From: an uncultured Candidatus Saccharimonas sp. | GTDB taxonomy: Bacteria; Patescibacteriota; Saccharimonadia; Saccharimonadales; AQU-01 | Assembly (NCBI GenBank): GCA_943358095.1 | Contig: CALRGT010000004.1 | Span: forward strand, 1,997 to 65,996 | Length of the DNA: 64,000 nt | Direction: 5' to 3' | Shown here: positions 1 to 64,000 of the stretch, one piece after another | How the letters are laid out: every line of letters starts with the position of its first letter | Numbering within the stretch: position 1 is the first letter of the stretch | Program-made: the position numbers and the translations under genes | Notes under the pieces: model-generated | What the model saw: the letters and a program-made list of their open reading frames with translations, nothing else | Database searches by the model: none | Told to the model about the DNA's origin: nothing

Positions 1-1
1 T

Positions 2-235
2 CAAACGTTTACTTTTTATGGCTCAGTAGCCAGCAGGCAAACGTGGACCTGGACATGGCAAACTGGTGGGGCGTGCGGAGATGCCGTGAATGATCCTGTA
101 AATGGCTACATATCTGGAATTGAACATAACGACAGCCAATATGACTACAACTTATTATATGCTCCACCACCAAGCTATCCAACAACTAGCACCTATAACG
201 TCCTTTCTTGGCGAGAAGTACTAACTAAGCCTTAA
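2..235 (+). CDS. 3' end of a CDS beginning upstream of the window; function unknown
   Basis: Frame is open from the window edge to TAA at 233-235 (...YNVLSWREVLTKP*). It lies directly upstream of pilM. No motif recognised. Confidence 0.4.
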   Translation, partial: QTFTFYGSVASRQTWTWTWQTGGACGDAVNDPVNGYISGIEHNDSQYDYNLLYAPPPSYPTTSTYNVLSWREVLTKP

Positions 236-350
236 TGCACTACCCTAGTAAACTCAATAAATCTGTTATAATTCTATTAAAGCTAATGTTTATAAAACAG
301 GTGGGTATGAAACTTACAATCAACAGTCTAAACTGGCAAGGAATACAGGT

Positions 351-1412
351 ATGAACTCTCGATACCTATATAAAGACAAGCCCCTATTCGGGTTAGATAT
401 TGGTTTTAGCTCTATAAAGGTCATGCAAACTAAGCCAGAAGGCAAAAATGCAATTGTTGCTGGCTATGGCGTCAACAGATTCGACCCAAAGATAATTAAA
501 GATGGAGTGATCGTAGATATTCCGGCAATGGCCAAATCCGCTCATGAACTTTTTGATAAATTTGTTATAGGTGAAATATCCACTCGAAGAGTTGCTATGA
601 GCATACCTGCCATGCATACATTCACAAGGACGATAAAGCTTCCTAAACTCACAAATAAAGAACTAGAAGACGCCGTTAGGATGGAGGCTGAGCAATACAT
701 TCCAGTACCAGTGGACGACTTATATATGGACTACTCTATTACCTCCACAACAGAAACAGAAATAGAGTTACTTGCTGTAGCTGTTCCCAAAAAAATCGTA
801 GACTCTTACGTTGCGCTGGCTAAAGTGCTCGGACTTGAACTTGTAGCTTTAGAAGCAACAATTGCGTCATCCTCTAGATTATTTGTACATACTGAACTTA
901 GTGATGTTCCGACAGTCATTATCGACTATGGCTCTGTGTCTAGCGACATCACAATATTCGACCATGGCATTATCGTAACAGGAACAGCCGGCGGAGGCGG
1001 AGATAACTTTACTGATCTAATCTCAGAAGCCTTAGACATATCTAAAAGCGAAGCGCAGGTCATAAAAGCCAAATATGGACTTAGCTATAGCAAAAAACAA
1101 AAAGAAATAACTACCGCACTAAAGCCTACGCTAGAACAAATACTGAAAGAGATTCGACGCATGATTAGATATTACGAAGAACGTTATGGCGACGACCGCA
1201 AAATCGTACAAATCGTGACCTTAGGTGGAGGGTCAAATATGCCAGGACTTAGCGATTATATGACTAACGCATTGCGACTACCCGTAAGAATGTCCAACCC
1301 TTGGGACAAGCATGTAATGTTTAAAAACATACAACCCCCAGGTGGCGTAGAAAGCTCCATGTACATAACAGCAGCCGGACTATCGTTGACCAAGCCAAAG
1401 GATTTATTCTAA
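351..1412 (+). CDS. pilM: type IV pilus assembly protein PilM (actin-like ATPase fold)
   Basis: 353 aa with a PilM/FtsA-like pattern (N-terminal GLDIGFSSIKV, C-terminal TLGGGSNMPGL). TAATG overlap with a PilN-like gene. Confidence 0.85.
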   Translation: MNSRYLYKDKPLFGLDIGFSSIKVMQTKPEGKNAIVAGYGVNRFDPKIIKDGVIVDIPAMAKSAHELFDKFVIGEISTRRVAMSIPAMHTFTRTIKLPKLTNKELEDAVRMEAEQYIPVPVDDLYMDYSITSTTETEIELLAVAVPKKIVDSYVALAKVLGLELVALEATIASSSRLFVHTELSDVPTVIIDYGSVSSDITIFDHGIIVTGTAGGGGDNFTDLISEALDISKSEAQVIKAKYGLSYSKKQKEITTALKPTLEQILKEIRRMIRYYEERYGDDRKIVQIVTLGGGSNMPGLSDYMTNALRLPVRMSNPWDKHVMFKNIQPPGGVESSMYITAAGLSLTKPKDLF

Positions 1413-2020
1413 TGATCAACCTATTACCTCCAGATATTAAACATAGCTTGTCTTACGCCAAAAAGAACGATCAGCTACGACATTGGTGCATGGGGCTAGC
1501 TATCACCGGTTTAGGTACGGCACTAGTCTTACTGTTCGGTATTTTCTACATACAACAATCAACAAACAACTACGCAAAACAAGTAGAAAGAACAAAGTCG
1601 GACCTTGAGGCGCAAAAATTACCCGAGACTCAAAAACGCGTGGAAGATATCTCTAGCACTCTTAAGTTAACAGCCTCTGTACTGTCCAGAGAGATTTTAT
1701 TCTCTAAGCTACTCAAACAAATTGGCGCCGCAATACCCGAGCATGCTAGCTTAACTGGACTTAGTATTAGTAAAGTTTCTGGCGGCATAGATCTAACTGC
1801 TGCAGCGTCTGACTATAATACCGCCACTCAAGTTCAAGTTAATTTACAGGATCCAGCCAACAAAATTTTTGACAAAGCCGACATCATAAGCATCAACTGC
1901 TCTTCGGCAGACGCATCCGATCCTCGTTATCCATGTACAGTATCCATAAGAGCGCAGTTCGCTGCCAAAAACCCCTTTCTGCTCATAAACTCTGCCAAAA
2001 CATTAGGAGCAAAATCATGA
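1412..2020 (+). CDS. pilN: PilN-like type IV pilus inner-membrane component
   Basis: 202 aa with a MINLLPP N-terminus, one TM helix and then a coiled-coil-like segment. Stop/start coupling on both sides. Confidence 0.6.
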   Translation: MINLLPPDIKHSLSYAKKNDQLRHWCMGLAITGLGTALVLLFGIFYIQQSTNNYAKQVERTKSDLEAQKLPETQKRVEDISSTLKLTASVLSREILFSKLLKQIGAAIPEHASLTGLSISKVSGGIDLTAAASDYNTATQVQVNLQDPANKIFDKADIISINCSSADASDPRYPCTVSIRAQFAAKNPFLLINSAKTLGAKS

Positions 2021-2649
2021 AAAGCAAAAATTCATTCTATGCTATGGCAGGCTTAGTAGCTCTACTTATAGTGGGAAATATTAGTGCAGTGTATTTTGGT
2101 GACTTACTTTTGACCAACAAATCAGAAAGCCTAATGAGCGTAAAGCTGGAAAGCAGAGTTCTTGATGAGCAGCAGATCTCGATCAAACAAGCCAAAAAAG
2201 ATATAGAAAAATATCAAGGACTAGAAAAGATTGCTGGTTCAATCGTCCCCCAAGATAAAGACCAAGCAGAAGCAGTAAGAGAGATTATTAAAATTGCAGG
2301 CGATAACGGCATTACTATCAGCACCATCAGCTTCCCTGCATCAACACTTGGACAAATAGCTCCTAAAGTAATTAAAACCGATGGCGCAGCCACAGCAACT
2401 AAACCAATTGCGCCGGGCATAACTCAGACGACAGCAGTCGAAGGCATCAAGGGTGTATTCAGTCTACAGATAAACGTCCAGCAAGACACTAGCAAAGCTA
2501 TTACTTACGACAGATTAATAGGGTTCTTGAATGCCCTTGAGCAGAATCGCCGCACCGCTCAAGTAACAAATGTTGCAGTAACTCCAAATCCTACAGACCG
2601 CAACAAACTTACCTTCAATTTAACGCTATTAACTTACATAAAGCCATGA
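2017..2649 (+). CDS. PilO-like type IV pilus inner-membrane component
   Basis: ORF 1933-2649 trimmed to ATG 2017 (ATGA overlap with the pilN stop). TM helix plus coiled coil. Assignment is by position after pilM/pilN. Confidence 0.5.
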   Translation: MKSKNSFYAMAGLVALLIVGNISAVYFGDLLLTNKSESLMSVKLESRVLDEQQISIKQAKKDIEKYQGLEKIAGSIVPQDKDQAEAVREIIKIAGDNGITISTISFPASTLGQIAPKVIKTDGAATATKPIAPGITQTTAVEGIKGVFSLQINVQQDTSKAITYDRLIGFLNALEQNRRTAQVTNVAVTPNPTDRNKLTFNLTLLTYIKP

Positions 2650-2662
2650 AAGGCTGATAACT

Positions 2663-2971
2663 ATGGCTACTAAAAAATTAGACCTAACGAGTACATTGAA
2701 AAAATTTAAATCATTTGAGAGTATTGGAATGCGCTATTTATCTTTTATGTTAGTGCTATTAAGCCTGGGTGTGTATAGCTTTATAGTGTTTCGAATTAAT
2801 AGCCTAATTACAGCGGAACCAACCGACGAGCAAATAAGCGAAAAGCTGCAGACTGTTCAGCGACCGAAAATAGACCAAGCATCCATAGACAAGATTAATC
2901 AGCTTAGCGACAACAGCGTTGAGGTGAAGGCAATATTCAAAGAAGCACGCCAGAATCCATTCCAAGAATAA
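2663..2971 (+). CDS. small membrane protein, last gene of the pilMNO cluster
   Basis: 102 aa with one TM helix (YLSFMLVLLSLGVYSFIVF). Starts 13 nt after the pilO-like stop. No motif. Confidence 0.4.
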   Translation: MATKKLDLTSTLKKFKSFESIGMRYLSFMLVLLSLGVYSFIVFRINSLITAEPTDEQISEKLQTVQRPKIDQASIDKINQLSDNSVEVKAIFKEARQNPFQE

Positions 2972-2987
2972 TAGCTCTCTTTGGAAA

Positions 2988-3620
2988 CTATCTTTTTAAT
3001 TCATTTTCGACATATTCTTCGTGCGCCTGTATCACAACTCTAGAGATGCTATGAGGATGAGGGACATAAGAAAATTGAGGAGACACTGTCTCGCCGGCGG
3101 TTTCGATTAATAAGTTTCCATAATGAAACAATCGCGGCAACACACCTTTTTGGGTCACGGTTACATCCTGTATATTCCCGATTCCTGATTGAGTGACTAC
3201 TCTGTTAAATAGACTCTTGTAGACTACTTCCGCAATTTTTTCGTTAGTAATGAATATCGAGCTACTCCTATATATAAAAGCGGCAATCGAAGTCCCAACA
3301 AACATAGAAATAACTAATACAGCTACAATTGCTATGACAATACCGCCCATGGCTGTGCTGCTAATATTAAGACCTAGGTTAACTAAAAATGAGCTCGACA
3401 AGGTCATTATAGCTACTATCAAAATAGCTGCAGTAATAAATCCGCCCGTCAACCAAATTCCAATAACCCCAATTGGGTGTTTATGAACTTCTGCTAAAAT
3501 CGTTTCATCGTCATCAAACTCAACATATTTAAACAATCGCCGGCCAAGGGGCGACAACTGCTTGCACGCCTCAATTTTGTGAGGAGACATAGTATATTCA
3601 TTATCTTTTTTGACAACCAT
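2988..3620 (-). CDS. membrane protein, possibly bacterial PH (YdbS/YdbT-like) domain
   Basis: 210 aa. Two long TM helices are followed by a soluble segment (ITNEKI...GNLLIETAGE) that resembles bPH_2 topology. Pattern-level call only. Confidence 0.45.
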   Translation of the reverse strand: MVVKKDNEYTMSPHKIEACKQLSPLGRRLFKYVEFDDDETILAEVHKHPIGVIGIWLTGGFITAAILIVAIMTLSSSFLVNLGLNISSTAMGGIVIAIVAVLVISMFVGTSIAAFIYRSSSIFITNEKIAEVVYKSLFNRVVTQSGIGNIQDVTVTQKGVLPRLFHYGNLLIETAGETVSPQFSYVPHPHSISRVVIQAHEEYVENELKR

Positions 3621-3628
3621 TACGCTTA

Positions 3629-4660
3629 TTATAACAGTTCGGACTGTTTACGCTTATCGGTTTTGCCGAGATGCTTATAAGCCTTGGACGTTACTTTGCG
3701 ACCACGGGGCGTACGCTCCAATAGTCCAATTTGTAACAGATACGGTTCGATAAAATCTTCAATTGTAGTTGCCTCATCACCAAGAATAGCAGCCAACGTA
3801 TTAAGTCCAACTGGCCCACCGTCATGCAAGTCTATGATTGTCGTTAGTAGCAATCTATCGGCTGGATCAAGACCAATGGCGTCAACTTCTAGTAATTTTA
3901 ACGCCTTTTCAGTTTGAGTCATATCGATAATACCGTCACCGTTAATATCGGCGTAGTCACGAACTCTCTTCAACAATCTGTTAGCTATACGAGGAGTTAA
4001 ACGAGCGCGAGTAGACAGAGTGTCGGCAGCCTGCTTATCGATTTTGGAACCCAGTATTGATGCTGAGCGAGTCACTATTTGTGCAATCTCACTTGGGTCA
4101 TAAAATTCTAGACGATGAATCATACCGAACCTATCTCGTAATGGCGCAGCTAGTGCTCCAGTCCTTGTCGTAGCTCCAATTAATGTAAACTTTGGCAAGT
4201 CCAGTCGTAGGCTTTTTGCGCTAGGCCCCTTGCCCAACATAATATCAATCGCGTAATCTTCCATAGCACTGTATAAAACTTCTTCTACGCTACGATTCAA
4301 TCTGTGAATTTCATCAATAAATAAAATGTCACCGTCTTGCAAGTTCGTAAGCAAGCTCGCTAAATCAGCCGCACGGTCTATCGCAGGCCCGCTAGTGATT
4401 CTTATCTGCGCACCCATCTCGTTAGCAATAACGCTCGCCATCGTTGTCTTGCCTAGTCCAGGAGGGCCGTAGAGCAAGACATGATCTATTGGCTCTTCGC
4501 GCTTCTTGGCTGCTGCAATAGCCAGCTTCAAGTTAGTTTTGATGCGCTCTTGACCTATCATATCGGCAAAAGTTTTTGGCCTTAACGTTACTTCAATTAA
4601 TGCGTCGTCGTCGTTGTCGTCAGCCGTAACTTGAGTATTAATAATTCGTTCAATCGCCAT
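3629..4660 (-). CDS. ruvB: Holliday junction branch migration helicase RuvB
   Basis: 343 aa with Walker [10 protein letters not shown] and Walker B FIDEIH. Typical RuvB length and position after ruvA. Confidence 0.95.
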
Positions 4661-4663
4661 AGT

Positions 4664-5239
4664 TTACCTTTTTAACGCCTGTTTAACGCGAGCCTCAGTG
4701 GACAGGCTTGAATCAACCTTACTTAGTGCCATGGCGGCGTCTTCACGGCTATATCCCAGGCCAACTAATGCTTGTAGCGCCTCATCTCCATCGCTAAATG
4801 ATGAGCTCTGCAAGAAAGCTGTTGCGTCATCGGCTGCATCGAGTCCAAGCTTGTTCTTAAGATCAACTACAACTCTTTCAGCAACTTTTTTACCAACACC
4901 ACTCGCGCTAGATATAAACTTAACATCTCCAGCCGCGATACTTGCTCTTACCTGGCCTTCGTTTGCAAGGTCGGTAATTGCTGCAGCAGCTTTGGGCCCA
5001 ACACCATTGACGCTTAATAGTTTTATGAATAGATCTTTGCGAGTTTTGGTTGAGAAGCCGTATAAGTCGTGCGCCTCTTCTTTAATATGCTCATAAATAT
5101 ATACTTTAATGTCCGTACCGAGGCGCATATGGGCCTGTTCGTCGCTAAGAGTATAGACGCCATAGCCTACTCCATTACAGTCAATAACGGTAACTCTACC
5201 ATCGTGTTCCAAAACTTTGCCACTTATTTGCGCTATCAT
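4664..5239 (-). CDS. ruvA: Holliday junction DNA-binding protein RuvA
   Basis: 191 aa with helix-hairpin-helix motifs (NGVGPKAA, SGVGKKVAERV). Immediately upstream of ruvB. Confidence 0.9.
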   Translation of the reverse strand: MIAQISGKVLEHDGRVTVIDCNGVGYGVYTLSDEQAHMRLGTDIKVYIYEHIKEEAHDLYGFSTKTRKDLFIKLLSVNGVGPKAAAAITDLANEGQVRASIAAGDVKFISSASGVGKKVAERVVVDLKNKLGLDAADDATAFLQSSSFSDGDEALQALVGLGYSREDAAMALSKVDSSLSTEARVKQALKR

Positions 5240-5245
5240 GTCCTA

Positions 5246-5722
5246 TTATTGTACACGAATACTGGTGATGTGTGTCAGCGCAGCCGCTAAAGCATCTGCG
5301 CAATCATCCGGCTTTGGTATTTCACTTAGACCCAAATGAACTCTAACCATTTCTTGCATTTGAGCTTTCGTAGCCCTTCCATACCCTGTCATCGCCATTT
5401 TAATTTGCAGTGGTGTGTATTCGTAAATTTCAACATTAGCTTTTTGCAGCGCTAATAATATCACTCCCCTAGCCTGACTAACTGTCATAGCGGTGGTTAC
5501 GTTTTGCGAGAAAAATAACTTTTCAACAACCGCAATATCGGGTTTATGCTCTGCAAGTAATTCCTGTAATGAGTCGTAAACATCTGCAAGTCGATTTGCC
5601 ACGGTATCGCCTATTACTGTCCTAATTACACCGGCATCAAGCAATTTAGGCGTATTCTTGGTTAGCTCAATAAACCCAAAACCAATAATTCCCGAGCCTG
5701 GGTCAATGCCAACAATTTTCAT
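5246..5722 (-). CDS. ruvC: crossover junction endodeoxyribonuclease RuvC
   Basis: 158 aa with a MKIVGIDPG N-terminus (catalytic Asp). RNase H-like resolvase pattern. Confidence 0.9.
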   Translation of the reverse strand: MKIVGIDPGSGIIGFGFIELTKNTPKLLDAGVIRTVIGDTVANRLADVYDSLQELLAEHKPDIAVVEKLFFSQNVTTAMTVSQARGVILLALQKANVEIYEYTPLQIKMAMTGYGRATKAQMQEMVRVHLGLSEIPKPDDCADALAAALTHITSIRVQ

Positions 5723-5727
5723 TTAAA

Positions 5728-6453
5728 CTAAGCCCCGATATCTTCAGCAATATCGAAATTAACATGTGTGGCGGTAACATCGTTTTGATCGTCAAGAGCA
5801 TCCATCAAACGTTCGATTTTTCCTGCAGTGTTTGCGTCTGTAATTTCTATAGTAGTCTTTGGCACATAAGTTAACTCGGCTTCAATTACTTCCAATCCTG
5901 CCTGCTTCAATGCATCACGCACGCTAGCCAAGGCTTTTGGTTCACTATAAACTAGAGTTTCGTCGCCTTCTTCAACTGCATCTTCGGCTCCACAATCTAA
6001 AATAGTCAAAAGCAAATCTTCGCCAATACCTTTTACGCGAATCAATCCTTTATGCTCAAATTGAAAAGCCACAGCTCCCTTTTCCGCCATATTGCCGCCG
6101 TGTTTAGAAAAAGCTAATTTAACCTCTGGGTAGGTACGATTTAAGTTATCGGTTGCGACTTCAACTAGAATACCAACACCACCGGGACCGTAACCTTCGT
6201 ACATTACTTCTATTAGCTGTGCTGCATCTTTGTCAGAAACACGCTTAATGGCTCGTTCAATATTTGTCATCGGCATGTTGGCAGCCTTGGCTTTTTCTAT
6301 GGCCATAGCTAGAGTGCTGTTAAGTGCCGGATCCGTGCCGCTACGTGCAGCTATTGCAATTAGATTGCCTAATCTTGTGAATACAGCGCCACGCTTTGCG
6401 TCAGTTATGCCCTTTGCGCGCTTGATTGTCGACCATTTACTGTGCCCAGACAT
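5728..6453 (-). CDS. yebC: YebC/PmpR family DNA-binding regulator
   Basis: 241 aa. The MSGHSKWSTIKRAKG N-terminus is diagnostic of the family. Confidence 0.9.
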   Translation of the reverse strand: MSGHSKWSTIKRAKGITDAKRGAVFTRLGNLIAIAARSGTDPALNSTLAMAIEKAKAANMPMTNIERAIKRVSDKDAAQLIEVMYEGYGPGGVGILVEVATDNLNRTYPEVKLAFSKHGGNMAEKGAVAFQFEHKGLIRVKGIGEDLLLTILDCGAEDAVEEGDETLVYSEPKALASVRDALKQAGLEVIEAELTYVPKTTIEITDANTAGKIERLMDALDDQNDVTATHVNFDIAEDIGA

Positions 6454-6456
6454 ATT

Positions 6457-7923
6457 TTATATTTCTCCGCCTACGACTTGTTTTATATCTGTAATTATAC
6501 CACTGCTTGTCTTAATTTTATGCCATAATATTATAACTAACATAATCATTCCGCTGTACATCAACACCATTTGCCATACGGTTATTGACTGCTTCACTAA
6601 TGCTCTCGGCAATCTAGACAATAAAGACACCACATCTAACATATAGGTCAAAGATAGCCTCGACGGCATAGCCAGCCAGCCCGACATAAAAGGCACGAAC
6701 ATTCCAGCCAAACCAGCAACCAGACATAAGGACATCGCTATCGGAACTAGCGGTACCACCAACACATTGGCTAGCAATGCTACAGCCGAAAATTGTCCAA
6801 ATATATACATAATTATTGGCATAGTCATTATCTGAGCAGCAGAAGTCTCGATAATTAACGTCATTAATATTTTAGGTTGCCTACTTTTAAATACCCTTTT
6901 AGTTATTAGCGGTGCCAGAACTAATATTCCAAAAAAAGCTAGAAAAGATAAATACCAACCGATGTCCGACCATAGATATATTGGATAAACTCCGGCCGTG
7001 ATTACTGCAGCCAATAATATCAAAACTATAGGGCGAAATGTTCTGCCGTAATACCAAGCCCACAAACTAAGAGTACTTACAATTGCCGCTCGGACTATAG
7101 AAGCGCTGAAGCCTGTGAATAGCAAGAAAATTCCTATCAAAAGTAACGATGCGACTGTACTCTGATATTTTGAACGCTTTCTGAGCAACTTCCTGACGGC
7201 TCGCATTATTATTGTTAGATTATATCCAGACACTGCGACTACGTGAGTCAAGCCAACTGCCGCTAACTGCAGGCTAACAGATTTTGGTATCGTGCTGCGC
7301 TGACCGATCAACAATCCAAGACCAAAAGATGCAGCCGGCTCAGGCAATGCCGACTGCATTCCAGCCTCAAAACGGCGACGAATTACTTCAATTAAAGAGT
7401 CAGATTTTTCGATAACTTTTATGCTCGCAAATGATAGACTAGCCTGACGTGGTCCACGAGTTGGATATAATTTTGCACTAACCTGCACAATATCGCCCTT
7501 ATAAACCATTGGCTCGCCAAAACCCTTAACACCTATCTTGCCAACCAAGTCTATGCGATAAGGTTCAATAACTTTAATTTGACCTAAATCAAAACTAATT
7601 TGAGATTTATCTCCGTAGACTGCATCGCTATCAGCTACACCCACAACAACTACATTATTTTTATATAAATTATTGTAATTATCTAGCAGCGACATATATG
7701 CACTGCCTCGCCACCAACCGATAGACAACCCAAGTAAAATTAAAGGAACAGCAAACATAACTCTTGCTCTGCGCAGGGTTATTGTTATCAATAATAAGCT
7801 AACCGCTAGCCACCAATGTTGAAATTCAATTTTAGTTCGAGCCAGTCCTAGTCCGACCAATACTGCCGTCAAAAATACGGCTATTAAAGTCGTTCGCCGA
7901 AACTTATATTTATAACTAGTCAC
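6457..7923 (-). CDS. comEC: ComEC/Rec2 family DNA-uptake channel (no beta-lactamase-like C-terminal domain)
   Basis: 488 aa, polytopic, with an N-terminal OB-like region followed by the competence membrane domain. Confidence 0.75.
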   Translation of the reverse strand: MTSYKYKFRRTTLIAVFLTAVLVGLGLARTKIEFQHWWLAVSLLLITITLRRARVMFAVPLILLGLSIGWWRGSAYMSLLDNYNNLYKNNVVVVGVADSDAVYGDKSQISFDLGQIKVIEPYRIDLVGKIGVKGFGEPMVYKGDIVQVSAKLYPTRGPRQASLSFASIKVIEKSDSLIEVIRRRFEAGMQSALPEPAASFGLGLLIGQRSTIPKSVSLQLAAVGLTHVVAVSGYNLTIIMRAVRKLLRKRSKYQSTVASLLLIGIFLLFTGFSASIVRAAIVSTLSLWAWYYGRTFRPIVLILLAAVITAGVYPIYLWSDIGWYLSFLAFFGILVLAPLITKRVFKSRQPKILMTLIIETSAAQIMTMPIIMYIFGQFSAVALLANVLVVPLVPIAMSLCLVAGLAGMFVPFMSGWLAMPSRLSLTYMLDVVSLLSRLPRALVKQSITVWQMVLMYSGMIMLVIILWHKIKTSSGIITDIKQVVGGEI

Positions 7924-8112
7924 ATATCAAAGATAGTTGACGTTAAATCAGATTAAAATTACTAATGCTTCCGATGCTATGCTAATTCAGCTTATTGTCA
8001 TTTATTAGCACGGTATTTTGTGAAAATCCTAATATGTAGCAGCAGATATATACTCCCCGCCCTGAACGCCGGTTAACTCAGTGGTTCGTTGAGTTCAAGT
8101 CAGTGGAACAAT

Positions 8113-8147
8113 TCCAAGAAAAAAGACCTACCTTTGGCAGATCTTTT
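8113..8147 (-). terminator. intrinsic terminator after the tRNA-Lys-derived element
   Basis: Minus strand AAAAGATCTGCC-AAA-GGTAGGTCTTTT forms a 12-bp stem with 2 G-U pairs, running into TTTTTTCTT. Confidence 0.55.
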
Positions 8148-8151
8148 ATCT

Positions 8152-8227
8152 TGGAGGGCCCAGTGAGACAGCGTCCGGCTGCGCGCGGGCTAACTCACGA
8201 TGCCGTAAGTTCAAATCTATGGGCTCC
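8152..8227 (-). pseudogene. 76-nt tRNA-Lys-derived tRNA-like element (D/anticodon arms replaced, T-loop expanded)
   Basis: Compared with tRNA-Lys at 9263-9339, the last 18 nt are identical, the T-stem 5' strand TCGTGAGTT is identical, and the 5' acceptor strand plus U8A9 matches 10 of 11. The middle is 16 unrelated nt, and a 23-nt GC-rich insert sits in the T-loop. Confidence 0.65.
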
Positions 8228-8265
8228 AAATTTAGAACCCCTCTTTCGAGGGGTTCTAAATTTGG
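8226..8265 (-). terminator. 18-bp perfect hairpin downstream of the 8321-8824 gene
   Basis: CCAAATTTAGAACCCCTC-TTTC-GAGGGGTTCTAAATTTGG. It abuts a 9-nt copy of the tRNA-Lys 3' end at 8263-8271. Confidence 0.6.
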
Positions 8266-8320
8266 AGGGCCATTGTGTACGCTATTACAACTATTTTGAA
8301 AATCTGCAAGCATACTGAGA

Positions 8321-8824
8321 CTACGCTTTTATCTTGGATGTCGTGTTTTTAGGTTCGTGCGCTTTGACAAAACGATGATAGCCCAAGTACAGCACTGTAA
8401 CTAAGCCAACAGTGACCACAATAAATACGTACTTACTATTCTCCGACGCGAAACCGCGACCTAGGCTATATAACAAGACGAATAAACCACCTAACATAAC
8501 TCCGTCTGCCATTACTTTGATTTTATTCTCATATACCAAACTTACCGCAAGAAGAACAACTGCAGCGATTAAAGCTATTATTGATACATTGCGGTTATAG
8601 GGACGCATATCTTTATTATGCTGTTCCATTTTGATATCAAAGGCCCTTTGTGTGGCGAGTTCATCGGTTGTTGGTTCTTTGCTGAGCGTATTAAGTACTA
8701 CCGGAAACTCAGGCGCCTTGGGTCCTGGATAAAATGTATTTATACCTACACCAATGAAGATTGCTATTAGCAGGCCCAGAAAGAAAGTGTAGACTAGCTT
8801 AAGAATTTTATTGTCTTCTTTCAT
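8321..8824 (-). CDS. hypothetical membrane protein (about 4 TM)
   Basis: 167-aa ORF with hydrophobic helices at the N-terminus and in the C-terminal half. No motif. Confidence 0.55.
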   Translation of the reverse strand: MKEDNKILKLVYTFFLGLLIAIFIGVGINTFYPGPKAPEFPVVLNTLSKEPTTDELATQRAFDIKMEQHNKDMRPYNRNVSIIALIAAVVLLAVSLVYENKIKVMADGVMLGGLFVLLYSLGRGFASENSKYVFIVVTVGLVTVLYLGYHRFVKAHEPKNTTSKIKA

Positions 8825-8871
8825 AAAACCTCCTGGTTACGTTACTTATATTATACTCCTTTCATGCCATC

Positions 8872-8906
8872 ACTATATAAATAAATGCCCCTAAATAGGG
8901 GCATTT
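8872..8906 (-). terminator. intrinsic terminator after the DUF1059-like gene
   Basis: AAATGCCCCT-ATTT-AGGGGCATTT on the minus strand, followed by TTATTTAT. Confidence 0.55.
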
Positions 8907-8958
8907 AGAATAAGCGGTATTGGAGGGACGTATGTATCGCTGTTGCAACTATTATTCG

Positions 8959-9189
8959 TTACGCGTCTTCTAGCGAGTCAAAACTATTTTCAAATTTTTT
9001 GTACCAGGCTTGCTGATTTTCAGGACTCCAAGCCATCATCTCTTCCATTGCTTTTTTATGTGCTTCATCGCCGGCTTGAACCTTTTGCATTACGTGATTT
9101 CTGCTATTTTCACCCATTTCTGCAGATGTTTCACCGGTTATTACTTCGTCGCAAGCCCCAGCAAGATTGTTACACGTTGATTTCTTCAT
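8959..9189 (-). CDS. small DUF1059-like protein
   Basis: 76 aa. The N-terminus MKKSTCNNLAGACDEVITGETSAEM fits the C-x(6-7)-CD...GET pattern I associate with DUF1059. The opposite-strand ORF 8943-9191 is judged a shadow. Confidence 0.5.
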   Translation of the reverse strand: MKKSTCNNLAGACDEVITGETSAEMGENSRNHVMQKVQAGDEAHKKAMEEMMAWSPENQQAWYKKFENSFDSLEDA

Positions 9190-9218
9190 AATTAATCTCC
9201 TTCAAAAACATTATACAT

Positions 9219-9245
9219 CAAAAAACAGAGGCAAATTACCTCTGT
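9219..9245 (-). terminator. intrinsic terminator after tRNA-Lys
   Basis: Minus strand ACAGAGG-TAATTTG-CCTCTGT followed by TTTTTTGAT. Confidence 0.65.
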
Positions 9246-9262
9246 TTTAAGCATAAGCTGTA

Positions 9263-9339
9263 TGGAGGGCCCAGTGAGACTTGAACTCACGACACCCTGC
9301 TTAAAAGGCAGGTGCTCTAACCAGCTGAGCTATGGGCCC
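9263..9339 (-). tRNA. tRNA-Lys (anticodon UUU), CCA encoded
   Basis: Manual cloverleaf: acceptor GGGCCCA/TGGGCCC, D arm GCTC-AGCTGGTTA-GAGC, anticodon arm CCTGC-CTTTTAA-GCAGG, T arm GTGAG-TTCAAGT-CTCAC. Confidence 0.9.
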
Positions 9340-9574
9340 CTATTACGGGGTGGTTGATTGTTAAAATTGAGTTCGTCTATTAGACGAATCTTACTCAGCT
9401 GATTAGAGCACCAAGGTGCACATAATTATTTTTGTCCTTAGCCGTGAACGGCTTGGACGCCAGCTGAGCTATGGGCCCCTATATTGGGCAATAGTTATTG
9501 TTACAATTACAATAATATCAATTTAACACCTTATATTATCTCGATTTATAGCAAAAAGTCAATGTTTTAACAGA

Positions 9575-10069
9575 TTACTTGTGCTTCTTTTTGTGAGTTG
9601 GGTGCGGTTGTTTGTGGGTTGATTTTAAGAATATAATGCTAACAAAAAGCCCAAAAGCAACTATGAATCCTTGCATGTTTTCAAGAGTAGCCCACATTTG
9701 GGTGCTGGTGATGTTTGTTTTTGTTGATCCAGCAAATAGCGGAACAACTGACAATGCGGTAAGTAGTCCAACAGCAATAGCGGGAAGTACATTTAGCATT
9801 GCTTTTGATCCTTTAGAGCTTTTGCGTAACAGAATTGCAGCAATAAATGCCGGCAACACTACTAGCGATATATTAAGCGCCTCCTCTGCCAACATTCCTT
9901 GATTAGGAACTGTCGATTTCATTACCAGAGTCAAGTCGCCAATAACAAACATTCTAAGCACAATTCCCGCACATAAGACCAGAAATACTACCGACGCACT
10001 AGTCCGAATAACAATCAGAAACATTGTAGTGAGGCCTGTAATAAGGCCAAGAATTATCAGAGCATTCAT
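9575..10069 (-). CDS. hypothetical polytopic membrane protein
   Basis: 164 aa with about 5 TM helices and a basic C-terminal tail (HKQPHPTHKKKHK). Confidence 0.5.
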   Translation of the reverse strand: MNALIILGLITGLTTMFLIVIRTSASVVFLVLCAGIVLRMFVIGDLTLVMKSTVPNQGMLAEEALNISLVVLPAFIAAILLRKSSKGSKAMLNVLPAIAVGLLTALSVVPLFAGSTKTNITSTQMWATLENMQGFIVAFGLFVSIIFLKSTHKQPHPTHKKKHK

Positions 10070-10157
10070 AGATATATCATAGCATGAGCACTTTGATACT
10101 TTTGCTTATTTAGCGTTGACAAAAATAATCTACAGACCAAACGGCTAGAATACTTAA

Positions 10158-11060
10158 CTACGCGCCGATACGGTCTTTGCGGCGCTTGCCCTTAGCGTTT
10201 TGCTCTACATATTCTATGATTTTTTCTGCTACGTTATGGCCAGTAATTTTTTCTATTCCAAAACCTGGGCTTGCATTTACTTCTAGAACTAGTGGACCAC
10301 GGTTAGATCTAATAATATCAACACCGGCAATCGAAAGTCCCATTGCTTTAGCGGCTTTGAGAGCAGTTTTGCGTTCTTCATCGCTAAGTTTAACTGGTGA
10401 TCCTTCGCCTCCTTGGTGAATATTGGACCTAAAGTCATCGTCTAGACTCTGACGCTTCATACTAGCAACAACTTTGCCGCCAACTACAAAAGCACGGATA
10501 TCAGTACCGGCCGATTCGGCGATAAATTCCTGAACCAAAAAACTCACGCTCTCTACATAAAATGCCTGCATTACAGCTTGAGCAGCTTTGCGTGTTTCCG
10601 CCAAAACCACACCATTACCATGAGTGCCACGAGCAACTTTAATGATTAGCGGTGTGCCGCCAGCTTGGTCGATAACAGCGTCAAGATCAGCAGTTTCGCG
10701 GGCGAATACAGTCTTAGGAATATCTACTCCTGCTTGCGCTAATAATTGACTAGAGCGTAATTTATCACGCGTACGGTTTATAGCAATTGACTTGGAAGTG
10801 GTAAATATTCCCTGCATTTCGAACTGTCGAGCGATAGCAGTTCCGTACTTAGTTAATCCTGATGCGATTCGAGGAATGATGACATCAATATCATCAAGAT
10901 TTTCACCCTCGTAATGAACGACTGGGTTACTCTGCTCAATAGTCACGTAACATTTAGCGTAATTAACTACGATAACTTCGTGACCGCGCTTCTCAGCTTC
11001 TTCCTTTAGACGTTTGGTCGAGTAGTTACCCGGACCCTTAGATAAAATTGCAATTTTCAT
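10158..11060 (-). CDS. rimK: RimK-family ATP-grasp alpha-L-glutamate ligase
   Basis: 300 aa. MKIAILS N-terminus and an ATP-grasp pattern throughout (GTHGNGV, LEVNASPG). Confidence 0.85.
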   Translation of the reverse strand: MKIAILSKGPGNYSTKRLKEEAEKRGHEVIVVNYAKCYVTIEQSNPVVHYEGENLDDIDVIIPRIASGLTKYGTAIARQFEMQGIFTTSKSIAINRTRDKLRSSQLLAQAGVDIPKTVFARETADLDAVIDQAGGTPLIIKVARGTHGNGVVLAETRKAAQAVMQAFYVESVSFLVQEFIAESAGTDIRAFVVGGKVVASMKRQSLDDDFRSNIHQGGEGSPVKLSDEERKTALKAAKAMGLSIAGVDIIRSNRGPLVLEVNASPGFGIEKITGHNVAEKIIEYVEQNAKGKRRKDRIGA

Positions 11061-11075
11061 ATTAAATCCTTTACC

Positions 11076-11495
11076 TTATAGCGTTACGATATCACCTGCA
11101 CGGTTTACGTCAACTAGAAATTTATTTTTCCGCAAAAAACGACGACCAATTAGCACTGGCCATTTCATGTCGCTGCGATCCGCCAAACTAAGTTCTATCG
11201 GATAAGTTCCATCTTTTATTACGATGTTAGTGGTGATAAAGAATCTATGTTCGCTTTTACCATTAGAGCTTTTTACGCGACGGTTAACGTAGTCTGTGGC
11301 TACTATAACAATCTCCGGATGATCAAATGGCGAAAAACGTAAATGCTTTACGTCATCCTTGATAAATTCTTCAATTTTAGTACTATGAAGCGCTCCAGTA
11401 AAAGCACCAGTATCAATCTTGGCTACCACTTTAGACATCCCATATTCTGGAAAGTCTACGTGCTCAAAAGTACTAATTATTTGTTGTTCGTCCAT
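11076..11495 (-). CDS. retropepsin-like aspartic peptidase (family formerly called ATP-dependent zinc protease), RimK partner
   Basis: 139 aa with a KIDTGA (D-T-G-A) motif and a LIGRRFL tail. Immediately upstream of rimK in the same orientation. Confidence 0.7.
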   Translation of the reverse strand: MDEQQIISTFEHVDFPEYGMSKVVAKIDTGAFTGALHSTKIEEFIKDDVKHLRFSPFDHPEIVIVATDYVNRRVKSSNGKSEHRFFITTNIVIKDGTYPIELSLADRSDMKWPVLIGRRFLRKNKFLVDVNRAGDIVTL

Positions 11496-11539
11496 CTTTA
11501 ATCTATATTATGTCAGATTATTAATTTTAAGGCGACTTA

Positions 11540-11656
11540 TTATTTATTAACTTTTTGAATTCGCAAAAAAACTAAGACAATCACAGTAAGCACGACTACC
11601 ACTAGAGCAATCATAAAGGGTATAAAGCCTCGTTGATTATTCATAAGCTTTTTCAT
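11540..11656 (-). CDS. possible 38-aa single-TM micro-protein
   Basis: MKKLMNNQRGFIPFMIALVVVVLTVIVLVFLRIQKVNK*. Below the ORF-track cutoff. No strong RBS seen. Confidence 0.25.
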   Translation of the reverse strand: MKKLMNNQRGFIPFMIALVVVVLTVIVLVFLRIQKVNK

Positions 11657-11721
11657 CTAATCTAATTATTATCCATAATTAGTCATTTGTATAGACTCTT
11701 ATAATCAACAGTAGAAATACT

Positions 11722-12807
11722 CTATTTATTAAATAAGCCGTGCTTCTTGTTGCCCTTAAATTCTTCCAAGAGTTCCTGTTGTTTCTTGGTAATTTTTGTA
11801 GGCGTGTCTACGACGATTGTCACGATATGACTACCCCGAGCAGTACTTTTAAGATGAGGCACTCCATGACCGGATAGCTTAAAGTCAGTTCCACTTTGTG
11901 TGCCAGCAGGTATTTTCATTTTGATAGGACCATCAACGGTTTCTACCTTAATTTCAGTTCCAAGTGCAGCATCAACCATATCAACATGCTCCTCGCTCAA
12001 CACCAAATCACCTTCTCTGGTGAACTTTTTGTGAGGCTTAACACGGATATTCACATACAAGTCGCCCTTGGGACCATGAGCAATGGCTTGACCATGCTCT
12101 CTTAATCTTATTGTTGCGCCGTCGTCTATGCCAGCTGGGACTCGTAGCCGTATATCTTGACGCTTAGACTGAGTGCCTTTGCCCTTACATACTGTACAGA
12201 TCTTTTCAGGGACCTTACCAACACCCTTGCAGCCATCACATACGCTTGCCTGCTGAATATTACCAAAGACTGTTCGCATAACTCGAGTAACCTGACCAGA
12301 GCCCTTACAAGTACCACAGGTTTTTAATTCGTAGCCTGGCTCGGCTGTCGTACCCTTACAATGCTCACAGGTGTCGTCTAGGGTTATCGGGAGAGTTTTT
12401 TCTACGCCAAATATAGCTTCTTCAAAGCTCAGGTCAATGCTAGATTCAACATCTCTACCACGAGCTTCCCGGGACTGTGACTGACCACCGCCAAAGAAGC
12501 TGCCCAAGATATCTCCAAGCCCCATATCACCAAAATCAAAATTATTGCTTCCACCAAATCCTGCATACGGATTGCCGTCACTTGCTGCACTACTACCTAC
12601 ACCAGCATGCCCAAATTGATCATAGCGCTGTCTTTTCGATGCGTCTTTTAGCACTTCGTAGGCTTCGTTTACTTCTTTAAATTTGGCTTCATCACCTCCT
12701 TTGTCTGGGTGATGTTCGATAGCAGCTTTGCGAAAAGCCTTTTTAATTTCGTCAGCTGATGCCGACTTGCCTAGTCCTAATACTTCGTAATAATCTCGTT
12801 TTGCCAT
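11722..12807 (-). CDS. dnaJ: molecular chaperone DnaJ
   Basis: 361 aa with a J domain (HPD), a G/F region and four CxxCxGxG zinc-finger repeats. Confidence 0.95.
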
Positions 12808-12817
12808 TTATACTATT

Positions 12818-12844
12818 TTAGCACTCTAAACTAACGAGTGCTAG
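12818..12844 (-). promoter_or_regulatory. CIRCE operator (HrcA site) upstream of dnaJ
   Basis: TTAGCACTC-N9-GAGTGCTAG matches the consensus TTAGCACTC-N9-GAGTGCTAA at 17 of 18 positions. Confidence 0.8.
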
Positions 12845-12849
12845 TTCTT

Positions 12850-13482
12850 TTAAAAGCCCAGCTTAGGACCATAAAAATACCAGAATTCACGCAATATTAA
12901 TACCAATAAAATAACATAAATAGTTACCAGTACTTCTCCGTGATTAAACCTAAGCCATTTAGCGTATTTCTTTTTAATTTTTATTGTTTTATTTTCGATC
13001 AAAAAAAGCACCGTATACCAAGAACTTAGAATCAACACAATCCATACCGTCAAGCAGTAGATACAAATCGCCTTTATTACAAACAGGCTTTGCTCCATCA
13101 AGAACAACATAAACAGCAGACTGCCAACCATCTGAAGTGAATATAATTGCCAGAACCACTTCTTCATCTTGGCACCAGCCAGCATAACAACACCCAAGAA
13201 GATCATTGCGGTAAAACTAGCCAGCCCCATCAACGGATTAGGGAAACCTAGGACCGTAGCAGTTTTGGACTGCATAACAGAGCCACAACTAAGAACTGGA
13301 TTTAGATCACAAATAAAACTAATGCTAGGATCTTTTATTAGTGCAATATGATCCTGGACCAATATAAACGATGCCACGAATCCGACAATTCCGCAAAATA
13401 TCAAAATCACTGGTAAGGTTTGGCTGAGCTTATAACCAAAAACTTTATTGGTTATACTCTGTATTCTCTTGTTTTTTTTCAT
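12850..13482 (-). CDS. vitamin K epoxide reductase (VKOR) family membrane protein
   Basis: 210 aa with loop cysteines C-x7-C (CDLNPVLSC) followed by GSVMQS, a CIYC redox motif in a TM helix, and 4-5 TM helices. Confidence 0.75.
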   Translation of the reverse strand: MKKNKRIQSITNKVFGYKLSQTLPVILIFCGIVGFVASFILVQDHIALIKDPSISFICDLNPVLSCGSVMQSKTATVLGFPNPLMGLASFTAMIFLGVVMLAGAKMKKWFWQLYSLQMVGSLLFMLFLMEQSLFVIKAICIYCLTVWIVLILSSWYTVLFLIENKTIKIKKKYAKWLRFNHGEVLVTIYVILLVLILREFWYFYGPKLGF

Positions 13483-13550
13483 ATCTATAACCAGTATAAC
13501 TCCTTTGTACTGAGCTTACTATGACATCACCAACTTAAGCGTGAATCGTC

Positions 13551-15467
13551 TTACTTTTTGTCGTCGACAACTTCGCCCTCTACAGGCTCTTCTTTGTCAT
13601 CTTTGTCATCTTTCTTATCTTCTGCGTTTTCGTCATTCGCTTCTTCGTCTTTTGCAGCAGCTTCATACATCTTTGCTCCAATTGGCATCGTAGTATCTAC
13701 TAAAGTTTTAGCGGCAGCTTCAAGAGCCTCTTTGTCCGCTTTTTCGTCAGCAATAACTTTTTTGGCTTCTTCAATTGCGTCCGTAAGGGTCTTCAAATCA
13801 TCTTCAGCTAATTTGTCCTTATTATCGTCTTTCATCTTTTCGGCTTGATATATAGCGCTGTCGAGATGATTCTTGGCTTCAATAGATTCACGCAATTTTT
13901 TGTCTTCTTCTGCATGAGCTTCGGCGTCTTTAGCCATTTTTTCTACTTCATCTTTACTTAGTCCAGAACTACCCTGAATAGTAATACTCTGTTCTTTGCC
14001 AGTGCCTTTATCTTTAGCAGTAACATTTAAGATACCGTTAGCGTCTAGGTTAAAGGTGACTTCTACTTGAGGAACTCCACGTGGAGCAGACGGAATACCG
14101 TCCAGAACAAATCGTCCTAGACTCTTATTGTCAGTCACTAATTCACGCTCACCCTGAACGACATGAATTTCAACTGAACTCTGATTGTCTGCTGCAGTCG
14201 AGAAAACCTCGCTTTTGCTAGTAGGAATAGTGCTATTGCGTTCTATCAATTTAGTAGCGACGCCACCAAGAGTTTCGATTCCTAGTGATAGCGGAGTAAC
14301 ATCAAGCAACAGAACATCCTTAACATCTCCCTGTAATACACCGCCTTGGATTGCAGCACCTACGGCTACAACTTCGTCTGGGTTTACGCCCTTCATCGGC
14401 TCTTTACCAAAGATTTTCTTAACTTGCTCGGCAACAGCTGGCATACGAGTCATACCACCTACAAGTACGATAGCATCTATGTCGCTAGCCTTAAGACCGG
14501 CATCTTTTAGCGCTTTTTCGCAAGGGATACTGGTTTTTTCGATTAGATCAGAGACTAAACTTTCTAGCTTAGCTCGGGTCAATTTATGCTCAAAATGCTT
14601 AGGACCTTCAGCATCAGCAGTCAAGAAAGGAAGATTAATATTTACCTCTTGAGCACTTGATAGTTCGATCTTGGCTTTTTCGGCCTCGTCACGCAATCTT
14701 TGCATGGCGGCTTTGTCGTTAGAAATATCTATTCCAGCTTCTTTTTTGAATTCATCGACAAAATAATTTACAAGCACGCGGTCAAAATCGGCACCACCAA
14801 GGTGGGTGTCGCCATTTGTGCTCTTAACTTCAAAAACTCCGTCGCCCAACTCTAGGATAGAAACGTCGAATGTTCCACCACCAAGGTCAAATACGGCAAT
14901 CTTCTCATCGCCCTTCTTTTCCTTATCAAGACCATAAGCCAATGCGGCTGCAGTTGGTTCGTTGATAATTCTCTTTACTTCTAATCCAGCAATCTTACCA
15001 GCATCTTTTGTAGCTTGGCGTTGTGAATCGTCAAAGTAGGCTGGAACCGTAATGACAGCTTCTGTTACAGGTGCACCCAAAAAAGCTTCAGCATCAGCCT
15101 TAAGCTTGCCCAAGATCATGGCACTTACTTCTTCGGCGCTATATTCTTTGTCACCCATTTTAACTTTAGCGCTATTGCCGCTCTTAACGATTTCGTAGCC
15201 CATAAGTTTAAGATCTTTTTGAACTTCTTTGTCGTTAAAGTTACGACCAATAAGTCGTTTTACTTCATAAATTGTGTCTTTGCTGTTAGTAACTTGCTGG
15301 CGTCGTGCTACCTGACCAACCAAGCGTTCACCCTTTTTGTTGATAGCAACTACGCTCGGAGTAGTGCGCGCACCCTCAGAGTTAGCAATAATTTCTGCTT
15401 TGCCTGACTGCATTACAGCCATAGCACTGTTGGTAGTACCGAGATCGATACCGATGATTTTACCCAT
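13551..15467 (-). CDS. dnaK: molecular chaperone DnaK (Hsp70)
   Basis: Hsp70 signatures [17 protein letters not shown] and [10 protein letters not shown]. Start moved from 15494 to ATG 15467, which is preceded by AGGAG. Confidence 0.95.
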
Positions 15468-15506
15468 TATTTTGTCTCCTTTTAAATGATTCAATTCGAT
15501 GATTTT

Positions 15507-15533
15507 CTAGCACTCATTATAGCACAGTGCCAA
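15507..15533 (-). promoter_or_regulatory. degenerate CIRCE-like inverted repeat upstream of dnaK
   Basis: CTAGCACTC-N9-CAGTGCCAA matches the consensus at 15 of 18 positions. Confidence 0.5.
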
Positions 15534-15551
15534 CTCATAAATTATAGTTTT

Positions 15552-15578
15552 CTGGCAGTCTCATGTCAAGAGTGCCAG
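15552..15578 (-). promoter_or_regulatory. second CIRCE-like inverted repeat upstream of dnaK
   Basis: CTGGCAGTC-N9-GAGTGCCAG. The arms are 8 of 9 self-complementary, and the right arm is 7 of 9 to consensus. Confidence 0.45.
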
Positions 15579-15638
15579 AATTGTTGTTAGCTGGTTAACT
15601 TCTGACAGCTCTACTTGGTCAAGAAAGCTGACGTAAAC

Positions 15639-15911
15639 TTAAATCTCAAAAATCTTGAACTCAACAAAACCGACGAATCGTCTAAATTCACGCAACACTT
15701 CTTCTTTTGACCCAGTATCGGCTATATTGAGAGTTTCTTTGTCGTCAAGAATAGTACCAACTCGGAATAAATCTTCTCTCAATACCGTTTCAGCATACTC
15801 GCTTTGATTATTCTCAAACTCATCAAGTACGCCGTGCATTGCTATAGGCCATCTAATATCATAAACATCAGGAATTTCGTTTGGCTCAGACTCGTTCATC
15901 ATTTTTGCCAA
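15639..15911 (-). CDS. hypothetical acidic cytoplasmic protein
   Basis: 90-aa ORF between grpE and dnaK with no TM helix and no motif. Confidence 0.45.
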   Translation of the reverse strand: MAKMMNESEPNEIPDVYDIRWPIAMHGVLDEFENNQSEYAETVLREDLFRVGTILDDKETLNIADTGSKEEVLREFRRFVGFVEFKIFEI

Positions 15912-15926
15912 TCAATAGCTATGCAA

Positions 15927-16127
15927 TTAGTCTCTTTTTTCATACTTCATAACACCAAAGGTTGGCTCTAGTCGCCATATTGCAACATCCAATGAGTTCA
16001 ACGCTAAACCTGGACAACCACTATCAACTAACCTGTTATATCTATCTATCACTTCTGAAGAAACTTCTCTCGTCTCTGGATTAAGTTGCTTTGATACTTG
16101 CGACTCAAAAACTTCCGAATTACTCAT
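15927..16127 (-). CDS. hypothetical small protein, translationally coupled to grpE
   Basis: 66 aa with an ATGA overlap with the grpE stop. No motif. Confidence 0.45.
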   Translation of the reverse strand: MSNSEVFESQVSKQLNPETREVSSEVIDRYNRLVDSGCPGLALNSLDVAIWRLEPTFGVMKYEKRD

Positions 16128-16609
16128 CTAGAACCTACCTTTACCATTGCGTGTCTTATTATTTCATCACCAACCTTATAACCAGCTTGTAATTCTTCTG
16201 TCACTACTTCCGTATCACCCTCACCTTCTTCCATGCTAATTGCTTCGTGAAGTTCTGGATTAAAATGCTCGCCAACTGTTTTGATTCGTTCGACGCCAAT
16301 CTTTACCATCGTATCTTCAAACTGCTTAACTACACCTTGGACGCCTTTAATGTAGTCATTGTCAGCCAATTCTTTTGGCACATTTTTTAGGGCTCTCTCA
16401 AAATTATCAATTACCGGCAAAAGTTCTTTTACTATTAGTGACTTATAAAATCCACCCAATTTAATCCGATCTTCTTCCGCTCTACGTCGTACGTTCATCG
16501 CATCGGCTCTTTCGCGCAACAAAGCTTCTGTCAGTTCAGCTATTTGAACTTCGTGCTCGTTTACGACAGGCTCAATTATATCTGCAATATCTTTTTTAAC
16601 TTTACTCAT
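16124..16609 (-). CDS. grpE: nucleotide exchange factor GrpE
   Basis: 161 aa with an N-terminal coiled coil and a C-terminal GrpE core (LLPVIDNFERA, HEAI). Overlaps the hrcA stop. Confidence 0.9.
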   Translation of the reverse strand: MSKVKKDIADIIEPVVNEHEVQIAELTEALLRERADAMNVRRRAEEDRIKLGGFYKSLIVKELLPVIDNFERALKNVPKELADNDYIKGVQGVVKQFEDTMVKIGVERIKTVGEHFNPELHEAISMEEGEGDTEVVTEELQAGYKVGDEIIRHAMVKVGSR

Positions 16610-17306
16610 ACATCGACTCCTCTAGTGTTTTACCTGCTCGTTCAACTAAACTCATTACATCACGATAACTTTGGCGCGTAGGGCCAAGTACACCTATAAA
16701 ACTACGATCGCTAAAAGGACTTCTGAATTTACTAATTATCAAACTGCAGCCACTGTTGCGACCAATAGGATTCTCAGCTCCTATGTATACGCTGAGTGCT
16801 TCGTTGGGAGCAGCTTCTCTAAGCCATGGTTCAAGATTGTCTAATAGTCGCGCCACTTCCTGTACTTGAGCAGGATGAATAAATTCTGGTTGACCAAATA
16901 AGTTACTAAGTCCACTCATATAAAGCTGATTACCAATGGTTCCAAGACCTAGATTATGTGTCAGTTCAACTAACGTATCGACTGTATTACGGATAACTCG
17001 TTCTGGCATTCCTCCGTTATTAGTTCTTGCCGCCAATGCTCTTTCTACGCGAGGATTAGGAGTCTTTACAGATTCGCCACCAACCTGATTAACATAAAAT
17101 CTATAACCTTTATCGGTTGGAACACGTCCAGCACTTGTGTGTGGCTGCGATATAAAGCCTAGTTCTTCAAGGTTGGCCATTTCAGCTCTAACGGTAGCGC
17201 TAGAAACATTAAAAAGCTTAGCCAAGAGACTTGAGCCGACTGGGCTAGCCACCTCAGCATACTGTTCGATTATGGCATCAAGGATTTGAATTTGTCGTTC
17301 AGTCAT
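16602..17306 (-). CDS. hrcA: heat-inducible transcription repressor HrcA (short form)
   Basis: 234 aa with an N-terminal winged helix (LTERQ..IL..I...Y.....PVGS..L). The operon continues with grpE, and a CIRCE site lies upstream. Confidence 0.85.
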   Translation of the reverse strand: MTERQIQILDAIIEQYAEVASPVGSSLLAKLFNVSSATVRAEMANLEELGFISQPHTSAGRVPTDKGYRFYVNQVGGESVKTPNPRVERALAARTNNGGMPERVIRNTVDTLVELTHNLGLGTIGNQLYMSGLSNLFGQPEFIHPAQVQEVARLLDNLEPWLREAAPNEALSVYIGAENPIGRNSGCSLIISKFRSPFSDRSFIGVLGPTRQSYRDVMSLVERAGKTLEESMYE

Positions 17307-17325
17307 AATTAAGCATTATACTTTT

Positions 17326-17352
17326 TTAGCACTTAAGTAACAAGAGTGCCAG
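17326..17352 (-). promoter_or_regulatory. CIRCE-like operator upstream of hrcA
   Basis: TTAGCACTT-N9-GAGTGCCAG matches consensus at 15 of 18 positions. It overlaps the 3' end of the upstream CDS. Confidence 0.65.
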
Positions 17353-18082
17353 CCAGGTAACTCTGAACATCACCTAGCAAATGTACGGCGTAGTCCCTAG
17401 CTTTCTGCTCCTTGTCGGAGTCAAGAACATCGTGCATGAAATATTCATTCAATAGATTAGTACAGGCGTGAAACTCATCATTTATTACAAGTTTGTAGAA
17501 TGGTTCTTTAAGAGCACGGTCAATTTCTTCCAAAGCGCTTTGTAGTCTAATTCGTACTTCATCTTCAGGCATATGACCACGACCGCGTAATCTCTGCATC
17601 CAAACATCAAAAGATGGAGGAAGAATAAACACAATTTTAGCGTCTGGCTTAATTCCATGTATAGTTGTTGCGCCGTCTGGAGTGACTTCGTTTATAGCGA
17701 TCTTGCCTGCTCGATTAGCATTATTGAGCTCTCTTATACTTGCTCCAGAAACCTGCTGACCATGTACTATTGCCGCTTCAAGATACATACCAGTTTTTAA
17801 ATCGTGCAAATAATCTTCTTCGTTTCTAAAGAAATACTCGACACCCTCTTGCTCCCAAACACCATTATTTTGACGTTTAGGCCTAGTGGTGTCTGAAACC
17901 ATATAGTGATAATCGCCAGATTTTAGTAGTTCGTTGATTATGGTGTTACGGCCAGAAGAAGTAGTGCCAACTAACAATACTAAGCGTGTTTTACTTAGTA
18001 TTTCTTGAGCTTCAACACTCGGATGATAGCCCCTTAAGAGCTCTTGAAATTCAGATAAAAGTTTTAATTTTGGTCGTTCCAT
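17333..18082 (-). CDS. guanylate kinase-like P-loop protein with atypical Walker A
   Basis: 249 aa with a Gmk-like SDTTRPKR...GVEYFF block. The P-loop reads GTTSSGRNT, with Arg where the canonical Lys sits. Confidence 0.5.
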   Translation of the reverse strand: MERPKLKLLSEFQELLRGYHPSVEAQEILSKTRLVLLVGTTSSGRNTIINELLKSGDYHYMVSDTTRPKRQNNGVWEQEGVEYFFRNEEDYLHDLKTGMYLEAAIVHGQQVSGASIRELNNANRAGKIAINEVTPDGATTIHGIKPDAKIVFILPPSFDVWMQRLRGRGHMPEDEVRIRLQSALEEIDRALKEPFYKLVINDEFHACTNLLNEYFMHDVLDSDKEQKARDYAVHLLGDVQSYLAGTLVT

Positions 18083-18130
18083 ATACTATTATTAGCAGTT
18101 TTTGACCAAAAAAGCAAAGAACGTAAGAAG

Positions 18131-19912
18131 TTAATCGCGCTTTAGCATGACAGTAAACGCTTCTGCCGGAATCTCTACTTTTCCAAAACGTTTCATTCGT
18201 TTCTTGCCCTTAGCCTGCTTAGCTAAAACTTTCTTTTTGCGCGAAACGTCACCACCATATAATCCTGTCGTAACATCTTTTCGATAAGCGCTAATATCTT
18301 CTCGAGCGATAAATCTACCACCTATAGCTGCCTGCAATGACACTTGGAAGTTTTGACGAGGAATCACTTCTTTTAATTTAGATACAACATCTCGTCCTAC
18401 GCGCATTGATTCTGTACGGTGCAGCATAATACTTAGTGCATCCACCTTTTCTCCAGATACATAAAAGTCAACCTTGACCAAATCTTCACCACGATAATCA
18501 TCAAGCTCGTAATTAAAGGATCCGTAGCCGCTAGTTACACTTTTTAGTTGATCATAAAAATCGGTTAGCAAGTTAGCCAGTGGAGCCTCGAAACTAATCA
18601 AAGCTAACTGTGCATCAACATATGATAAGTTTTTCTGTATGCCGCGCTTGCTTATTATCAACTGAATAACTGCTCCAACGTAATCTTTAGGAACGACTAC
18701 TTCGCCCTTTATCCAAGGTTCGCGAATTTCAAGAATATTTGCAGGATCAGGCAAGTCGGCTGCAGATTTAATATCAAGTTCTTCGCCATTCATTAAACTA
18801 ATCTCATAATCAGTAGACGGATTAGTAACGACCAAATCTAGATTATATTCTCGTTCTAATCTTTCACGGACGATATCCATATGTAGTAATCCCAAAAACC
18901 CAATCCTTACTCCAAAACCTAGTACAGCAGAATTTTCTGGGGTAAATTGTAGGGCCGAATCGCTTAGTGATAGCTTTTCGATGGCATCTTTAAGTTCTTG
19001 ATAATATTCATTACTTTGAGGGAAGAAGCCGGCGTAAACAAAAGGCTTAACTTCTTTATAGCCTGGCAAATAATCCGAAGCAGGATTATTAGTAAGAGTC
19101 ACCGTATCACCAACACGAGCCTCACGAGTGCTCTTAAGGTTTGTAACGATGTAGCCAATTTCGCCCGCCTGTAAACTACCAAGAACTGACATGTCGGGCT
19201 TCAACATGCCTACTTCCAGGGCGATGCCTTTTGCTCCAGTTGCCATCATAGTGACTTGGTCGTTTTTGCTTATCGCTCCATCGACGACACGCACATACAA
19301 AACCACGCCTCGATAATCATCATAATAACTGTCAAAAATTAAAGCTGTCGTAGGGGCGGTAGCATTGCCACTTGGGCACGGAATATCTGTAACGACACGC
19401 TCAAGAACAGCTTCAATTCCTATTCCTGTCTTGGCGCTAATCAATAAAATATCTTCTGGCTTACAACCAAGTAAACCAACAACTTCTGCCGTAACTCGCG
19501 GCACATCTGCGGCCGGTAAATCAATTTTATTCAATACTGGGATGATAGTCAGGTCGGCTGCGAGCGCCAAATATACATTGGCTAAAGTCTGAGCCTGAAT
19601 GCCCTGAGAAGCATCAACAATTAATAAAGCGCCCTCACAAGCCTCAAGACTACGCGACACTTCGTAACTAAAATCAACATGCCCAGGAGTATCTATCAAG
19701 TTCAGCTCGTAATCCTTATAGGCCATACGCACAGGAGCTAATTTTATTGTAATTCCCTTTTCGCGCTCTAAATCCATACGATCAAGTAGTTGCGCTTTCA
19801 TATTTCTTTTCTCGACAGTTCCAGTAATTTCCAATAATCTATCGGCCAAAGTAGATTTACCATGGTCGATATGTGCGATTATACAAAAGTTTCTGATGTG
19901 GTCTTGTTTCAT
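18131..19912 (-). CDS. lepA: translation elongation factor 4 (LepA)
   Basis: 593 aa with GTPase motifs AHIDHGKST, DTPGHVDF and NKID, plus the LepA C-terminal region. Confidence 0.95.
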   Translation of the reverse strand: MKQDHIRNFCIIAHIDHGKSTLADRLLEITGTVEKRNMKAQLLDRMDLEREKGITIKLAPVRMAYKDYELNLIDTPGHVDFSYEVSRSLEACEGALLIVDASQGIQAQTLANVYLALAADLTIIPVLNKIDLPAADVPRVTAEVVGLLGCKPEDILLISAKTGIGIEAVLERVVTDIPCPSGNATAPTTALIFDSYYDDYRGVVLYVRVVDGAISKNDQVTMMATGAKGIALEVGMLKPDMSVLGSLQAGEIGYIVTNLKSTREARVGDTVTLTNNPASDYLPGYKEVKPFVYAGFFPQSNEYYQELKDAIEKLSLSDSALQFTPENSAVLGFGVRIGFLGLLHMDIVRERLEREYNLDLVVTNPSTDYEISLMNGEELDIKSAADLPDPANILEIREPWIKGEVVVPKDYVGAVIQLIISKRGIQKNLSYVDAQLALISFEAPLANLLTDFYDQLKSVTSGYGSFNYELDDYRGEDLVKVDFYVSGEKVDALSIMLHRTESMRVGRDVVSKLKEVIPRQNFQVSLQAAIGGRFIAREDISAYRKDVTTGLYGGDVSRKKKVLAKQAKGKKRMKRFGKVEIPAEAFTVMLKRD

Positions 19913-19998
19913 GCAATAAGCAGTATAACAGAGGTGGGAGTATTAACCAATCTATTGTTATTATCTGATTTATAAATACATAGCTTGGTGCTAATCGT

Positions 19999-21597
19999 TT
20001 AGCCTTGGTAGTCTACTCGAACAGGCTTCATTATAAACTGGCCAATTCTACGCAATACTGGTCGCGGCTCGTCCAAACCAAATAGTAGCGACATGCCGAC
20101 ATGTACCAAAATTGTTGAGCCTGCGATTGCACCAAATTTAAAACCTAAAGTTACAAAACCTCTGTCCGCCAACTGCAACGGCAATATTGTCACCATCACA
20201 AATGCCGTCATCACACTAAATCCTGTTACAGAAACAATTCTTATTACAGATCCCCAGAAAGCTCGGTTAAGAATGTATTTATCGCGCACTACCATTATTA
20301 TGAACAACAATAAAACTTCAACTGCAGCAGTTGTAGATTGTGCGAGAGCTAGTCCTGCCGATCCATATGCAGTTGGACGAGCCAAATTAAATACTAAAAT
20401 TACGTTCACACCAATAGCGAACAAAGAAACTAATAATGGAGTTTTGGTATCTTTTTGTGCATAGAAATATCGCGACACGATACTATAAACGATCCGGAAA
20501 AAGATAGCGATTGTTAGGTATCCAAATATAAGGGAGACTTCTGGTGCCACCTCTCCAAATAGCAAGCGTGCCAAATAACCACGCGTAAAATAAGAGACGA
20601 CTACGACCGGCATAGCTAGCCAAATCATAAGTCTTAGAATTCTAAAGAAATCGGCATGAAACAAGTCGGGACGTCCTTCTGCCAGCCGTCCTGCCAGTCT
20701 AGGAAAGGCTGCTGTAGCAATAGCATTACCAAAAAGCATAATAGGAACGTTAGCCAAAGTAGTGGCAAAGTTATAATAACTGACCGTGCCGTGTGCCAAA
20801 ATATTAGCTCGATTTGTCTCTACGATATTGTTAATAGAATCGATACCTTGGTCGATAGATCGAGCCGGCAATGCATGCGCCACCTGCTTAAAGTCGTTAG
20901 TCTTAAAGTTAATCTTTAGACGATATTTGAATCCTAACCCCCATAGACCAAAAGTTGCCACTAGCAGCTGCGCAAATGCACCCACTACAGCACCAACACC
21001 GAGCCCAACAACACCCAAATGAGTCTTAAATATATAGACGCTAATAATAATAGATAAGTTATAAAACAGCGGTGCTATAGCATAAAAGAAGAATCTACCG
21101 TAAGTCTGCTGAACACTGGTAATAATTCCTGAAAGTGTAAAAAGAAGCGGGTTCAGCGCGATTAAACGCATTATCTGAGTCGCTTGATCTAGATTGTGCG
21201 GAGAAAGATTTGGGGCCACAATGTTATGTAGCAAAGGCCGAGCAAATATAAAGATAATGACCGCCACAATCGCCATTATAATTCCAAGCAAATTTAGAAG
21301 ACTGCTGGTAATCTCCCACATCCCCTCTTTATCACCCTTATGTAATCGATCCGCCAACACTGGCACAACGGCTACACCCAACGCACCGGCTGCAATAGTC
21401 AAGAAAAAGAAGTCTGGTATCTGGAAAGCTGCAAAAAAAGCATCAGTACTGCCTGGGTCAATTAATGTAAAGTTAGTACTAACCAAACGGTTGCGAAAAA
21501 ATCCAAGCGTCTGACCGAATAAAGCCATAGCAATAAGTAACACAGTAACTCCGCCAAAGGAGACGCGATTATTTGCTTTTTTTATCCAGTGTTTCAT
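19999..21597 (-). CDS. murJ: lipid II flippase MurJ/MviN
   Basis: 532 aa with about 14 TM helices. The N-terminal region (GFFRNRLVSTNF) is typical of MurJ. Confidence 0.8.
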   Translation of the reverse strand: MKHWIKKANNRVSFGGVTVLLIAMALFGQTLGFFRNRLVSTNFTLIDPGSTDAFFAAFQIPDFFFLTIAAGALGVAVVPVLADRLHKGDKEGMWEITSSLLNLLGIIMAIVAVIIFIFARPLLHNIVAPNLSPHNLDQATQIMRLIALNPLLFTLSGIITSVQQTYGRFFFYAIAPLFYNLSIIISVYIFKTHLGVVGLGVGAVVGAFAQLLVATFGLWGLGFKYRLKINFKTNDFKQVAHALPARSIDQGIDSINNIVETNRANILAHGTVSYYNFATTLANVPIMLFGNAIATAAFPRLAGRLAEGRPDLFHADFFRILRLMIWLAMPVVVVSYFTRGYLARLLFGEVAPEVSLIFGYLTIAIFFRIVYSIVSRYFYAQKDTKTPLLVSLFAIGVNVILVFNLARPTAYGSAGLALAQSTTAAVEVLLLFIIMVVRDKYILNRAFWGSVIRIVSVTGFSVMTAFVMVTILPLQLADRGFVTLGFKFGAIAGSTILVHVGMSLLFGLDEPRPVLRRIGQFIMKPVRVDYQG

Positions 21598-21672
21598 CTA
21601 CAAATAATTATAGATTACTGCTGGCTCAAACCATAACTCTAACGTAAAAATGTAGAACTTATGATGCGTGAA

Positions 21673-23553
21673 CTAGTAAAGTTGAGCTTCTTTTGGCATT
21701 ACGGTGCCTTTGAGCACTTCCAAGACTTCAGCCGCTTCAACAGTTTCATTTTTGAGCAAACGATCTTTTAGGTCTTCGAGTTTTGCCCTGTTGGCCTTAA
21801 TTACTTGTCTCGCTCTAGTACCAGCTTCTGTTATCAAACTCTCAACTTCGTCATCAATAATCTTCGCAGTTTCGTCAGAATATTGTCTGTCGTGCATGAT
21901 TCTTTCCATCATGATACCGTCTTCGGTGTGGAATACTTGGTCGCGCAATTTCTTGCCCATACCCTGGCTAACAATCATTTCTCTAGCTAGTTCAGCAGCT
22001 TTCTGTAGATCATTTCCTGCACCGGTAGTAACTCTGTCAGAGCCGTAAACAACTTCTTCAGCTATTCTTCCGCCTAACATTCTGGCGAGCACATCCTTAT
22101 ATTCAATAATTGAATGATAGTTCTTGTCTTCTGGCGGAATAAACCAAGTAACTCCACCTGTACCGCCGCGAGGGATAATAGTAACCTTGTGAACAGTGTC
22201 GCTGTCTGGCAAAACATGACCAACAACAGCGTGTCCGGCCTCGTGATAAGCAGTAAGTTCCTTTTCCTTTTCGCTCATAACCTTAGTCTTACGTTCAGGC
22301 CCAATCGCTACTCTTTCGAAAGCGCTCGTCACATCATCCTGAGAGATTTGATGTCGATTGTTGCGTGCAGCTACGATAGCCGCTTCGTTTGCCATATTAG
22401 ACAAATCCGCACCAGATGAGCCAGCTGTTTTTGCGGCTAAAGCATCAAGATCAACGTTTTTAGCTAGAGGCTTTTTGGCGAAATGTATCTTAAGAATTGC
22501 TTCTCGGTCTTTTCGATCTGGCAAATCTATATTTACTCGGCGATCAAAACGACCTGGTCGTAATAATGCTGGGTCTAGCACGTCAGCACGGTTAGTAGCT
22601 GCCAGTACTATTACTGTAGTACCCTGCTCGAATCCATCCATTTCAACTAAAATCTGGTTAAGAGTCTGCTCTCTTTCATCATGACCACCGCCCATACCGC
22701 TACCACGCTTGCGACCAACCGCATCAATTTCGTCGATAAAGATAATACATGGGGAGTTTTTCTTTGCCTTAGCAAATAAATCACGAACTCTTGACGCACC
22801 AACACCGACAAACATTTCAACAAATTCTGAACCAGAAATACTGAAGAATGGAACATTAGCCTCACCAGCAACTGCTCGAGCCATCATAGTCTTACCAGTA
22901 CCTGGAGGACCGATGAGCAGAACACCCTTAGGAATCTTTGCTCCAACTGCTTCAAACTTCTTAGGAAATTTCAAGAACTCAACAACTTCTTGCAAATCAC
23001 TCTTTGCCTCATTAGCTCCAGCGACATTCTTGAATACAACTTTATCTTTTTCATTTCCATAAAGTCGAGCCTTACTCTTACCAAAACTCATCGCCTGGTT
23101 GCCCTGACCTTGTGCACTCTTCATCATAAAGAAAATAACGAAACCGATCAGCAGCACTGGGATAATTGCACTCCCGAATGTAACCCATAGATTGCCAGTG
23201 TTTGATTCTGGCTTAACTTCGACGACTACATCACGGTTGCTCAGACCTTGCTCGTAAATACTTGAGCCTGGCTCTTTGCGTGACTTTTCGTTAGCGCTAG
23301 AATCGCCCTTTTTGGTAACTTGAAGATCATTGCCTTGTATTGTGATCTGTTGGATTTGCCCAGCATTTGCTCTCCTTATAACATCGGAGAAAGCTACAGA
23401 CTTGAGCGGTGGAGTTTTGCCCATTGAGGCAACAACAATTAGTCCTATCAATACTAGTAGCGTAATAAACCCTACGTTTTTGAAACTTTTACGATTTTTG
23501 CCGTCAACGGCAGGCTTTAACTTGGGTTTAAACGATTTTTTATCCATATTCAA
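21673..23553 (-). CDS. ftsH: ATP-dependent zinc metalloprotease FtsH
   Basis: 626 aa with two N-terminal TM helices, the AAA motif GPPGTGKT, Walker B IIFIDEID and the zinc site HEAGH. Confidence 0.95.
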
Positions 23554-23581
23554 TTATTATACAGAACCTATATTGCTAATA

Positions 23582-24508
23582 CTAGCGCTCATGCTTATCG
23601 AGTGCCAGATATTCTTTATTTATGTTTATGTACCTCTGTTTATCTACAGAAATTTTCTTGCCAACTTGTAATGTCTTGGCAGCATGAAGTAGTCTCTCTA
23701 CCTGTTGCTTGTCAATATTTTCGACCTGATGACTCCTCAACCAGCCCACCATAACCTCTCTCGCGACAATATGCGGCAACATAATAAACCAATGCCTGTC
23801 TAACTTATCAGAAGATGGGTGAATATCTAGATGATCACGGAGATTCTCGTCGATTTCATTATTCACTAACTTTAAATCATCAATATGACTAATAAACTTT
23901 TTCTTATCATCCTCAGAAAACTTAATTATAATTTGTCGTCTTACGTAGTTACGCAAATACTTTGTTTCTAGATTAGTGCTATCTTCGCGCCACTCAACAT
24001 TATTTAACTTTGCGTATTTGATAATGTCAGCCTTAGACATTCCCAGCAGAGGCCTAATTAATTTGTGAGAACTTTTTAAAGATGTCAAACCCTTGCGCCC
24101 TGTTCCTCTTAATATGTTGATAATAGCGGTCTCTAACATATCGTCCTGGTGGTGAGCAGTAATGAGTCCATCAGCTCTTGAAGATTTCATCACTTTTTCA
24201 AGAAAGTCATATCGCGCCTTCCGAGCCGTAGCTTCACTGGCGTCAGAACCTAACTCGCCTGCATCAAAAACGAAAGGTAGTCCATAACTTTTGGCTACTT
24301 CGCCTACAAAACGCCTATCTTCTACAGAGTCAGGCCTAATGCCGTGATCAAAATGCGCCACAATCAACACCATACCTGACTCAATATTACCGTCACTGGC
24401 TTTGCGATCAATCAATAATCGGCTATGCAACTGATACAGTAAAGCCATAGAATCAACTCCGCCAGATACTGCCACAACATAAATTCCCGAGCTTAAATCA
24501 AAATCCAT
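23582..24508 (-). CDS. tilS: tRNA(Ile)-lysidine synthase TilS
   Basis: 308 aa with the PP-loop VAVSGGVDS and HH.DD motifs of the TilS N-type ATP pyrophosphatase. Confidence 0.85.
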   Translation of the reverse strand: MDFDLSSGIYVVAVSGGVDSMALLYQLHSRLLIDRKASDGNIESGMVLIVAHFDHGIRPDSVEDRRFVGEVAKSYGLPFVFDAGELGSDASEATARKARYDFLEKVMKSSRADGLITAHHQDDMLETAIINILRGTGRKGLTSLKSSHKLIRPLLGMSKADIIKYAKLNNVEWREDSTNLETKYLRNYVRRQIIIKFSEDDKKKFISHIDDLKLVNNEIDENLRDHLDIHPSSDKLDRHWFIMLPHIVAREVMVGWLRSHQVENIDKQQVERLLHAAKTLQVGKKISVDKQRYININKEYLALDKHER

Positions 24509-24585
24509 ACACTAATCTTAGCAAGTGACTACGCTTTATACATAAGTGTTATACTATATGTACATATATTCAACTAGGAGAGAGC

Positions 24586-24984
24586 ATGACCAAGAATAAG
24601 AAACAGCAGCTAATATACATCTCAGTTGCCGTAGTGATATCTATTATAGGCGCTGTTTTCATCGCCACCCGACGCGCAGACACCAGCCTAAAATCTTCAA
24701 ATACGAAACTTACCAGTAAATTTGAACAAACGACCAATCCAGTAATAGACATCTACAAATCGACTTTCATGCAAAACAAAGTATCTATCAAAAAAGGTAG
24801 CACTGTTAATTGGAGCAACCTTGATTCTATAGACCACACTGTTACGGGTGACAATGGTGGACCCAGCAGTGATACCATCAAGAATGGCGAGATCTACAGC
24901 TACAAGTTTGATACCGTTGGCACTTTTAACTATCACTGCAAATTTCACCCAGCGATGACCGCCGTCGTTATCGTAACGAATTAA
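24586..24984 (+). CDS. membrane-anchored type-1 copper (plastocyanin-like cupredoxin) protein
   Basis: 132 aa with an N-terminal TM anchor. Candidate Cu ligands are H (DSIDHTV) and C/H/M (YHCKFHPAM). Confidence 0.75.
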   Translation: MTKNKKQQLIYISVAVVISIIGAVFIATRRADTSLKSSNTKLTSKFEQTTNPVIDIYKSTFMQNKVSIKKGSTVNWSNLDSIDHTVTGDNGGPSSDTIKNGEIYSYKFDTVGTFNYHCKFHPAMTAVVIVTN

Positions 24985-25042
24985 TAATCTGCTTCAAATC
25001 ATAAATACGCTATAGTATAGCTATAAGCCTAACAATATAAGG

Positions 25043-25432
25043 ATGTATATGAACAAAAAAGTTTTAGTAATTATTGCTGCTATCGTTGTCGTAGTGTTGA
25101 TTGCCGTTGGCGTATTGGTGTTTTTGCCAAAAAAAGCTAGCGCCCCCTCCAAAACAACAACCAGTACTGGTGCTGTTATTGTCGCTACAGCTAGCGTAAA
25201 CATCAAAGATATGGCCTTTAGCCCGGCAACAATTACCGTCAAAAAAGGCACCAAAATCACCTGGACCAATCAAGATTCTGTTTCTCACACCGTATCACCA
25301 ATCGTTGGCGACCCGGGCGAAACTCTTGCCAACGGCAAAACCAAATCTTTGATCTTTGCCCAGGTAGGAAAATTTCCATACCACTGCAATTTACATCCTG
25401 AGATGATAGGATATGTCGTCGTAACAGAGTAA
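25043..25432 (+). CDS. membrane-anchored type-1 copper (plastocyanin-like cupredoxin) protein, paralog
   Basis: 129 aa with the same architecture: DSVSHTV and YHCNLHPEM. Confidence 0.75.
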   Translation: MYMNKKVLVIIAAIVVVVLIAVGVLVFLPKKASAPSKTTTSTGAVIVATASVNIKDMAFSPATITVKKGTKITWTNQDSVSHTVSPIVGDPGETLANGKTKSLIFAQVGKFPYHCNLHPEMIGYVVVTE

Positions 25433-25478
25433 GCCTAACAGCTAAACTCGGTAACCAGACCTTCTTCACATATTGTTA

Positions 25479-25555
25479 TGGTAGCGGCGACAAGATTTGA
25501 ACTTGTGACCCCAGGCTTATGAGTCCTGTGCTCTAACCAACTGAGCTACGCCGCC
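25479..25555 (-). tRNA. tRNA with CAU anticodon (elongator Met or Ile2/lysidine type), CCA encoded
   Basis: GGCGGCG-TA-GCTCAGTTGGTTAGAGC-A-CAGGA-CTCATAA-GCCTG-GGGTC-ACAAG-TTCAAAT-CTTGT-CGCCGCT-ACCA. Pair 1:72 is a G-U wobble. Confidence 0.85.
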
Positions 25556-25632
25556 CCCAAAATAAGATGTTAAGAACTGTTTGTTGTATTTATACAAAAC
25601 AACAGGGGTAAATATAGCATATTTGTTTACAT

Positions 25633-25672
25633 AAATCAAAAGAGTCCTATCGTAAAAGGACTCTTTTGATTT
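25633..25672. terminator. 16-bp perfect hairpin (bidirectional terminator candidate)
   Basis: AAATCAAAAGAGTCCT-ATCGTAAA-AGGACTCTTTTGATTT. Confidence 0.55.
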
Positions 25673-25681
25673 GTTTGTGCT

Positions 25682-25780
25682 CTATAGATCCGCAATGATT
25701 GAATCTAATTCGAGTATTTTGCTATCTGTAGTTGCTACTAGCTCGTAAGATAGGCTTCTTGTTTTGTCGAATAATGACAT
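25682..25780 (-). CDS. possible 32-aa micro-ORF
   Basis: MSLFDKTRSLSYELVATTDSKILELDSIIADL*. AAGGGGA lies 5 nt before the ATG, and the hairpin at 25633-25672 follows. Confidence 0.25.
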   Translation of the reverse strand: MSLFDKTRSLSYELVATTDSKILELDSIIADL

Positions 25781-26047
25781 TTATGTCCCCTTATGTCGTA
25801 CTTTTATTGTTTTTGTTTGTTATTACTAACAACTACTATTATACATAACTTTGCTTTTTTGTCAAGCCGGTGCTTGTGTTTAATTGTTATGTGTGGTTTA
25901 ATTACGTCTGCAGGTCCTTTACGGTTCTAGTGCGATATAAGATTTTCGAAGCACTCCCTTGATTCAAGGTTCAAGTTCGTCGAGTTTTAGTAGCCAGTGA
26001 CGTTTAGCGGTCGAACTTGCAACTATAAGTAATCAAGGAAACATTAC

Positions 26048-26347
26048 ATGTACAAATTGTTTGTAGGTGGATTGCCATTTAGCACCACTGATGAAGAAAT
26101 GGCTCAATTATTTAGCCAGCACGGTACTGTTGCTTCTGCTGTTGTGGTCAAAGACCGCGACACTGGTCGTAGCAAAGGTTTTGGTTTCGTCGAGTTTGAA
26201 AACGACGACGAAGGCAAAGCTGCCGAAAAAGCTCTTAACGGATCAGACATGGGCGGTCGTTCAATTACGGTCAACCAAGCTCGTCCTAAAGAGGATCGAC
26301 CACGCCGAGACTTCGGTGGTGGCGGTGATCGCCAACGCAGCTGGTAA
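26048..26347 (+). CDS. RRM-type RNA-binding protein with Gly/Arg-rich tail
   Basis: 99 aa with RNP2 LFVGGL, RNP1 KGFGFVEF and a C-terminal RRDFGGGGDRQR. Confidence 0.9.
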   Translation: MYKLFVGGLPFSTTDEEMAQLFSQHGTVASAVVVKDRDTGRSKGFGFVEFENDDEGKAAEKALNGSDMGGRSITVNQARPKEDRPRRDFGGGGDRQRSW

Positions 26348-26372
26348 TTTATTACCTAGCTAGTTAGCATAA

Positions 26373-26399
26373 ACTCCTGCAGCAATGCAGGAGTTTTTT
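26373..26399 (+). terminator. intrinsic terminator of the RRM gene
   Basis: ACTCCTGCA-GCAA-TGCAGGAGT followed by TTTTTT. Confidence 0.8.
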
Positions 26400-26499
26400 A
26401 ATTCCAGCAGCTTATCTAACTAATATCTTCGTAACTATTATTCAAAAGTAGTACTATATAGTTATCGAATCTAAGCAATACCATAACTAAGGAATACAC

Positions 26500-26553
26500 A
26501 TGTCAAAAGATAAGCAAAAACGCGAAATCAGAAAACCTAAAAAGGCTAAATAG
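26500..26553 (+). CDS. possible 17-aa Lys-rich micro-ORF
   Basis: MSKDKQKREIRKPKKAK*. TAAGGAA lies 7 nt upstream of the ATG. It sits alone between convergent genes. Confidence 0.3.
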   Translation: MSKDKQKREIRKPKKAK

Positions 26554-26571
26554 CTCCTCTTATATAACCGT

Positions 26572-28038
26572 CTATTGAAGCGCAGCTGTTAAGCGCGCTA
26601 TATTATCAAGTATAATCGCACTTTTAGGACGAGCATGCCAGGCCTTTAAATCTATGATTTTGGTCGTTTTAGAGTAAACTTTTGTAATTTCATCAAGCCT
26701 CTCGACAACCTTCTTGTCAAATATGAGCATAGTTACCTCTAAATCTAATTGGAATGAGCGCATGTCTAAATTGCTAGACCCGACAACTGCAATGTCATCG
26801 TCAACAGTTATGTACTTTGAGTGCAGCAAAATAGGTCTATCATAAAGCAGAATCTTTACACCAGCCTTAAGTAACTCTTCATAATAGGACCTCTGAGCAT
26901 GTCCGACCATGGGCTGATCCATGACTTCAGAGTTTATCATCGTAACTTCTACTCCACGCTGTGCGGCACTTGTTATAGCTATCATCAAAGAATCATCTGG
27001 CACGAAATAAGGGTTAACTATGACTATTTTTTTGTTAGCTGAGTGAATTAGTGCGGTAAACAGCATTAGGTTATTGTCGTATTCATAGCCTGGGCCACTT
27101 GGCATAACTTGTGCCAATGTACTTCCAGCAGATTCAATCATCAAAGTCATCTCAGAGGCCTCACCCTCTCCAATCATCTCGTTGGACTCAGAATACCAAT
27201 CTGTAATAAATGCTGCGTGCAGCTGAGTTACGACAGGCCCACGAACTCGCACCATGAGTTCATCGTAATAAATATCATCGTGGCGGTGATAATTTCGCTT
27301 TATGAGATTCAGAGAACCGGTATATCCGATAGAAGAATCAATGACCACAATTTTTCTATGATTTCGCAGATCCGGTCGATTAAATTTTGGCCCCGGAAGG
27401 TGTAATGGAAGCATAGCGTGCCATTCAACACCAATGTCAGTTAGGGTTTTATTCATGATCTCGTATCCAGGCCTGCGCCTCGAGCCCAATGCATCAAACA
27501 AAACTCTAACTTTTACGCCTCTTTTTACTGCCGACTCTAATGCCAGGAATAAATTCTCGGTCGAATCATCAAGCACTATAATATAAAATTCAATATGCAC
27601 GAAGTTTTTGGCATTATTAATGTCATTTATTAATTGCACGAAGTTATCGTCATAATCTGTAAGTATCTCAATATTGTTACCGCTAAAGGCAGGCATCCCC
27701 CCAAGTTTAGTCGTTAATTTAACAAGATGATTAACTCTATCTGTAGCATCAAAATGTACAAATTTACGTAGTTTAGGGTCAGCCTGTGCTTCATCAACAG
27801 CAAATTTGATTATTCCATCCATAGTTCGTTGTTTTTTGCGCCGCGTTTTTGATAATTTAGGGCTACCGATAAGCAAGTAAATAACCAGACCAAATTTGGG
27901 GAATAACATGAGTAGCATCAACCAGGCCGTGGCCGACGATGGCTTTCTATTTCTTGGCACGAAATAAAATGCAGCTATACGAATAAGCCAGTCAAGAGCT
28001 AAGACCGTAGTGAATATATGGCTAAAATTTATGTTCAT
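26572..28038 (-). CDS. cls: cardiolipin synthase (PLD superfamily)
   Basis: 488 aa with two N-terminal TM helices and two HKD motifs (HRKIVVID..GS.N and HSKYITVDD..GSSN). Confidence 0.9.
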   Translation of the reverse strand: MNINFSHIFTTVLALDWLIRIAAFYFVPRNRKPSSATAWLMLLMLFPKFGLVIYLLIGSPKLSKTRRKKQRTMDGIIKFAVDEAQADPKLRKFVHFDATDRVNHLVKLTTKLGGMPAFSGNNIEILTDYDDNFVQLINDINNAKNFVHIEFYIIVLDDSTENLFLALESAVKRGVKVRVLFDALGSRRRPGYEIMNKTLTDIGVEWHAMLPLHLPGPKFNRPDLRNHRKIVVIDSSIGYTGSLNLIKRNYHRHDDIYYDELMVRVRGPVVTQLHAAFITDWYSESNEMIGEGEASEMTLMIESAGSTLAQVMPSGPGYEYDNNLMLFTALIHSANKKIVIVNPYFVPDDSLMIAITSAAQRGVEVTMINSEVMDQPMVGHAQRSYYEELLKAGVKILLYDRPILLHSKYITVDDDIAVVGSSNLDMRSFQLDLEVTMLIFDKKVVERLDEITKVYSKTTKIIDLKAWHARPKSAIILDNIARLTAALQ

Positions 28039-28134
28039 TTAGTTAATTTTATCACGCTAACGTATAGATCACCTTCTTCATGGTCCATATTTTAAATAAT
28101 TAAAATGACTTGCTATTCAACGCTGCTTAAGTTT

Positions 28135-28392
28135 CTATAAATATTTTGAGTTGACGTGGTATTTATTTATACCATTCACGATGTTACTATATCCTAATTT
28201 TTGCAGCTCGATTATTGCAAAATTAGATCGACTACCAGACACACAGTACAAAACTAACTCAGTTTCTTTAGGGACATCTTTTAAGGCTATAGCACCATCC
28301 AAAATTTCTTTTGGCGTTAAATTTATAGCGCCCTCAACATGATCAATAGCAAACTCTTCTGACTCACGAACATCTATAATTAGTCTCGTCAT
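28135..28392 (-). CDS. single-domain rhodanese-like sulfurtransferase
   Basis: 85 aa with the active-site loop YCVSGSRS. Confidence 0.8.
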   Translation of the reverse strand: MTRLIIDVRESEEFAIDHVEGAINLTPKEILDGAIALKDVPKETELVLYCVSGSRSNFAIIELQKLGYSNIVNGINKYHVNSKYL

Positions 28393-28407
28393 ATACTAGC
28401 AATCTGA

Positions 28408-28821
28408 TTACTGAACTGTAATCATGCCTGTATCGCCAGCTTGGTAGTGATTATGAAAACCATATGTTCCTATTTTTGATGCTTTGAAAGTCATGGACTG
28501 ACCTTTTTTGATAACACCCTCATTCAAATCTTTATTGTCAGTGTGCTGAGGGTGCGGGTCAGAGGCAAACTGCAATGAGCTTGATGAATTATTGGTTACA
28601 GATACTAGGTCGCCTGCTTTTACTGTAATATTGGTAGGACTAAAGCCCTTGTCGCTGTAGGTAATAGTTGAAGCTCCTGTTTGTGTTGTAGTCTCCGAGC
28701 TTGCAGATGTTTGTGGGCTAGCCTTATCTGAGGTGCTAGCAGGTTTATTCAAACTCATTATCGCCAGTCCTCCGCCTATCAATGTGACTGTAATAACTGC
28801 TGCTATAATTCCCTTTTTCAT
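28408..28821 (-). CDS. secreted cupredoxin-like protein lacking the canonical Cys ligand
   Basis: 137 aa with an N-terminal signal/anchor and a Ser/Thr linker. The C-terminal beta-rich domain ends GFHNHYQAGDTGMITVQ, with His and Met present but no Cys. Confidence 0.5.
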   Translation of the reverse strand: MKKGIIAAVITVTLIGGGLAIMSLNKPASTSDKASPQTSASSETTTQTGASTITYSDKGFSPTNITVKAGDLVSVTNNSSSSLQFASDPHPQHTDNKDLNEGVIKKGQSMTFKASKIGTYGFHNHYQAGDTGMITVQ

Positions 28822-29065
28822 GACTTCTCCTAATTACTTTCTATCTTAATGATATCAGAAGATGTATGATTACCGGCAAATCGCATGAACAAAAAACTTA
28901 TGTATTTAGTGGTCGGTTTCTCGAGTCTATAAATCTGATATCAGTCATTTATTTGTACCTTTGGATCCAATAATTTCATCTTCAGTCCTAGATGGTATCA
29001 TGAAAAACCGCCAACTATCCATAGGCTCAGCCACAACAAAAAATAATGAGGTGAAATAATTTTCT

Positions 29066-29722
29066 TTACTTGTCAAAAGTAAGCGTTTTAGCAATCATCA
29101 GGTCAAAGTCTTTTAGTACATCTGGATAATTTGTCCCTATGTTATAGCCGGCAATATATTCCCTGCCGCCACTCACAAATAAGTATTGAACTTTTTTATC
29201 GCCAGCTTCTGGGCCAATGCCGAATTCATTGGTCAGTTTGTAAGTTCCGGCCTGCCTCTTACCCGTAACGCCATTTGCAGTAACAACTTCTGATTTAAGG
29301 TCGGTGTAGTCTGTGTCCTTCAATTCGCTGTCAGAGGTGGCAGTTTTTAGACTAGATGTAACATACATTTGGCCGATATTCTCTGTTGCACAAGTACCGA
29401 CCGATTTAGCATCACCACCAACCATAAATAACTCAGCCGAGCAGTATTCTGTATTGGCCGGTACTACCCAAAAGCTTGGATATTTTAACGAAAACTTTGC
29501 GGAAGTGTTAGTGTAAGCAATCCAATCTTTTGTTGGGTCAACAACCACAGCACTGGTTGCGTCATTAGCCTTACTTACTGCAACTTTTGATGTGCCTTTA
29601 GGGATTGTATTGGTGGTGTTATTTTTCTTGTATACAAAATACCCCGTACCACCAATAATCGCTACCACTGTTAACAGTAGTAATACTTGCACTATACCAA
29701 AACCTTTTTCATTTTTGTTCAT
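29066..29722 (-). CDS. hypothetical membrane-anchored secreted protein
   Basis: 218 aa with an N-terminal TM helix and two Cys in the ectodomain. No motif. Confidence 0.5.
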   Translation of the reverse strand: MNKNEKGFGIVQVLLLLTVVAIIGGTGYFVYKKNNTTNTIPKGTSKVAVSKANDATSAVVVDPTKDWIAYTNTSAKFSLKYPSFWVVPANTEYCSAELFMVGGDAKSVGTCATENIGQMYVTSSLKTATSDSELKDTDYTDLKSEVVTANGVTGKRQAGTYKLTNEFGIGPEAGDKKVQYLFVSGGREYIAGYNIGTNYPDVLKDFDLMIAKTLTFDK

Positions 29723-29985
29723 AATCCACCTTTCTATTTAAGGTCAGTATACTCTCAATACTTCGTAAACAAAAAAACAAGAGGGGGCACCCTGAGGCTT
29801 AACCACTGGCAGATGTGAAGAATGTGAAATAGTGTTTTTCATTTACTGCATCGTTTTGGAATAAAATCAATAAAAAATTCCAGCTAAATATAAAATCAAA
29901 TACTATCTGTTCTTATAAATACCCAAAAAAACTATTGCTGTGATTATTGCTCCAGCAATAAAAATATATATGTTTGGCATAATAT

Positions 29986-30129
29986 CTATTTTTTTAAAAG
30001 TGCGCCTAACGAAAGGATGGAAGGAACCCAAAGACCGACAAACAATCCTTGATCATGTTCACCGCTAAACCACAAATATAATGCTAATGTAAGAGAAAGA
30101 CCGGCAGCTGCGATAATGTAATTTTTCAT
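29986..30129 (-). CDS. possible 47-aa two-TM micro-protein
   Basis: MKNYIIAAAGLSLTLALYLWFSGEHDQGLFVGLWVPSILSLGALLKK*. Below the ORF-track cutoff. Confidence 0.35.
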   Translation of the reverse strand: MKNYIIAAAGLSLTLALYLWFSGEHDQGLFVGLWVPSILSLGALLKK

Positions 30130-30222
30130 AAAACTTTCATTATTAATATTATGTATGAACATTTCTATTATACGAAACTTCTAATATTAAACACAACCGT
30201 TTAAATAGCATCATTAATCACT

Positions 30223-30290
30223 TGGTAGCGGGGCCAGGGCAAGCGCACTTCAGTCCAGACATTACATCCCCTGCCCTCTAAAGGCAAGAT
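30223..30290 (-). repeat. tRNA-fMet 3'-end-derived element (distal copy), directly after the SDR stop codon
   Basis: Plus strand TGGTAGCGGGGCCAGGGCAAGCGCAC is identical for 26 nt to the copies at 31985 and 33503. The first 16 nt equal the 3' end of the tRNA at 33673-33747. Confidence 0.75.
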
Positions 30291-31019
30291 CTACTTGCCT
30301 TTAATAGAATAGCCGCCGTCAGCCAAAAAATCTGACCCAGTTATATAGCTAGCTTCATCAGAAGCAAGGAACATTACAAGTGGAGCAATCTCTTCGGGTT
30401 TAGATATTCGACCGAGTATTGTCCCGTCACTTATTCTCTTGAAGGTCTCCTCGTTCCAATCGTTAACTTGGTCAGTCTCTACGTAACCTGGTGAAACCGT
30501 ATTAAATCGTATGTCGGGGTAGGTTTTAGCAAGTGCTTTTGTTATTGATATAATGCCTGCTTTTGTGGCAGCAAAAGTCAGAGTACTAGTGGTCGCAAGA
30601 TTTGGCTGTCCTTTGATAGAGCTGATGTTGATGATACTTCCGGACTTGTTCGATTGCATTGACGGCACTACGGCCTGGATGCAGTGCAATGTGCCCAACA
30701 CGTTCGTTTTATATTCTTCAATTGCCTTATCATCGTCCATTTCAGTGACATCTTTTAGGAAGTTGCGAGCAACTCCTGCGTTGTTGACTAGTACATCAAT
30801 GCCACCCAACTCCTTTATAGCACTCAGAGTGGCGTTTTTGTCGGAAACGTCAAATACGGCTTTGACTGAGCCATCAAGACTCTTTTGAACTTTCTTTAAC
30901 TCCTCGCTATCCGTACGGCCATGGACTATTACTGTATAACCTTGTCTATGGGCTAATTCAGCGATAGCTTTCCCTATGCCTCTACTTGAACCAGTAATTA
31001 AGATTGTTTTCATAGTCAT
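30291..31019 (-). CDS. short-chain dehydrogenase/reductase family protein with Tyr-to-Phe change in the catalytic motif
   Basis: 242 aa with TGSSRGIG, NNAG and NISS motifs. The expected YxxxK reads FAATK. Confidence 0.8.
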   Translation of the reverse strand: MTMKTILITGSSRGIGKAIAELAHRQGYTVIVHGRTDSEELKKVQKSLDGSVKAVFDVSDKNATLSAIKELGGIDVLVNNAGVARNFLKDVTEMDDDKAIEEYKTNVLGTLHCIQAVVPSMQSNKSGSIINISSIKGQPNLATTSTLTFAATKAGIISITKALAKTYPDIRFNTVSPGYVETDQVNDWNEETFKRISDGTILGRISKPEEIAPLVMFLASDEASYITGSDFLADGGYSIKGK

Positions 31020-31031
31020 ATCATATCAGAC

Positions 31032-31062
31032 AAAATAAAATGACCCCAGTAATGAGGCCATT
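31032..31062 (-). terminator. intrinsic terminator after tRNA-like element E1
   Basis: Minus strand AATGGCCTC-ATTACT-GGGGTCATT forms a 9-bp stem with 2 G-U pairs, followed by TTTATTTT. Confidence 0.55.
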
Positions 31063-31073
31063 GTGCTTATGCT

Positions 31074-31133
31074 TGGTAGCCCAAGTGCATTCGAATTGGA
31101 ACGTACTCCTTGAAGAGTTGGCTAGATGGAATA
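31074..31133 (-). repeat. tRNA-like element E1 (GGGCTACCA family), directly after the HAD stop codon
   Basis: Minus strand ...ACTC-TTCAAG-GAGT-ACGTTCCAATTCGAATGCACTTGGGCTACCA. A near-identical 29-nt core is found at 31622-31650. Confidence 0.7.
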
Positions 31134-31517
31134 CTATAAATTTACAGCTAGAAAGTCTTCGAGAGCTTTTAGGTCTTTTTTCACTGGGTCGTAATACATT
31201 GTATTGATACCAGCTGTCTCAGCGCTCTTAACGGCCTCTGGGTTATGCTCAAAGAAGACTACTTCGTCTGGCTTCAATCCATAGCGTTTTAACATAATTT
31301 CAAAATACTTAGGGTCTGTCTTTTCTGGGTCATGCTTTAGAGTAAATACTTCGTACGGCACATCATCCAACTTAAACTCTTTGAATTGCTCGTCATTAGC
31401 ACCAGTCAGGACGATTTTCTTATTAGGAAAAGTCTCTAAGAGTGCGTGCATTTCTTTGAAGATAGTTCCATCTTTAAACACCAAGCCGTCTATTGCGTCC
31501 ACAAGTATTGTTTTCAT
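31134..31517 (-). CDS. HAD-superfamily hydrolase-like protein
   Basis: Start trimmed to ATG 31517 (MKTILVDAIDGLV, a DxD-like motif I). A later FFEHNPEAVKSAETAGI resembles motif IV. 127 aa. Confidence 0.55.
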   Translation of the reverse strand: MKTILVDAIDGLVFKDGTIFKEMHALLETFPNKKIVLTGANDEQFKEFKLDDVPYEVFTLKHDPEKTDPKYFEIMLKRYGLKPDEVVFFEHNPEAVKSAETAGINTMYYDPVKKDLKALEDFLAVNL

Positions 31518-31556
31518 ATCTCCATCATACCAAACCCCAAGCAAGACTCGAACCAT
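31518..31556 (-). promoter_or_regulatory. conserved upstream block with extended -10 (TGGTATGAT) and T-loop-like GGTTCGAGTC
   Basis: Minus strand GGTTCGAGTCTTGCTTGGGGTTTGGTATGATGGAGAT-ATG. A homologous block lies at 32970-33010. Confidence 0.4.
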
Positions 31557-31580
31557 TTAACAGCTAAGAATTATTGGTAA

Positions 31581-31610
31581 CAAAAAACCTCTGCTACGAA
31601 TAACAGAGGT
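31581..31610 (-). terminator. intrinsic terminator after tRNA-like element E2
   Basis: Minus strand ACCTCTG-TTATTCGTAG-CAGAGGT followed by TTTTTTG. Confidence 0.7.
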
Positions 31611-31621
31611 CAAAGTGCTTA

Positions 31622-31713
31622 TGGTAGCCCAAATACATTCGAATTGGAACCTTATCCTTGAGGAGATAAGTTGGTGGACACAGCTTAACAGGGAGGCGAC
31701 GTGTTAATTGAGA
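31622..31713 (-). repeat. tRNA-like element E2 (GGGCTACCA family), directly after the stop of the 64-aa ORF
   Basis: Minus strand ...CTTATC-TCCTCAAG-GATAAG-GTTCCAATTCGAATGTATTTGGGCTACCA. The stem differs from E1 by changes on both strands that keep pairing. Confidence 0.7.
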
Positions 31714-31908
31714 CTACTTTTTAGGAGAGAAGTAGTCAATAGCACCTGAGACCATACAAACGACTCCAACGAAGCCTATAAAAACGGTCCCCCAGTTTAC
31801 ATGCCCAGCTTTGTTCAGACTATCTGTGCTATTGATTAATGCTAGGCCAATTAGTATCTGTACAATTGCCAATCTTGAGTTAGTAGTTTTTGCCATACTA
31901 TTATTCAA
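31714..31908 (-). CDS. small two-TM membrane protein
   Basis: 64-aa ORF with two hydrophobic helices. No motif. Confidence 0.5.
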   Translation of the reverse strand: MNNSMAKTTNSRLAIVQILIGLALINSTDSLNKAGHVNWGTVFIGFVGVVCMVSGAIDYFSPKK

Positions 31909-31946
31909 TCCTTATTTATTCACTCAATTATGCTCGACTTTATGAT

Positions 31947-31974
31947 AAAATAAAAGACCTCGTTTCCAGAGGTC
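31947..31974 (-). terminator. intrinsic terminator after the tandem tRNA-half block
   Basis: Minus strand GACCTC-TGGAAAC-GAGGTC followed by TTTTATTTT. Confidence 0.7.
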
Positions 31975-31984
31975 AAAATGCTCA

Positions 31985-32378
31985 TGGTAGCGGGGCCAGG
32001 GCAAGCGCACATTAATTTGTGCGCCGAGAGGCTTCGGGCAACAGACTAATGACCGAACCATGGGACTTCCGCCATTACTGACTAGGGGCCAGGAATACTG
32101 GGGTATAATCCGCCCGTTTGTCGCTAAAGCGACGGGGGATTAGCGAACCATGGGACTTGCTGGTTCAAATACTGCGGGGCCTGGAATATTCCCTCGCTCC
32201 GGCCCGCCAAATCATTTGGGAGTGGCGGGTCGGGCTCAGGATATAATTTTGTCATAACAAAATTATCGAACCTTTTTGGCTCGAGCCCTGAGCCTCGGCC
32301 AAGAAAAAAGCTCCATCTTACTATGGGACTATTTTCTTGGGAGCAGGGTTAGTTTGCTCTACCGATAGGGACTAGAAC
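31985..32378 (-). repeat. ORF-free GC-rich block of three tandem degenerate tRNA-fMet 3'-half modules
   Basis: Pseudo 3' ends lie at 31985-32000 (exact), 32078-32092 (TGACTAGGGGCCAGG) and 32170-32184 (TACTGCGGGGCCTGG). T-arm-like CGAACCATGGGACTT occurs at 32054 and 32144. Several 7-9-bp hairpins lie in between. Confidence 0.7.
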
Positions 32379-32969
32379 CTAGTTTGCCTTTCTGTACATG
32401 TAGTAATAAGTCGTCACTATCACATTAAAAGTAAGACCTTTCATGCAGCTCACAATAAGTGGTGTAGAGCCAATCATGGCTGCGTATGTAAGGGTGCAAA
32501 GTAGAGCGCCGTAGACGAAATATAAGCTTTTTTCTGAAATGCCACTTGTTCTTTTGGAAGTCACAACATGATAAACCCATGGCGCGGCCGCTATGGTATT
32601 GAATATTACCGCAAACCATCCAGCACTTGCGGGGTAAGCACCAATTAACCAAGCGGCCAGTGGGGCAACCAGAGCTACGCTGAGAATTGCTTTTTGACGT
32701 TTTGACTTGTTGGTAACTAGGTAGCCGATTGTCAAACTTGTGATAATAAACATTGCAAAATTAGTCACTAACGGTACCCATAAATTCTCAGAAGCAAAGT
32801 AAACCATCCACCCGATGTTCCCTGCTGCGTAAAGGGTAAGTGTCGGGGCATAAAGACCTTTAGGGTTGCGAGTATGAACCAGCTTAGCAAGTTGCGAGTA
32901 GTTAGAGAGCAACCAAAAAGCCTCAGCTGAGATAATCAATAAATTTTCAATAATTGTTTGTGTAAGCAC
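32379..32969 (-). CDS. polytopic membrane protein, possibly PQ-loop/SWEET-like transporter
   Basis: 196 aa with a GTG start and 6-7 TM helices. Two internally similar halves each carry a basic loop after the first helix (SQLAKLVHTRNPKG and HVVTSKRTSG). Weak pattern call. Confidence 0.4.
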   Translation of the reverse strand: MLTQTIIENLLIISAEAFWLLSNYSQLAKLVHTRNPKGLYAPTLTLYAAGNIGWMVYFASENLWVPLVTNFAMFIITSLTIGYLVTNKSKRQKAILSVALVAPLAAWLIGAYPASAGWFAVIFNTIAAAPWVYHVVTSKRTSGISEKSLYFVYGALLCTLTYAAMIGSTPLIVSCMKGLTFNVIVTTYYYMYRKAN

Positions 32970-33010
32970 TTATGCATATCATACCAAACAACCAGACAGG
33001 ACTCGAAACT
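32970..33010 (-). promoter_or_regulatory. conserved upstream block with extended -10 (TGGTATGAT) and T-loop-like TTCGAGTC
   Basis: Minus strand TTTCGAGTCCTGTCTGGTTGTTTGGTATGATATGCATAA-GTG. Homologous to 31518-31556. Confidence 0.4.
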
Positions 33011-33081
33011 GAAATACAGATTTAATAATATCGCACAACCAAAGCGACTGGTCTTGAAGCCAATCTCTATCTTTAAAGTCT

Positions 33082-33113
33082 TGGTAGCCTTGGTTTGTTA
33101 TAACTGGAACTTA
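33082..33113 (-). repeat. degenerate tRNA-like element E3 directly after the stop of the 99-aa ORF
   Basis: Minus strand TAAGTTCCAGTTATAACAAACCAAGGCTACCA shares GTTCCA...GGCTACCA with E1 and E2. Confidence 0.4.
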
Positions 33114-33413
33114 CTAATAGCAGAAGTGTGAATCGAAGTCTTTCTTCCATTTAGCAATATCACTCGTTGAAGCACCTGATGACTCTACCTGCTTCATGAG
33201 CTTTTCATGACCCGGGCCAGAACAAAATTGCCTGTCAGTATAGGACATAATGAAACTCAAGGCAGTATTATTATACCGATTGGTGCCTGCATTATTAAAA
33301 ACCACCCAAAATACAGTAACAGCTATAAGTATCGACATGTTAACTGCTAACGATATAATCATGACTATTTTTATAACTTTGGTGTCATCCTTAGTTTCTG
33401 ATTGTTTTTTCAT
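33114..33413 (-). CDS. small membrane-anchored protein
   Basis: 99 aa with one TM helix and two Cys in the C-terminal part. No motif. Confidence 0.5.
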   Translation of the reverse strand: MKKQSETKDDTKVIKIVMIISLAVNMSILIAVTVFWVVFNNAGTNRYNNTALSFIMSYTDRQFCSGPGHEKLMKQVESSGASTSDIAKWKKDFDSHFCY

Positions 33414-33502
33414 TTATTCCTTTGATTATTTAACTTAAGCATAATACATACGCAAATAATATTACAGAACCCCGATTTCTGCAAAGTCATGATGCTTATG
33501 TT

Positions 33503-33640
33503 TGGTAGCGGGGCCAGGGCAAGCGCACATTAATCCAGGCGCCCGCTACGCTGGGGCCTGTGACTAATGACCGAACCATGGGACTTGCACCAGCTAAAGC
33601 TGTTGCGTCCCAGAACCGAGTCCTAAACCAGGACCAAAGA
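33503..33640 (-). repeat. tRNA-fMet 3'-half-derived element adjacent to the intact tRNA
   Basis: 33503-33534 is identical for 32 nt to 31985-32016. The 25-nt block GACTAATGACCGAACCATGGGACTT at 33562-33586 equals 32044-32068. Confidence 0.75.
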
Positions 33641-33666
33641 AAATGACCCATCTTGCGATGAGTCAT
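33633..33666 (-). terminator. intrinsic terminator after tRNA-fMet
   Basis: Minus strand AATGACTCATC-GCAA-GATGGGTCATT (one mismatch) followed by TTTCTTT. Confidence 0.65.
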
Positions 33667-33672
33667 TTACTT

Positions 33673-33747
33673 TGGTAGCGGGGCCAGGACTCGAACCTGG
33701 GACCTCGTGGTTATGAGCCACGCGAGCTGCCGCTGCTCCACCCCGCG
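33673..33747 (-). tRNA. initiator-like tRNA-Met (CAU), CCA encoded
   Basis: CGCGGGG-TG-GAGC-AGCGGCA-GCTC-G-CGTGG-CTCATAA-CCACG-AGGTC-CCAGG-TTCGAGT-CCTGG-CCCCGCT-ACCA. Position 1:72 is an unpaired C/U. The 5' half is close to the E. coli tRNA-fMet sequence as I recall it. Confidence 0.9.
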
Positions 33748-33904
33748 TCGTCGATGTGTGATGGTTGGGTAACTGAGCTGCCGGCAAAACAAGTTTGACC
33801 GTCAGTTCTAGTTACCCCACCAAGCCCTCTCCTCCCGATTTCGAGAATCCTCTCTCGAAATCGATTAAGACATTAGACCATTGAAGACATTTGGAACAGA
33901 TTAG

Positions 33905-33933
33905 ATAATACCTTAACAGGGGGGAATTGTCAA
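33905..33933 (-). promoter_or_regulatory. near-consensus sigma-70-type promoter about 150 nt upstream of tRNA-fMet
   Basis: Minus strand TTGACA-17 nt-TATTAT. Confidence 0.6.
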
Positions 33934-33948
33934 TCTTATAACTAATAT

Positions 33949-34401
33949 TTATTTTGTTTGGCGATGCAAAAAGAAGTTGATCCATGCCTGGAAATTCTTT
34001 TGATAACCCGGCTTATCCCCTACTCGCAAAACAACTTTTGGCTTTGCTGCTTTTGCGGTATTCACCACATTCGCTTTAGCAACTTTATCTGGTATCAAAT
34101 AGACCTTTTCTCCTGGTGCTGCCAAGCCGAATTGTCGCCTCGCCGATAATTCCAAAAATTCATCAGTATTGTAGTACTCGTTCTTTAGATTTAGATTATC
34201 GTTCTCCAATTTACTGACTTCGTTTTGCTGTTCTAGCCTGGCAATTTGTTTCTGAAATTCATAATTTGACTGTATGGCCTTCAACCCGTTCCAACTAACT
34301 ATCAACGCTATGACGCCAAAAGCAATCAGACTAAGACTGCTCGTGTCTGTAAATATTCGCCAGTAACCTTTTTTGTGCCAACTTTTTAATTTTTGAAACA
34401 T
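33949..34401 (-). CDS. septum formation initiator family protein (FtsB/DivIC-like)
   Basis: 150 aa with one TM helix followed by a leucine-zipper-like coiled coil (QIARLEQQNEVSKLENDNLNLKNEY) and then ARRQFGL. Confidence 0.7.
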   Translation of the reverse strand: MFQKLKSWHKKGYWRIFTDTSSLSLIAFGVIALIVSWNGLKAIQSNYEFQKQIARLEQQNEVSKLENDNLNLKNEYYNTDEFLELSARRQFGLAAPGEKVYLIPDKVAKANVVNTAKAAKPKVVLRVGDKPGYQKNFQAWINFFLHRQTK

Positions 34402-34632
34402 TACTTAATCATTATATACGACTTGGCTACTATCTGCAGTCTACTATTATCGAGTCCTAAGAGCCGAAACTAGTGCTATAGCTCTTTAATAACGATCACC
34501 AGAATACTCTATCTAATATCTATACAATAAAGTGGTTTATTTATTTTAAAATTCTGCTATTCTATACTCTTAATATATAGGGTAATGGCAAGGCAAATGG
34601 TGGTAAGCTTCTTTTAATACAGGAGAGTTTAT

Positions 34633-35037
34633 ATGTCGAGGCAGAACGGGCGAGAACTTCCAGGTTCACAAACTATCGAATTATTAGGCGAGCCAAGAGA
34701 CATTATTGAAGGCTACACGTACGAAGAGTCTCAAGCTGACGTAATACCACTCGAAGGACGAGCAGGAAGCCTACACGCTAGACTATTTGAAAAAGAAGTA
34801 TGGATGAAGGACGCCAACTGTCGAGGCACAAAAACAAGCCTATTTTACCCAGAAAGAGGCGAAAGCAATAAGCAGGCCAAAAACGTCTGCGAAGAATGTG
34901 TTGTCTCAATTGAATGCAGCGAGTACTCTTTCTATGAAAAATTCGGCACGTGGGCCGGTCGATCCGAACAAGAAAGAAGAAGTCTACGCAAAGAGTCAAG
35001 CGCTACAGACGAATCAACTTCTCAAGAAATCTACTAA
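34633..35037 (+). CDS. WhiB-like (Wbl) 4Fe-4S transcription factor
   Basis: C-x22-C-x2-C-x5-C (NCRG...VCEECVVSIEC), then GTWAG (the G[VI]WGG turn) and a basic tail RSEQERRSLRK. An N-terminal extension of about 55 aa means the start is uncertain. Confidence 0.8.
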   Translation: MSRQNGRELPGSQTIELLGEPRDIIEGYTYEESQADVIPLEGRAGSLHARLFEKEVWMKDANCRGTKTSLFYPERGESNKQAKNVCEECVVSIECSEYSFYEKFGTWAGRSEQERRSLRKESSATDESTSQEIY

Positions 35038-35074
35038 TCTGTTATTATAGGTAGGTGCAAATGAGGTCTTTGAA

Positions 35075-35150
35075 GGGGGTATAGCTCAGTGGTTAGAGCA
35101 GTCGGCTCATAACTGATTGGTCCTTGGTTCAAATCCAAGTACCCCCACCA
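35075..35150 (+). tRNA. tRNA with CAU anticodon (elongator Met or Ile2 type), CCA encoded
   Basis: GGGGGTA-TA-GCTCAGTGGTTAGAGC-A-GTCGG-CTCATAA-CTGAT-TGGTC-CTTGG-TTCAAAT-CCAAG-TACCCCC-ACCA. Confidence 0.9.
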
Positions 35151-35173
35151 AAGGTTTCCTTTATACCAAATTA

Positions 35174-35206
35174 GTAGAGCCGCAACAATAGCGGCTCTAC
35201 TATTTT
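35174..35206. terminator. bidirectional terminator hairpin between the tRNA and dus
   Basis: GTAGAGCCGC-AACAATA-GCGGCTCTAC followed by TATTTT. Confidence 0.7.
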
Positions 35207-35241
35207 AGATATTAGTGATTTTTAGTTTTCGTAATGACAAG

Positions 35242-36255
35242 CTAGAGAAGTGCTAATAACTCGTCGGCGCTTGTGCAGACCATCAACTTTTCGCGTAGTT
35301 CTTTAGCACCATCAAAACCGTTGATGTATATTTTGCAGAATTTGTTTAGCGTTATAAGTTTGCGCTCATTATTTTTCCAAGTCTTAGCGAACAGCTCCAC
35401 ATGCTTGCGATAAAGAGCGATCTTGGCCTCTTTAGACATTGAGTCCCAAGGCGACACACCTGATTCATTATGAGCAAAAACAAAAGGGTCATGGAATATA
35501 CCACGGCCAACCATTACGCCATCTAAATTATGCTGCTTAGCTAGAGCTTCGCCCTGACTGCGCGACAAAACGTCGCCATTACCAACAATTAAAGTAGCGG
35601 GGGAGATCTTATCCCTTAGCTGCCTGACCTGCCCAATAATTTCCCAGTCAGCTGGAACTTTACTCATTTGCTTTCTAGTGCGACCGTGGATAGTTAACAT
35701 GTTAAGCTTTTGATTAAGTAATAATTCGTGCCATGTTAAGTCCACACTATTAAAGCCAACGCGAGTTTTAACGCTAAGGGGAAGGGGAGTGAAGATATTT
35801 TTGTTATCTCCCCCGCTCTTTTGATCATTCTTTATTTTAGCCCCATCCACAAGTCCGCGCTGACAAGCCTTAATAATCTCAATTGCTAAGTCCCTGTTCT
35901 CTGGCAAAATAAAGGCCGAACAAACTCCACTTCTGACTACATTCTTCTCTGGACAACCAAAGTTCAGATCCATACCATCAAACCCAAGCTCAGTAATAAG
36001 CAAGGCTGTTTTATAAAAATTCTCTGGATTCTTTCCCCATACCTGTGCAATAAGTGGACGCTCTTTGTCTGTAAATCTAAGTTTGGGCATTAGCTTTTCC
36101 CTGCCCGCACTCTGCAATCCATCAACATTCACAAATTCTGTGAAATACACATCGGCTGGCGCGCAATCAGAAATAATCTGACGAAAAACAGTATCCGTAA
36201 CGTCATCCATAGGCGCCAAGACAAAAAATGGTTTTGGTAGATTGCGTAAAGTCAT
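35242..36255 (-). CDS. tRNA-dihydrouridine synthase
   Basis: 337 aa with the Dus pattern LAPMDDVTD.VFR, a NFGCP active-site Cys and a TIHGRT motif. Confidence 0.85.
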   Translation of the reverse strand: MTLRNLPKPFFVLAPMDDVTDTVFRQIISDCAPADVYFTEFVNVDGLQSAGREKLMPKLRFTDKERPLIAQVWGKNPENFYKTALLITELGFDGMDLNFGCPEKNVVRSGVCSAFILPENRDLAIEIIKACQRGLVDGAKIKNDQKSGGDNKNIFTPLPLSVKTRVGFNSVDLTWHELLLNQKLNMLTIHGRTRKQMSKVPADWEIIGQVRQLRDKISPATLIVGNGDVLSRSQGEALAKQHNLDGVMVGRGIFHDPFVFAHNESGVSPWDSMSKEAKIALYRKHVELFAKTWKNNERKLITLNKFCKIYINGFDGAKELREKLMVCTSADELLALL

Positions 36256-36259
36256 CGAC

Positions 36260-36961
36260 CTATTGTAACTTATCTTTCGCGTGTAGCTTATCTAGACCTT
36301 CGCTGGCGATTGGTCGTAACTTGGGGTAACCCTTGGCCACCTCTACCAATTTACTCATCCAAAATGCCTGTCGATTAGCCTCTGAAGCCTGAGCTTCTGG
36401 CAAAACACGCTTTACTCCACCAACTCTCCACTCTTCGGTGTCAACCATCAAATAATAATCTAAACCACCGTTTTCTGGTGTGTACTTAACTTTTTGAGGG
36501 TCATAGTCCATTTTGCTATAACTACCCTCATTCTTTAACTTTGACAAATCAACAAATCTTTTATAAGGCATTAATCCTGGCTGACGAATATCATTTTCTA
36601 AAACTACACTCAATCTAAGTTCCGGGTTCATGACCTCGTCCAACACTTCAGCAAATTGGCCAAGTTTATCCGCACTATTTTGGGCATCTAACGCATAGTC
36701 AATATAATTACGAGTTAGCTTTTTGGCGGCTCGCAATGGATCATCAACTTTTTGAGATTTTTGCCTCAAAACTACTTCAGCAAGATGCTTAGCAGCCCCG
36801 CCGACTTTCTCTGGAAAATTTTGTAAGCTCAAAGCCTCAACTTGTTCTGGTTTAGAGACAGGCAAAAATCCTGATACATAATCTATAGCCTCAATACGCT
36901 CAAAACGATCTAGGCCACGATTGGGATACGGCAATTCGATGTTAAAATTTTCTTTTTTCAC
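36260..36961 (-). CDS. hypothetical protein
   Basis: 233-aa soluble ORF 4 nt upstream of dus. No motif recognised. Confidence 0.5.
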   Translation of the reverse strand: MKKENFNIELPYPNRGLDRFERIEAIDYVSGFLPVSKPEQVEALSLQNFPEKVGGAAKHLAEVVLRQKSQKVDDPLRAAKKLTRNYIDYALDAQNSADKLGQFAEVLDEVMNPELRLSVVLENDIRQPGLMPYKRFVDLSKLKNEGSYSKMDYDPQKVKYTPENGGLDYYLMVDTEEWRVGGVKRVLPEAQASEANRQAFWMSKLVEVAKGYPKLRPIASEGLDKLHAKDKLQ

Positions 36962-36963
36962 TA

Positions 36964-37266
36964 TTATTGATTTCTTTCAATACGAGCATTAATCACTTCT
37001 TGTCTAATGCTAATTGGAGTTTTAGGGGTTTGAGGGGTTTGTCTGCCACGCAATTCATCTATTTGTTTTCGTACGCTGTCTGGCATTCCAACAGCTGTCT
37101 CTCCAACTTTTTGAGCAGCATCTCTAATAATACTTGCCACTTGTTCGGGGCTTTCATAACCAATATCTTCTGCGACTTTAGGATCTATACCATCTGTCAC
37201 GCCACCGATTTGGTTGTTGCGAAGATTGTCGTAATATGCGGTTCTAATGTCAGATTCTTTTGTCAT
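36964..37266 (-). CDS. hypothetical protein
   Basis: 100-aa soluble ORF 2 nt upstream of the previous gene. The opposite-strand ORF 36967-37290 is judged a shadow. Confidence 0.45.
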   Translation of the reverse strand: MTKESDIRTAYYDNLRNNQIGGVTDGIDPKVAEDIGYESPEQVASIIRDAAQKVGETAVGMPDSVRKQIDELRGRQTPQTPKTPISIRQEVINARIERNQ

Positions 37267-37385
37267 AATGCTAGTATTATATCATACTAATGCTTATAAG
37301 TCCAGTGTTTGTGCATCTTCTGGTATTTTGATTAGGTTAGCTCTATAGTACTGACATATAACTCTTAACATAAGGACTCAGACTA

Positions 37386-38105
37386 ATGGCTAAAAAGAAG
37401 CGTGACGCAAAATCAGATAATAAAGTACTGGCAAGCTCATTATCTTTATTTGCACCAAGTATGAATGCATTTATGAGGAACCTACCAACGTTTATTATTT
37501 TGCTCGCACTACCCTTCTTGGTAACGCTGAGTAATTATCCGAACGGTATGAGCGACAATAACGATATAGCAATTGATACTCCTGTGATACTCGGCATAAT
37601 TTTTAGCATAGCTATTGTTCTTGTAATTTATATAATACTTGGTGCTTTGACCACTAAATTACAGCTTGAAGCAGCTAAAGGCAATGTCGTAAGCCTCCGC
37701 CAGCTCTGGGCCAGCACGAAATCACGCATTGTTACCTTTGGTTTGCTTTGTATTGCGATTGCAGCTTTGGTGACTGTCGGCCTAATCGCCTTCATAATAC
37801 CTGGGATTATATTTATTAGACGCTATGTGATGGCGCCTTATATTTTACTAGACAATGACGACATGACTATTAGTGAGGCGATGAATAAAAGTGCTGAGAT
37901 GTCCAAGCCCTACTCTGGCTATATTTGGGGCGTAATAGGCTTGGTAATACTGCTGAGCTTCACTACTGTAATACCATTTACGGGTCCGATGCTTTCTTTC
38001 GTTCTCACATCTATATATGGAATTGCCTTGCCGCTTCGATATCTTGAAATCAAGAACTTAGGACGTGGTCATTCCCAGCGAAAAACGCGAAAAGCAATCA
38101 AATAG
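37386..38105 (+). CDS. hypothetical polytopic membrane protein
   Basis: 239 aa with about 5 TM helices and a basic C-terminus. Its 3' end overlaps the convergent permease gene. Confidence 0.5.
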   Translation: MAKKKRDAKSDNKVLASSLSLFAPSMNAFMRNLPTFIILLALPFLVTLSNYPNGMSDNNDIAIDTPVILGIIFSIAIVLVIYIILGALTTKLQLEAAKGNVVSLRQLWASTKSRIVTFGLLCIAIAALVTVGLIAFIIPGIIFIRRYVMAPYILLDNDDMTISEAMNKSAEMSKPYSGYIWGVIGLVILLSFTTVIPFTGPMLSFVLTSIYGIALPLRYLEIKNLGRGHSQRKTRKAIK

Positions 38106-39181
38106 ATAATAACCGCCCAGACGCCAATCATTCCAAGTTGCGGCGCTACACCACCTAGTGATTTACCCTCATTTGCTATAAGACGAATACCGTCAATTAC
38201 TGGTGTTAGAGGCAGGTAGCTTGAGGCGTTCTGCAGCCATTCTGGCATGGCATAACGTGGGAAGAACGTGCCAGACAAAAATAGCATAGGAAACACTATA
38301 ATATTCCCAAGTGGTGCGGCCTGACGCTCGTTACGAGCCCAACCACCTATAGCCAAACCTATTCCAAGGATCATTATTATACTTGAGGCCAAAAAGGCCG
38401 CTAGCTCAAATACATTACCGACAAGCTTCAAATCATAGAAGACGATCGCCACCAAAAATAGTATTGCCATCGTCAGTAGACCAACTATTGCCTGCGAAAG
38501 AGCGTTCGATACGAAGTACTGCCAAACCTTTAATGGCGTAGTGTGTAGCCTGCGCAATATACCTTGTTTTTTTAGTTCTGGAAACACACTAATCGGCCCA
38601 AAAATGCCTAAACCAATAATAGAGAATCCTAGCAATCCAGCAAAAGTATAATCAAAGCGCGACAAAGACTTCTCGTTACTTCGCTCAGACGCCACCTTAA
38701 ATGTCTCATTAGACGGACTAAAGCTGTTGTTAATGTCCTTAAACTGAGCTTGAAGTACGCTCACTAGCGTTAAAGCGGCCTGTTCGCTATTAGCAGTAAA
38801 AAGAACTTTGGCGGTACCAGCCGGCTTGCCGTCCACAATGTTGCCAAAGTCTGCAGGCAGAATAATTGTGGCGTCAATTTCGCTACGCTTCATCTTATCA
38901 TTGGCAGTCGATTGGTTAGTAATACTATCAACAACTTTAAAAATTTTATCTTTATACATGTCTTCTACATACTTTTTAGAAAATTCGCTACTAGAGTTAT
39001 TGATTAGTGCAACTTTGAAGGAAACGCTAGGATCTTTGCCAAAAATTCCACCAAAAACGACTAAGAATATCAGCGGAAAGACGATAGTAAAGAATAAAGC
39101 CAGGCGATCACGAAAAAATCGCTTAGTGCTAAGCTTCACAAAAACATAGATCGTATAAAATTGCTTTTGGAGTGGAGTCAT
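38069..39181 (-). CDS. ABC-2 type transporter permease
   Basis: 370 aa with an N-terminal TM helix, a large extracytoplasmic loop and 5 C-terminal TM helices. Follows an ABC ATPase gene. Confidence 0.8.
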   Translation of the reverse strand: MTPLQKQFYTIYVFVKLSTKRFFRDRLALFFTIVFPLIFLVVFGGIFGKDPSVSFKVALINNSSSEFSKKYVEDMYKDKIFKVVDSITNQSTANDKMKRSEIDATIILPADFGNIVDGKPAGTAKVLFTANSEQAALTLVSVLQAQFKDINNSFSPSNETFKVASERSNEKSLSRFDYTFAGLLGFSIIGLGIFGPISVFPELKKQGILRRLHTTPLKVWQYFVSNALSQAIVGLLTMAILFLVAIVFYDLKLVGNVFELAAFLASSIIMILGIGLAIGGWARNERQAAPLGNIIVFPMLFLSGTFFPRYAMPEWLQNASSYLPLTPVIDGIRLIANEGKSLGGVAPQLGMIGVWAVIIYLIAFRVFRWE

Positions 39182-39185
39182 AGCA

Positions 39186-39944
39186 TTAATCCTTTAACTT
39201 CTTGCCTGTTAAATCAATAAAAACATCTTCGAGGTCAGCCTGCTCTACATGCTGAGCCTTCTTGAAGCCACGAGCTAGCAACTGCTTTACTAGCTGTTTT
39301 GGCGGTGCAATAGTTATAATATTGCCCTCGTCCATGATAGCCACGCGGTCACATAGTAACTCTGCTTCTTCCATATAATGAGTGGTCATGATAATAGTGA
39401 TGCCCTTGTCACGAATTTGTTGAACAAGGTCCCATAAATTTCGTCTAGCTTGTGGATCCAAACCTGTTGTTGGCTCGTCCATAAAAAATATCTTAGGGCT
39501 ATGAACTAGCGCCGCGGCTATACTAAATCGCTGCTTCTGGCCACCCGATAACTCTTCTGCATAACTCTTGGCTTTGTCTAATAAATCTACGTCTTCTAGC
39601 AACTTTCTGGCGTCAACTCGTTCACCATAAGCAGCGGCAAATAACTCTAATAGCTCTGTAAGTCGCGTCTTATCCTGAAAAGCCGGGCTTTGTGGCTGAA
39701 CGCCGATAATTTGCCTGATTTTAGTAGGTTCTTCGGCAACGTTAATGCCATCTAGTATCGCCGTACCGCCGTCTATTTCTTTGATTGCTTCAATCATTTC
39801 CAGAGTCGTGGTCTTGCCTGCTCCGTTTGGCCCAAGAATACCAAAAATCTCGCCCTCGTTAACCTCAAAGCTAATGCCATTAACGACAGTCTTATCGCCG
39901 TACTTCTTGGTTAATCCGGTAACTTTTAGTAATACTTTTCCCAT
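39186..39944 (-). CDS. ABC transporter ATP-binding protein
   Basis: 252 aa with Walker A GPNGAGKTT, signature LSGGQKQR and Walker B FFMDEP. Confidence 0.9.
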   Translation of the reverse strand: MGKVLLKVTGLTKKYGDKTVVNGISFEVNEGEIFGILGPNGAGKTTTLEMIEAIKEIDGGTAILDGINVAEEPTKIRQIIGVQPQSPAFQDKTRLTELLELFAAAYGERVDARKLLEDVDLLDKAKSYAEELSGGQKQRFSIAAALVHSPKIFFMDEPTTGLDPQARRNLWDLVQQIRDKGITIIMTTHYMEEAELLCDRVAIMDEGNIITIAPPKQLVKQLLARGFKKAQHVEQADLEDVFIDLTGKKLKD

Positions 39945-39974
39945 TTCACTCTCTACTATAGCCTAATTTTTGAC

Positions 39975-40010
39975 AAAAATAATAGCCCTAAGTTATTAAA
40001 CTAGGGCTAT
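39975..40010 (-). terminator. intrinsic terminator after the 40028-40225 gene
   Basis: Minus strand ATAGCCCTA-GTTTAATAACT-TAGGGCTAT followed by TATTTTTG. Confidence 0.6.
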
Positions 40011-40027
40011 TAATAGGCAAAGATGAA

Positions 40028-40225
40028 TTATCTATCGCGCTTGATTGTCAAAAATCCATTGCGTGGATTTTCGTTGACTGAAAAGCCAGCTGGCAATTCT
40101 GATGCTTCTGGACGGTCGTCCTTGCTAAAGTAGTAGATCATCTGTTGCTTTCCGCCACGTAGTGTTACGTTCTTTGAGTTAAGATGATATGTTACGCCCT
40201 TGGAATTGGTGTGTTGATAACCCAT
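40028..40225 (-). CDS. hypothetical small protein
   Basis: Start trimmed to ATG 40225 (GAGGGAG upstream). 65 aa, MGYQHTNSKGVTYHLNSK... No motif. Confidence 0.5.
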   Translation of the reverse strand: MGYQHTNSKGVTYHLNSKNVTLRGGKQQMIYYFSKDDRPEASELPAGFSVNENPRNGFLTIKRDR

Positions 40226-40513
40226 AGTTACGAACTCCCTCTCTCTTATCGTTAGTAGTAGTACTCCTAACATACTCTGTAGTGTTTTAGATTGTCAACC
40301 CTATCGATCATTTTATATCAAAAGATTTCCACAGATACGATAAGATAGCCGCTCTCCCATAAATAATCAACAGATAAGGTCACCACCGAAGTTAGTATTT
40401 AAAAATTACAATGTAAAAATGTAGTAAACGACTCCTAATAACAGGTTGCAAATCAATGTGCTTATGTATTACACTAATTAGTGAAAATAATAGAGTTAAA
40501 AGGTGGAGTAATT

Positions 40514-41095
40514 ATGGAATTTGCCCAACGCGGTACACAACAATCATCAAGCCCGACTACATCTGGAAGCCAAGTGCCTACAGGATCAAGCAGAAATAAC
40601 AAGACTACTGGTAGCAGAAGCGCACTAATGCCGATGATATCGCTAGTCCTATCGGGATTATTGATACTAAGCGTGCTTTTTTATGTTGTAACTGGCAACA
40701 ATATTGGAGCTAACAACGAAGGTCAATATGTTGCTTCTGGTCAGTACCAAGCCGTATTCCTAAACGGTGGGCAAGTTTACTTTGGTCAAATATCTAGCTT
40801 AAACACTAAGTTTATGAGAGTGCAGGACATTTACTACCTTCGCGTAAACCAAACAGTACAACCAAAAGCTGGAAGTGCTGCATCAAATGACGTGTCGCTA
40901 GTAAAGCTTGGCTGTGAGTTGCACGGTCCAACAGACGCTATGCTTATCAATCGTGATCAAGTCATCTTCTGGGAAAACCTTAAGACTGACGGACAAGTTG
41001 CAAAAGCAGTTGCAGAATACAAGAAAGCCAATCCTAACGGACAGAAATGCGACACAAGCACTTCTGCTGCTACGCCAACCACTTCAAAGCCATAA
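40514..41095 (+). CDS. hypothetical membrane-anchored protein
   Basis: Start trimmed to ATG 40514 (GGTGGAG upstream). It has a Ser/Thr-rich N-terminus, one TM helix and an ectodomain with two Cys. Confidence 0.5.
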   Translation: MEFAQRGTQQSSSPTTSGSQVPTGSSRNNKTTGSRSALMPMISLVLSGLLILSVLFYVVTGNNIGANNEGQYVASGQYQAVFLNGGQVYFGQISSLNTKFMRVQDIYYLRVNQTVQPKAGSAASNDVSLVKLGCELHGPTDAMLINRDQVIFWENLKTDGQVAKAVAEYKKANPNGQKCDTSTSAATPTTSKP

Positions 41096-41116
41096 CAATC
41101 TAGAGTTAAGGCCAAT

Positions 41117-41145
41117 AAAACGCCCACATCGAGTGGGCGTTTTAA
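41117..41145 (+). terminator. intrinsic terminator
   Basis: CGCCCAC-ATCGA-GTGGGCG followed by TTTTAAG. Confidence 0.7.
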
Positions 41146-41210
41146 GTTGAGGATAATATAGTCTTATGGTCGTAATGAGCCATAGTACCAACTCTAATTA
41201 ATGAACCCGA

Positions 41211-41822
41211 TCAAGCAGCTTCTAGCTCTGACTTAAGTAGTCTGTGTAGTGCTAATCTTATAATAAACACAATGAATAGCAGGACAGCAATCAATAAGCT
41301 CCAACCGGCCAAGTCTGGAGACCAAGCTGGCGACAGGAAATCGAATTTATAAAGACTACTGTCTATTGGCATATTGCTGGATGAGTGGTCGGCTATGTAG
41401 GATTGAATACAAGGAATTCGTGGGCCTCCTGCAAAAGTTTCGCCTGGCAAATACTGACACTTGGCGAGTGCTTCAGCCGACAAGCGCGTTTTTTCTTCTG
41501 CTAAGCGTAATTTTTGGACTGCCACAAGTCTATCATATTCATTTTTTAACTGCAGTGGTGGTTTTATCGGACTTGAACCGCTAGCCAAATTAGTATTCAT
41601 GTGTTTATAGACGAATTGGCGCAAATTACGCATCTCTAGCTCTGTATCACTATTCTGCTCGTCAGCTCTAATCACCTTGTCTCTGAGTTTTACCATCTGT
41701 AAATTATTCTGGCGCAACGAATAAACCGAAATCGATCCAGAAATAAGACAAAGTAATAAAATAAACCATGGATTTATGACATGAACTCTTCGTGAATAAT
41801 AATGTAACTGCTTTTTGCTCAT
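41211..41822 (-). CDS. hypothetical bitopic membrane protein
   Basis: ORF 41211-41864 trimmed to MSKKQLHYY. It has TM helices near both termini and a central coiled-coil-like region. Confidence 0.45.
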   Translation of the reverse strand: MSKKQLHYYSRRVHVINPWFILLLCLISGSISVYSLRQNNLQMVKLRDKVIRADEQNSDTELEMRNLRQFVYKHMNTNLASGSSPIKPPLQLKNEYDRLVAVQKLRLAEEKTRLSAEALAKCQYLPGETFAGGPRIPCIQSYIADHSSSNMPIDSSLYKFDFLSPAWSPDLAGWSLLIAVLLFIVFIIRLALHRLLKSELEAA

Positions 41823-41926
41823 GTTTATAATAATTATATACGACCCTGCCCACATCACTTGCAAAATATATTTATCACCCCCGTACTTCGCTAGTTACAA
41901 CCAGCTAATTCCTATATACTAATTTT

Positions 41927-43237
41927 ATGCATATATTCTTTTCAGGCATTGGTGGCGCAGGTATCGGACCTCTAGCGCTTATTGCAAAAAAAGCCGGATA
42001 TGAAGTTAGTGGCTCTGACAAACAAGACAGTCAATATATATCTAACCTCAAAAAGAATGGCATATCAAATTTATACATTGGACAGTCTGAGGCAGATATC
42101 GCAAAAATACATGCCGAGCATCCTATCGATTGGCTCGTCTACTCTTCTGCCCTTCCAAAAGAGAATCCTAATCATCCTGAACTTAAATTCGCTATTGAAA
42201 ATAATATAAAACATTCCAAACGCGATGAATTATTAAACGAAATATTAATCCAGAAAAAACTAAATCTAATCGCTGTCGCCGGAACTCATGGCAAAACAAC
42301 AACTACCGCCATGGTAATTTGGTTATTCCGCCAATTAAATATACCTGTAAGTTATTCGGTTGGAGCAAAAATAAGCTTTGGAGATATGGGTAACTACGAC
42401 CCTGAGAGTGAATATTTCGTATACGAATGCGACGAATTTGATCGAAATTTCTTGTCTTTCGAGCCATATATGAGCCTAATAACAGGAGTTACATGGGATC
42501 ATCACGAGATATATCCAACTCGTTCTGAATATCAGCAAGCTTTTAGCGACTTCGTTGGGCAAAGCTCGCAGACTGTTCTTTGGCAAGAAGATTTCGAATA
42601 CTTAGGCCTGACTCCCTCTGACAACTTATTAGTTCAGGATTCTGGCTTAATCAAAAATAAGAAGTATCATATTGAACTTCCCGGACTTTATAATCGGCTC
42701 GATGCCTGGCTTGCAATAGTCGCTGTTAATAAATTAACCGACACTCCCGTAGAGAAACTAATACATTTAATAGATATCTTCCCTGGCAGTAGTCGTCGTA
42801 TGGAGCAAATTGTTAAGAATCTTTTCAGTGACTATGCCCACACACCAGAAAAAATCACTGGGGCGATGAGCGTAGCACTAGAAATGGCGGAGAAAAATAA
42901 TCAAAAGCTTGTTATCGTCTACGAACCACTAACTAACCGACGAATGCACTATATGGCCAGCCAGCACTACAGCGTGTTTGATGGTGCTGCAAAGATATAC
43001 TGGGTTCCTAGTTATCTAGCCCGCGAAGACTCTTCTCAGCACGTCTTAACTCCTACCGAGTTAATCAAAAGTTTAAGTCCGGAGCTTCAAGAAATAGCCA
43101 AACCAATGGAATTTAATGACGAATTAGAGCAAACCATCAAAGATCATGTTGGCGCAGGCGATATGGTTGTTTGCCTTTCTGGAGGCGGCGGCGCAAGTCT
43201 AGATGAATGGCTAAGAAGCAAGTTCGGTAAAGTCTAG
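41927..43237 (+). CDS. murC: UDP-N-acetylmuramate--L-alanine ligase (Mur ligase family)
   Basis: 436 aa with a MurC-type N-terminus FFSGIGGAGIGPLA...GYEVSGSD and the ATP site GTHGKTTTTAM. Confidence 0.75.
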   Translation: MHIFFSGIGGAGIGPLALIAKKAGYEVSGSDKQDSQYISNLKKNGISNLYIGQSEADIAKIHAEHPIDWLVYSSALPKENPNHPELKFAIENNIKHSKRDELLNEILIQKKLNLIAVAGTHGKTTTTAMVIWLFRQLNIPVSYSVGAKISFGDMGNYDPESEYFVYECDEFDRNFLSFEPYMSLITGVTWDHHEIYPTRSEYQQAFSDFVGQSSQTVLWQEDFEYLGLTPSDNLLVQDSGLIKNKKYHIELPGLYNRLDAWLAIVAVNKLTDTPVEKLIHLIDIFPGSSRRMEQIVKNLFSDYAHTPEKITGAMSVALEMAEKNNQKLVIVYEPLTNRRMHYMASQHYSVFDGAAKIYWVPSYLAREDSSQHVLTPTELIKSLSPELQEIAKPMEFNDELEQTIKDHVGAGDMVVCLSGGGGASLDEWLRSKFGKV

Positions 43238-43804
43238 CTCGTAACTTCCCTGTCTAATAATCGACAGTCTATCACCCGAGAGCTTAACTATTGTTGACGC
43301 AGCATTGCCACTTAAATCACCACCATCCACATAGAAACTAACATTTTCACCAAAAATTTTTGTGGCCTGTTCAATATTAGACACTACCTGGTTGCCGCTC
43401 AGATTGGCACTAGAGGTAACAAGCGGACCCGTAGCCTGCAAAAGAGACCGGAGCTGTTCATTTGCCGGAATTCTAACGGCAATCGAGCCTGAGCCTTGAA
43501 TTTGGTTAATAACGGTCGCATCGCAGTCAATAACAACGCTTATGGGATTTGGCCATAAATGCACCACTTTATTTAGCGCTAAGGGGTCGAGTCCAAATTC
43601 AATTAACTGATCAACTGATCCAGCCAACATTGTACCGGCCTTTTGCTCACGCCCCTTAAGTACATTAATTTGATCTAAAATAGATGGCATGCGGGCAGAC
43701 CCAACTAATCCGTAAACTGTATCTGTCGGTAAAACGCCAATTGCGCCAGATTTAATTAGCTGAACTAGCTCTATATCGTCTAGTTTGTTGAAATTTTTAA
43801 CCAT
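43211..43804 (-). CDS. tsaC: L-threonylcarbamoyladenylate synthase (TsaC/YrdC)
   Basis: 197 aa with the YrdC pattern LPTDTVYGL and SSAN.SG. Confidence 0.85.
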   Translation of the reverse strand: MVKNFNKLDDIELVQLIKSGAIGVLPTDTVYGLVGSARMPSILDQINVLKGREQKAGTMLAGSVDQLIEFGLDPLALNKVVHLWPNPISVVIDCDATVINQIQGSGSIAVRIPANEQLRSLLQATGPLVTSSANLSGNQVVSNIEQATKIFGENVSFYVDGGDLSGNAASTIVKLSGDRLSIIRQGSYELDFTELAS

Positions 43805-43832
43805 CGTGCGAACATAATACTAAAATTATCTA

Positions 43833-44414
43833 TTAAAGGCCAAGTGCTGTATTGGTTAGATCACTAGAAGTAATATCTTGTGTGGCATCTGCCTTAGCAA
43901 TACTTGCATCTAGATCTGTTGATAGCTTAGTGACGTCGGCTGATGTTGCTGGCTTAACTGCAACAGTTGGTGAGGCCACTGTAACTTTGGTAGTTTTGGT
44001 GGTTGTCTTAGTAGAATTTAAGTACAAGAACACTGCAGCTGCTGCAAGAACTACGGCAACAATTACGATAACCAAAACTAGAGCTTTAGACTTCTTTTTT
44101 GGTGTCTTTGGAGTAGACGCAATTAATGGAGACACATCGGCTGGAGTGTTACTATCGCTAGGCATGGCAGGGGCTGGTGTAGTTGGCGTTACATTGAAAT
44201 CTGTTGCAGGTTGAGCCGAGCTCTCTACTGGAAAGTTATTTACAGGAGCTTCCATTGGTGCCTGAGGCATAGCAGCAGGTCTAATAATATCAGCGCCCAT
44301 AGGGTTCGCTGATGGAGCTGGAGTTACTGTTGGCGCCGTGCTTACTGCTGGCATTTCAGGCATCGGACCTTCTGGCATGCCTACTGGTTGAGTGTTGTTT
44401 TGTGTATCTTCCAT
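43833..44414 (-). CDS. Pro/Ala/Thr-rich membrane-anchored protein
   Basis: 193 aa with a low-complexity N-terminus and one TM helix (ALVLVIVIVAVVLAAAAVFLYL). In an operon with three other envelope ORFs. Confidence 0.45.
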   Translation of the reverse strand: MEDTQNNTQPVGMPEGPMPEMPAVSTAPTVTPAPSANPMGADIIRPAAMPQAPMEAPVNNFPVESSAQPATDFNVTPTTPAPAMPSDSNTPADVSPLIASTPKTPKKKSKALVLVIVIVAVVLAAAAVFLYLNSTKTTTKTTKVTVASPTVAVKPATSADVTKLSTDLDASIAKADATQDITSSDLTNTALGL

Positions 44415-44416
44415 GA

Positions 44417-45079
44417 CTAGTTACTTTCTTTGTTAGTAGTTACTTTTTCCTGCGCTTCAAGTGCTGTTCTTATCTGTAATAAGGTTGGCTTTATAGTGTT
44501 CTTGATGTAAGCCTTAATATCAGCTGCATCGGCAATTAGCTTGGTGTTAGCTGTACGTGCTGACTCAAGAACAGCTTTGAATCCGGTAGGGTCGGTGACA
44601 CAGTCATGTAGTTTCAAATCGCTTAAAGCTGTCTTGTATGTTGCTAGATCAGTGTTGAACAACGCTATCTTAGTATTCAGTAGGGCTATTTCTTGTTCTA
44701 GAGTTGTTGTGACTACGCCTTTAGCTTTGAGTTTTGCGACAGTTTCCGTCAATTTCGTTGCTACTTCGGTGTATGCCTTGGAGCGTTCTTTAACATTTAG
44801 GTCTGTTTTTTCACCTATAGTCTTAATCTTCAATTGTGCAGGCTTACACTTAGACTTTATACTTTCGACTTCTTTAGCTTCAGGCTTGACCTTAAGCTCA
44901 ATTTTTTCTTTTTCTAATCTTACCGCTCTATCCTTTATTTCGTTAGCTGATTCTGCTACCGAACTACTAGTATCCATTGTAGTGGTGGTATTATTGGTTT
45001 CAGCTGACGCCATAGGCGCTATTACAAGCAATCCTAAAGCAACAACAGAAAGCGCTATTCTTCTAAAATATACGTTCAT
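44417..45079 (-). CDS. secreted alpha-helical/coiled-coil protein
   Basis: 220 aa with a signal peptide (...APMASAE) and Lys/Glu/Thr-rich helices. The opposite-strand ORF 44541-45101 is judged a shadow. Confidence 0.5.
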   Translation of the reverse strand: MNVYFRRIALSVVALGLLVIAPMASAETNNTTTTMDTSSSVAESANEIKDRAVRLEKEKIELKVKPEAKEVESIKSKCKPAQLKIKTIGEKTDLNVKERSKAYTEVATKLTETVAKLKAKGVVTTTLEQEIALLNTKIALFNTDLATYKTALSDLKLHDCVTDPTGFKAVLESARTANTKLIADAADIKAYIKNTIKPTLLQIRTALEAQEKVTTNKESN

Positions 45080-45176
45080 ATGCTTTTATTTCCTTTATTA
45101 AATACAATACATATATTCTACCATAAGCATCTACAGTCTTACTCCTAATCCCTGCAAACTAAGTTCTTTTTTCCTC

Positions 45177-47108
45177 TTAGTAATAACCTTGGTCGATGCC
45201 GATAGTATTTGTGACATCTTTGATCTTTTTCGCTTCGCCACCATCTAGATTCAACACATAGTCAGCAGTCTCCTGGCTAGTGTGTATGCGATAAACTACG
45301 GTATTGTTGCTCAACCATCTTACTGTACTAATTAAACCACTCTGAGTTTTAAGGGCCTTGTCGGTCTTAGTTATTGTGTCGTAGGCCAAAAGCACGCCCT
45401 TACCGTCTCTTTCTTCTACCCAAAGACTATGCTTAAGATCTGGGCTATCAAAGTATGTAAAGCTCTTAAGTCCAGCTGGCTGGCCCGCCAACTTAGTTGT
45501 TGTCGTAGTACCTATCTTATAGTCATACCAGTCTTGATCTACAGATAAAGTCATCTTTTCATAGGTCGAGCGGAAGATATTCCACACTAACTTATTAACA
45601 ACAATCTGTTTACCTGAGCCATCTACATTAATCTTACTAAAGTTTGAAGAGCCGTCATCCAGAGTCAGTCCTGTGTTGGCGTAATAAACAACGCCTCCGA
45701 CTAATACAGTATCGTTAAAATAATTCCCTGCTGCTAGTTCGCGCTTATCGGTCGTCTTATAGTCGTAGCTCATTATGCGATAACGTTTTTCACTAAACGC
45801 GCTAGCCCCGGCTACGATCTGCATATAAACAAGTCTATCGCCCGACCAACCAATCAATTTAATACTCTCTGACTGCGTGATACTTTTGGTAGAATTGTCA
45901 CTAAGATTAATTATAAGTAAAGTGCTAAGCAAAAATCCGTCCTTATTACGCGCATTGTCTCTAGTGGACACATATGCGGTGAACTCGTCCGCTGGATGAG
46001 ATAGCAATGCCATACCTTCTTGCTCAGAACCCGTACCCTTAAGTATTAAGCCCTCGTTCTTTCCGTCGACATCCACTTTAAATAGGTCATACTTTCCTGT
46101 TCTTTTAGATATAAACACGCTTTTGCGAGCAGGAACCATCTGTACGATTTGTTCAGCCTTACTATCAACCGATATGCTGACCTTTTCTGTTCTATAAGAT
46201 TTAGCGTTGACTGTAATGACAATATTCTGAACATTACTAGGATCTGTAGCTATCAAAACTTTGCCGTTCTTATCTGCTGTAGATATAGCCTCACCTACTC
46301 CAGCCTCTGCATAATCAATAGGCAAGCCAGACAGTAAATCCTTAACAACAAAACTATACTGAGTTCCAACTGCTTTTAGGTTGAAGTTACCAATAGGATT
46401 ACTACCCCAACCAATAGTTATTACTTTTGATAATTCTGCATACGCTCGTTTTTTGATGCGTAAAGTAGTCTTGCCAAGCTTAACTTTCTTAACTGTCGCC
46501 TTTCCATCTCCATCGGTCAAGCTACTTTGACCATTTATTGTTACTTCAATATTTTTAAGTGGCTGCTGACTCGACTCTTCTAATACAGTCAACGAAACAC
46601 TTGATCTGACGCCGGCAGTATTTAAGAGGAAGTACCTACTCTGAGGCACAAAAATAGTCATCAATATAAATAAGAAAATAATGATTATTGTTCGCCATCT
46701 ATTTGTTGGGTTTCCCCATAAAATATCTGCTAGTTTATGAAGTTTAGCGCCAATTCTCTTTTTGCTAGGCAGAAAAGCCTTGGCAACTTCTGCGTCTTCA
46801 GACTCTAGTACGGTATCAGCCTCCTTGGCAACAATGTCGTCAACAGCCTCACTTGTGGTACTGTCCTCTTCAACATTTTCATCATCTAATATATCTAAAT
46901 CTTTCGAGCTAGTTACCTCTACAAAAACCGGATCCTTAACTACAACTTTTGCCGGCTCTTCTATTTTAGGTTTTTTTAAGCCCCGTGACTCTAATATCTC
47001 ATCTTCTGTTGCTTCTTGAGGTGGCGGCCCCATTAATTCACGCATCTTCTTGTCTATTGCTTTCTGATTACCAGCTTGCGGGAGTCCTTCGATCTCCTTG
47101 TCTTTCAT
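45177..47108 (-). CDS. large membrane-anchored surface protein with Ig-like and TolB-like beta-propeller regions
   Basis: 643 aa with an acidic cytoplasmic N-terminus and one TM helix. These are followed by beta-rich repeats, including PD40-like segments (GKYDLFKVDVDGKNEGLI). Confidence 0.5.
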   Translation of the reverse strand: MKDKEIEGLPQAGNQKAIDKKMRELMGPPPQEATEDEILESRGLKKPKIEEPAKVVVKDPVFVEVTSSKDLDILDDENVEEDSTTSEAVDDIVAKEADTVLESEDAEVAKAFLPSKKRIGAKLHKLADILWGNPTNRWRTIIIIFLFILMTIFVPQSRYFLLNTAGVRSSVSLTVLEESSQQPLKNIEVTINGQSSLTDGDGKATVKKVKLGKTTLRIKKRAYAELSKVITIGWGSNPIGNFNLKAVGTQYSFVVKDLLSGLPIDYAEAGVGEAISTADKNGKVLIATDPSNVQNIVITVNAKSYRTEKVSISVDSKAEQIVQMVPARKSVFISKRTGKYDLFKVDVDGKNEGLILKGTGSEQEGMALLSHPADEFTAYVSTRDNARNKDGFLLSTLLIINLSDNSTKSITQSESIKLIGWSGDRLVYMQIVAGASAFSEKRYRIMSYDYKTTDKRELAAGNYFNDTVLVGGVVYYANTGLTLDDGSSNFSKINVDGSGKQIVVNKLVWNIFRSTYEKMTLSVDQDWYDYKIGTTTTTKLAGQPAGLKSFTYFDSPDLKHSLWVEERDGKGVLLAYDTITKTDKALKTQSGLISTVRWLSNNTVVYRIHTSQETADYVLNLDGGEAKKIKDVTNTIGIDQGYY

Positions 47109-47440
47109 GACAATCCCCTCAATTGCGAAGCTTTACTAGACTTACTCATATAGCCTGTCGCGACAATGCATGCAAGAATAATCAAGCCACCAAAAATAAA
47201 TACTTGATAGTGGTGATTTATTGGCTTTACTGATGATGGGATAGATATGCTTGATGCGACAGTTGAGTCGAACGGCTTAAAACCAACATCACCCACACTT
47301 GTAATCTTAATCTTATTATCAGAATTATTTATATTCACCGTACTAGGCTGTAAATTAGTAGTCTCTGCGGCTAATGTCTGGCCGTTAGTAGTTTGAGGAT
47401 TTGGTGAAATTTCTGTCTGATTCTGGTTATCCATTAGCAT
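47105..47440 (-). CDS. small C-terminally anchored protein
   Basis: 111 aa, Asn/Thr/Ser-rich, with one TM helix near the C-terminus. ATGA overlap with the downstream gene. Confidence 0.45.
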   Translation of the reverse strand: MLMDNQNQTEISPNPQTTNGQTLAAETTNLQPSTVNINNSDNKIKITSVGDVGFKPFDSTVASSISIPSSVKPINHHYQVFIFGGLIILACIVATGYMSKSSKASQLRGLS

Positions 47441-47535
47441 TAAGTATATAGGAGATTAGCGCTTTATAAAATGCACCACGAATTAAGTGATTTCTTAAAG
47501 ATAAATCACTGCTTCACTCGTTAATGTTTATGAGA

Positions 47536-47763
47536 TTATTCTGTGTAGTTATTGTTGTCGTGATTATCCGTAAAGAACCCTGGCTGGATGGTATGACGCG
47601 GGAAGTAGTGACCAAAAACCTTCTTTGCCCTGTCTACTGTCATGCCATAATGATCAATTCCGGACTGAATTGCATTCTTTGCGGCTTCGGCTTCATTATA
47701 CGAATTATTGTTATTTTCTGGACTGAACGAACTATGCTTTGACTCGTCGTGATTTTGTTCCAT
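47536..47763 (-). CDS. hypothetical small hydrophilic protein
   Basis: 75 aa. Preferred over the overlapping plus-strand ORF 47524-47742 on composition grounds. Confidence 0.35.
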   Translation of the reverse strand: MEQNHDESKHSSFSPENNNNSYNEAEAAKNAIQSGIDHYGMTVDRAKKVFGHYFPRHTIQPGFFTDNHDNNNYTE

Positions 47764-47967
47764 AATAATTTATTATACGCCGATTATACAAAAGTCAAGT
47801 CAAACCCACGCGCGGCGCATCACTACTATCTGTATCTGTTAAGTTGTGAAAATTTCAACAAGAAATGCGTCGCTGATATCCGATTAAAGCCAAATTTAAA
47901 CTAGATACTTAACTTGTAAAGTAAATTAGATTAGCGTTAATGCGTCAATCACTTACAGCTCTCGTTC

Positions 47968-48363
47968 TTACTTATTACTAGTTATCCACTCAGCAACAAC
48001 CTCGGGTACTGGCATAACACTCAACCGACTGTGCCTGACCAGCAAAAAGTCCTGGCAAATCGGGTTAGCTTTGATTTCAGCTAAAGTGATTGGATTTATT
48101 TTTGACACAAACTTTAGTTCTATCGCCCACGAATGCCTCGGATCTTCAGTATTTAAAAATGGCTCACTAGTTGCTTCGGCCAAGCCAACAATAGCTTTGT
48201 CGGTCATTGATAAATAAACAAATACTTGATCACCAGGCTGCATGGTCTTGATAACGTTGATGGCCTGATAATTATGGACGCCATCCCAAATCGTCTTCTT
48301 ATCACATATAAAATCTTCCAAACTATAGGTATCGGGGTCGGTTTTAACTAAAAAATAAGCCAT
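47968..48363 (-). CDS. EVE (PUA-like) domain protein
   Basis: 131 aa with MAYFLVKTDPDTYSLEDF...WDGVHNYQA...GDQVFVY...SRLSVMPV, typical of EVE domains. Confidence 0.8.
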   Translation of the reverse strand: MAYFLVKTDPDTYSLEDFICDKKTIWDGVHNYQAINVIKTMQPGDQVFVYLSMTDKAIVGLAEATSEPFLNTEDPRHSWAIELKFVSKINPITLAEIKANPICQDFLLVRHSRLSVMPVPEVVAEWITSNK

Positions 48364-48366
48364 AGA

Positions 48367-48690
48367 TTAATCTTTGCTCGACTTGTTACGGAAATGTTTT
48401 ATGTAGATCGCCCATAAGATGCTTACTGCTAATGCCGTGACAATTATTGTGCCACCAATTACGAGACTACTATTCTTATTGGATTGGACCGTCGAACCGT
48501 CATGTACTGCTCCTGAAGCTTCAGAGCTTAGCAGGTCTATTGCTGCATTATTACTTGTTTTGGCGGGCTGTTCAACGTTTTGAATTGCTGAAGGATCAGT
48601 CGTTTGAGTAGTCTGAATATTCGCTGCAGTCGAGTCGCCGACCGGTTGCTGATCACCCTCACTATTAGTAACTTTTAGTACAGATTGCAT
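48367..48690 (-). CDS. small C-terminally anchored protein
   Basis: 107 aa with a Thr/Gln/Ser-rich N-terminus and one TM helix near the C-terminus. Confidence 0.45.
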   Translation of the reverse strand: MQSVLKVTNSEGDQQPVGDSTAANIQTTQTTDPSAIQNVEQPAKTSNNAAIDLLSSEASGAVHDGSTVQSNKNSSLVIGGTIIVTALAVSILWAIYIKHFRNKSSKD

Positions 48691-48769
48691 ATATTTATTC
48701 TACCTCATAATCATTTTATAATTTTTAATTAACGTGCGCATATTTTGCAATTTAACGTTGCAAAAATGC

Positions 48770-48798
48770 TTGACAAGCATATTCAGGTGACGTAATCT
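48770..48798 (+). promoter_or_regulatory. sigma-70-type promoter candidate
   Basis: TTGACA-17 nt-TAATCT. It is preceded by the perfect inverted repeat TTTTGCAA-N7-TTGCAAAA (48744-48766). Confidence 0.5.
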
Positions 48799-48914
48799 CG
48801 AATAATGGTTAATTACATATCAAGCGCATCAATTAAGAACATCGCGATTGTGGCCCCAAATGGGGAGTGCTTGTGTTTGTAAAAAATCGATAACAATAAT
48901 AAACGCAAGAAACC

Positions 48915-48946
48915 ACTCCCCGAAGCAATCCGGGGAGTTTTTATTT
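48915..48946 (+). terminator. leader terminator (attenuator) upstream of the 48963 CDS
   Basis: ACTCCCCG-AAGCAATC-CGGGGAGT followed by TTTTTATTT. It lies 17 nt before the start codon. An upstream GGGGAGTG can pair with CACTCCCC as an antiterminator. Confidence 0.6.
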
Positions 48947-48962
48947 GCAAAGGAGAAAAGGA

Positions 48963-49268
48963 ATGAGTGTCATGGAAATGGACAAAAGCAGGTTCGACAA
49001 TTCACAAGAAGGGCTAAACCTCCAAACAGAAACATTAAATAAACGTAGTAGAGTTAGCGATTTTGTTGGCAGAATAGCAGATGTCGCAAGCATCTGGCCA
49101 AAAAGTGAACGAGTCGGAAATAGTGAACACGAAAGAGTAACGGGACTAAGTGGCGAAAAGGAAAAACGAGAACACAATCCTTTAATGCCAGTACCTACCT
49201 TTCAGCACGAATTTCAAAATCAAGAGCATCCTGACTTTTTGCCAGGATCACACGGCTTTAGCGACTGA
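48963..49268 (+). CDS. hypothetical protein
   Basis: ORF 48945-49268 trimmed to ATG 48963 (AGGAG 7 nt upstream). 101 aa, hydrophilic, no motif. Confidence 0.5.
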   Translation: MSVMEMDKSRFDNSQEGLNLQTETLNKRSRVSDFVGRIADVASIWPKSERVGNSEHERVTGLSGEKEKREHNPLMPVPTFQHEFQNQEHPDFLPGSHGFSD

Positions 49269-49323
49269 CGCATTAGATCCACGTGTATAATAGCGTCTTT
49301 AACTCAACCGAAGGTAGGCCAAA

Positions 49324-49521
49324 ATGGACAGACAGCCTTTTAGCTGGGAAATATTCGATAACAATATATCCAAAGCAATTGGACGAGCGGACAATCTCCG
49401 CCCGTCAGTCTTGTTTGAGCCAAAAAACATAATTACTGAGCAAAAAGTTGCCGACTATACCGGGCATCTACTAGCAGTTATCGACGAGCTGCTTGGCGAC
49501 AATCCTGCAGCAGAGCTTTAG
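49324..49521 (+). CDS. hypothetical small protein
   Basis: 65-aa ORF with GAAGGTAGG upstream. No motif. Confidence 0.4.
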   Translation: MDRQPFSWEIFDNNISKAIGRADNLRPSVLFEPKNIITEQKVADYTGHLLAVIDELLGDNPAAEL

Positions 49522-49523
49522 AA

Positions 49524-50837
49524 TTAAGGCGTGAGGCGATTTATATCGCGTGGGAATAGTGTAGCTTCTTTGACGTTACTAAGTCCGATTATTTTTTGAG
49601 TTAGGCGCTCTAGTCCCATACCGAATCCGCCATGAGCCGGCATACCAGCTTGCATAGCCATTAGGAAATACTTAAAGCCTGGATCTTCCGGATTGCCTTT
49701 GGCTTTTTCAATCAATTGCTTCAAAACTACTTCATAACGATTCTCTCGCATACTACCAGTAATGATCTCCACTCCTCTAAATAACAGGTCAAATCTATCG
49801 GCAAACTCAGGTTTGTCGGCTTGAGCTTTATGATAAAACTTCATCTCACTAGCTGGCCAATCGGTAACAAATACGGCCTCAGAACCAAACTTCTTCTTGG
49901 CGTAGTCACATATCCACTTCTCTTCTGAAGGGGTTAGATCTTTAAGGTCGGCAATCTTATCTTTTGTAGCTTTTTCGTATAATTCATGGATTTCGCTCAT
50001 TGGAATAGAAGGAAAAACATCAGTCAAAACTGGCTTCGTAGCATTCCAGCGCTTCAACTCAACATCATACTCGCCCCAGGCTGCATCAACAGCAGATGTA
50101 ATTAGTCCGCTTAAAAATACTTTAATATCATCTATATCGACAAAGCCCATTTCGCCATCAACGCTGATATATTCTGTCATATGTCTAGTAGTAGCGCTCG
50201 GTTCGGCTCGATAAACTGGCGCGATTTCATAAACTCGCTCAAAAACACCAACCATCATCTGCTTATAAAATTGAGGGCTTTGCGCCAAAGTAGCCTCTTG
50301 ACCAAAATAATCTAGCTTGAAAACTTCGGCGCCGCCTTCTGTTGCTGATGCCAATAGCTTAGGGGTTTGTATTTCCGTAAAGCCGTTTTCGTGGAAGTGA
50401 TTCCTTATCGCCCTAGTTATCGCGCCACGAATCTTAAATATAGCGGCTTCCTGAGTATTTCTAAGTCCTACAGTCCTGTACTCAAATAAAGTATCGAGAT
50501 TTTCTGGCTTATGATCTAGCGGCTTGTCTATTTCAATTGCCGGGGCTTCTTCGACTGGCACCAAAACTGTAATTTTTGGCTGATGCAACTCAGCGCCACC
50601 AGGAGCGCGCTCTTCTTTGACGACTTCACCAGTAACTTCTAGGACAGTACCAATTTGTAGGCCTCGCAACTTCTCAACTTCATCTTTGTCTTCTACGACA
50701 ATTTGCGTTAATCCAGATCTGTCGCGAACATTAATAAAAGCTAACCCACCAAGTAGGCGCTTTTTGTGAAGCCATCCCTTAATCATTACTGATCCACCGA
50801 TTTGGATTGATATATCTTTACTTAATGTTCGTTCCAT
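49524..50837 (-). CDS. aspS: aspartate--tRNA ligase, archaeal/eukaryotic type
   Basis: Class IIb pattern with an N-terminal OB fold, the LAQSPQFYKQ motif and GGFGMGLERL. Start trimmed from 50870 to ATG 50837 (AAGGA upstream). Confidence 0.85.
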   Translation of the reverse strand: MERTLSKDISIQIGGSVMIKGWLHKKRLLGGLAFINVRDRSGLTQIVVEDKDEVEKLRGLQIGTVLEVTGEVVKEERAPGGAELHQPKITVLVPVEEAPAIEIDKPLDHKPENLDTLFEYRTVGLRNTQEAAIFKIRGAITRAIRNHFHENGFTEIQTPKLLASATEGGAEVFKLDYFGQEATLAQSPQFYKQMMVGVFERVYEIAPVYRAEPSATTRHMTEYISVDGEMGFVDIDDIKVFLSGLITSAVDAAWGEYDVELKRWNATKPVLTDVFPSIPMSEIHELYEKATKDKIADLKDLTPSEEKWICDYAKKKFGSEAVFVTDWPASEMKFYHKAQADKPEFADRFDLLFRGVEIITGSMRENRYEVVLKQLIEKAKGNPEDPGFKYFLMAMQAGMPAHGGFGMGLERLTQKIIGLSNVKEATLFPRDINRLTP

Positions 50838-50853
50838 ATTGTCCTTAAAGTTA

Positions 50854-51972
50854 CTAATTAGTGTATTCATCTTCTTGAATTTCTTCTAAAGCGAAATCGT
50901 TAACTGAATCTGTAAAACCAGAAGATATTTCATCTGATTCTACCACTGTTTCAACAGATACGGAAGCGTCATCAGGTTTTGTGAGCCTCAAGCCTTTATA
51001 TTTTGCTACGGCGGTCCTGTCATTAAATTGACCAAATTCATCTTCAATTTGTGTGCCTAAAATCTGCTCAAGTATCGCTTCGACAGTAACCACACCTACG
51101 AGATCGTCAAACCTATTTACTACTATAAATAAATTATGTTTGCTCTTTAGCATTACTGCCAAAGCCTGATCTAGCGGCTCTTCATCATGCATATAATAAA
51201 CATCCTTGCTCATAAGGGTACTTATCTTGCCGCCGGACTTAACATTTATAAGATCTTTTAAATAAAGCGTGCCTACTATTTCATCCTGATTCTTACCATG
51301 ATAAACAGGAAATCTATTTTTGCCGCTGTCGTGAAGTTCTGTTAATAAAATCGGCCCAAGAATCTCGTTGTCGGATATAGCAACAATGGAATTTGGGGGC
51401 GTCATTATTTCGCGAATAATTCTATCACCAAATGTCAACGCATTGCGTGCGGCTTTAAGTTCAGCCTCACTAAATCTACTATCAGACTGACCCGACTGGG
51501 CTTCTAATAAATCCAATAAATCATCTTTTTCGTACAGACCTGTGTGTTCGCTCGATATACGGCTATTCACTAGCTTTGCAACCGGACCTAAGATTGGATG
51601 CAGTAAATTTAGTGTCCATGCCAGAGGAGTAGCTAATAATCTGGCGGCTGTCAGCCCTGTTGTTGATCTCGTATTTGGCATCCAGGCAAATCCTAGCCAA
51701 ACAAAAATCAGACCCACAAGTACGGCTATCGGGGCAGACACAGACCGACTTAAGAAAACAAAAAATCCAGTCGCACCAAAGCCTATAAAGAGCCATAGCA
51801 GTATCTGCATGCTCGTTTCGTAATTAGATGCCTTATAGAGCAAAGCTGCCAACTCATCACCAGATCTAGCTCGCCTTTTAATTTCCTTTAGGGGTAAGTG
51901 GGTGTAGGCCTTTAGCAAACTTACCGAGCCGAAGGTAATGAGCGACAAAAATACGTAGATAACGATGTTCAT
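50854..51972 (-). CDS. CNNM/CorC-type membrane protein (DUF21 + CBS pair)
   Basis: 372 aa with 4 N-terminal TM helices followed by two CBS-like repeats. Acidic C-terminal tail. Confidence 0.8.
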   Translation of the reverse strand: MNIVIYVFLSLITFGSVSLLKAYTHLPLKEIKRRARSGDELAALLYKASNYETSMQILLWLFIGFGATGFFVFLSRSVSAPIAVLVGLIFVWLGFAWMPNTRSTTGLTAARLLATPLAWTLNLLHPILGPVAKLVNSRISSEHTGLYEKDDLLDLLEAQSGQSDSRFSEAELKAARNALTFGDRIIREIMTPPNSIVAISDNEILGPILLTELHDSGKNRFPVYHGKNQDEIVGTLYLKDLINVKSGGKISTLMSKDVYYMHDEEPLDQALAVMLKSKHNLFIVVNRFDDLVGVVTVEAILEQILGTQIEDEFGQFNDRTAVAKYKGLRLTKPDDASVSVETVVESDEISSGFTDSVNDFALEEIQEDEYTN

Positions 51973-52093
51973 ACTTACATTATATAGGAAGCCCCCAAAC
52001 GCAACTAGCTAGTCCACCCAATCTATATCAGGCCTCGCTATAGATAGCCCCTTATGGTATAATTATAAGTACAAATTGAGGAAAAGAGGTGTT

Positions 52094-52741
52094 ATGAGCA
52101 AAAGATTTTTGGCAGTATTGGCAGTGATAATTATAGCTTTTGCAGGTATTTCATATACAAGTAAAAGCAAGGCTAGCACTAGTGAAAATGGCGGCACAAA
52201 CAAAGACCAGACAACTAGCCATATAATAGGGTCCGGCAAAAAGAATATAACGCTAATTGAGTACGGGGACTACCAATGTCCGGCATGCGGCCAGTACCAT
52301 TCAATCGTTAAGGCTGTAGCCGAAAAATATAAAGACGACATATTCTTTCAGTTCCGAAATTATCCATTAATAACGATACATCCTAATGCACTTGCCGGCT
52401 CACGCGCAGCAGAAGCGGCTGGAAAGCAAAATAAATACTGGGAAATGCACGACCTTCTATATGAACAACAGAAAAGCTGGACCAGTGCGAACAATGCAAA
52501 GACTTTCTTCGAAGAATCAGCTAAACAGCTCGGCCTAGATTTAGCGAAATTTAATATCGACTACGCTAGCGATGAAACGAACAACTTCATAAACGCCGAC
52601 ATCAAAGCTGGGCATGCAATAAGTGCAGACTCAACCCCAACCTTTGTTCTAGACGGCAAAAAGATCGAAGAAAATCCTCGAGATCAAGCCAGCTTCAACA
52701 AACTTATTGAAGACGCTATAAAGGCAAAATCAGGAATCTAA
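52094..52741 (+). CDS. DsbA-like thiol:disulfide oxidoreductase, membrane anchored
   Basis: Start trimmed to ATG 52094. It has an N-terminal anchor and a thioredoxin-fold active site YQCPACGQYH. Confidence 0.8.
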   Translation: MSKRFLAVLAVIIIAFAGISYTSKSKASTSENGGTNKDQTTSHIIGSGKKNITLIEYGDYQCPACGQYHSIVKAVAEKYKDDIFFQFRNYPLITIHPNALAGSRAAEAAGKQNKYWEMHDLLYEQQKSWTSANNAKTFFEESAKQLGLDLAKFNIDYASDETNNFINADIKAGHAISADSTPTFVLDGKKIEENPRDQASFNKLIEDAIKAKSGI

Positions 52742-52763
52742 TAAGCCCCAGCTAGTCTCAAAC

Positions 52764-52795
52764 AAAAAAGGTACGAAATAATCGTACCTTTTTTA
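52764..52795. terminator. bidirectional intrinsic terminator
   Basis: AAAAAAGGTACGA-AATAA-TCGTACCTTTTTT. Confidence 0.75.
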
Positions 52796-53235
52796 TAGTA
52801 GTAGCTAATGCTAGTACTGGATGAACTGCTGCCATTTTGGTCGTCGAATTTTTACTTCCACAATACACCTCTTTGTTGATATTATTTTTATTTTGATTGA
52901 CACTTCGTAACTTCCCTCTACAAACCGACACCAGACCTCGTCACACGCACATTTTTTGTTGTTTTTGTCTTCGACGAAGTCTTTAACCTCGACTATCTGA
53001 AGTGCCTACAGTTTCTCACAACCAGCTTATGCTTGTCAACATAATTATTAAATAAATAATCACCACTGTTTATAGATGCATAAAATAGACAAAACTGACC
53101 TGCTTTTTACGCGAAAACTATCACTTATAGGACAAAATAGCGCACTTATTAATTTAGTCATATGGTGGCGACTTTTTGCTCATGAGTATACTCGAGCTCG
53201 TGATAGAATAAACTAAAGAGGGATAGATATTATTA

Positions 53236-54930
53236 ATGCATAGCAACTTCAATGATTTGAGCATGGTGATCGCAGTTGGCGTAGCAATAAGTATTGTTAT
53301 GCGCTTGATCAAACAGCCTCTTATAATAGGCTACATAATAACTGGCATAGTTGTTGGGCCTGCTATTTTAGGGATTATTGACTCGCCAGACAGTATTCAG
53401 GTTTTTGCCGACTTTGGTATTACCCTGCTGCTACTAATCGTAGGACTAGGCCTTAACCCTCGTGTTATCCGTGAGGTTGGTAGAATCGCCGCTTACATCG
53501 CAATAGGTAAGGTATTACTTGCTACTAGCGTTGGATTCGGATTAGCCCACCTGCTCGGATACGGTACTACGGCAGCTTTTTATATAGGAATTTCTCTGTC
53601 GTTCTCTAGCACTATAATTATCCTAAAATTGCTTAATGATAAAAAAGAACAGAATCGACTTTACGGCAAAATATCTATCGGATTCTTATTAATTGAAGAT
53701 TTGATAGCTACTACAGTCCTCGTTGCGGTGTCGGCTAGCGTTGACGGTGGAATGACATTTTCGAGCGTTTGGGCGCTAATCTATAAGATTATAGGACTAC
53801 TAATTGCCCTGGCACTGTTTAGAAGCTTGATCTTGACTAGACTACATAAAATGATCGCAGGCAGCCAAGAATTCTTATTCCTATTTGCTATAGGCTGGGG
53901 ATTAGGCGTGGCGGCTCTTTTTAAACAAGCAGGATTCTCAGTAGAAGTAGGTGCATTAATAGCTGGAGTGATCCTAGCACCTCTTCCTTACGCAGCGGAA
54001 GCCGCCTCTAGACTTAAACCGCTTCGCGATTTTTTTATCGTGCTGTTCTTTATATCTATCGGCTCACACCTTCATCTGGGTACTGTAATACCGATCTTAC
54101 CAAAAGCCATCTTCTTCTCTTCTCTAGTGTTATTTGGTAACCCTCTAGTTGTGATGACAATTATGGGTCTGTCCGGTTACACCAAAAAGACAAGCTTTAA
54201 GACCGCCATGACAGGCACACAAGTTAGTGAGTTCTCGTTAATAATCGTACTTCTTGCTAGTAGCTTAGGCCAAATAGACGAAAAAGTTTTAACACTCATA
54301 ACAGTTATTAGTTTATTTACTATTGGTGCATCGACATACCTAATAACATATAGCGACGGCTTATATAATGTATTAGAGCGTAGTCTGCATATGTTTGAGC
54401 GCAAAAAAATTCGTAAAGAACGAGAGCAAAAGAAACATTATGACCTGGTTTTAGTTGGCTTCTTAAAAGGAGGACATGAGTTTCTTAAGGTATTCCAGCA
54501 ACTCTCTAAATCGTATATTGTAGTCGACTATGATCCCGGCGTGATCGAAAGTTTAGAAAACCGAAACGCTCACTATATATATGGGGATATAACCGATTTA
54601 GAATTATTGGACGAATTAAATCTAGAAACAAGCAAGTTGATTGTCTCTACTCTTAGCGACATGCAAGTAAATGAAACATTACTAAAATGGCTAGAAAAAG
54701 TTAACCCTAGCGCGGTGTTTATCTGTACTGCAAACACGGCAGAAGAAGCAGCCGAGCATTACTCCAATGGAGCATCATATGTAATTCTACCCCACTACAT
54801 CGGTAGTGAAAAAATTGGTGCATTCATAAAGAAGAGTGGACTTAAGAAAAGCGAATTCAAGAAATACCGTGAAAAACATTTGGCATATCTACAATCGCAC
54901 TATGAACTTTTTGCTGAAGCAATCGACTAA
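53236..54930 (+). CDS. cation:proton antiporter (CPA2/Kef-type) with C-terminal RCK/TrkA-N-like domain
   Basis: 564 aa with about 12 TM helices, followed by a Rossmann-like segment (DLVLVGFLKGGHEF). Confidence 0.8.
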   Translation: MHSNFNDLSMVIAVGVAISIVMRLIKQPLIIGYIITGIVVGPAILGIIDSPDSIQVFADFGITLLLLIVGLGLNPRVIREVGRIAAYIAIGKVLLATSVGFGLAHLLGYGTTAAFYIGISLSFSSTIIILKLLNDKKEQNRLYGKISIGFLLIEDLIATTVLVAVSASVDGGMTFSSVWALIYKIIGLLIALALFRSLILTRLHKMIAGSQEFLFLFAIGWGLGVAALFKQAGFSVEVGALIAGVILAPLPYAAEAASRLKPLRDFFIVLFFISIGSHLHLGTVIPILPKAIFFSSLVLFGNPLVVMTIMGLSGYTKKTSFKTAMTGTQVSEFSLIIVLLASSLGQIDEKVLTLITVISLFTIGASTYLITYSDGLYNVLERSLHMFERKKIRKEREQKKHYDLVLVGFLKGGHEFLKVFQQLSKSYIVVDYDPGVIESLENRNAHYIYGDITDLELLDELNLETSKLIVSTLSDMQVNETLLKWLEKVNPSAVFICTANTAEEAAEHYSNGASYVILPHYIGSEKIGAFIKKSGLKKSEFKKYREKHLAYLQSHYELFAEAID

Positions 54931-55547
54931 TTAATACGTCGATATAGTTTATTGGAATCAACATACTCGGCAGTACTTGTAAGCAATCCAGCATGCCCTA
55001 AATCATCCCGTATTTGACTAGACGACATATTAGGCATGGGACTTTTCATGATGAACATCTCTTTGGGAGACGTAGGAAGGCTCGCCAAGGCTTGCTTTAT
55101 CGTATTAGGATCCTGGCCTTCCCTGATGCCAATAATTAAACCTACGCTCTTAAGAAAGCCTTCTATCAAAGGCCAGCTTTGCATATAAGTCAAAACATCA
55201 GAGCCACAAACATAGAATAGTTCGTCGTCCTTAAAATGCGAATTTAGTCGTGGCAAGGTAGTAGCTATACTGAACTTTTTATCTGGCAATTCCAACACCC
55301 TCAAACTAGGGTGAGGCTTAATAGCCAACTTTAACATTTCTAGCCTATGAGCAACATGCGTAACGTCTGATTTATGCCTTGGCTCTATATCGGGCAGAAA
55401 ATATAAATAGTCCAGCCTGGCTGTTTTTACTGCCTGCAGCGCGAATTCAATATGACCCTCGTGCACAGGGTCAAAGCTACCACTAAATATTCCTATTCTA
55501 TTTTTCATTAACCTTATAATACCCCCATGTGAGGCGATTTTAGTCAT
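54927..55547 (-). CDS. nadD: nicotinate-nucleotide adenylyltransferase-like (NadD)
   Basis: The GIFSGSFDPVHEGH motif is the nucleotidyltransferase (H/T)xGH. The start is either 55547 (ATGA overlap with the upstream gene) or Met-14. Confidence 0.75.
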   Translation of the reverse strand: MTKIASHGGIIRLMKNRIGIFSGSFDPVHEGHIEFALQAVKTARLDYLYFLPDIEPRHKSDVTHVAHRLEMLKLAIKPHPSLRVLELPDKKFSIATTLPRLNSHFKDDELFYVCGSDVLTYMQSWPLIEGFLKSVGLIIGIREGQDPNTIKQALASLPTSPKEMFIMKSPMPNMSSSQIRDDLGHAGLLTSTAEYVDSNKLYRRIN

Positions 55548-56983
55548 TTTTTACCCGCTACCAAAACTTTACCAGTACAGATATCGACTTTGTGCTGGCA
55601 ACTTGGACATTCCCAACAATCCTTTTTGACTACTTCAGCCTTTTTGACATTTTTACGACAATTAATGCACCTAATATTGCTACTGGCAGCTAGTCCGGCT
55701 TCATCTTTTTCGGTACCCAGAGAACCTTCTCCGCCTATGGTATTAGAAGCAATAGAATTAGAAGAATTGGCTTTTTCTAATGCCGAGGCGCACGAGGAAG
55801 ATTTTTGGGTATTCTGCGCCAAATTTTCAGCATCCCTGGCTAGCTCGTGGTGACCATGAGCGGCGTATTCTCTGGCTTCGTTTATATGCACGGCAGAAAT
55901 TTCTCCAAACACCATAGGATCAATTGTTTTGTCTACTTTAATGGCGTGTCTTACTAGAGTTTGTCCTGACAATTCATTCACTCGTTTCACAGCATCAATC
56001 GGGCTTTGAATGTCTGCGGCTTCTACAATCAATTGATTAACTATTGAGTTAACTGTTGGAGCTAAATTATCTTCGCGTGACTGACAATATTTTTCATATT
56101 CTTGATAATCTTGAACTGGCCTATCCTCACCAAAAAATGTTCCACCAGCGTGTTTATCGTATAACTTAACTAGATCAGCTACTCCATTAGGCATTAAGCT
56201 TTTGTGAATTAATAATGGTTCATCGATAATCTGCACTGAGCTTTTGCCACCATAATCAACACCCAGCTCGTCTGCCATCGCTTCAATCGTAACGCCATCA
56301 TGCCTTTCCTGACCTGTTGACCTAACTCCAGCCACGAACGCTGAAGCCATTGCCAGCCCATCCTGATCCTTTGTAGTAGCCTGAATAACAGTGGTCTTGC
56401 TGTCAGCAAAAAACCCGTTTTCTTTTAATTCGGACTCTGTCATATCATCAGCACAACGAGATATAACAACAAAATAATGATCGTCTAATACATCTTGTTG
56501 TATTGCCTGCTGCAATCTAAAACCATTACGCGCCTCTGCCTCACTTCGCTGCCGAATTTTTGGTGTAGCCGAGGCATAAATCAAACTATTCTCATAAACT
56601 GACTGCATTGATTGACCAAATTGGACGATCTCGCCGTCTTCGTTAATATTAAGGTCTGTTTTAGTTATATTGCCCTTTTTATAAATTCTCTCAACTACAT
56701 CCGTATAAACATTCTTAGTTACTAGATTTCTAGCATTTTCGTCCCCCCAAGCCGCTCCATGTATAGCCTCATGTAGTGAATTTATTTGCGGACTCGATTC
56801 TACTTCTTGAACCGGCTCTATGTCAACAGTTTTGAGAGCTGACTTGCCGACACCCCGAATAAAACGTTCAGCCCTAGCTCGAACCAGCCTATCTTCCGGC
56901 ATTTCTGCAATATTAACAACTCGAGGAATATACTCAAGTCGCTCATAGTCTTGCAACACCTCTGCGGTGGCGGCCATTGACAT
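55544..56983 (-). CDS. hypothetical protein with C-terminal zinc ribbon
   Basis: ORF 55544-56992 trimmed to ATG 56983 (AAAGGTG upstream). About 479 aa. The C-terminus is CINC-x17-CPSC. No other motif recognised. Confidence 0.5.
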   Translation of the reverse strand: MSMAATAEVLQDYERLEYIPRVVNIAEMPEDRLVRARAERFIRGVGKSALKTVDIEPVQEVESSPQINSLHEAIHGAAWGDENARNLVTKNVYTDVVERIYKKGNITKTDLNINEDGEIVQFGQSMQSVYENSLIYASATPKIRQRSEAEARNGFRLQQAIQQDVLDDHYFVVISRCADDMTESELKENGFFADSKTTVIQATTKDQDGLAMASAFVAGVRSTGQERHDGVTIEAMADELGVDYGGKSSVQIIDEPLLIHKSLMPNGVADLVKLYDKHAGGTFFGEDRPVQDYQEYEKYCQSREDNLAPTVNSIVNQLIVEAADIQSPIDAVKRVNELSGQTLVRHAIKVDKTIDPMVFGEISAVHINEAREYAAHGHHELARDAENLAQNTQKSSSCASALEKANSSNSIASNTIGGEGSLGTEKDEAGLAASSNIRCINCRKNVKKAEVVKKDCWECPSCQHKVDICTGKVLVAGKK

Positions 56984-57221
56984 AAAAAACACCTTTACTC
57001 CCCAGTACAGGCAGAGAAAAAGGCGTCAAAGACATTTTTTGCTCCTGCACGGGAGGCTTTAAAAGTAGCTGTATCGGACTTATATTTCGTCAAAAATATA
57101 TACCGTTGCGGCACAGTTCCTGATTCACACAGGATTCCAGCTCATAATTTGTTAATAGTACTATGGTACCACAAAACACAGGCACTATATGTAGTATTAT
57201 TGCAGTCAATTAGAGCGCTAA

Positions 57222-58019
57222 TTACTTAATAAAAATGAGTAGTAAAACTACAGCAGCTAGCGCGAATCGATAATAGGCAAAAATCGCTAAGCTGTGCTTG
57301 CTCAAGTAGTTGAGCATGAATTTTATTGCAAAAAGACCCGTCACAAAAGCTGTCACGACGCCAACCAAAAACAGAGTAGAATTATCAGAAATCTGGGTAA
57401 TCGCCGAGTGCTTAACAAGTACTTTCAATACTGCGCCTAGAGTAATTGGAATTCCCAACAAAAACGAAAACCTTGTCGCAGACACTCTATCGAGGCCCAT
57501 AAATAATCCAGCAGTAATGGTACTACCAGAGCGAGATATTCCAGGCACTATGGCAGCGGCCTGAGCAACACCCATTGTTAAGGCCTGAGCCCTGCTGATG
57601 TTGGTCAAATCGCTTGGTTTTTTATATCGTGCAGAGTATCGTTCGGCTAATAACATTATCAACCCAAATACAGCCAAATTTATACTTACAAGTGTGGCTG
57701 ACCGAAAGCTAGACTCAGCAGCACTCTCAAATAGATACCCTATTACAGCGGCTGGAATAGTTGCCGCAATTAATAACCATGCAAGTTTAGTCTTATCACT
57801 TTTAACAAATACTGCGCGTAACATACCTAGCAAGTCTTTGTAGAAATACAGAAATAACGCCATCAATGTACCAATGTGCAGCGCAACATCGAACGTGAAT
57901 CCGTTTTCGGCAAGACCCATTGCTTTTTGTATTAACAACAAATGCCCTGAACTAGACACAGGAATGAATTCGGTTAGTCCCTGGACGATGCCCAAAAATA
58001 TCGCTTGAATAATAGTCAC
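57222..58019 (-). CDS. uppP: undecaprenyl-diphosphate phosphatase (UppP/BacA)
   Basis: 265 aa, polytopic, with the BacA motifs EFIPVSSSGH and PGISRSG. Confidence 0.9.
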   Translation of the reverse strand: MTIIQAIFLGIVQGLTEFIPVSSSGHLLLIQKAMGLAENGFTFDVALHIGTLMALFLYFYKDLLGMLRAVFVKSDKTKLAWLLIAATIPAAVIGYLFESAAESSFRSATLVSINLAVFGLIMLLAERYSARYKKPSDLTNISRAQALTMGVAQAAAIVPGISRSGSTITAGLFMGLDRVSATRFSFLLGIPITLGAVLKVLVKHSAITQISDNSTLFLVGVVTAFVTGLFAIKFMLNYLSKHSLAIFAYYRFALAAVVLLLIFIK

Positions 58020-58049
58020 CTTATGAGTATATAGGAGACAGGTAACTAA

Positions 58050-58514
58050 TTATACATTTTCGATTAAGAGTTTTCTTAGGTCGCTTAATCTAGGCATAAA
58101 GCTTTGCTGGGCTCCATTAAGCCCCAACACCTTTAGAGCACCAACTAAAACATATAGTTCATCAATTTGAGCTGCTGATGGCTGACTATTTTGTTCGGCT
58201 TGAGTGAAGTAATACTCTATTTTTTCGACTAGCCACTTCTCTTCTCCAGGCTTGATCAAATTAGTTGATATTTTGGGTGGTTCAGTCTGAACAACAACTT
58301 CCAGCGAACGGGCTGAGTGATCTCGTTTACGCAGATGACCCCTTTTAATTAGACTATTAATATGGAGTGCTGCACTAGCAACCGAGGTATAGCCTTTGGC
58401 TTTCATCACCTCTCTATAGCTAGGACTGTAACCGTGTTCTGCGATAAATTCTTGTACATATGTTAATATTTCTCGCTGTTTTTTGGTTGGGCGAACTGGT
58501 TCCGTGGGTTGCAT
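58050..58514 (-). CDS. LexA-type winged-helix DNA-binding domain protein lacking the S24 peptidase domain
   Basis: 154 aa. The N-terminal 70 aa (LTKKQREILTYVQEFIAEHGYSPSYREV) resemble the LexA DNA-binding domain. The C-terminal half is helical, with no Ser/Lys dyad context. Confidence 0.55.
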   Translation of the reverse strand: MQPTEPVRPTKKQREILTYVQEFIAEHGYSPSYREVMKAKGYTSVASAALHINSLIKRGHLRKRDHSARSLEVVVQTEPPKISTNLIKPGEEKWLVEKIEYYFTQAEQNSQPSAAQIDELYVLVGALKVLGLNGAQQSFMPRLSDLRKLLIENV

Positions 58515-59054
58515 TTATTTAAGTCCTCTCGTGTATGCTATTGGACCATGTGCCCTATGTGCAACAACTCTAGGTACTGTCCGTTTGATGCTTTTTGGTT
58601 CAATATTTTCTGGAAATACCCAATATTTATACCAAACATAATTCCATATCGTGAAGAAAGCTGATGACGCGAACTGGCCGATATAAGGGGTTATTCCCAT
58701 CTGTTTTAATCCCCAAACAATCAGATAATCAATAACGAAGTCAGCCAGAGTAATAATTGCATAACGAGTTGTGACCTTGGTTTTTTGATCGTTTAATTTT
58801 GAACTTTGGAAAACCCAGTATCTTTGTAGTAGGTAATTTATAATCCAACCGATAACATTTGCGGCTAACTTGGCCCACCATAGATTTAGATGAAATACCT
58901 TATCGGCAACAAAAAATACACCGTAACCTGTCCAGAAATACGCGCCGCCACTAATCATGTACTCAACTACACGAATTAATTCTTTTCTGTTATTTTGTTT
59001 TCTTTTGCTCATGTTCGTTGTTTGTACATTACTATGACCATAAGCATTAATCAA
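58515..59054 (-). CDS. GtrA-family membrane protein
   Basis: 179 aa with 4 TM helices and a GtrA-like pattern (ISGGAYFW...QRYWVF). The start may instead be Met-15. Confidence 0.7.
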   Translation of the reverse strand: MINAYGHSNVQTTNMSKRKQNNRKELIRVVEYMISGGAYFWTGYGVFFVADKVFHLNLWWAKLAANVIGWIINYLLQRYWVFQSSKLNDQKTKVTTRYAIITLADFVIDYLIVWGLKQMGITPYIGQFASSAFFTIWNYVWYKYWVFPENIEPKSIKRTVPRVVAHRAHGPIAYTRGLK

Positions 59055-59090
59055 TAACGGTTATTATTATTTATGCTTGTTGAAGACAAT

Positions 59091-60449
59091 TTATTTCTTA
59101 ATATTAGAGTGAGGCTGTTTTATATAGTTCGTTTGGCTCAAGGCTATTCCTGCTAGTCCCCACCAGACATAAGCCAAAGTGTCGTCAGCCCAGGCGTGTG
59201 AAACAAGATTAACGAATATTAAACCAATTAAACTGGCCAGCAAGGCGCGCGCCAAAGGATCGTCTTTTTGTTTATATAGACGAATGATCAGTAATATATT
59301 AACAATCACGAAGCTTAACAGACCTATAATTCCTACTTCTTGACCGATTTGAATAAAGTAACTCTCGGCTATTTTTGGTGGACTTTTAATATTGCGGAGT
59401 GACGCTGGCCCAGCACTACCTACGCCACCTCCTAATGGATGACTCGAAATATCTTTAAGCCCTCCTGATATGGCTGATACACGAGCGGCATTAGAGCTTA
59501 CACTCGATCCGGAGCTGTCGCTCGAATGAAAAAATATATTTTGTACTTGATAGTTGTTGCGCACTGACAAAAACGCCCCGGCAGATACCACGCCCAAACA
59601 TAGCACTGCTACCATTATTTTTCTGGTTAAATACTTTCGTTCAAAGATCACAATCAGAATGCCTAGAGATATAATCATCCCAACCATGGCACTACGCGAA
59701 TAAGTCACGAACAATACATAGACGCAGGCTAAGCCAAATATCATCCAATAACCGCGCTGCTTTCTGGCTGCAGATAGCGCAATCGATAGTATTAAGCAGC
59801 TAATTACTACAAGATAGGCGCCAAGAGGGTTCGGTCCTCTTAGAGTAGATTGAACTCGTACAAAGTCGGGCTGATTATCAACAGTCTGATACGGCACTAT
59901 GGTGGCCCTACTGTAGCCAATATGACTCAGAATATCCTTCGGAAGCACTGTTGCCTGGAGTAAACCAAAAGATATGACTAGAGCCGCCGGTAATATTATC
60001 GCCTTCTTCCAGTTAAAAGTCCTACTTAAATCGCTAAATTTAAACGCCAAATACACTACAGCAAAGAAGCCAACTAATCTTAGGTCAATAATCATCCCGT
60101 AAATTACTGCGGAGCCACTTACTCTGTGACTCACTAAATCGTACACACTAATAGCCAGAAGTATTCCTGAATATACGACCATCGCAACGAGTAATTTATC
60201 TTTTGTGATATTTTTCAATTTGGATCTGTGAGTGATCATAAACCAGGCTAAAACTAGTGCTAAACCTGATAATGCCAATTCTTTCCAAATTCTAAAAAAA
60301 TCGAAATGCTGAAAATGACTAGCTAGGTTGACAGTGATTGGCGCATAGAAGGGCGCTATGACAAATATCGCTCCAATAACAAGACTCAAGAGTCTAGTAA
60401 CTAGATTGCTCGGCTTAAGTTCTGAAGAGTTATGTTTTGCTTTAGTCAT
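59091..60449 (-). CDS. O-antigen ligase/polymerase-like (Wzy_C) membrane protein
   Basis: 452 aa with at least 10 TM helices and a periplasmic-loop region containing RS.MVG. Confidence 0.6.
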   Translation of the reverse strand: MTKAKHNSSELKPSNLVTRLLSLVIGAIFVIAPFYAPITVNLASHFQHFDFFRIWKELALSGLALVLAWFMITHRSKLKNITKDKLLVAMVVYSGILLAISVYDLVSHRVSGSAVIYGMIIDLRLVGFFAVVYLAFKFSDLSRTFNWKKAIILPAALVISFGLLQATVLPKDILSHIGYSRATIVPYQTVDNQPDFVRVQSTLRGPNPLGAYLVVISCLILSIALSAARKQRGYWMIFGLACVYVLFVTYSRSAMVGMIISLGILIVIFERKYLTRKIMVAVLCLGVVSAGAFLSVRNNYQVQNIFFHSSDSSGSSVSSNAARVSAISGGLKDISSHPLGGGVGSAGPASLRNIKSPPKIAESYFIQIGQEVGIIGLLSFVIVNILLIIRLYKQKDDPLARALLASLIGLIFVNLVSHAWADDTLAYVWWGLAGIALSQTNYIKQPHSNIKK

Positions 60450-60546
60450 AGATGTTATAATTATTATAGATGAATATCGTACGAGACCTATTAAATGACA
60501 AAAATCATATTAGTTTCATAGCGCACGAACATGAGACATACACAAA

Positions 60547-62004
60547 ATGAAAAATAGCGCCTCAATAATATACAACTTCTTTTTAATGATAGGCGACTTC
60601 TTGGCGCTTGTTGCTGCATTTATCGGCGCTTATATACTGCGAGTCACACTAGATGCTAGACCTTTAATAGAAGCTATCCCAGCCAGGTCATACTTAGGAG
60701 TATTCTTGGCACTGTTACCCTTTTGGCTAATAATCTTTGGACTTCTTGGGCTATATAACAGCAATATATATGAAAAACGATTTAGTGAAGCGGGTCGTCT
60801 TGCAGCGGGATCATTCATCGGATTGTTATTCGTGGTTTTCTACAATTTTATTGCTCTTAAGCCAATCTTCCCTGCAAAATTAGTACCAATATATGGCTCA
60901 ATGTTGGCATTTGTTATTCTTGTATTGTTCAGAAATCTGGCCAGACTATTAAAAATAACACTTTTTGGCTATGGCGTAGGTCTTACGAACTTACTTATAG
61001 TGGGCGACACAGAATTAAGCTCTGAACTAGTTGAGTCGCTTATTGATAGCCGTCATTCTGGGTATCGCATTCTTGGGGTAGTAGGCGCAAAAGATAAATC
61101 ATTTAGTAAATATCCTGACTTAGCAATTTATAAAACATTTCAAGAAGCAATTGACGGCATTGGCGAGGATTCGGTTAATAGCATCGTCCAAACAGAACTG
61201 TTTTCGGACGAACTCAAGAACCAAGAAATACTAGGTTTTGCACAATCTCATCACGCTGGATATCGTTTTACTCCTGGCAATTCCGAACTTTTCGTAGGCA
61301 AGCTAGATGTCGAGCTTTTTCGATCTTCAGTTCCAGTTATAGCAGTACATCAAACAGCTTTATTTGGCTGGGGAAGAATAGTTAAGCGCCTATTCGACCT
61401 AGTGTTTGCAACAATAATTATTATATTAAGCTCTCCTGTGATGTTAGCTATATCAATCGCAATCAAACTAGGAGACGGTGGTCCTGTTTTCCTACGACAA
61501 ACTAGACTTACCCGTTTTAATCGCCAATTTAAAGTATTCAAGTTCCGATCGCACAATCAACTTTATAATGGCTTAACTCCAGACGAAGCTTTTGCAAAAA
61601 TGAAGCGTCCTGACTTGCTAAAGACTTTTCGAGATAACGGCAACTATTTAGCAAATGATCCTAGGGAAACTAAAATCGGTAAGCTAATAAGGGTCACGAG
61701 TCTAGACGAATTACCTCAACTCTTCAATGTAGTTAAAGGTGACTTAAGTCTCGTAGGCCCAAGAGCATTAATACCAAGCGATCTAGCCGAATATAAAAAA
61801 CGACACACCATATTAAGCGTCAAGTCTGGCATAACTGGACTAGCTCAGGTCTCAGGACGCAACAATATTCCAGTCGAAGAAAGACGATTACTTGACGTAT
61901 ATTATGCTCAAAACTGGAGTTTTTGGCTTGATATTATAATCCTCCTAAAGACAGTTAAAGCAGTTATAGTAAACGAACACGAAGACAAACAGACTCTTTC
62001 ATGA
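60547..62004 (+). CDS. polyprenyl glycosylphosphotransferase (WbaP/bacterial sugar transferase family)
   Basis: 485 aa with N-terminal TM helices and a C-terminal sugar-transferase domain (DELPQLFNVVKGDLSLVGPRA). Confidence 0.85.
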   Translation: MKNSASIIYNFFLMIGDFLALVAAFIGAYILRVTLDARPLIEAIPARSYLGVFLALLPFWLIIFGLLGLYNSNIYEKRFSEAGRLAAGSFIGLLFVVFYNFIALKPIFPAKLVPIYGSMLAFVILVLFRNLARLLKITLFGYGVGLTNLLIVGDTELSSELVESLIDSRHSGYRILGVVGAKDKSFSKYPDLAIYKTFQEAIDGIGEDSVNSIVQTELFSDELKNQEILGFAQSHHAGYRFTPGNSELFVGKLDVELFRSSVPVIAVHQTALFGWGRIVKRLFDLVFATIIIILSSPVMLAISIAIKLGDGGPVFLRQTRLTRFNRQFKVFKFRSHNQLYNGLTPDEAFAKMKRPDLLKTFRDNGNYLANDPRETKIGKLIRVTSLDELPQLFNVVKGDLSLVGPRALIPSDLAEYKKRHTILSVKSGITGLAQVSGRNNIPVEERRLLDVYYAQNWSFWLDIIILLKTVKAVIVNEHEDKQTLS

Positions 62005-63113
62005 CCAAGAAACTTAAGGTAGCGATAGTTCACGACTGGCTAACTGGTGGAGGAGCCGAAAAGGTCGTTTTAGCCTTGCATCAAATGTTCCCTGACGCGC
62101 CTATATACACCTCATACTCCACGCCAGAATGGCGCACTAGACTAGACGATAAAGTAGTGACCGGGTATTTAGGTAAAGCACCCTTCTCTAAGATTAAGAA
62201 GTTTATTCCAATGCTTCGAGCAAGCTGGTTCAGTAACTTAGATCTATTTGAATATGATTTAGTGATCAGCAGTTCTGGAGCTGAGGCCAAAGGATTAAAG
62301 ACCGGGCCGAAAACTATCCACATAAACTATTGCCATGCACCTACTCATTATTATTGGAGCCGCTACGATGAATATATAACCAATCCAGGTTTTGGAAAAT
62401 TCGATCCATTTGCACGAATAGGGCTAAAAGCTCTTGTCGGACCAATGCGTCGCTGGGACTACAAAGCAGCAAAGCGACCTGATTATATTGTCGCCAATTC
62501 GAACTATACAAAATCTCAAATAAAGAAATATTACGACCGAGATGCAACTGTTATAAATCCGCCAGTTGATGTTGATAAATTCATCCAAAAAAGCGGTTCT
62601 TTAGAACGCAAAGGTTTTGTTATTGCAGCTCGCCAAACGCCATACAAAAGAGTTGATCTGGCCGTAACAGCCTGCTCTAATTTAGGCCTCCCTTTACGTG
62701 TTATAGGTAATGGCCCAGACCACGCAAGACTAGTATCTTTGGCCGGTCCAACTATAGAGTTCTTGACTAACGTTAGTGACGCAGATCTCGCTAAATATTT
62801 TCAAACTGCCGAAGCCTTTATCTTTCCTGGTTTAGATGATTTTGGCATAGCCCCAGTTGAAGCGATGGCCGCCGGTACGCCGGTGATAGCCTACAACGCT
62901 GGCGGTGCCTTAGACTATGTAGAAGAATTCAAAACAGGTGTGTTTTTTAACGAACAGAACGCCGATAGTCTTGAATTAGCATTAAAGAAATTTAAAAAAA
63001 TAAAATGGGATCATAAGGCCGTTGTAAATAAAGCAGTGCAATTCAAACCAGAAGTCTTTAAGGTAGATATACGCGAGCTTATCGATAAGGCTCTCGCAAA
63101 ACAAAATAATTAG
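62001..63113 (+). CDS. glycosyltransferase, GT4 (GT-B fold)
   Basis: 370 aa with an ATGA overlap with the upstream gene. The E(x7)E-region pattern is DDFGIAPVEAMAAGTPVIA. Confidence 0.85.
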   Translation: MTKKLKVAIVHDWLTGGGAEKVVLALHQMFPDAPIYTSYSTPEWRTRLDDKVVTGYLGKAPFSKIKKFIPMLRASWFSNLDLFEYDLVISSSGAEAKGLKTGPKTIHINYCHAPTHYYWSRYDEYITNPGFGKFDPFARIGLKALVGPMRRWDYKAAKRPDYIVANSNYTKSQIKKYYDRDATVINPPVDVDKFIQKSGSLERKGFVIAARQTPYKRVDLAVTACSNLGLPLRVIGNGPDHARLVSLAGPTIEFLTNVSDADLAKYFQTAEAFIFPGLDDFGIAPVEAMAAGTPVIAYNAGGALDYVEEFKTGVFFNEQNADSLELALKKFKKIKWDHKAVVNKAVQFKPEVFKVDIRELIDKALAKQNN

Positions 63114-63120
63114 TAAAACA

Positions 63121-63222
63121 ATTTGTCATTTAGCATTTAACATTGATGCATTTATTTGGACATTTAACATTTTTCATTGAAGCTACAATGACCAAATGAC
63201 ACCTGTTAAATAAATGACAAAT
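63121..63222. repeat. AT-rich repeat cluster upstream of glmS
   Basis: A 12-bp perfect inverted repeat pairs ATTTGTCATTTA (63121) with TAAATGACAAAT (63211). Several AAATGAC/CATTTAACAT direct repeats lie in between. Confidence 0.5.
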
Positions 63223-63257
63223 GGTCAATGTCAAATGGTAAATATAAGGATTATTAT

Positions 63258-64000
63258 ATGTGTGGAATTATAGGATATGTAGGACCAGAGCAAGCTCAAA
63301 ACTTTATTCTAGACGGCCTAGCCACGCTCGAGTATCGCGGCTATGACTCGACTGGTTTAGTTGTGATTAATGATGATGGCGCAAAACTAGTGCGTAGCGT
63401 AGGCCGCGTGTCGAGCGTACGTGATGAGCTAGCCGGCAAACCCCTGATCGGAAAATTGGGCATAGGACATACACGTTGGGCTACCCACGGAGCGCCTTTG
63501 GAGCGAAACGCACACCCACATACTGACAGCGACAAACAGTTCTATGTAGTTCATAACGGTATCGTAGAAAATTTCCAAGACATTAAAACGATGTTGGAAG
63601 CGCAATCAGTTACTTTTAAATCCGATACAGATACTGAAGTTATTCCACAGCTACTTGCCTACAATTATAAAAAACTCGGAGATGTCAAAGAGGCTTTCCT
63701 GAAGACAATCAGAAGCCTAAAAGGTGCTTACTCTGTAGTTATGGTAACTCCACTTTCGCCCGACACAATGTACGCAGCAAGGCTTTCGAGTCCTTTAGTT
63801 ATTGGTATTGGCGACAAAGAAAATTTCATCGCTAGCGATCCTACGCCAATAATGGAACACACAAAAAAAGTAATATTCTTAAATGACTACGAGGCCGCCG
63901 TAATCACGGCTGAGTCTTGTGAGATTATCCATATCAAAAAAGGCAAACTAGCTAAACGAATCCCGGAAGAACTCGAATACGACCCAGAACAAGCTTTACT
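63258..64000 (+). CDS. glmS: glutamine--fructose-6-phosphate aminotransferase GlmS (5' part; continues beyond the window)
   Basis: MCGIIGYVG Ntn-amidotransferase N-terminus, then LEYRGYDSTG and GIGHTRWATHG. The frame is open to the window end and was not in the ORF track for lack of a stop. Confidence 0.9.
   Translation, partial: MCGIIGYVGPEQAQNFILDGLATLEYRGYDSTGLVVINDDGAKLVRSVGRVSSVRDELAGKPLIGKLGIGHTRWATHGAPLERNAHPHTDSDKQFYVVHNGIVENFQDIKTMLEAQSVTFKSDTDTEVIPQLLAYNYKKLGDVKEAFLKTIRSLKGAYSVVMVTPLSPDTMYAARLSSPLVIGIGDKENFIASDPTPIMEHTKKVIFLNDYEAAVITAESCEIIHIKKGKLAKRIPEELEYDPEQAL

Follow-up and report, generated by a model that had tools for sequence, protein, structure and literature searches.

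Bacteria of the candidate phyla radiation (CPR) have tiny genomes with few recognisable mobile elements, and the route by which they acquire accessory genes is unclear. The window analysed here, a 64-kb stretch of DNA from a genome of the Saccharibacteria (CPR), raises this question at a tRNA-Lys gene, downstream of which copies of the tRNA 3' end punctuate two small genes. A sequence-only reading took these copies for the scars of site-specific integration, while remarking that the segments were very small and lacked a recombinase. Are they such scars, and what kind of element would have left them? Strain variation, recurring cassettes and junctions exact to a 7-nt core support integration at the tRNA 3' end, and the region is probably a tRNA-anchored array of mobile gene cassettes, captured site-specifically at tRNA 3' ends by an unlinked recombinase.

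Organization of the tRNA-Lys locus

Three units of 342, 658 and 111 nt lie downstream of tRNA-Lys(UUU), each starting directly after the sequence CCCTCCA and closing with another CCCTCCA. This sequence forms the last 7 nt of the tRNA gene (9263-9269) and is the shared core where cassettes join. The features of the locus, with the evidence for each, are as follows:

9263-9339, minus strand: tRNA-Lys(UUU) with encoded CCA (ARAGORN; Rfam tRNA, 72.3 bits)
8921-9262, minus strand: cassette 1, 342 nt (open reading frame, hairpin, end motif by nhmmer at E=5e-6)
8263-8920, minus strand: cassette 2, 658 nt (open reading frame, hairpin, end-motif profile)
8152-8262, minus strand: non-coding small element, 111 nt (repeats, hairpins; z=-8.5)
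8113-8155, minus strand: distal terminator hairpin closing the array (inverted repeat; same sequence after the last core in L002)
8046-8106, minus strand: decayed older copy of the small element that lacks the closing tRNA 3' copy (conserved in position in L001 and L002)

The 18-nt sequence TGGAGGGCCCAGTGAGAC occurs exactly twice in the window, at 8152 and 9263, and two or more matches were obtained in none of 100 shuffles. The shorter sequence TGGAGGGCC is exact at 8263 and carries one mismatch at 8921; allowing at most one mismatch, the whole window contains 12 matches versus 5.4 expected, four of them co-oriented inside 1.1 kb. These short copies are longer than first noted, 8262-8295 and 8920-8953 forming a 34-nt direct repeat of 71% identity, and both match the profile of a 30-37-nt end motif from many other genomes. 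Thus, the repetition of tRNA-Lys 3' ends is above chance, as judged by the 18-nt shuffles and the end-motif profile, and the short copies, for which chance had been considered, are parts of a conserved motif present at ~260 cassette borders in other genomes.

Both gene-bearing units share one anatomy. Cassette 1 opens with a left module made of a hairpin (9222-9248) and a -10-like TATAAT, followed by a gene for 76 aa (8959-9189) and by a type-A end motif (8921-8955) terminating in GTCCCTCCA. In cassette 2 the left module consists of a terminator-like hairpin (8882-8907, also found by terminator scan) and a -10-like TATAAT, the gene encodes a 167-aa membrane protein (8321-8824), and the type-B end motif (8263-8297) terminates in GGCCCTCCA, the copy at 8263 doubling as one arm of the hairpin at 8224-8267. 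All four hairpins of the sequence-only reading (9222-9248, 8882-8907, 8224-8267 and 8113-8155) stand as placed, except that the stem at 8224-8267, given as 18 bp, is a perfect one of 20 bp. Its "DUF1059-like" label for the 76-aa protein is unsupported: the window protein has no match to Pfam PF06348 at E<=0.1, and the assignment was rejected, only one among 17 family members reaching E=0.027. A profile search of this protein against the PDB gave nothing below E=0.4. Small plus-strand reading frames starting from the GGAGG-like complement of the core (13, 25 and 6 aa) were rejected as genes because their lengths are not conserved.

Variation among close relatives

The inter-repeat segments are not invariant among close relatives. 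In L001 (92-96% nucleotide identity in the flanks) the site is empty, the tRNA leading directly to a terminator, while L002 (97-99% nucleotide identity) holds a different cassette at the tRNA-Lys site, encoding a Nudix protein and bordered by the 29-nt sequence TTGCAACAGCGATACATACGTCCCTCCAA and the distal terminator, both as in the window. The arrangement shared by the 62 syntenic loci runs from RimK through a membrane protein, tRNA-Lys and variable DNA to ComEC and YebC; the variable DNA spans 82-9089 bp and always lies on the 3' side of the tRNA whatever the direction of the latter, inverted in 21 of these loci. Of the tRNA-Lys(UUU) loci, no more than about one in three contains recognisable cassettes, and variable genes without recognisable end-motif borders occur in L035/L036 and as the distal 1.5-kb gene of L002. 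The pair L035/L036 was considered as an example of proximal insertion and set aside, its junction having no recognisable end motif.

End motif, junctions and reuse of cassettes

The 30-nt end motif reproduces, in diverged form, the terminal ~26 nt of a tRNA-Lys gene, from the T loop to CCA, and ends in CCCTCCA. Some 260 such motifs were found across roughly 100 loci, always co-oriented, with a median spacing of ~650 nt. Within the syntenic loci, nhmmer returned 36 matches, two of them in the window (both in the tRNA-Lys array, with no others in 64 kb), and 83 metagenome loci gave 223 matches, never on both strands in one locus and with a median spacing of 685 nt. Cassettes measure 0.3-1.2 kb (median length of inter-core segments 612 bp, n=48) and comprise a left module, usually one small gene, and the end motif; the left module opens with a hairpin or terminator, after which come TATAAT-like candidate promoter elements. 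Small segments without a recombinase, which had seemed at odds with integration into a tRNA gene, are hence typical of the whole system and not anomalies. Arrays occur in lake, soil and peat metagenomes, and their cargo is diverse (302 reading frames falling into 238 clusters), with type-1 rhodopsin genes in several of them.

At the 41 distinct junctions inspected, the core is CCCTCCA, the boundary follows CCA, and no GTTRRRY/RYYYAAC pair is present. No symmetric core-type site is evident, since the sequence to the right of the core is not conserved. An attC-like long-range inverted repeat across the junction was noticed in L070 only and is not general.

The same cassettes recur in different arrays. 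One of them, 97% identical between two loci, starts at the first nucleotide after the tRNA in L055 and directly after an internal end motif in L051, the two left contexts having only CCTCCA in common (6-7 nt at the junction). Likewise, the small element of L047 equals one in L059 whose start lies exactly behind a core. Homologues of the cassette with the 76-aa gene (p76) lie in at least four other array contexts, at least five in all, and an 85%-identical homologue of the cassette with the 167-aa gene (mem167), shares its left module and end motif and stands first after tRNA-Lys(CUU) in L181. Both window genes thus have homologues in arrays elsewhere, located after either tRNA-Lys(UUU) or tRNA-Lys(CUU), each accompanied by a left module and an end motif of its own. 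The array of L027 contains tRNA 3' copies typical of tRNA-Lys from other lineages, which indicates imported DNA.

These junctions also bear on an explanation that dispenses with a dedicated recombinase, in which imported DNA would enter by RecA-type or microhomology-mediated recombination, with end motifs, cores and terminator modules acting as portable homologies. Saccharibacteria are naturally transformable, and the window encodes RuvA and RuvB (3629-5239) and ComEC (6457-7923), the latter adjoining the tRNA-Lys(UUU) array only, as tRNA-Lys(CUU) arrays have other neighbours. Neighbouring modules are alike over 30-50 nt, enough to recombine, conserved flanks could allow exchange of whole arrays, and no recombinase was found with approximate probes or among the 25 Pfam families listed per scan. 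Nonetheless, the 6-7 nt common to the left contexts of L055 and L051 fall far under the need of homologous recombination, tRNA and end motif agree over an equally short stretch when the p76 or mem167 cassettes are compared, and strict co-orientation and core conservation better fit a site-specific enzyme, so that this explanation is regarded as rather unlikely.

Searches for a recombinase and a donor

The sequence-only reading had seen no recombinase, and the searches likewise detected none, either in the window or across some 160 array loci (~1.8 Mb). Searches by phmmer with XerD and gamma-delta resolvase, approximate probes used without positive control, returned none in 1.3 Mb and 0.44 Mb, even at E<50. 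Pfam scans of 109 and 150 large array reading frames revealed no recombinase, and no primase or helicase module, among the 25 most frequent families listed per scan, these being matched by at least two and at least three members, so that a rare integrase could escape listing. The 47 reading frames of the window gave no recombinase in Pfam at E<=1e-5. In viral contigs the end-motif pattern had 0 matches and the matches of the tRNA-Lys 3'-end pattern were confined to a tRNA cluster, in a jumbo phage, with no relation to the arrays; therefore, no phage or attP donor was found.

Such searches weigh on the possibility that the units are decayed integrase-carrying islands or prophages, accreted at the tRNA and reduced to a cargo gene and a displaced tRNA fragment. 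A displaced co-oriented tRNA 3' fragment is indeed the classical mark of an island (Islander, PMC4383910), Prochlorococcus islands show tandem integrations and scattered partial tRNAs (10.1101/2020.12.28.424599), and some variable genes lack recognisable end motifs. However, no integrase or fragment of one was detected in ~160 arrays (approximate probes; 25 Pfam families listed per scan), the units are uniform, with median lengths of 612-685 nt, usually one gene and conserved left and right ends, and the same complete unit recurs in different arrays. Decay of islands is unlikely, because a random process would not yield uniform, recurring and integrase-free units.

The small element as a mimic of the tRNA 3' half

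The non-coding unit of 111 nt acts like an independent cassette: it is a folded mimic of the tRNA 3' half with a second core. It combines the long hairpin at 8224-8267, in which the preceding core forms the far arm, with a 77-nt tRNA-like part (8152-8228). The latter begins with a mimic of the acceptor 5' strand, GGAGCCCATAG, a hairpin formed by AACTTACG/CGTGAGTT and a GC-rich insert, and continues with the T-stem 3' strand, the acceptor 3' strand and CCA; over its final 18 nt it is identical to the tRNA. ARAGORN called no tRNA or tmRNA at this 77-nt part, and Rfam covariance models, run in E-value mode on the window region and two related loci, detected only true tRNAs and noise. Homologues are present in L003, L093 (two copies), L105 and L179, where the tRNA-derived parts track the resident tRNA, and the class is also found behind tRNA-Arg and, within the window, behind a tRNA-Met. 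In a related subfamily the insert adopts a three-helix fold with strong covariation: when the alignment is fitted to the model, the paired cells amount to 91.5%, compared with 65% after shuffling and 32-50% for slid controls, with compensatory changes in 14 of 18 pairs. Small elements also display CUUG-type tetraloops. This structured mimic is a new conserved nucleic-acid element.

The covarying fold, the tetraloops and the position of the elements between stop codon and terminator, where they would be transcribed, would also suit a functional RNA (a tRNA-like 3' UTR or processing signal, or a small RNA) in place of a mobility scar. This is very improbable: end motifs are confined to arrays, the two of the window both lying at tRNA-Lys; they travel with gene presence or absence between strains; no Rfam family matches in the window region and two related loci; and core-exact junctions would be left unexplained, while folding does not preclude a role as recombination site, as attC of integrons illustrates. 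Least probable of all is hairpin-guided single-strand transposition of transposase-less, IS200/IS605 PATE-like units inserting 3' of CCCTCCA, which would account for insertion directly 3' of a short specific sequence, a hairpin beside the left junction, the lack of terminal inverted repeats and units that carry no enzyme, but the right end shows no conserved hairpin and itself repeats the target plus ~20 nt more of tRNA-derived sequence, and no Y1 or HUH family is among the 25 most frequent families listed in each array Pfam scan. PATEs are defined by a subterminal hairpin at either end together with a genomic Y1 transposase.

Proposed mechanism and significance

Under site-specific capture, a cassette would be inserted when the core at its end recombines with an identical core closing the tRNA gene or any resident cassette, and excision, presumably as circles, would follow the same core recombination. 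If the crossover is confined to these terminal 7 nt, the tRNA would consequently never be damaged and each insertion would add one co-oriented core. The putative recombinase would have to act in trans, as none was detected in or near the arrays. The chemistry of the reaction, its circular intermediates and the enzyme itself are thereby predicted from the arrangement of the arrays.

A wider proposal is advanced tentatively and with less confidence: Saccharibacteria, and perhaps other CPR, may own an undescribed integron-like system of gene capture. Docking would occur at tRNA 3' ends (Lys-UUU, Lys-CUU, Arg-UCG, Met), mimics of the tRNA 3' half, ranging from the motif of 30 nt to an element of 110-190 nt whose three-helix fold is conserved, would act as cassette sites, and joining would be due to an unlinked, possibly new recombinase, perhaps working on folded single strands from natural transformation. 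Such a system would shuttle single genes (rhodopsins, toxin-antitoxin pairs, Nudix hydrolases) among genomes otherwise with very few mobile elements. If true, the arrays, which are found at several tRNA genes and differ at 97-99% strain identity, would be a main route of accessory genes in CPR bacteria, with ecologically relevant cargo such as type-1 rhodopsin. Since the system needs an enzyme not yet linked to it, a concrete search for a new recombinase is called for, and the tRNA 3' end might serve as a natural docking site when genetic tools are designed for Saccharibacteria.

Relation to known systems

No description of such arrays in Saccharibacteria or CPR was found in the literature, and a paper on Saccharibacteria rhodopsin does not mention a tRNA or mobile context. 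The proposed system would unite tRNA-targeted integration with integron-style cassette arrays. Integrons and CALINs, the latter being clusters of attC sites without integrase, resemble it in that (i) co-oriented arrays hold mostly single-gene cassettes of ~0.3-1.2 kb, (ii) cargo is very diverse and mostly of unknown function, (iii) cassettes end in a recombination-site-like motif and arrays differ between close strains, and (iv) the longer form of the site, here the small element, is conserved in structure over sequence. attC sites are imperfect palindromes, R''(RYYYAAC)...R'(GTTRRRY), with the cassette boundary at G|TT. On the contrary, the site described here derives from the tRNA 3' end, the R''/L''-L'/R' palindrome being absent and the core reading CCCTCCA, not GTTRRRY; a tRNA gene, at its 3' end, takes the place of attI as anchor; and cassettes carry their own hairpin or terminator and a candidate -10-like promoter element, whereas integron cassettes rely on Pc. 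No adjacent intI was detected in the window and ~160 array loci, using approximate probes and the 25 Pfam families listed per scan.

Tycheposons of Prochlorococcus contain a tyrosine recombinase and a replication or packaging module inside the element. They and Islander-type tRNA islands share with the present arrays an intact tRNA and displaced co-oriented 3' copies at element ends. In the islands, as proposed for the arrays, repeated insertion at one tRNA pushes older elements outward, and the tRNAs used here (Lys, Arg, Met) are typical island targets. The units here are nonetheless 10-100 times smaller than islands, with an identity block of only 7-18 nt and uniform cassette-like ends, and are devoid of integrase, excisionase and replication genes; each holds one small gene, and the 25 most frequent Pfam families listed per scan include no recombinase, primase or helicase module. 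The predicted dependence on an enzyme encoded elsewhere recalls CIMEs, which move by accretion-mobilisation, IMEXs at dif, pdif modules of Acinetobacter plasmids and the "hitcher" elements, all being small site-bordered modules in tandem arrays with their own recombinase absent; hitchers are recombinase-less and mobilised in trans (PMC11389934). Unlike CIMEs, IMEXs and pdif modules, the target here is a tRNA 3' end and not dif, pdif or an ICE att site, and sites are in direct orientation, not alternating.

Other repeats in the window

Two further features of the window involve tRNA repeats:

30223-33747, minus strand: second array, headed by tRNA-Met(CAU) at 33673-33747 (four exact 3'-end copies versus 0.04 expected)
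9344-9482, minus strand: 5' leader unit of tRNA-Lys (direct and inverted repeats, strain comparison)

In the second array, 16-nt copies of the tRNA-Met 3' end, CCTGGCCCCGCTACCA, at 33503-33518, 31985-32000 and 30223-30238 border a 170-nt small element and two gene-bearing segments. The 5' leader unit includes a 23-nt exact copy of the first 19 nt of tRNA-Lys plus 4 leader nt (9460-9482), an inverted copy of the D arm (9394-9412) and a hairpin (9372-9388), with a promoter-like site upstream of it at 9533-9562. Its copy number varies from none in L001 to one in the window and two in L002.

Anatomy of the tRNA-Lys array

On the minus strand of the window, tRNA-Lys is followed in turn by cassette 1, cassette 2, a non-coding unit, a terminator, a decayed copy of the non-coding unit, and ComEC:

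9263-9339, minus: tRNA-Lys(UUU), 3' terminus CCCTCCA (its last 7 nt being the core)
9262-8921, minus: cassette 1 (342 nt), with hairpin, TATAAT, 76-aa gene, then AGTTGCAACAGCGATACATACGT-CCCTCCA
8920-8263, minus: cassette 2 (658 nt), with terminator hairpin, TATAAT, 167-aa membrane-protein gene, then AGTTGTAATAGCGTACACAATGG-CCCTCCA
8262-8152, minus: non-coding unit (111 nt), terminating in CTCACTGGG-CCCTCCA
8155-8113, minus: terminator after the non-coding unit
about 8106-8046, minus: decayed older copy of the non-coding unit, between terminator and ComEC

The sequence-only reading had noted that the 18-mer of the tRNA 3' end, TGGAGGGCCCAGTGAGAC, is repeated; it occurs exactly at 9263 and 8152, no shuffle reaching two copies, and its shorter 9-nt copies were found as described at 8263 (exact) and 8921 (one mismatch), both enclosed by a 34-nt direct repeat (8262-8295 vs 8920-8953). 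The hairpins it had listed were recovered in a hairpin scan, with the stem at 8224-8267 being a perfect 20 bp rather than 18 bp, while its DUF1059-like label has to be dropped, the 76-aa protein having no match to DUF1059. The tRNA 5' end is also duplicated, as a 23-nt exact copy at 9460-9482, 139 nt upstream of tRNA-Lys.

The 30-nt end motif closing the cassettes can be aligned to the T-loop-to-CCA segment of the tRNA with a 4-5-nt insertion (AGTT-CAA-GTCT-AC-GG-CCCTCCA). Judging from this alignment, it is a diverged tRNA 3' end, extending far beyond the 9 nt noticed initially.

Upstream of the tRNA there is a further unit of 115-140 nt, the leader unit:

9344-9482: leader unit, window
5960-6240: leader unit, close relative L002
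4300-4440: leader unit, tRNA-Lys(CUU) locus L093

It contains an exact copy of the first 18-19 nt of the tRNA together with an inverted D-arm copy, and its copy number is 0 in the close relative L001, 1 in the window and 2 in L002. It is also present at tRNA-Lys(UUU) (L066, L068) and tRNA-Lys(CUU) (L092, L093, L096).

Variation of the site among related genomes

The window belongs to a saccharibacterium. Its RimK protein retrieved 80 syntenic loci, nearly all titled as Saccharibacteria or Saccharimonadales MAGs, with the conserved order DnaJ, Zn-protease, RimK, membrane protein, tRNA-Lys, variable DNA, ComEC and YebC. The variable DNA (82 to 9089 bp) is on the tRNA 3' side in every case (62 loci), and in the 21 of these 62 where tRNA-Lys is flipped with respect to RimK and ComEC (e.g. 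L004, L009-L011, L014 and L018) it moves along with the tRNA 3' end, which suggests inversions with breakpoints at or near tRNA-Lys in a third of the genomes. One syntenic locus, L003 (JAYVTZ010000002.1), with a RimK 96% identical to that of the window, is titled a Burkholderiaceae MAG, probably through a binning or labelling error.

Presence/absence comparison, proposed along with the original observation, shows that the segments vary. In L001 (flanks 92-96% identical) the tRNA is directly followed by a terminator and the decayed element, an empty site, and L002 (97-99% identical) carries one Nudix cassette, whose end is the very same 29-mer as that of window cassette 1 and which is followed by the same distal terminator. 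No homologue of either window cassette gene was found among the 80 loci. A further strain-level indel lies away from the tRNA, between DnaJ and DnaK: a ~700-bp segment (window 12846-13555) with a VKOR-family gene (12850-13482), present in the window and L002 and missing from L001 at the same place.

End motifs and cargo

A profile built from 23 sites gave 36 end-motif matches in the syntenic loci and 223 in 83 metagenome loci, the latter having themselves been retrieved with an end-motif pattern. Matches occupy one strand only per locus (up to 11, median spacing 685 nt), and in the syntenic loci all those 3' of the tRNA share its orientation. Two subtypes are distinguished, type B terminating like tRNA-Lys(CUU), a gene contained in 28 of the 83 metagenome loci. 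For the segments between consecutive cores (n=48) the median is 612 bp; most gene-bearing units measure 0.3-1.2 kb, and non-coding ones 110-209 nt. Among the extremely diverse cargo (302 ORFs in 238 clusters) are toxin-antitoxin pairs, Nudix, kinases, HAD and SDR enzymes, and rhodopsins.

Within tRNA-Lys(CUU)-anchored arrays, genes for type-1 rhodopsins (Pfam Bac_rhodopsin; L094 5911-6639, L087 4185-4913, L181 7766-8494) sit amid unrelated small cassettes, and rhodopsins may thus be passed around among Saccharibacteria in cassette form. The same end motifs also mark further arrays in two genomes, ~9 kb beyond RimK on the opposite side (L026 320-1690, L030 20-1352), their anchor falling outside the DNA covered.

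Evidence for cassette movement, and a possible mechanism

Loci L055 and L051 share one cassette at 97% identity. In L055 its first base adjoins the tRNA, in L051 it starts immediately behind an internal end motif located 5.1 kb into the array, and the two left contexts have only CCTCCA in common. The small element adjoining the tRNA of L047 matches an element of L059 whose start falls exactly after a core. The 76-aa-gene cassette (left module, gene and end motif) recurs (i) in tRNA-Lys(CUU) arrays, behind a 2-hydroxyacid dehydrogenase cassette, one such contig being from the MAG of L002, (ii) after a 107-aa gene, (iii) after a DUF1905 gene, and (iv) directly after another tRNA-Lys, with homology setting in <=3 nt from the core and ending at the next core. 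A membrane-protein cassette 85% identical to that of the window, its left module and end motif being the same, stands first behind tRNA-Lys(CUU) in L181. In the L027 array, tRNA 3' copies match tRNA-Lys of other lineages, as expected if the DNA was imported.

The finding is real, and the earlier proposal of a site-specific integration scar at the tRNA 3' end is supported and considerably extended. Of the readings compared, the one with the best support, which we consider rather probable, is that the array consists of cassettes captured via site-specific recombination at the 7-nt core, a sequence that every cassette's end motif has in common with the tRNA 3' end; the enzyme would act in trans. 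Its weakest points are that the sequence right of the core is not conserved and that neither an excised circle nor a recombinase was detected.

Among other explanations, decay of ordinary tRNA-targeted islands is opposed by the uniformity of the units, the reuse of complete units and the finding of no integrase remnants in the loci searched. Plain homologous recombination is argued against by junctions with only 6-7 nt of common sequence. A purely RNA-level role of the end motif disagrees with its confinement to arrays and its travelling with gene presence/absence.

As for the enzyme, the earlier remark that no recombinase is present held (E<=1e-5) for the 47 ORFs scanned out of the 50 in the window that reach 150 aa. 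XerD and resolvase probes gave no matches against six-frame ORFs of the window, the 80 syntenic loci and the 83 metagenome loci, a negative that is supporting evidence only, the probes having been used with no positive control. When the largest ORFs of the arrays (sets of 109 and 150) were scanned against Pfam, no recombinase was among the 25 most frequent families listed per scan. The genes neighbouring the arrays vary (ComEC here; FolD/Mur ligases or SHMT/MurB at tRNA-Lys(CUU)), and therefore no conserved linked gene stands as enzyme candidate.

The array recalls integrons and CALINs in having single-gene cassettes of one orientation, structured sites and turnover between strains, but neither intI nor an attC-type site, which define integrons, was found. 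It likewise recalls tRNA-targeted islands in its displaced tRNA 3' ends and in accretion of the kind described for Prochlorococcus (10.1101/2020.12.28.424599), but no integrase was detected within the element, and its units are 10-100x smaller. In function, the closest parallel is with elements that lack a recombinase and are mobilised in trans (CIMEs, IMEXs, pdif modules). Literature searches turned up no account of such arrays in Saccharibacteria or CPR, and the array appears to be a new variant among known kinds of gene-capture system, with a new structured element.

The tRNA-like element and the tRNA-Met array

The 77-nt tRNA-like part of the non-coding unit (8152-8228) consists of (i) a mimic of the acceptor 5' strand (GGAGCCCATAG vs GGGCCCATAG in the tRNA), (ii) a hairpin whose 3' arm is the T-stem 5' strand of the tRNA, (iii) a GC-rich insert, and (iv) the last 18 nt of the tRNA. 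Its L093 homologue behind tRNA-Lys(CUU) retains the non-tRNA parts, while every tRNA-derived part, pairing arm included, tracks the tRNA-Lys(CUU) sequence.

A larger subfamily (110-190 nt) consists of a tRNA 3' half whose T loop carries an insert of 55-60 nt, and sits behind tRNA-Lys in several genomes, tRNA-Arg(UCG) in L093 and tRNA-Met in the window, where it belongs to a second array:

33673-33747, minus: tRNA-Met(CAU), heading the second array (30223-33747)

Exact 16-nt copies of the tRNA-Met 3' end at 33503, 31985 and 30223 delimit this array. They are spaced by a 170-nt structured element and a pair of small genes (99 and 196 aa), followed by 64-aa, 140-aa and SDR genes.

In a covariance model of the insert (8 members, none of them a window tRNA-Met element), 91.5% of pair cells are standard pairs, vs 65% in shuffles and 32-50% with slid partners, and 14 of 18 pairs show both-side changes, figures somewhat favoured by fitting the alignment to the model. 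Loops are CUUG/UUUA-type, one variant having GCGAAGC-type mini-hairpins. From this pairing and covariation, measured on its own members, the larger subfamily is a conserved folded nucleic acid, which may act as RNA or as single-stranded DNA. Neither the window-type element nor the larger subfamily matched an Rfam family.

In L093 (3752-4300), a block of terminator, small element and 16-nt tRNA 3' copy occurs two or three times in succession behind tRNA-Arg(UCG), interrupted by a run of N where the repeats apparently broke the assembly.

Follow-up and report, generated by a model that had tools for sequence, protein, structure and literature searches.

Partial-tRNA repeats of the attL/attR type are known from genomic islands, from ICE/IME/CIME arrays and from the tycheposons of Prochlorococcus, and they include instances of tandem accretion. 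Integrons, on their part, combine an attI site with single-gene cassettes bounded by attC sites, which are imperfect palindromes carrying R''/L'' and L'/R' boxes (R'' and R': RYYYAAC ... GTTRRRY), and CALINs are clusters of attC sites devoid of an integrase. Attachment sites that take the form of folded single strands have been described as well, both for the attP of the CTX phage, composed of two inverted dif-like sites, and for the bottom strand of the integron attC. Saccharibacteria are ultra-small, naturally competent episymbionts in which mobile elements are otherwise few. The interpretation of partial tRNAs as remnants of attachment sites, together with the pile-up of elements at one tRNA, is well established (10.1101/2020.12.28.424599, on tycheposons; PMC9897764), and some of the tRNA fragments derived from integration are missing from the mature tRNA pool (PMC9897764). 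In the literature on Saccharibacteria and Patescibacteria dealing with tRNA-Lys, cassettes, integrons and hotspots, we found this general framework and no account of an array like the one described here.

The DNA analyzed here is a stretch of 64 kb from the chromosome of a Candidatus Saccharimonas (Saccharibacteria/TM7), hereafter the window, in which a first-pass annotation had singled out positions 8152-8227 as a tRNA-Lys-derived element of 76 nt that retains, as it suggested under selection, the acceptor/T minihelix of a tRNA. Judging from its sequence and from its surroundings in related genomes, we consider it probable that this element is the product of recombination at the DNA level at the 3' end of tRNA-Lys, and that it represents an attachment-site duplicate within an array of cassettes. 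It is most likely not a gene for a tRNA-like RNA.

Locus organization and composition of the element

The minus strand of the window presents the gene order DnaJ, Zn-protease, RimK, a 164-aa ORF, tRNA-Lys(UUU), some 1.3 kb of small features, ComEC, YebC, RuvC and RuvA. The ComEC protein encoded here is 99% and 95% identical to those of two Saccharimonas/Saccharibacteria MAGs (L001 and L002, respectively), and 37-60% identical to those of 14 others. The product of the 164-aa ORF upstream of tRNA-Lys has no Pfam match and is membrane-like by sequence; this protein and a 98% relative were found on 1-kb contigs only. The intact tRNA-Lys(UUU) gene (9263-9339, minus strand), which encodes its own CCA, is called by ARAGORN and scores 72.3 bits with the Rfam tRNA model, and its 3' end (...GGGCCCTCCA, ending at 9263) constitutes both the anchor of the array and its first junction. 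Upstream of the tRNA lies a unit of ~139 bp (9341-9482, minus strand), with a GC hairpin, a direct copy of tRNA nt 1-19 (9460-9478) and an inverted copy of tRNA nt 11-29 (9394-9412). This unit is not present in L002 or L021, and at least two extra tandem copies of it occur in L001.

Downstream of the tRNA follow a cassette with a 76-aa ORF, a cassette with a 167-aa ORF, a gene-less module, a conserved flank and comEC (6457-7923), all of them on the minus strand, the latter being the conserved gene that, according to synteny, closes the variable region. Cassette 1 (8921-9262; E=1.2e-14 with a junction HMM whose seed comprises 12 cassette ends) comprises a terminator hairpin at its left end (9222-9248), a -10-like box, the 76-aa ORF (8959-9189) and the end motif TAGTTGCAACAGCGATACATACGTCCCTCCA (8921-8951). 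Cassette 2 (8263-8920; E=1.1e-10) contains a terminator (8882-8907), an ORF coding for a membrane protein of 167 aa (8321-8824) and the end motif TAGTTGTAATAGCGTACACAATGGCCCTCCA (8263-8293). The gene-less module that comes third (8152-8262, 111 bp) is composed of the 76-nt element and, at its left end, of a palindromic hairpin (8228-8262) resembling a bidirectional terminator, in a region with a fold z-score of -9.3. The arms of this hairpin are perfect over 20 bp (8224-8243 and 8248-8267) and reach into CTCCA/TGGAG. Both single-gene cassettes and the module present ...CCCTCCA at each boundary, and all units of the array end in ...CC(T/N)CCA. Behind the module, inverted-repeat and fold analysis locate the terminator of the conserved flank (8113-8151), with a hairpin and T-run that together span 8113-8155, beyond which alignment A3 identifies a second copy of the module core, older and decayed (CTGACTTGAACTCAACGAACCACTGAGTTAACCGGCGTTCAGGGCGG, 8053-8106), also on the minus strand.

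The minus-strand sequence originally quoted for the element is exact, and its derivation from tRNA-Lys holds, as the resemblance lies far above chance in shuffle tests. The final 18 nt (GTCTCACTGGGCCCTCCA, 8152-8169, minus strand) reproduce, as had been claimed, the 3' end of the tRNA-Lys(UUU) at 9263-9339 in 18 of 18 positions, from the T-stem 3' strand through the acceptor 3' strand and the discriminator to CCA, and this direct repeat makes up a second ...CCCTCCA junction. A 17-mer of the tRNA 3' end is present twice in the window, against 0.05 copies expected, and none of 100 shuffles reaches two. Also borne out are the T-stem 5' strand (TCGTGAGTT, 8192-8200, minus strand), which equals tRNA nt 47-55 in 9 of 9 positions (31/3000 shuffles), and a GC-rich T-loop insert of 22-23 nt (AGCCCGCGCGCAGCCGGACGCT, 8170-8191, minus strand). 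The latter belongs to a 44-nt block which a more distant locus, L005, shares at 95% identity and which has its homologue in the GC-rich portion of the older copy.

The remainder of the element has a different origin from the one first proposed. A match of the 5' acceptor strand in 10 of 11 positions (GGAGCCCATAG versus GGGGCCCATAG) is obtained by including the G that precedes tRNA position 1, but in direct orientation the tRNA 5' end is matched over just 8 nt (GCCCATAG; 181/5000 shuffles). This strand and the 16 nt that had been reported as unrelated are in fact a reverse-complement copy of the final 32 nt of the tRNA: when TGGAGCCCATAGATTTGAACTTACGGCA (8201-8228, minus strand) is aligned with the reverse complement of that stretch, which takes in the T-arm, the acceptor 3' strand and CCA, 25 positions match, 3 mismatch and 4 are gapped (0/5000 shuffles). 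Read in order, the element consists of the inverted copy, the trinucleotide GCA, the direct copy of the T-stem 5' strand, the GC-rich insert and the 18-nt repeat, and the direct TCGTGAGTT copy pairs with the inverted copy to form a hairpin (AACTTACG/CGTGAGTT). Two acceptor strands seem to have been retained because the 5' strand repeats the 3' end in inverted orientation, and this inverted copy is able to imitate a 5' acceptor strand because GGGCCC is its own reverse complement. The inverted repeat takes in TGGA opposite TCCA, so that the CCA would be paired. A standard attR needs neither an inverted copy nor a T-stem 5' copy, and both are present in the element.

The older copy at 8053-8106 keeps TTGAACTCA...TGAGTTA..CCGGCG..CAG and the inverted/direct hairpin, its tRNA 3' end being gone, and the T-stem 3' and acceptor 3' strands are equally gone from the older copies of L001 and L002. 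Alignment A3 contains 25 invariant columns between copies of the module core, and when the two copies of the window are aligned locally under stringent settings, the result is only marginal (156/5000 shuffles). Two further derivations were considered and rejected: an inverted tRNA pseudogene spanning the entire element, the second half of which is unlike the reverse complement of the tRNA, and an ancestral position of tRNA-Lys on the opposite strand beside comEC, the same inverted copy being found after the terminator in L008 and L009, where the tRNA has the other orientation.

Variation of units among strains and lineages

Exact look-ups of ComEC relatives at 95-96% identity led to contigs that stop short of the tRNA. 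The comparison of strains draws on L001, L002, L021 and L031. In L002 (95% ComEC), the CCA of the tRNA directly joins the terminator and the decayed core, with neither cassettes nor element in between. In L001 (99% ComEC), the tRNA CCA is followed by a cassette that we take, from its sequence, to be of Nudix type and that ends in ...ATACATACGTCCCTCCA, and then by the flank AGAAAAAAGATCTGCC..., again with no element. This is the flank that lies behind the element in the window, and a 500-aa ORF comes next in L001. The metagenomic locus L021 presents, after the tRNA CCA, the AATTTAGAACCCC... hairpin and then the element (95% identical over 120 nt), ending in CCA; behind this module come a TACTAG... 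unit with two bPH_2 membrane genes, a racemase cassette, a 104-aa cassette and variable DNA, adding up to at least three cassettes bounded by ...CC(T/N)CCA. L031, in which the 167-aa protein is 99% identical, has the layout of the window. In L021 the module is the first unit and begins, with AATTTAGAACC, behind the tRNA CCA; in the window it is the third unit and begins in the same way behind the CCA of cassette 2. The flank AGA(T/A)AAAAGATCTGCC follows the CCA of the module in the window and that of the cassette in L001.

All presence/absence breakpoints in L001, L002, L021 and the window are placed directly after CCA, and just ~6-9 nt are common to both sides of the junctions. Such a length is too short for homologous recombination and, we infer, typical of site-specific recombination. 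Units have been gained, lost and re-ordered among strains with 95-99% ComEC identity, and the fact that the element varies in presence and position among them argues for the behavior of a recombination module and not for that of a conserved gene.

The cassette ends consist of the motif AGTTGCAAYAGC, a gap of 17-19 nt and CCTCCA. Non-seed sites for the junction HMM were found in L012 (four sites), L032/33, L028-30 and L040, and all matches, seed and non-seed, are on the strand of tRNA-Lys wherever the locus includes that gene, and between ORFs wherever the surrounding sequence was read; no further site is present elsewhere in the 64-kb window. The HMM aligns true tRNA ends over their final 10-14 nt only, and the likeness of cassette ends to tRNA is reliable over the last 9-14 nt only. 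It follows that the cassette ends share an NCCA core with the tRNA and possess a motif of their own, AGTTGCAAYAGC; the notion that they mimic the whole 3' half of a tRNA was dropped given the limited extent of the HMM alignment.

A further array, in L034, lies behind tRNA-Lys(CUU). Most of its gene junctions carry ...GGCCCTCCA followed by A(T/G)A..., and its genes code for GyrI-like, NUDIX, SET, AAA-kinase and rhodopsin proteins and for a homologue of the 167-aa cassette protein. The 167-aa protein, for which an exact look-up returned no record, has 430 homologues, and those at 85% and 82% identity come first and second after tRNA-Lys(CUU), with other neighbours. In the window, cassette 2 ends in TGGCCCTCCA, which is a CUU-type 3' end and suggests exchange between UUU and CUU arrays. 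Among the loci fetched, the same junction motif recurs between small genes downstream of tRNA-Lys(UUU) or tRNA-Lys(CUU), and arrays at these two tRNA-Lys genes occur in at least five divergent lineages of Saccharibacteria, with rhodopsin, NUDIX, SET-domain, kinase-like and membrane proteins among their products. By the evidence of these sequences, cassette arrays are a general feature of Saccharibacteria.

Gene-less stretches of 130-240 nt are also present in L009, L012, L038 and L039, located after tRNA-Lys(UUU) and its terminator. The last 16-21 nt of each reproduce exactly the 3' end of the tRNA of that lineage (of the CTCACTGGG, CCCGCTGGG, CCCACTGGG and CCCACCGGG types), and behind them comes a terminator or, in L012 and L039, further cassettes. 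In L005, a 44-nt core is 95% identical to that of the window, and the sequence diverges after CTCACTGGG; given that ComEC is just 57% identical in this locus, either transfer or constraint is indicated. An inverted copy of the final 35 nt of the resident tRNA is significant in 7 of 18 loci (L002, L005, L007, L008, L009, L021 and L039; 0-6/2000 shuffles), at 35-67 nt downstream of the tRNA, and the 11 other loci, L012 and L038 among them, have no significant copy of this kind. The inverted copies track the T-arm sequence of the resident tRNA (GTGAG, CCCGG and GTGGG types) and, as read from the sequences, usually precede a direct T-stem 5' copy with which they form a hairpin. The acceptor complement of the window type is missing in L005, L009 and L012.

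A scan of metagenomes with GAGTTAGCCCGCGCGNAGCC yielded one true relative, L021; the four other matches correspond to one unrelated GC-rich sequence seen four times and are attributed to chance. Scans of viral contigs returned no match to the element core or to the tRNA 3' 18-mer, and no phage or provirus with this att sequence; the cassette-end pattern gave two matches in these contigs, both within a coding region and due to chance. The inverted ends of the element might recall a MITE, a type of element with terminal inverted repeats and numerous dispersed copies in a genome, but in the window and in all fetched loci its copies are found at this locus only.

Recombination and competing explanations

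The locus combines two traits of att-type sites: an exact repeat of the tRNA 3' end is located downstream of the intact gene, and what lies between the repeats is accessory, being missing or different in close relatives, and its breakpoints coincide with the repeat (L001, L002, L021 and L031). An integrase is not found within or beside the element, nor in the arrays inspected or the window ORFs. Pfam searches revealed no integrase, recombinase or transposase in the 50 ORFs of the 64-kb window or in the array genes of L021, and the gene lists of L028-L040 contain no integrase. The junctions would be the work of a site-specific, probably tyrosine-type recombinase encoded elsewhere, acting in trans and crossing over in or beside the CCTCCA core. 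Upon integration, the newly arrived unit would be flanked by the core on either side, in the manner of attL/attR partial-tRNA repeats, and the exact tRNA 3' copy of the module would stand as a second attachment site. The module is probably usable as a second insertion site. In L021 it has cassettes behind it, and in the window it is preceded by them. Its palindrome is predicted to terminate transcription in both directions. Snap-back template switching at this palindromic terminator is a candidate origin for the inverted T-arm copies, which might alternatively stem from an inverted recombinase half-site or from a folded single-strand site. The recurrence of the inverted and direct architecture across lineages, following in each case the resident tRNA, hints at a function or mechanism beyond a simple scar. 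It is conceivable, if far from assured, that Saccharibacteria possess a dedicated cassette-capture system on tRNA-Lys(UUU)/(CUU), in which a recombinase encoded at another place would insert cassettes of the type AGTTGCAAYAGC...NCCA behind the CCA of the tRNA and the fold-back module, rather than being a scar, would act as an active landing pad or as a folded single-strand or guide-like site.

Taken as an explanation on its own, an active fold-back platform or guide, be it an attI-like landing pad equipped with inverted and direct recombinase sites, a folded single-strand DNA site or an RNA pairing with the tRNA gene, is a rather unlikely alternative. It would accommodate the inverted copies of the resident T-arm seen just after the tRNA terminator in the 7 loci mentioned above, their adjustment to the tRNA of each lineage and the direct copy that usually comes next, as well as the insertion of cassettes behind the module in L021 and the fact that the hairpin is the sole part retained in old copies. 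In addition, L012 and L038 share GCAGAAGTTTACTTCGAG where L009 has GCAGGAATTCATTCCGAG, two double changes that keep the small stem, and the fold z-score of L009 is -4.0 (-3.0 in L021, around -2 in L012 and L038, and -1.18 for the element of the window). Nevertheless, this evidence involves three to seven sequences only. In the inverted/direct hairpin, pairing is seen in 85% of cells, but the six inner pairs show no variation and are therefore uninformative either way, and the consensus fold of three sequences, a GCAG-stem-CGAG hairpin with the two double changes, is weak (-8.4 kcal/mol, with a covariation term of -0.22). No recombinase is known for such a platform, L012 and L038 have no significant inverted copy, and errors of snap-back replication at a palindromic terminator could give rise to the same pattern free of any function.

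The idea of a decaying duplicate of the tRNA-Lys gene, generated by tandem or convergent duplication and eroding with no involvement of site-specific recombination, is improbable. The distance from TGGAG to GGGCCC (73 nt) is near the length of a tRNA, both ends are tRNA-like and an older, more decayed copy adjoins. Yet erosion yields no perfect 18-nt end beside a scrambled interior, it cannot make a 5' half the reverse complement of the 3' half, and the middle of the element is unlike the reverse complement of the tRNA (2669/3000 shuffles). Furthermore, the unit is bounded by cassette-type CCA junctions, its place varies between strains, and the analogous modules of other loci, with 130-240 nt, are not tRNA-sized. 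The initial verdict that the element does not reflect random decay stands with regard to the exact 18-nt 3' copy, which is non-random, but not with regard to a selected acceptor/T minihelix RNA.

A functional tRNA-like small RNA, that is, a transcribed minihelix that would be processed by RNase P, RNase Z or the CCA-adding enzyme, or would serve as a decoy or mimic, seems very improbable. An acceptor-like stem of 7 pairs with one A-C mismatch and a T stem of 5 pairs can be drawn, the CCA is encoded and a terminator lies downstream, the copy in L021 has a fold z-score of -3.0 and the 44-nt core is 95% conserved in L005. Against this, the only call made by ARAGORN in the region is the intact gene at 9263-9339, and Rfam does not call the element either, even at E<=10. 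In the Rfam searches, run at the gathering threshold on the window and six related loci and at E<=10 on 7900-9600, real tRNAs alone scored, the modules of the six other loci remaining uncalled, and matches to miRNA, CRISPR-DR and plastid-UTR families were set aside as hairpin artefacts. The z-score of the window copy is only -1.18. In the minimum-energy fold, GGA pairs with the UCC of the discriminator and CCA, and the 5' strand is the inverted copy that pairs with both. The element has no D arm or anticodon arm, some 26 nt with a hairpin of their own take the place of the 7-nt T loop, and C56 is replaced by what we read, on standard tRNA numbering, as an A. A promoter scan detected no promoter-like site between the preceding hairpin and the element, the hairpin itself being strong and immediately upstream. 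The terminator 3' of the element is real but does not belong to it, since it is also found behind the unrelated Nudix-type cassette of L001.

The comparison of copies likewise speaks against an RNA of this kind. The acceptor stem is missing in L005, L009 and L012, and the 3' strands have been lost in older copies. On alignment A3, in which gaps make up half of the acceptor cells and three of six copies lack the 3' strands, minihelix pairing is seen in 76.8% of cells versus 75.7% in shuffles (218/500), and the compensatory changes that selection on the stems might have left across copies are reduced to one double change in 56 cells. The element is absent, moreover, from the strains with 99% and 95% ComEC. 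With a 5' strand that is an inverted copy, a pairing that is not conserved and no tRNA call, the proposal of a selected minihelix recognized by RNase P, RNase Z or the CCA-adding enzyme finds no support here. Two ORFs that overlap the element (8146-8313, minus strand, and 8103-8318, plus strand) were ruled out as well because of a 1-nt indel between the window and the L021 copy. Finally, chance resemblance to tRNA-Lys can be dismissed, for all that the individual blocks are short, as it is refuted by the shuffle tests and by the same element in L021 and L031.

Comparison with described systems

Considered alone, the element is a call for caution, in that an apparently selected tRNA minihelix is better read as the duplicate of a recombination site. 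The array context, with cassettes re-assorted in near-identical strains and no integrase nearby, is of more interest than the element itself, and the recurring inverted T-arm copies pose a concrete mechanistic question.

Fragments of tRNA can mimic part of a tRNA (PMC9897764), and the acceptor-like stem, T-stem and encoded CCA that can be drawn in the element are features in common with tRNA genes and tRNA fragments. Unlike tRNA genes, the element presents no D or anticodon arm, no 7-nt T loop and no score with tRNA models, and its CCA is paired. With regard to folded single-strand att sites, an analogy may be drawn from the inverted and direct target-like copies located a few nt apart, which, if folded, would rebuild a T-arm-like duplex; in contrast to those sites, no link to Xer/dif, single-stranded intermediate or phage was found here.

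The attL/attR elements are matched by the locus in several respects. The intact gene is followed downstream by an exact copy of the tRNA 3' end (T-stem 3' strand through CCA), close strains differ in the DNA enclosed by the copies, and successive insertions push older units outward, with degenerate old copies persisting. The units described here differ from such elements in being single genes of 0.3-1.5 kb, or gene-less (111 bp), and in carrying no integrase, replication or transfer gene. Their ends, moreover, have a motif of their own (AGTTGCAAYAGC, 17-19 nt, CCTCCA), and an inverted copy of the tRNA is found beside the direct one.

The anchor of the array is a tRNA 3' end and not an attI site, no IntI was found, the cassette ends show, on reading the junction alignment, neither the R boxes of attC nor an obvious imperfect palindrome, and most cassettes open, at the left end, with a terminator of their own and a -10-like box, all of which sets the array apart from integrons. 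At the same time, it shares with integrons and CALINs the co-directional, mostly single-gene cassettes with a conserved end motif, the existence of gene-less cassettes and an order and content that vary between close strains, and it coincides with CALINs in presenting no integrase beside the array. Should a dedicated recombinase be found, the array would amount to an integron-like system that uses a tRNA end as its attachment site and would explain the flexible gene pool of episymbionts with reduced genomes. The capture system outlined above, if true, would be an analogue of the integron in ultra-small episymbionts.

The unit upstream of tRNA-Lys

On its 5' side, the tRNA-Lys(UUU) that anchors the array of the window is accompanied by a unit of ~139 bp (9341-9482, minus strand), in which tRNA nucleotides 1-19 are repeated in direct and nucleotides 11-29 in inverted orientation, with a GC hairpin between the two copies. 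This direct-hairpin-inverted logic is the same as that on the 3' side of the tRNA. Upstream units are also located in L005 (3525-3591), in the close strain L001 (3223-3501), where the unit occurs in tandem repeats, and in L034 (1461-1560), where an analogous unit lies upstream of a tRNA-Lys(CUU). Neither L002, a second close strain, nor L021, a metagenome locus with the same gene-less module as the window, presents the unit. The record title of L005 (JAYVTZ010000002.1) describes a Burkholderiaceae MAG; however, its tRNA-Lys, ComEC and YebC are syntenic with Saccharibacteria and, on these grounds, the contig has probably been mis-binned.

Repeats and hairpins

A 13-nt exact repeat, TCCAAGATAAAAG, is found at 8143-8155, at the junction of module and flank, and at 8326-8338, where the 167-aa ORF reaches its final codons; the repeat may represent a secondary junction or else be due to chance. 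The gene-less modules of L012 (~3330-3350) and L038 share the 18-nt block GCAGAAGTTTACTTCGAG, for which L009 shows GCAGGAATTCATTCCGAG, with stem changes that preserve pairing. A small hairpin is possibly conserved inside these three modules. In L007, the island 3' of tRNA-Lys harbors several GC-rich hairpins and GTTCGAGTCCTCACCGGGCGCC (~4075-4100, plus strand), which resembles a 3'-end fragment of another tRNA or of tmRNA.

Cassette, core and transposase genes

L028 (10670-11299), L029 and L030 represent a lineage whose ComEC identity is 65%; here, ruvC and ruvA are separated by the insertion of a Y1 transposase gene of the IS200/IS605 type. Unlike these loci, the window does not contain such a gene. 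The core region of the window encodes a bPH_2-domain membrane protein (2988-3620, minus strand) of the same family as the two genes that L021 carries in a cassette behind its copy of the element. Finally, the cassette arrays at tRNA-Lys(CUU) in L032 (7766-8494) and L034 (6865-7593) include type-1 rhodopsin genes, and in the latter the gene is followed by a cassette-end motif. Given this location, these Saccharibacteria may carry light-harvesting capacity as a mobile trait on cassettes.

Follow-up and report, generated by a model that had tools for sequence, protein, structure and literature searches.

A chain of single-gene cassettes behind a Saccharibacteria initiator tRNA gene, and its probable origin by serial site-specific recombination

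What assembles a row of small genes separated by copies of a tRNA 3' end, in DNA where no recombinase gene is seen? The question is raised by 3.5 kb just downstream of the initiator-tRNA gene in an ultra-small Saccharibacteria (TM7) bacterium, within the window studied here (the whole 64-kb stretch of DNA that was analysed). These 3.5 kb hold five single-gene cassettes (m99, PQ196, m64, HAD-like and SDR), all in tRNA orientation, and are the tRNA-proximal portion of a strain-variable genomic islet. We interpret the locus as a hotspot of integration that site-specific recombination has built up serially, with a recombinase that has been lost or acts in trans, and we give this interpretation a probability of about 0.6. 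The window also encodes ComEC (6457–7923), PilM (351–1412) and RuvABC (3629–5722). Features described below lie on the minus strand unless stated otherwise.

Anatomy of the cassette chain

The window has one initiator-type tRNA gene, and the 3' end of this gene anchors the islet. It is a tRNA-Met(CAT) gene with encoded CCA (33673–33747; ARAGORN; Rfam tRNA, 59 bits), whose 5' end, read directly from the sequence, is CGCGGGGTGGAGCAGC with a mismatch at positions 1:72. Its last bases, GCTACCA (33673–33679), are the proposed recombination core (attB). Directly 3' of the tRNA the sequence forms a terminator-like hairpin, AAGTAAATGACTCATC-GCAA-GATGGGTCATTTTCTTTGG (33634–33672), and the tRNA-fMet of relatives has the same hairpin type behind it. 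The four same-strand copies of the tRNA-fMet 3' end reported in the initial annotation were recovered: the 16-mer TGGTAGCGGGGCCAGG occurs on the plus strand at 30223, 31985, 33503 and 33673, against 0.02 copies expected by chance, and none of 100 shuffles gave four or more. The extra copies are indeed common over 26 nt (all three) and 32 nt (two), and the 25-nt block at 32044 and 33562 is present as described. This 26–32-nt repeat flanks, on the 3' side, a hairpin family that is conserved and covaries. 'GCTACCA' ends number seven in the 3.5 kb versus two on the same strand of the other 60 kb, where one of the two terminates a further tRNA-Met gene.

The cassettes had been described as delimited by these repeats. 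Junctions are present, but there are about nine of them, of two kinds, rather than four copies of one: module–tail pieces (five, three exact and two degenerate) and family-2 pieces (three), both derived from tRNA-fMet. The three family-2 pieces (GGCTACCA ends), the two degenerate tails and a tRNA-Lys case described below had been missed. Because the additional pieces place a junction in every intergenic gap, the chain consists of five one-gene units, not three segments. Every cassette has a junction downstream of it, the family-2 type at the stop codon or within about 30 nt of it and the module type beyond a terminator hairpin. Each cassette opens, right after '...ACCA', with the conserved short leader (AGCA)TAAGCA, which in most of them is followed by a terminator hairpin and then a promoter-like block of the TGGTATGAT type.

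From the tRNA outwards, module 1 with tail copy 1 (33503–33518) occupies 33503–33599 (nhmmer E=5e-22; 92.8 bits with covariance model R1, with covariation support). The ORF m99 (33114–33413) encodes a 99-aa membrane protein that is found identical in other cassette contexts, and its end is overlapped by family-2 piece c (33082–33147; nhmmer E=4e-10), a diverged tRNA-fMet 3' half ending in GGCTACCA. PQ196 (32379–32969), a 196-aa membrane protein with a weak Pfam PQ-loop match, is backed by a terminator-like hairpin of the CCAAGAAAA...TTTTCTTGG type (32299–32340; inverted repeat I5). Behind it stands module A with the degenerate tail CCAGGCCCCGCAGTA (32170–32298, tail 32170–32184), recognized by sequence shared with the unit behind tRNA-fMet in locus L007, its homologue (common gccaaaaaggttcgataatttt...aaaattatat). 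Module B (32079–32169; repeat D3) carries the degenerate tail CCTGGCCCCTAGTCA (32079–32093); in strain L307 it ends in a full tail, followed by chromosomal flank. Module C carries tail copy 2 (31985–32078, tail 31985–32000; nhmmer E=1e-21; R1, 78 bits).

The next ORF, m64 (31714–31908), encodes a 60–64-aa membrane protein and is followed by family-2 piece b (31622–31687; nhmmer E=1.5e-14). HAD140 (31134–31556) has a weak HAD-like hydrolase match in Pfam, and family-2 piece a (31074–31138; nhmmer E=3e-14) starts 2 nt past its stop codon. SDR242 (30291–31019; Pfam 1e-51) has a short-chain dehydrogenase fold in which FxxxK replaces YxxxK. The chain ends in a truncated module (the last ~22 nt) with tail copy 3 (30223–30260, tail 30223–30238; nhmmer E=6e-5). 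More T-arm-like fragments are present upstream of PQ196 and of the HAD gene. This gene content agrees with the initial annotation, including the FxxxK substitution and the weakness of the HAD-like and PQ-loop matches. Cassette and core genes match in both GC and GC3.

Two kinds of junction and a serine recombinase in relatives

The module is a hairpin of 60–100 nt whose stems covary; it is joined to tRNA positions ~59–76 (the last 16–19 nt). In the covariation test 98% of cells were paired, double changes occurred in 7 of 11 pairs, and none of 500 shuffles scored as high; slid registers collapse, and a second subfamily behaves similarly. No Rfam match to the modules was obtained, even at E<=5. 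The same hairpin module is found elsewhere fused to tRNA-Ser, tRNA-Lys and another tRNA-Met. Whatever the tRNA, identity with it begins at position 58–61 in all 10 cases measured, and spans exactly 18 nt in five. The hairpin body is constant while the fused tail follows the local tRNA (Ser, Lys or fMet), body and tail do not pair, and this combination is a signature of insertion or recombination. The window holds a second instance, a pseudo-tRNA-Lys (8152–8290) whose T-loop has taken up a short module-like insert and which ends in an exact 16-nt tail copy of tRNA-Lys (9263–9339); a partial tail lies at 8263–8271, and one gene (8321–8824) separates the tRNA from the tail copies. Wherever module and tRNA-fMet co-occur in a locus, a module lies 40–99 nt after the tRNA. 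None of about 20 module instances has a recombinase beside it. The four exact tail copies are all of module type. Since the module arm matches the tRNA arm over only ~9–11 nt next to the core, the module may be a poor site for the relatives' large serine recombinase described below.

Family-2 pieces occur in at least 10 other Saccharibacteria loci, always in tRNA orientation and starting anywhere from just inside the last codons to ~80 nt past the stop codon, and their last 7 nt track the host tRNA (GCAACCA or GCTACCA). In relatives these pieces are linked to a recombinase. Six recombinase contexts were examined (L268, L322–L325 and the L074 remnant), and in all six a gene for a large serine recombinase of ~530 aa runs antisense through the 3' half of tRNA-fMet, with its stop in the anticodon loop. 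The L268 enzyme has 529 aa and the domains Resolvase, Recombinase and Zn_ribbon_recom; it has at least 226 relatives, the few with a source name being Saccharibacteria or Patescibacteria. Family-2 pieces lie distal to the recombinase in 6/6 contexts, where the insert has its far end: 5–10 kb beyond intact recombinase genes, and no more than 1 kb from the tRNA in the remnant. L322 has a mini-cassette array beyond its family-2 pieces. In L074 recombinase decay is seen directly, the gene being reduced to its C-terminal third and cut at a partial family-2 piece.

Downstream sequence of at least 1 kb was available for 24 Saccharibacteria tRNA-fMet loci; a module and/or family-2 piece is present at 11 of them, and only one of those 11 shows a trace of the recombinase. 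The window had been reported to be devoid of mobility genes, and this was borne out: its 55 ORFs contain no Resolvase, Phage_integrase, rve or other transposase domain, and tblastn of the 64 kb with the relatives' serine recombinase gave no match. The junctions have the dyad symmetry ...GAATGYACTTGG-GCWA-CCAAGTNAGATTC..., and mini-cassette leaders are unlike the arm that full elements have on the recombinase side.

Variation between strains

Comparison with closely related strains, which the initial annotation had proposed, revealed at least three cassette orders and contents in same-species contigs. Type W comprises the window and an independent assembly (L314, 99.98% identical), type M 10 contigs that stem from several samples and MAGs, and type P L307 and L308. 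Cassette content differs between strains whose flanks are 97% identical: PQ196 is not in type-M strains, HAD140 is in neither type M nor type P, and in type M the exact 60-aa m64 product adjoins the tRNA. The m99 unit of ~430 nt changes position among the types, with its left breakpoint inside GCT(A/T)CCAA. In L307 the overlap at the breakpoints is GCTACCA (7 nt) and CCTGGCCCC (9 nt), and this GCTACCA / CCTGGCCCC core is where the breakpoints mapped at tails and family-2 pieces fall. One recurrent breakpoint, joining the m99 leader to PQ196 or SDR', is off-core in a promoter-like block of 14–17 nt, so other recombination routes contribute as well. Between strains the m99 and m64 proteins are 99–100% identical, whereas SDR242 has only 85% protein identity with its type-M allele, and this 15% difference speaks for an exchange of divergent DNA, not for shuffling alone. 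Variability continues in the distal islet (29006–30222; L326 versus the window), which encodes g58 (29986–30162) and the pilin-like g218 (29066–29722); relative to the window, type M gains a further gene of 199 aa and a block of ~5 kb there. Circular or excision junctions were not seen, the variants being alternative chromosomal arrangements only. The locus is accordingly not invariant and variant junctions occur, which favours the earlier proposal; that its repeats flank a covarying hairpin family had been named there among the findings that would speak against it.

Origin of the array and comparison with known systems

Serial integration at the tRNA gene, as originally proposed, is favoured by the strain variability, the core breakpoints and the recombinase linked to the site in relatives, and we infer from that linkage that the same large serine recombinase family made the array in the window. 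Family-2 junctions would be the element-side arm of the attachment site of this Saccharibacteria-wide family, which would integrate DNA within the final bases of tRNA-fMet, at the centre GCWA of ...GCWACCA; arm, core and next leader would then form the imperfect dyad expected for a serine-integrase site. The module–tail junction is a portable folded hairpin carried on the tail of whichever tRNA is upstream, and it may provide extra copies of the core. An incoming DNA circle would recombine at the core and push older units outward, so that the order of insertion would probably run from distal to tRNA-proximal, and the same cores would allow units to be lost or re-sorted. The recombinase gene would not be kept, having decayed or being active from elsewhere in the genome or population.

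Could the module–tail pieces, and perhaps family-2, instead be functional structured RNAs (small RNAs or 3' elements resembling tRNA, produced beside tRNA genes and behind cassette genes), present repeatedly because every transcript requires its own and not through DNA insertion? The strong covariation in both hairpin subfamilies suits such RNAs, GC, CG and AU pairs replace one another freely, which is untypical of a palindrome read by a protein, the invariant G.U and other wobbles agree with the tRNA-sense strand, and both the regular spacing of modules behind tRNA-fMet and the co-orientation of all pieces with the genes are in keeping. However, we consider this explanation improbable given the lack of any Rfam match, the location of modules behind terminator hairpins with no room for their own promoter, the tail that changes with the local tRNA on a constant, unpaired hairpin, the truncated and degenerate copies (30223–30260; tails A and B), the whole-unit differences between strains, and family-2 pieces that are conserved in sequence with no conserved pairing on inspection. 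A similarly doubtful alternative dispenses with a dedicated recombinase: in naturally transformable Saccharibacteria, homologous or short-homology swaps would use the conserved boundaries (tails, leaders and promoter blocks) as landing sites. ComEC, PilM and RuvABC, the recurrent breakpoint inside the promoter-like block CATATCATAYCARACAA and the very unequal divergence of neighbouring cassettes, as in patchwise import, are compatible with it. The shared breakpoint segments, however, measure 7–17 nt, too short for efficient RecA-dependent exchange; swaps explain neither the origin of the tRNA tail duplication nor one hairpin on different tRNAs at a fixed tRNA position, and a recombinase family physically tied to tRNA-fMet and family-2 pieces exists.

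Two further explanations deserve very little credence. If the tRNA gene had been duplicated locally in tandem and the copies had decayed into pseudo-tRNAs between ordinary chromosomal genes, this would account for pieces derived from tRNA-fMet, several with T-arm 5' halves (AAGTCCCATGGTTCG), and for the T-arm-like scraps upstream of PQ196 and HAD; such a history is already disfavoured by the conserved non-tRNA parts and the strain-variable content. Hairpin and family-2 consensus are conserved across genomes whose Dus proteins are ~60% identical, on which independent decay would not converge, the non-tRNA parts are also attached to other tRNAs, and cassette content differs between nearly identical flanks. 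Hardly more than conceivable is that the module–tail units are cDNA-type copies primed by, or templated on, the tRNA 3' end. A 16–19-nt tail (~positions 59–76) fits the classic 18-nt primer-binding-site length, which the modified base at position 58 sets, as does the uniform start of identity on any tRNA, but a fixed crossover point accounts equally well for that boundary, the CCA, genome-encoded here, does not discriminate, and no reverse transcriptase was seen near any module or in the window.

Serial site-specific recombination also has precedents. tRNA/tmRNA islands and their tandem arrays, as outlined for Islander, share the intact tRNA, displaced direct 3' repeats marking unit ends, newer units adjoining the tRNA, accessory cargo and presence/absence between strains, and integration at such targets is there usually attributed to tyrosine integrases (PMC4383910). 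Usual tRNA islands span kilobases and carry their own integrase, whereas here one-gene units of 0.4–0.9 kb lack one, a large serine recombinase is linked in relatives, and junctions are of two kinds. Prochlorococcus islands show serial integration, scattered partial tRNAs and degraded integrases; their tycheposons resemble the present case in a streamlined genome, tRNA-side islands, incoming elements that push older ones outward, and islands in most genomes with few intact elements (10.1101/2020.12.28.424599). Tycheposons have tyrosine recombinases in 910 of 937 cases, and many have replication modules; a covarying hairpin site and a regular one-gene-per-site pattern, both features of this locus, are not reported for them (10.1101/2020.12.28.424599), and the host phylum differs, here CPR/Patescibacteria. 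Integrons (attI/attC) are alike in co-oriented, mostly single-gene cassettes of strain-dependent order, each closely followed by a 60–100-nt imperfect hairpin or conserved site, and, as regards the module, in a structure conserved more than sequence. Here, however, there is neither an IntI tyrosine recombinase nor an attI-Pc platform, the anchor is a tRNA gene, hairpin flanks (GTTAGTC...GATTAAC) are opposite in order to attC R''/R' boxes, and the cassettes seem to bring promoter-like and terminator elements of their own.

The relatives' enzyme, with its Resolvase, Recombinase and zinc-ribbon domains, resembles phage/ICE large serine integrases of the TP901-1, phiFC1, phiC31 and Bxb1 type (8e-10 to the TP901-1 integrase catalytic domain; 25–28% identity to phage integrases), as does an imperfect dyad site of ~40–50 bp. 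It differs in targeting the initiator tRNA 3' end, in an integrase ORF antisense across the tRNA, in cargo without phage structural genes, and in enzyme-less mini-cassettes that share the site arm. IMEX elements such as CTXphi use a folded single-stranded attP and a host recombinase, with none of their own. The present units may resemble them as recombinase-less mobile units with a hairpin site under structural selection, but nothing here points to Xer recombinases or a dif-like target. On the best reading, the array of this Saccharibacteria genome belongs to a known kind, that of tRNA islands and tycheposon-like arrays.

The array at the initiator tRNA gene

The initial annotation had described short gene cassettes delimited by four same-strand copies of a tRNA 3' end, and the copies withstand scrutiny: the 16-mer TGGTAGCGGGGCCAGG starts on the plus strand of the window, which belongs to a Saccharibacteria ("Candidatus Saccharimonas") genome, at 30223, 31985, 33503 and 33673, compared with 0.02 occurrences expected by chance and no shuffle with four. 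The stretches of 26, 32 and 25 nt reported to be shared among the copies are reproduced exactly by the sequence. The copy at 33673 is the 3' end of a tRNA-Met(CAT) gene (33673-33747, minus strand), whose 5' end (CGCGGGGTGGAGCAGC) and 1:72 mismatch identify it as the initiator tRNA (tRNA-fMet). The displaced copies, all on the tRNA strand, comprise three exact 16-nt copies, two degenerate ones and three that keep the last 7-8 nt only, and the window combines, in the manner of an island, an intact tRNA gene with a displaced direct 3' copy at the far end of the insert. The heptamer TGGTAGC occurs seven times between 30223 and 33673 versus twice on the same strand in the other 60 kb, one of the two being the 3' end of the other tRNA-Met.

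Three further tRNA-derived pieces, missed at first reading and here called family-2 pieces a, b and c (31074-31138, 31622-31687 and 33082-33147, minus strand), end in GGCTACCA and resemble a diverged 3' half of tRNA-fMet from the anticodon loop to the CCA. The non-coding, GC-rich 380-nt gap at 31985-32378 consists of three tandem units of a hairpin module, which is a 60-100-nt hairpin fused to a copy of the tRNA 3' end (tail); two of these units have degenerate tails (32170-32184 and 32079-32093, minus strand). Read in the direction of the tRNA, the array runs from the tRNA through a terminator, module 1 with its tail, the cassette gene m99, family-2 piece c and PQ196, continues with a terminator, modules A and B, module C with its tail, m64 and family-2 piece b, and ends with HAD, family-2 piece a, SDR, a terminator and a truncated module with its tail before the flank. 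Because a junction lies in every intergenic gap, the chain is made of five one-gene units, and the segment count implied by four delimiting copies does not stand. No convincing terminal inverted repeat was found on any unit, and none of the contigs examined from this species showed a closed circle or a bare tRNA.

The cassette products are as first described, namely an SDR-fold protein with FxxxK in place of YxxxK, a protein with a weak HAD-like match, membrane proteins of 64 and 99 aa, and a protein with a weak PQ-loop match. The claim that the 64 kb hold no mobility gene agrees with a Pfam scan of 55 ORFs across the window, none of which has a resolvase, integrase or transposase domain, a Phage_integrase domain or the make-up of an IntI-type enzyme; likewise, the window encodes no Resolvase-Recombinase-zinc-ribbon protein. 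The comparison of cassette and core genes that the annotation had proposed revealed no difference: GC is flat at about 0.40, GC3 of the cassette genes equals that of the core genes, and no compositional signal of a foreign origin was found. A conserved promoter-like block (TTGTYTGRTATGATATG, minus strand) is located immediately 5' of the start codons of SDR (31017-31033), PQ196 (32975-32991) and HAD (31507-31535). The leaders of these three genes look very short, and the block coincides with a breakpoint between strains. The window also encodes PilM (351-1412), RuvABC (3629-5722) and a ComEC-type competence channel (6457-7923), so that cassette DNA could plausibly enter by natural transformation. 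An exact-protein look-up for a DivIC-like protein gave nothing on record.

Same-species contigs from other samples and MAGs (contigs and loci compared with the window carry L numbers) were recovered through exact-protein look-ups, and the suggested comparison of cassette presence and order reveals a locus that varies, with three arrangements. Type W, with the order m99, PQ196, m64, HAD and SDR, is that of the window and of L314, an independent assembly 99.98% identical over 5.3 kb. Type M, found in ten contigs (L326-L335), has a module with its tail followed by m64, m99 and an SDR allele (85% protein identity), beyond which an extra 199-aa gene and a ~5-kb block precede a cupredoxin gene; the fragments L315 and L316 have the same m99-SDR junction. 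Type P (L307, L308) runs from m64 through m99, PQ196 and modules A and B with a tail to the flank. The samples behind the three types are ERZ27280286 and the MEHR18-2, GROS21-1 and KAVA23-1 series. The core flanks of types W and M are 97% identical, and the m99 unit (~430 nt) occupies different places by type, with its left breakpoint within GCT(A/T)CCAA. The breakpoints in L307 overlap GCTACCA (7 nt) and CCTGGCCCC (9 nt), and it is in these two motifs that the mapped tail and family-2 breakpoints among the three types lie. A further breakpoint lies just 5' of the start codon in the promoter-like block (TGGTATGAT / CATATCATAYCARACAA), where one type has PQ196 after the m99 leader and another has SDR; recombination through this short homology also contributes. 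Misassembly is unlikely, given repeats of only 16-32 nt and the backing of every type by independent assemblies.

The variable islet reaches the cupredoxin gene (29000-29850 in the window; 11973-18582 in L326). The ~5-kb block of type M, absent from the window, encodes AstE/AspA-like, DUF3182 and Trp repressor proteins as well as unannotated products of 170-231 aa. L326 repeats the 5' region of the pilin-like gene g218 (29696-29827 in the window) three times, suggesting that variable pilin-like genes form a paralogous family. Across Saccharibacteria, 11 of 24 tRNA-fMet loci with 1 kb or more of sequence downstream have a module and/or a family-2 piece in tRNA orientation, and recombinase sequence is retained in only one of these 11; arrays without an enzyme are the rule.

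A covarying hairpin fused to tRNA tails

Each exact tail in the window is preceded by the module, which was detected with one profile and two covariance models and is also present in many other Saccharibacteria-type contigs. The module body is nearly constant (GGTTCGGTCRTTAGTC ... GATTAAYGTGCGCT), and its final 16-19 nt are always the tail of the tRNA just upstream, be it tRNA-Ser (L228), tRNA-Lys(TTT) (L205), tRNA-Lys(CTT) (L281), another tRNA-Met (L016, L035) or tRNA-fMet (the window, L012, L031, L206 and L268, with a degenerate tail in L046 and L004). Identity with the tRNA starts at about position 59. Body and tail do not pair with each other, and an acceptor-stem pairing between them is ruled out, as the same body is found with unrelated tails. 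The body itself folds as a long hairpin. In an 11-sequence subfamily, 98.3% of cells are paired and 7 of 11 pairs have double changes, and in an 8-sequence subfamily the values are 95.8% and 7 of 21 pairs, in alignments that were fitted to covariance models and thereby somewhat favour structure; for the former, none of 500 shuffles scored as high and slid registers fall to 25-40% paired. Independent MAFFT/RNAalifold runs recovered the same helices.

The usual order is tRNA, terminator, module and tail, often with a second terminator after and often with no gene between. No recombinase gene adjoins a module, including those in L072, L281, L206, L004 and L026; the IS3-type transposase near the module of L026 is unrelated. 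With Rfam 15, only tRNAs matched at the gathering score, and no credible match appeared within 29700-34000 even at E<=5. That 31985-32378 encodes a known RNA (tmRNA, RNase P RNA, group I intron or the like) is rejected, as this gap has no Rfam match and is made of three tandem modules. The pattern GGTTCGGTCRTN{30,60}GTGCGCT proved too loose for modules: of about 226 matching stretches retrieved from viral and metagenome collections, only 6 proved to be modules, none of them viral. Relatives that might have paired a locus having a module with one lacking it, and so fixed the insertion boundaries, were too diverged (about 70% identity). The covariation speaks for a nucleic acid that folds, be it RNA or single-stranded DNA; the location behind terminators, a constant point of fusion to the tails of different tRNAs and the truncated copies speak for a site acting at the DNA level. 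If the hairpin folds as single-stranded DNA, its strand would be expected to favour the lagging-strand template, with which the GC skew of the window is compatible. This conserved element, a covarying hairpin joined to tRNA tails, has not been described before.

Other tRNA genes show related features. Downstream of tRNA-Lys(TTT) (9263-9339, minus strand) lie an exact 16-nt tail copy (8152-8167) and a partial copy (8263-8271), and an unannotated 167-aa membrane gene (8321-8824) separates these copies from the tRNA. The distal copy forms a pseudo-tRNA-Lys whose T-loop contains a module-like insert of 24 nt, so that a second tRNA of this genome is also a place where the system acts. L001 and L002, the closest contigs in the genome collection, lose collinearity at 35220, ~70 nt (35151-35220) past the 3' end of the other tRNA-Met (35075-35150, plus strand), and are uninformative on the fMet cassettes. 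Both have at that point a different sequence in common (5354-6508 in L001; 11037-12784 in L002), and this may be another tRNA-linked variable point; modules follow this other tRNA-Met type in L016 and L035.

Upstream of tRNA-fMet (~33748-33870, minus strand), a conserved element of ~120 nt separates a promoter-like TTGACA...TATTAT from the tRNA. It consists of two hairpins joined through a GGAGGAG linker and is present in the window, L003, L004, L007 and L324, and RNAalifold on the five sequences gave 41 pairs, 20 of them with compensatory changes. The element has no Rfam match and appears to be a small RNA, not described before, that is transcribed together with the initiator tRNA. In other relatives, the promoter lies directly 5' of the tRNA. 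L004 has a displaced 5' fragment of tRNA-fMet (CGCGGGGTAGAGCAGTGGCAGCTC..., ~19500-19620) between the RNA-like element and the real tRNA, which hints at recombination on the 5' side as well.

Family-2 pieces and a serine recombinase in relatives

Integrative islands at tRNA genes have an integrase gene inside, usually next to the tRNA. Such a gene, absent from the window, is present in L268 and in L322-L325 and persists as a remnant in L074. In L268, tRNA-fMet is followed by a 529-aa protein with Resolvase, Recombinase and zinc-ribbon domains, then by about 6 kb of cargo, two family-2 pieces with a pilin-like gene between them, and a terminator with module and tail. This recombinase has at least 226 relatives with 47-73% identity, the few source-named ones all being called Saccharibacteria or Patescibacteria, and is only 25-28% identical to phage serine integrases. 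Six contexts were examined, namely L268, four relatives on long contigs (L322-L325) and the L074 remnant, and in all of them the gene runs antisense through the 3' half of tRNA-fMet and ends at a TGA in the anticodon loop. The complete ORFs (5716-7305 in L268; ~10001-11600 in L322-L325) cross the tRNA-fMet terminator and 3' half and end ...GGTTATGA; because the anticodon loop forms the stop, the last ~14 recombinase codons are tRNA-gene sequence.

Distal to the recombinase, family-2 pieces in tRNA orientation lie 5-10 kb off where the recombinase gene is intact. In the L074 remnant, family-2 pieces are found within 1 kb of the tRNA, and the C-terminal third of the recombinase alone remains, cut at a partial family-2 piece. 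The distal end of L322 has two further one-gene units, each closed by a family-2 piece; L322 is the pattern of the window with the enzyme still present. The cargo between recombinase and family-2 piece in L322-L325 and L268 looks defence- or stress-related (KAP NTPase, AAA_15/AAA_21 ATPase, Schlafen/AlbA_2, DUF4145, protein kinase, MarR-like regulator, and a Y-family (IMS) repair polymerase with SRAP). It includes no phage structural genes, and the relatives' elements inspected have no primase or replicative helicase, the Y-family (IMS) protein being the sole polymerase-type match.

Large serine recombinases use sites with imperfect inverted repeats round a short central crossover, and half-site motifs are common to their attP and attB. 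In the family-2 pieces, the final 7 nt match the host tRNA (GCAACCA or GCTACCA), and arm, core and following sequence form an imperfect dyad (...GAATGYACTTGG-GCWA-CCAAGTNAGATTC...; ACTTGG-GCWA-CCAAGT with GAAT motifs). The tRNA arm has a similar TTCGART motif (TTCGARTnn) with shifted spacing. We take this arm-core-leader arrangement to be the layout of serine-integrase attP and attB sites. By sequence, the family-2 junctions share the site architecture of large serine recombinases, and the crossover base would fall in the GCWA core.

Candidate mechanism and comparison with known systems

The best-supported explanation as a whole, to which we assign a probability of roughly 0.6, is a hotspot with site-specific recombination at the tRNA-fMet end. 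DNA circles with a site arm would recombine with the core at the tRNA end or at a displaced core copy, and incoming units would push older ones outward, while the recombinase gene would have been lost or would act from elsewhere. We infer that the serine recombinase family made the array of the window. This scheme agrees with accounts of tRNA islands at large (PMC4383910) and of the tycheposon islands of Prochlorococcus (10.1101/2020.12.28.424599). Tycheposons combine a tyrosine, rarely serine, recombinase with a replication module, cargo, and full and partial tRNA flanks (10.1101/2020.12.28.424599); the window has such flanks but no recombinase or replication gene. Unusual here are the enzyme class (serine, not tyrosine) and the way the enzyme overlaps the tRNA gene, units that are very small and hold one gene followed by a site, a hairpin module that covaries and switches between tRNAs, and the host phylum. 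Searches of an open-access full-text library gave no description of such arrays for Saccharibacteria or Patescibacteria, and a paper on oral TM7 reports prophages and transposases in a main text without the words 'integrase', 'recombinase' or 'tRNA'.

An integron consists of an IntI-type tyrosine recombinase with an adjacent attI and Pc promoter, and its attC sites are hairpins in which the R''(RYYYAAC) box precedes the R'(GTTRRRY) box. The module resembles attC in its hairpin and covariation; its boxes as read from the alignment (GTTAGTC...GATTAAY) have the reverse order, which rejects it as an integron attC, and, unlike an integron, the window has no IntI-type enzyme in the 55 ORFs scanned. 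It is a speculative and rather improbable idea that Saccharibacteria, and perhaps other CPR bacteria, possess integron-like gene capture with a folded attachment site and no integron integrase. In such a system, a trans-acting serine recombinase or a host recombinase would insert, excise and re-sort single-gene cassettes at tRNA 3' ends, every cassette having its own tRNA-derived site. Attachment would take place on the module hairpin together with tRNA positions 59-76, perhaps in single-stranded DNA imported by the competence machinery, and the hairpin would re-target among tRNA-fMet, tRNA-Lys, tRNA-Ser and tRNA-Met.

Saccharibacteria have tiny genomes, live attached to other bacteria and are not known to carry many mobile elements, so that the ways in which their accessory genes are acquired and diversified are poorly understood. 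The locus points to a concrete site of variation, at the 3' end of the gene for the initiator tRNA and at other tRNAs, where genes for small membrane proteins, pilin-like proteins and enzymes are swapped between strains, and to a candidate enzyme in a widespread serine recombinase family. If this recombinase and its ~50-bp sites work as proposed, they would be a ready-made tool for site-specific integration in a phylum that is hard to manipulate. Should the module turn out to be a recombination site that works in folded form, it would join the integron attC as the second cassette site read by structure.
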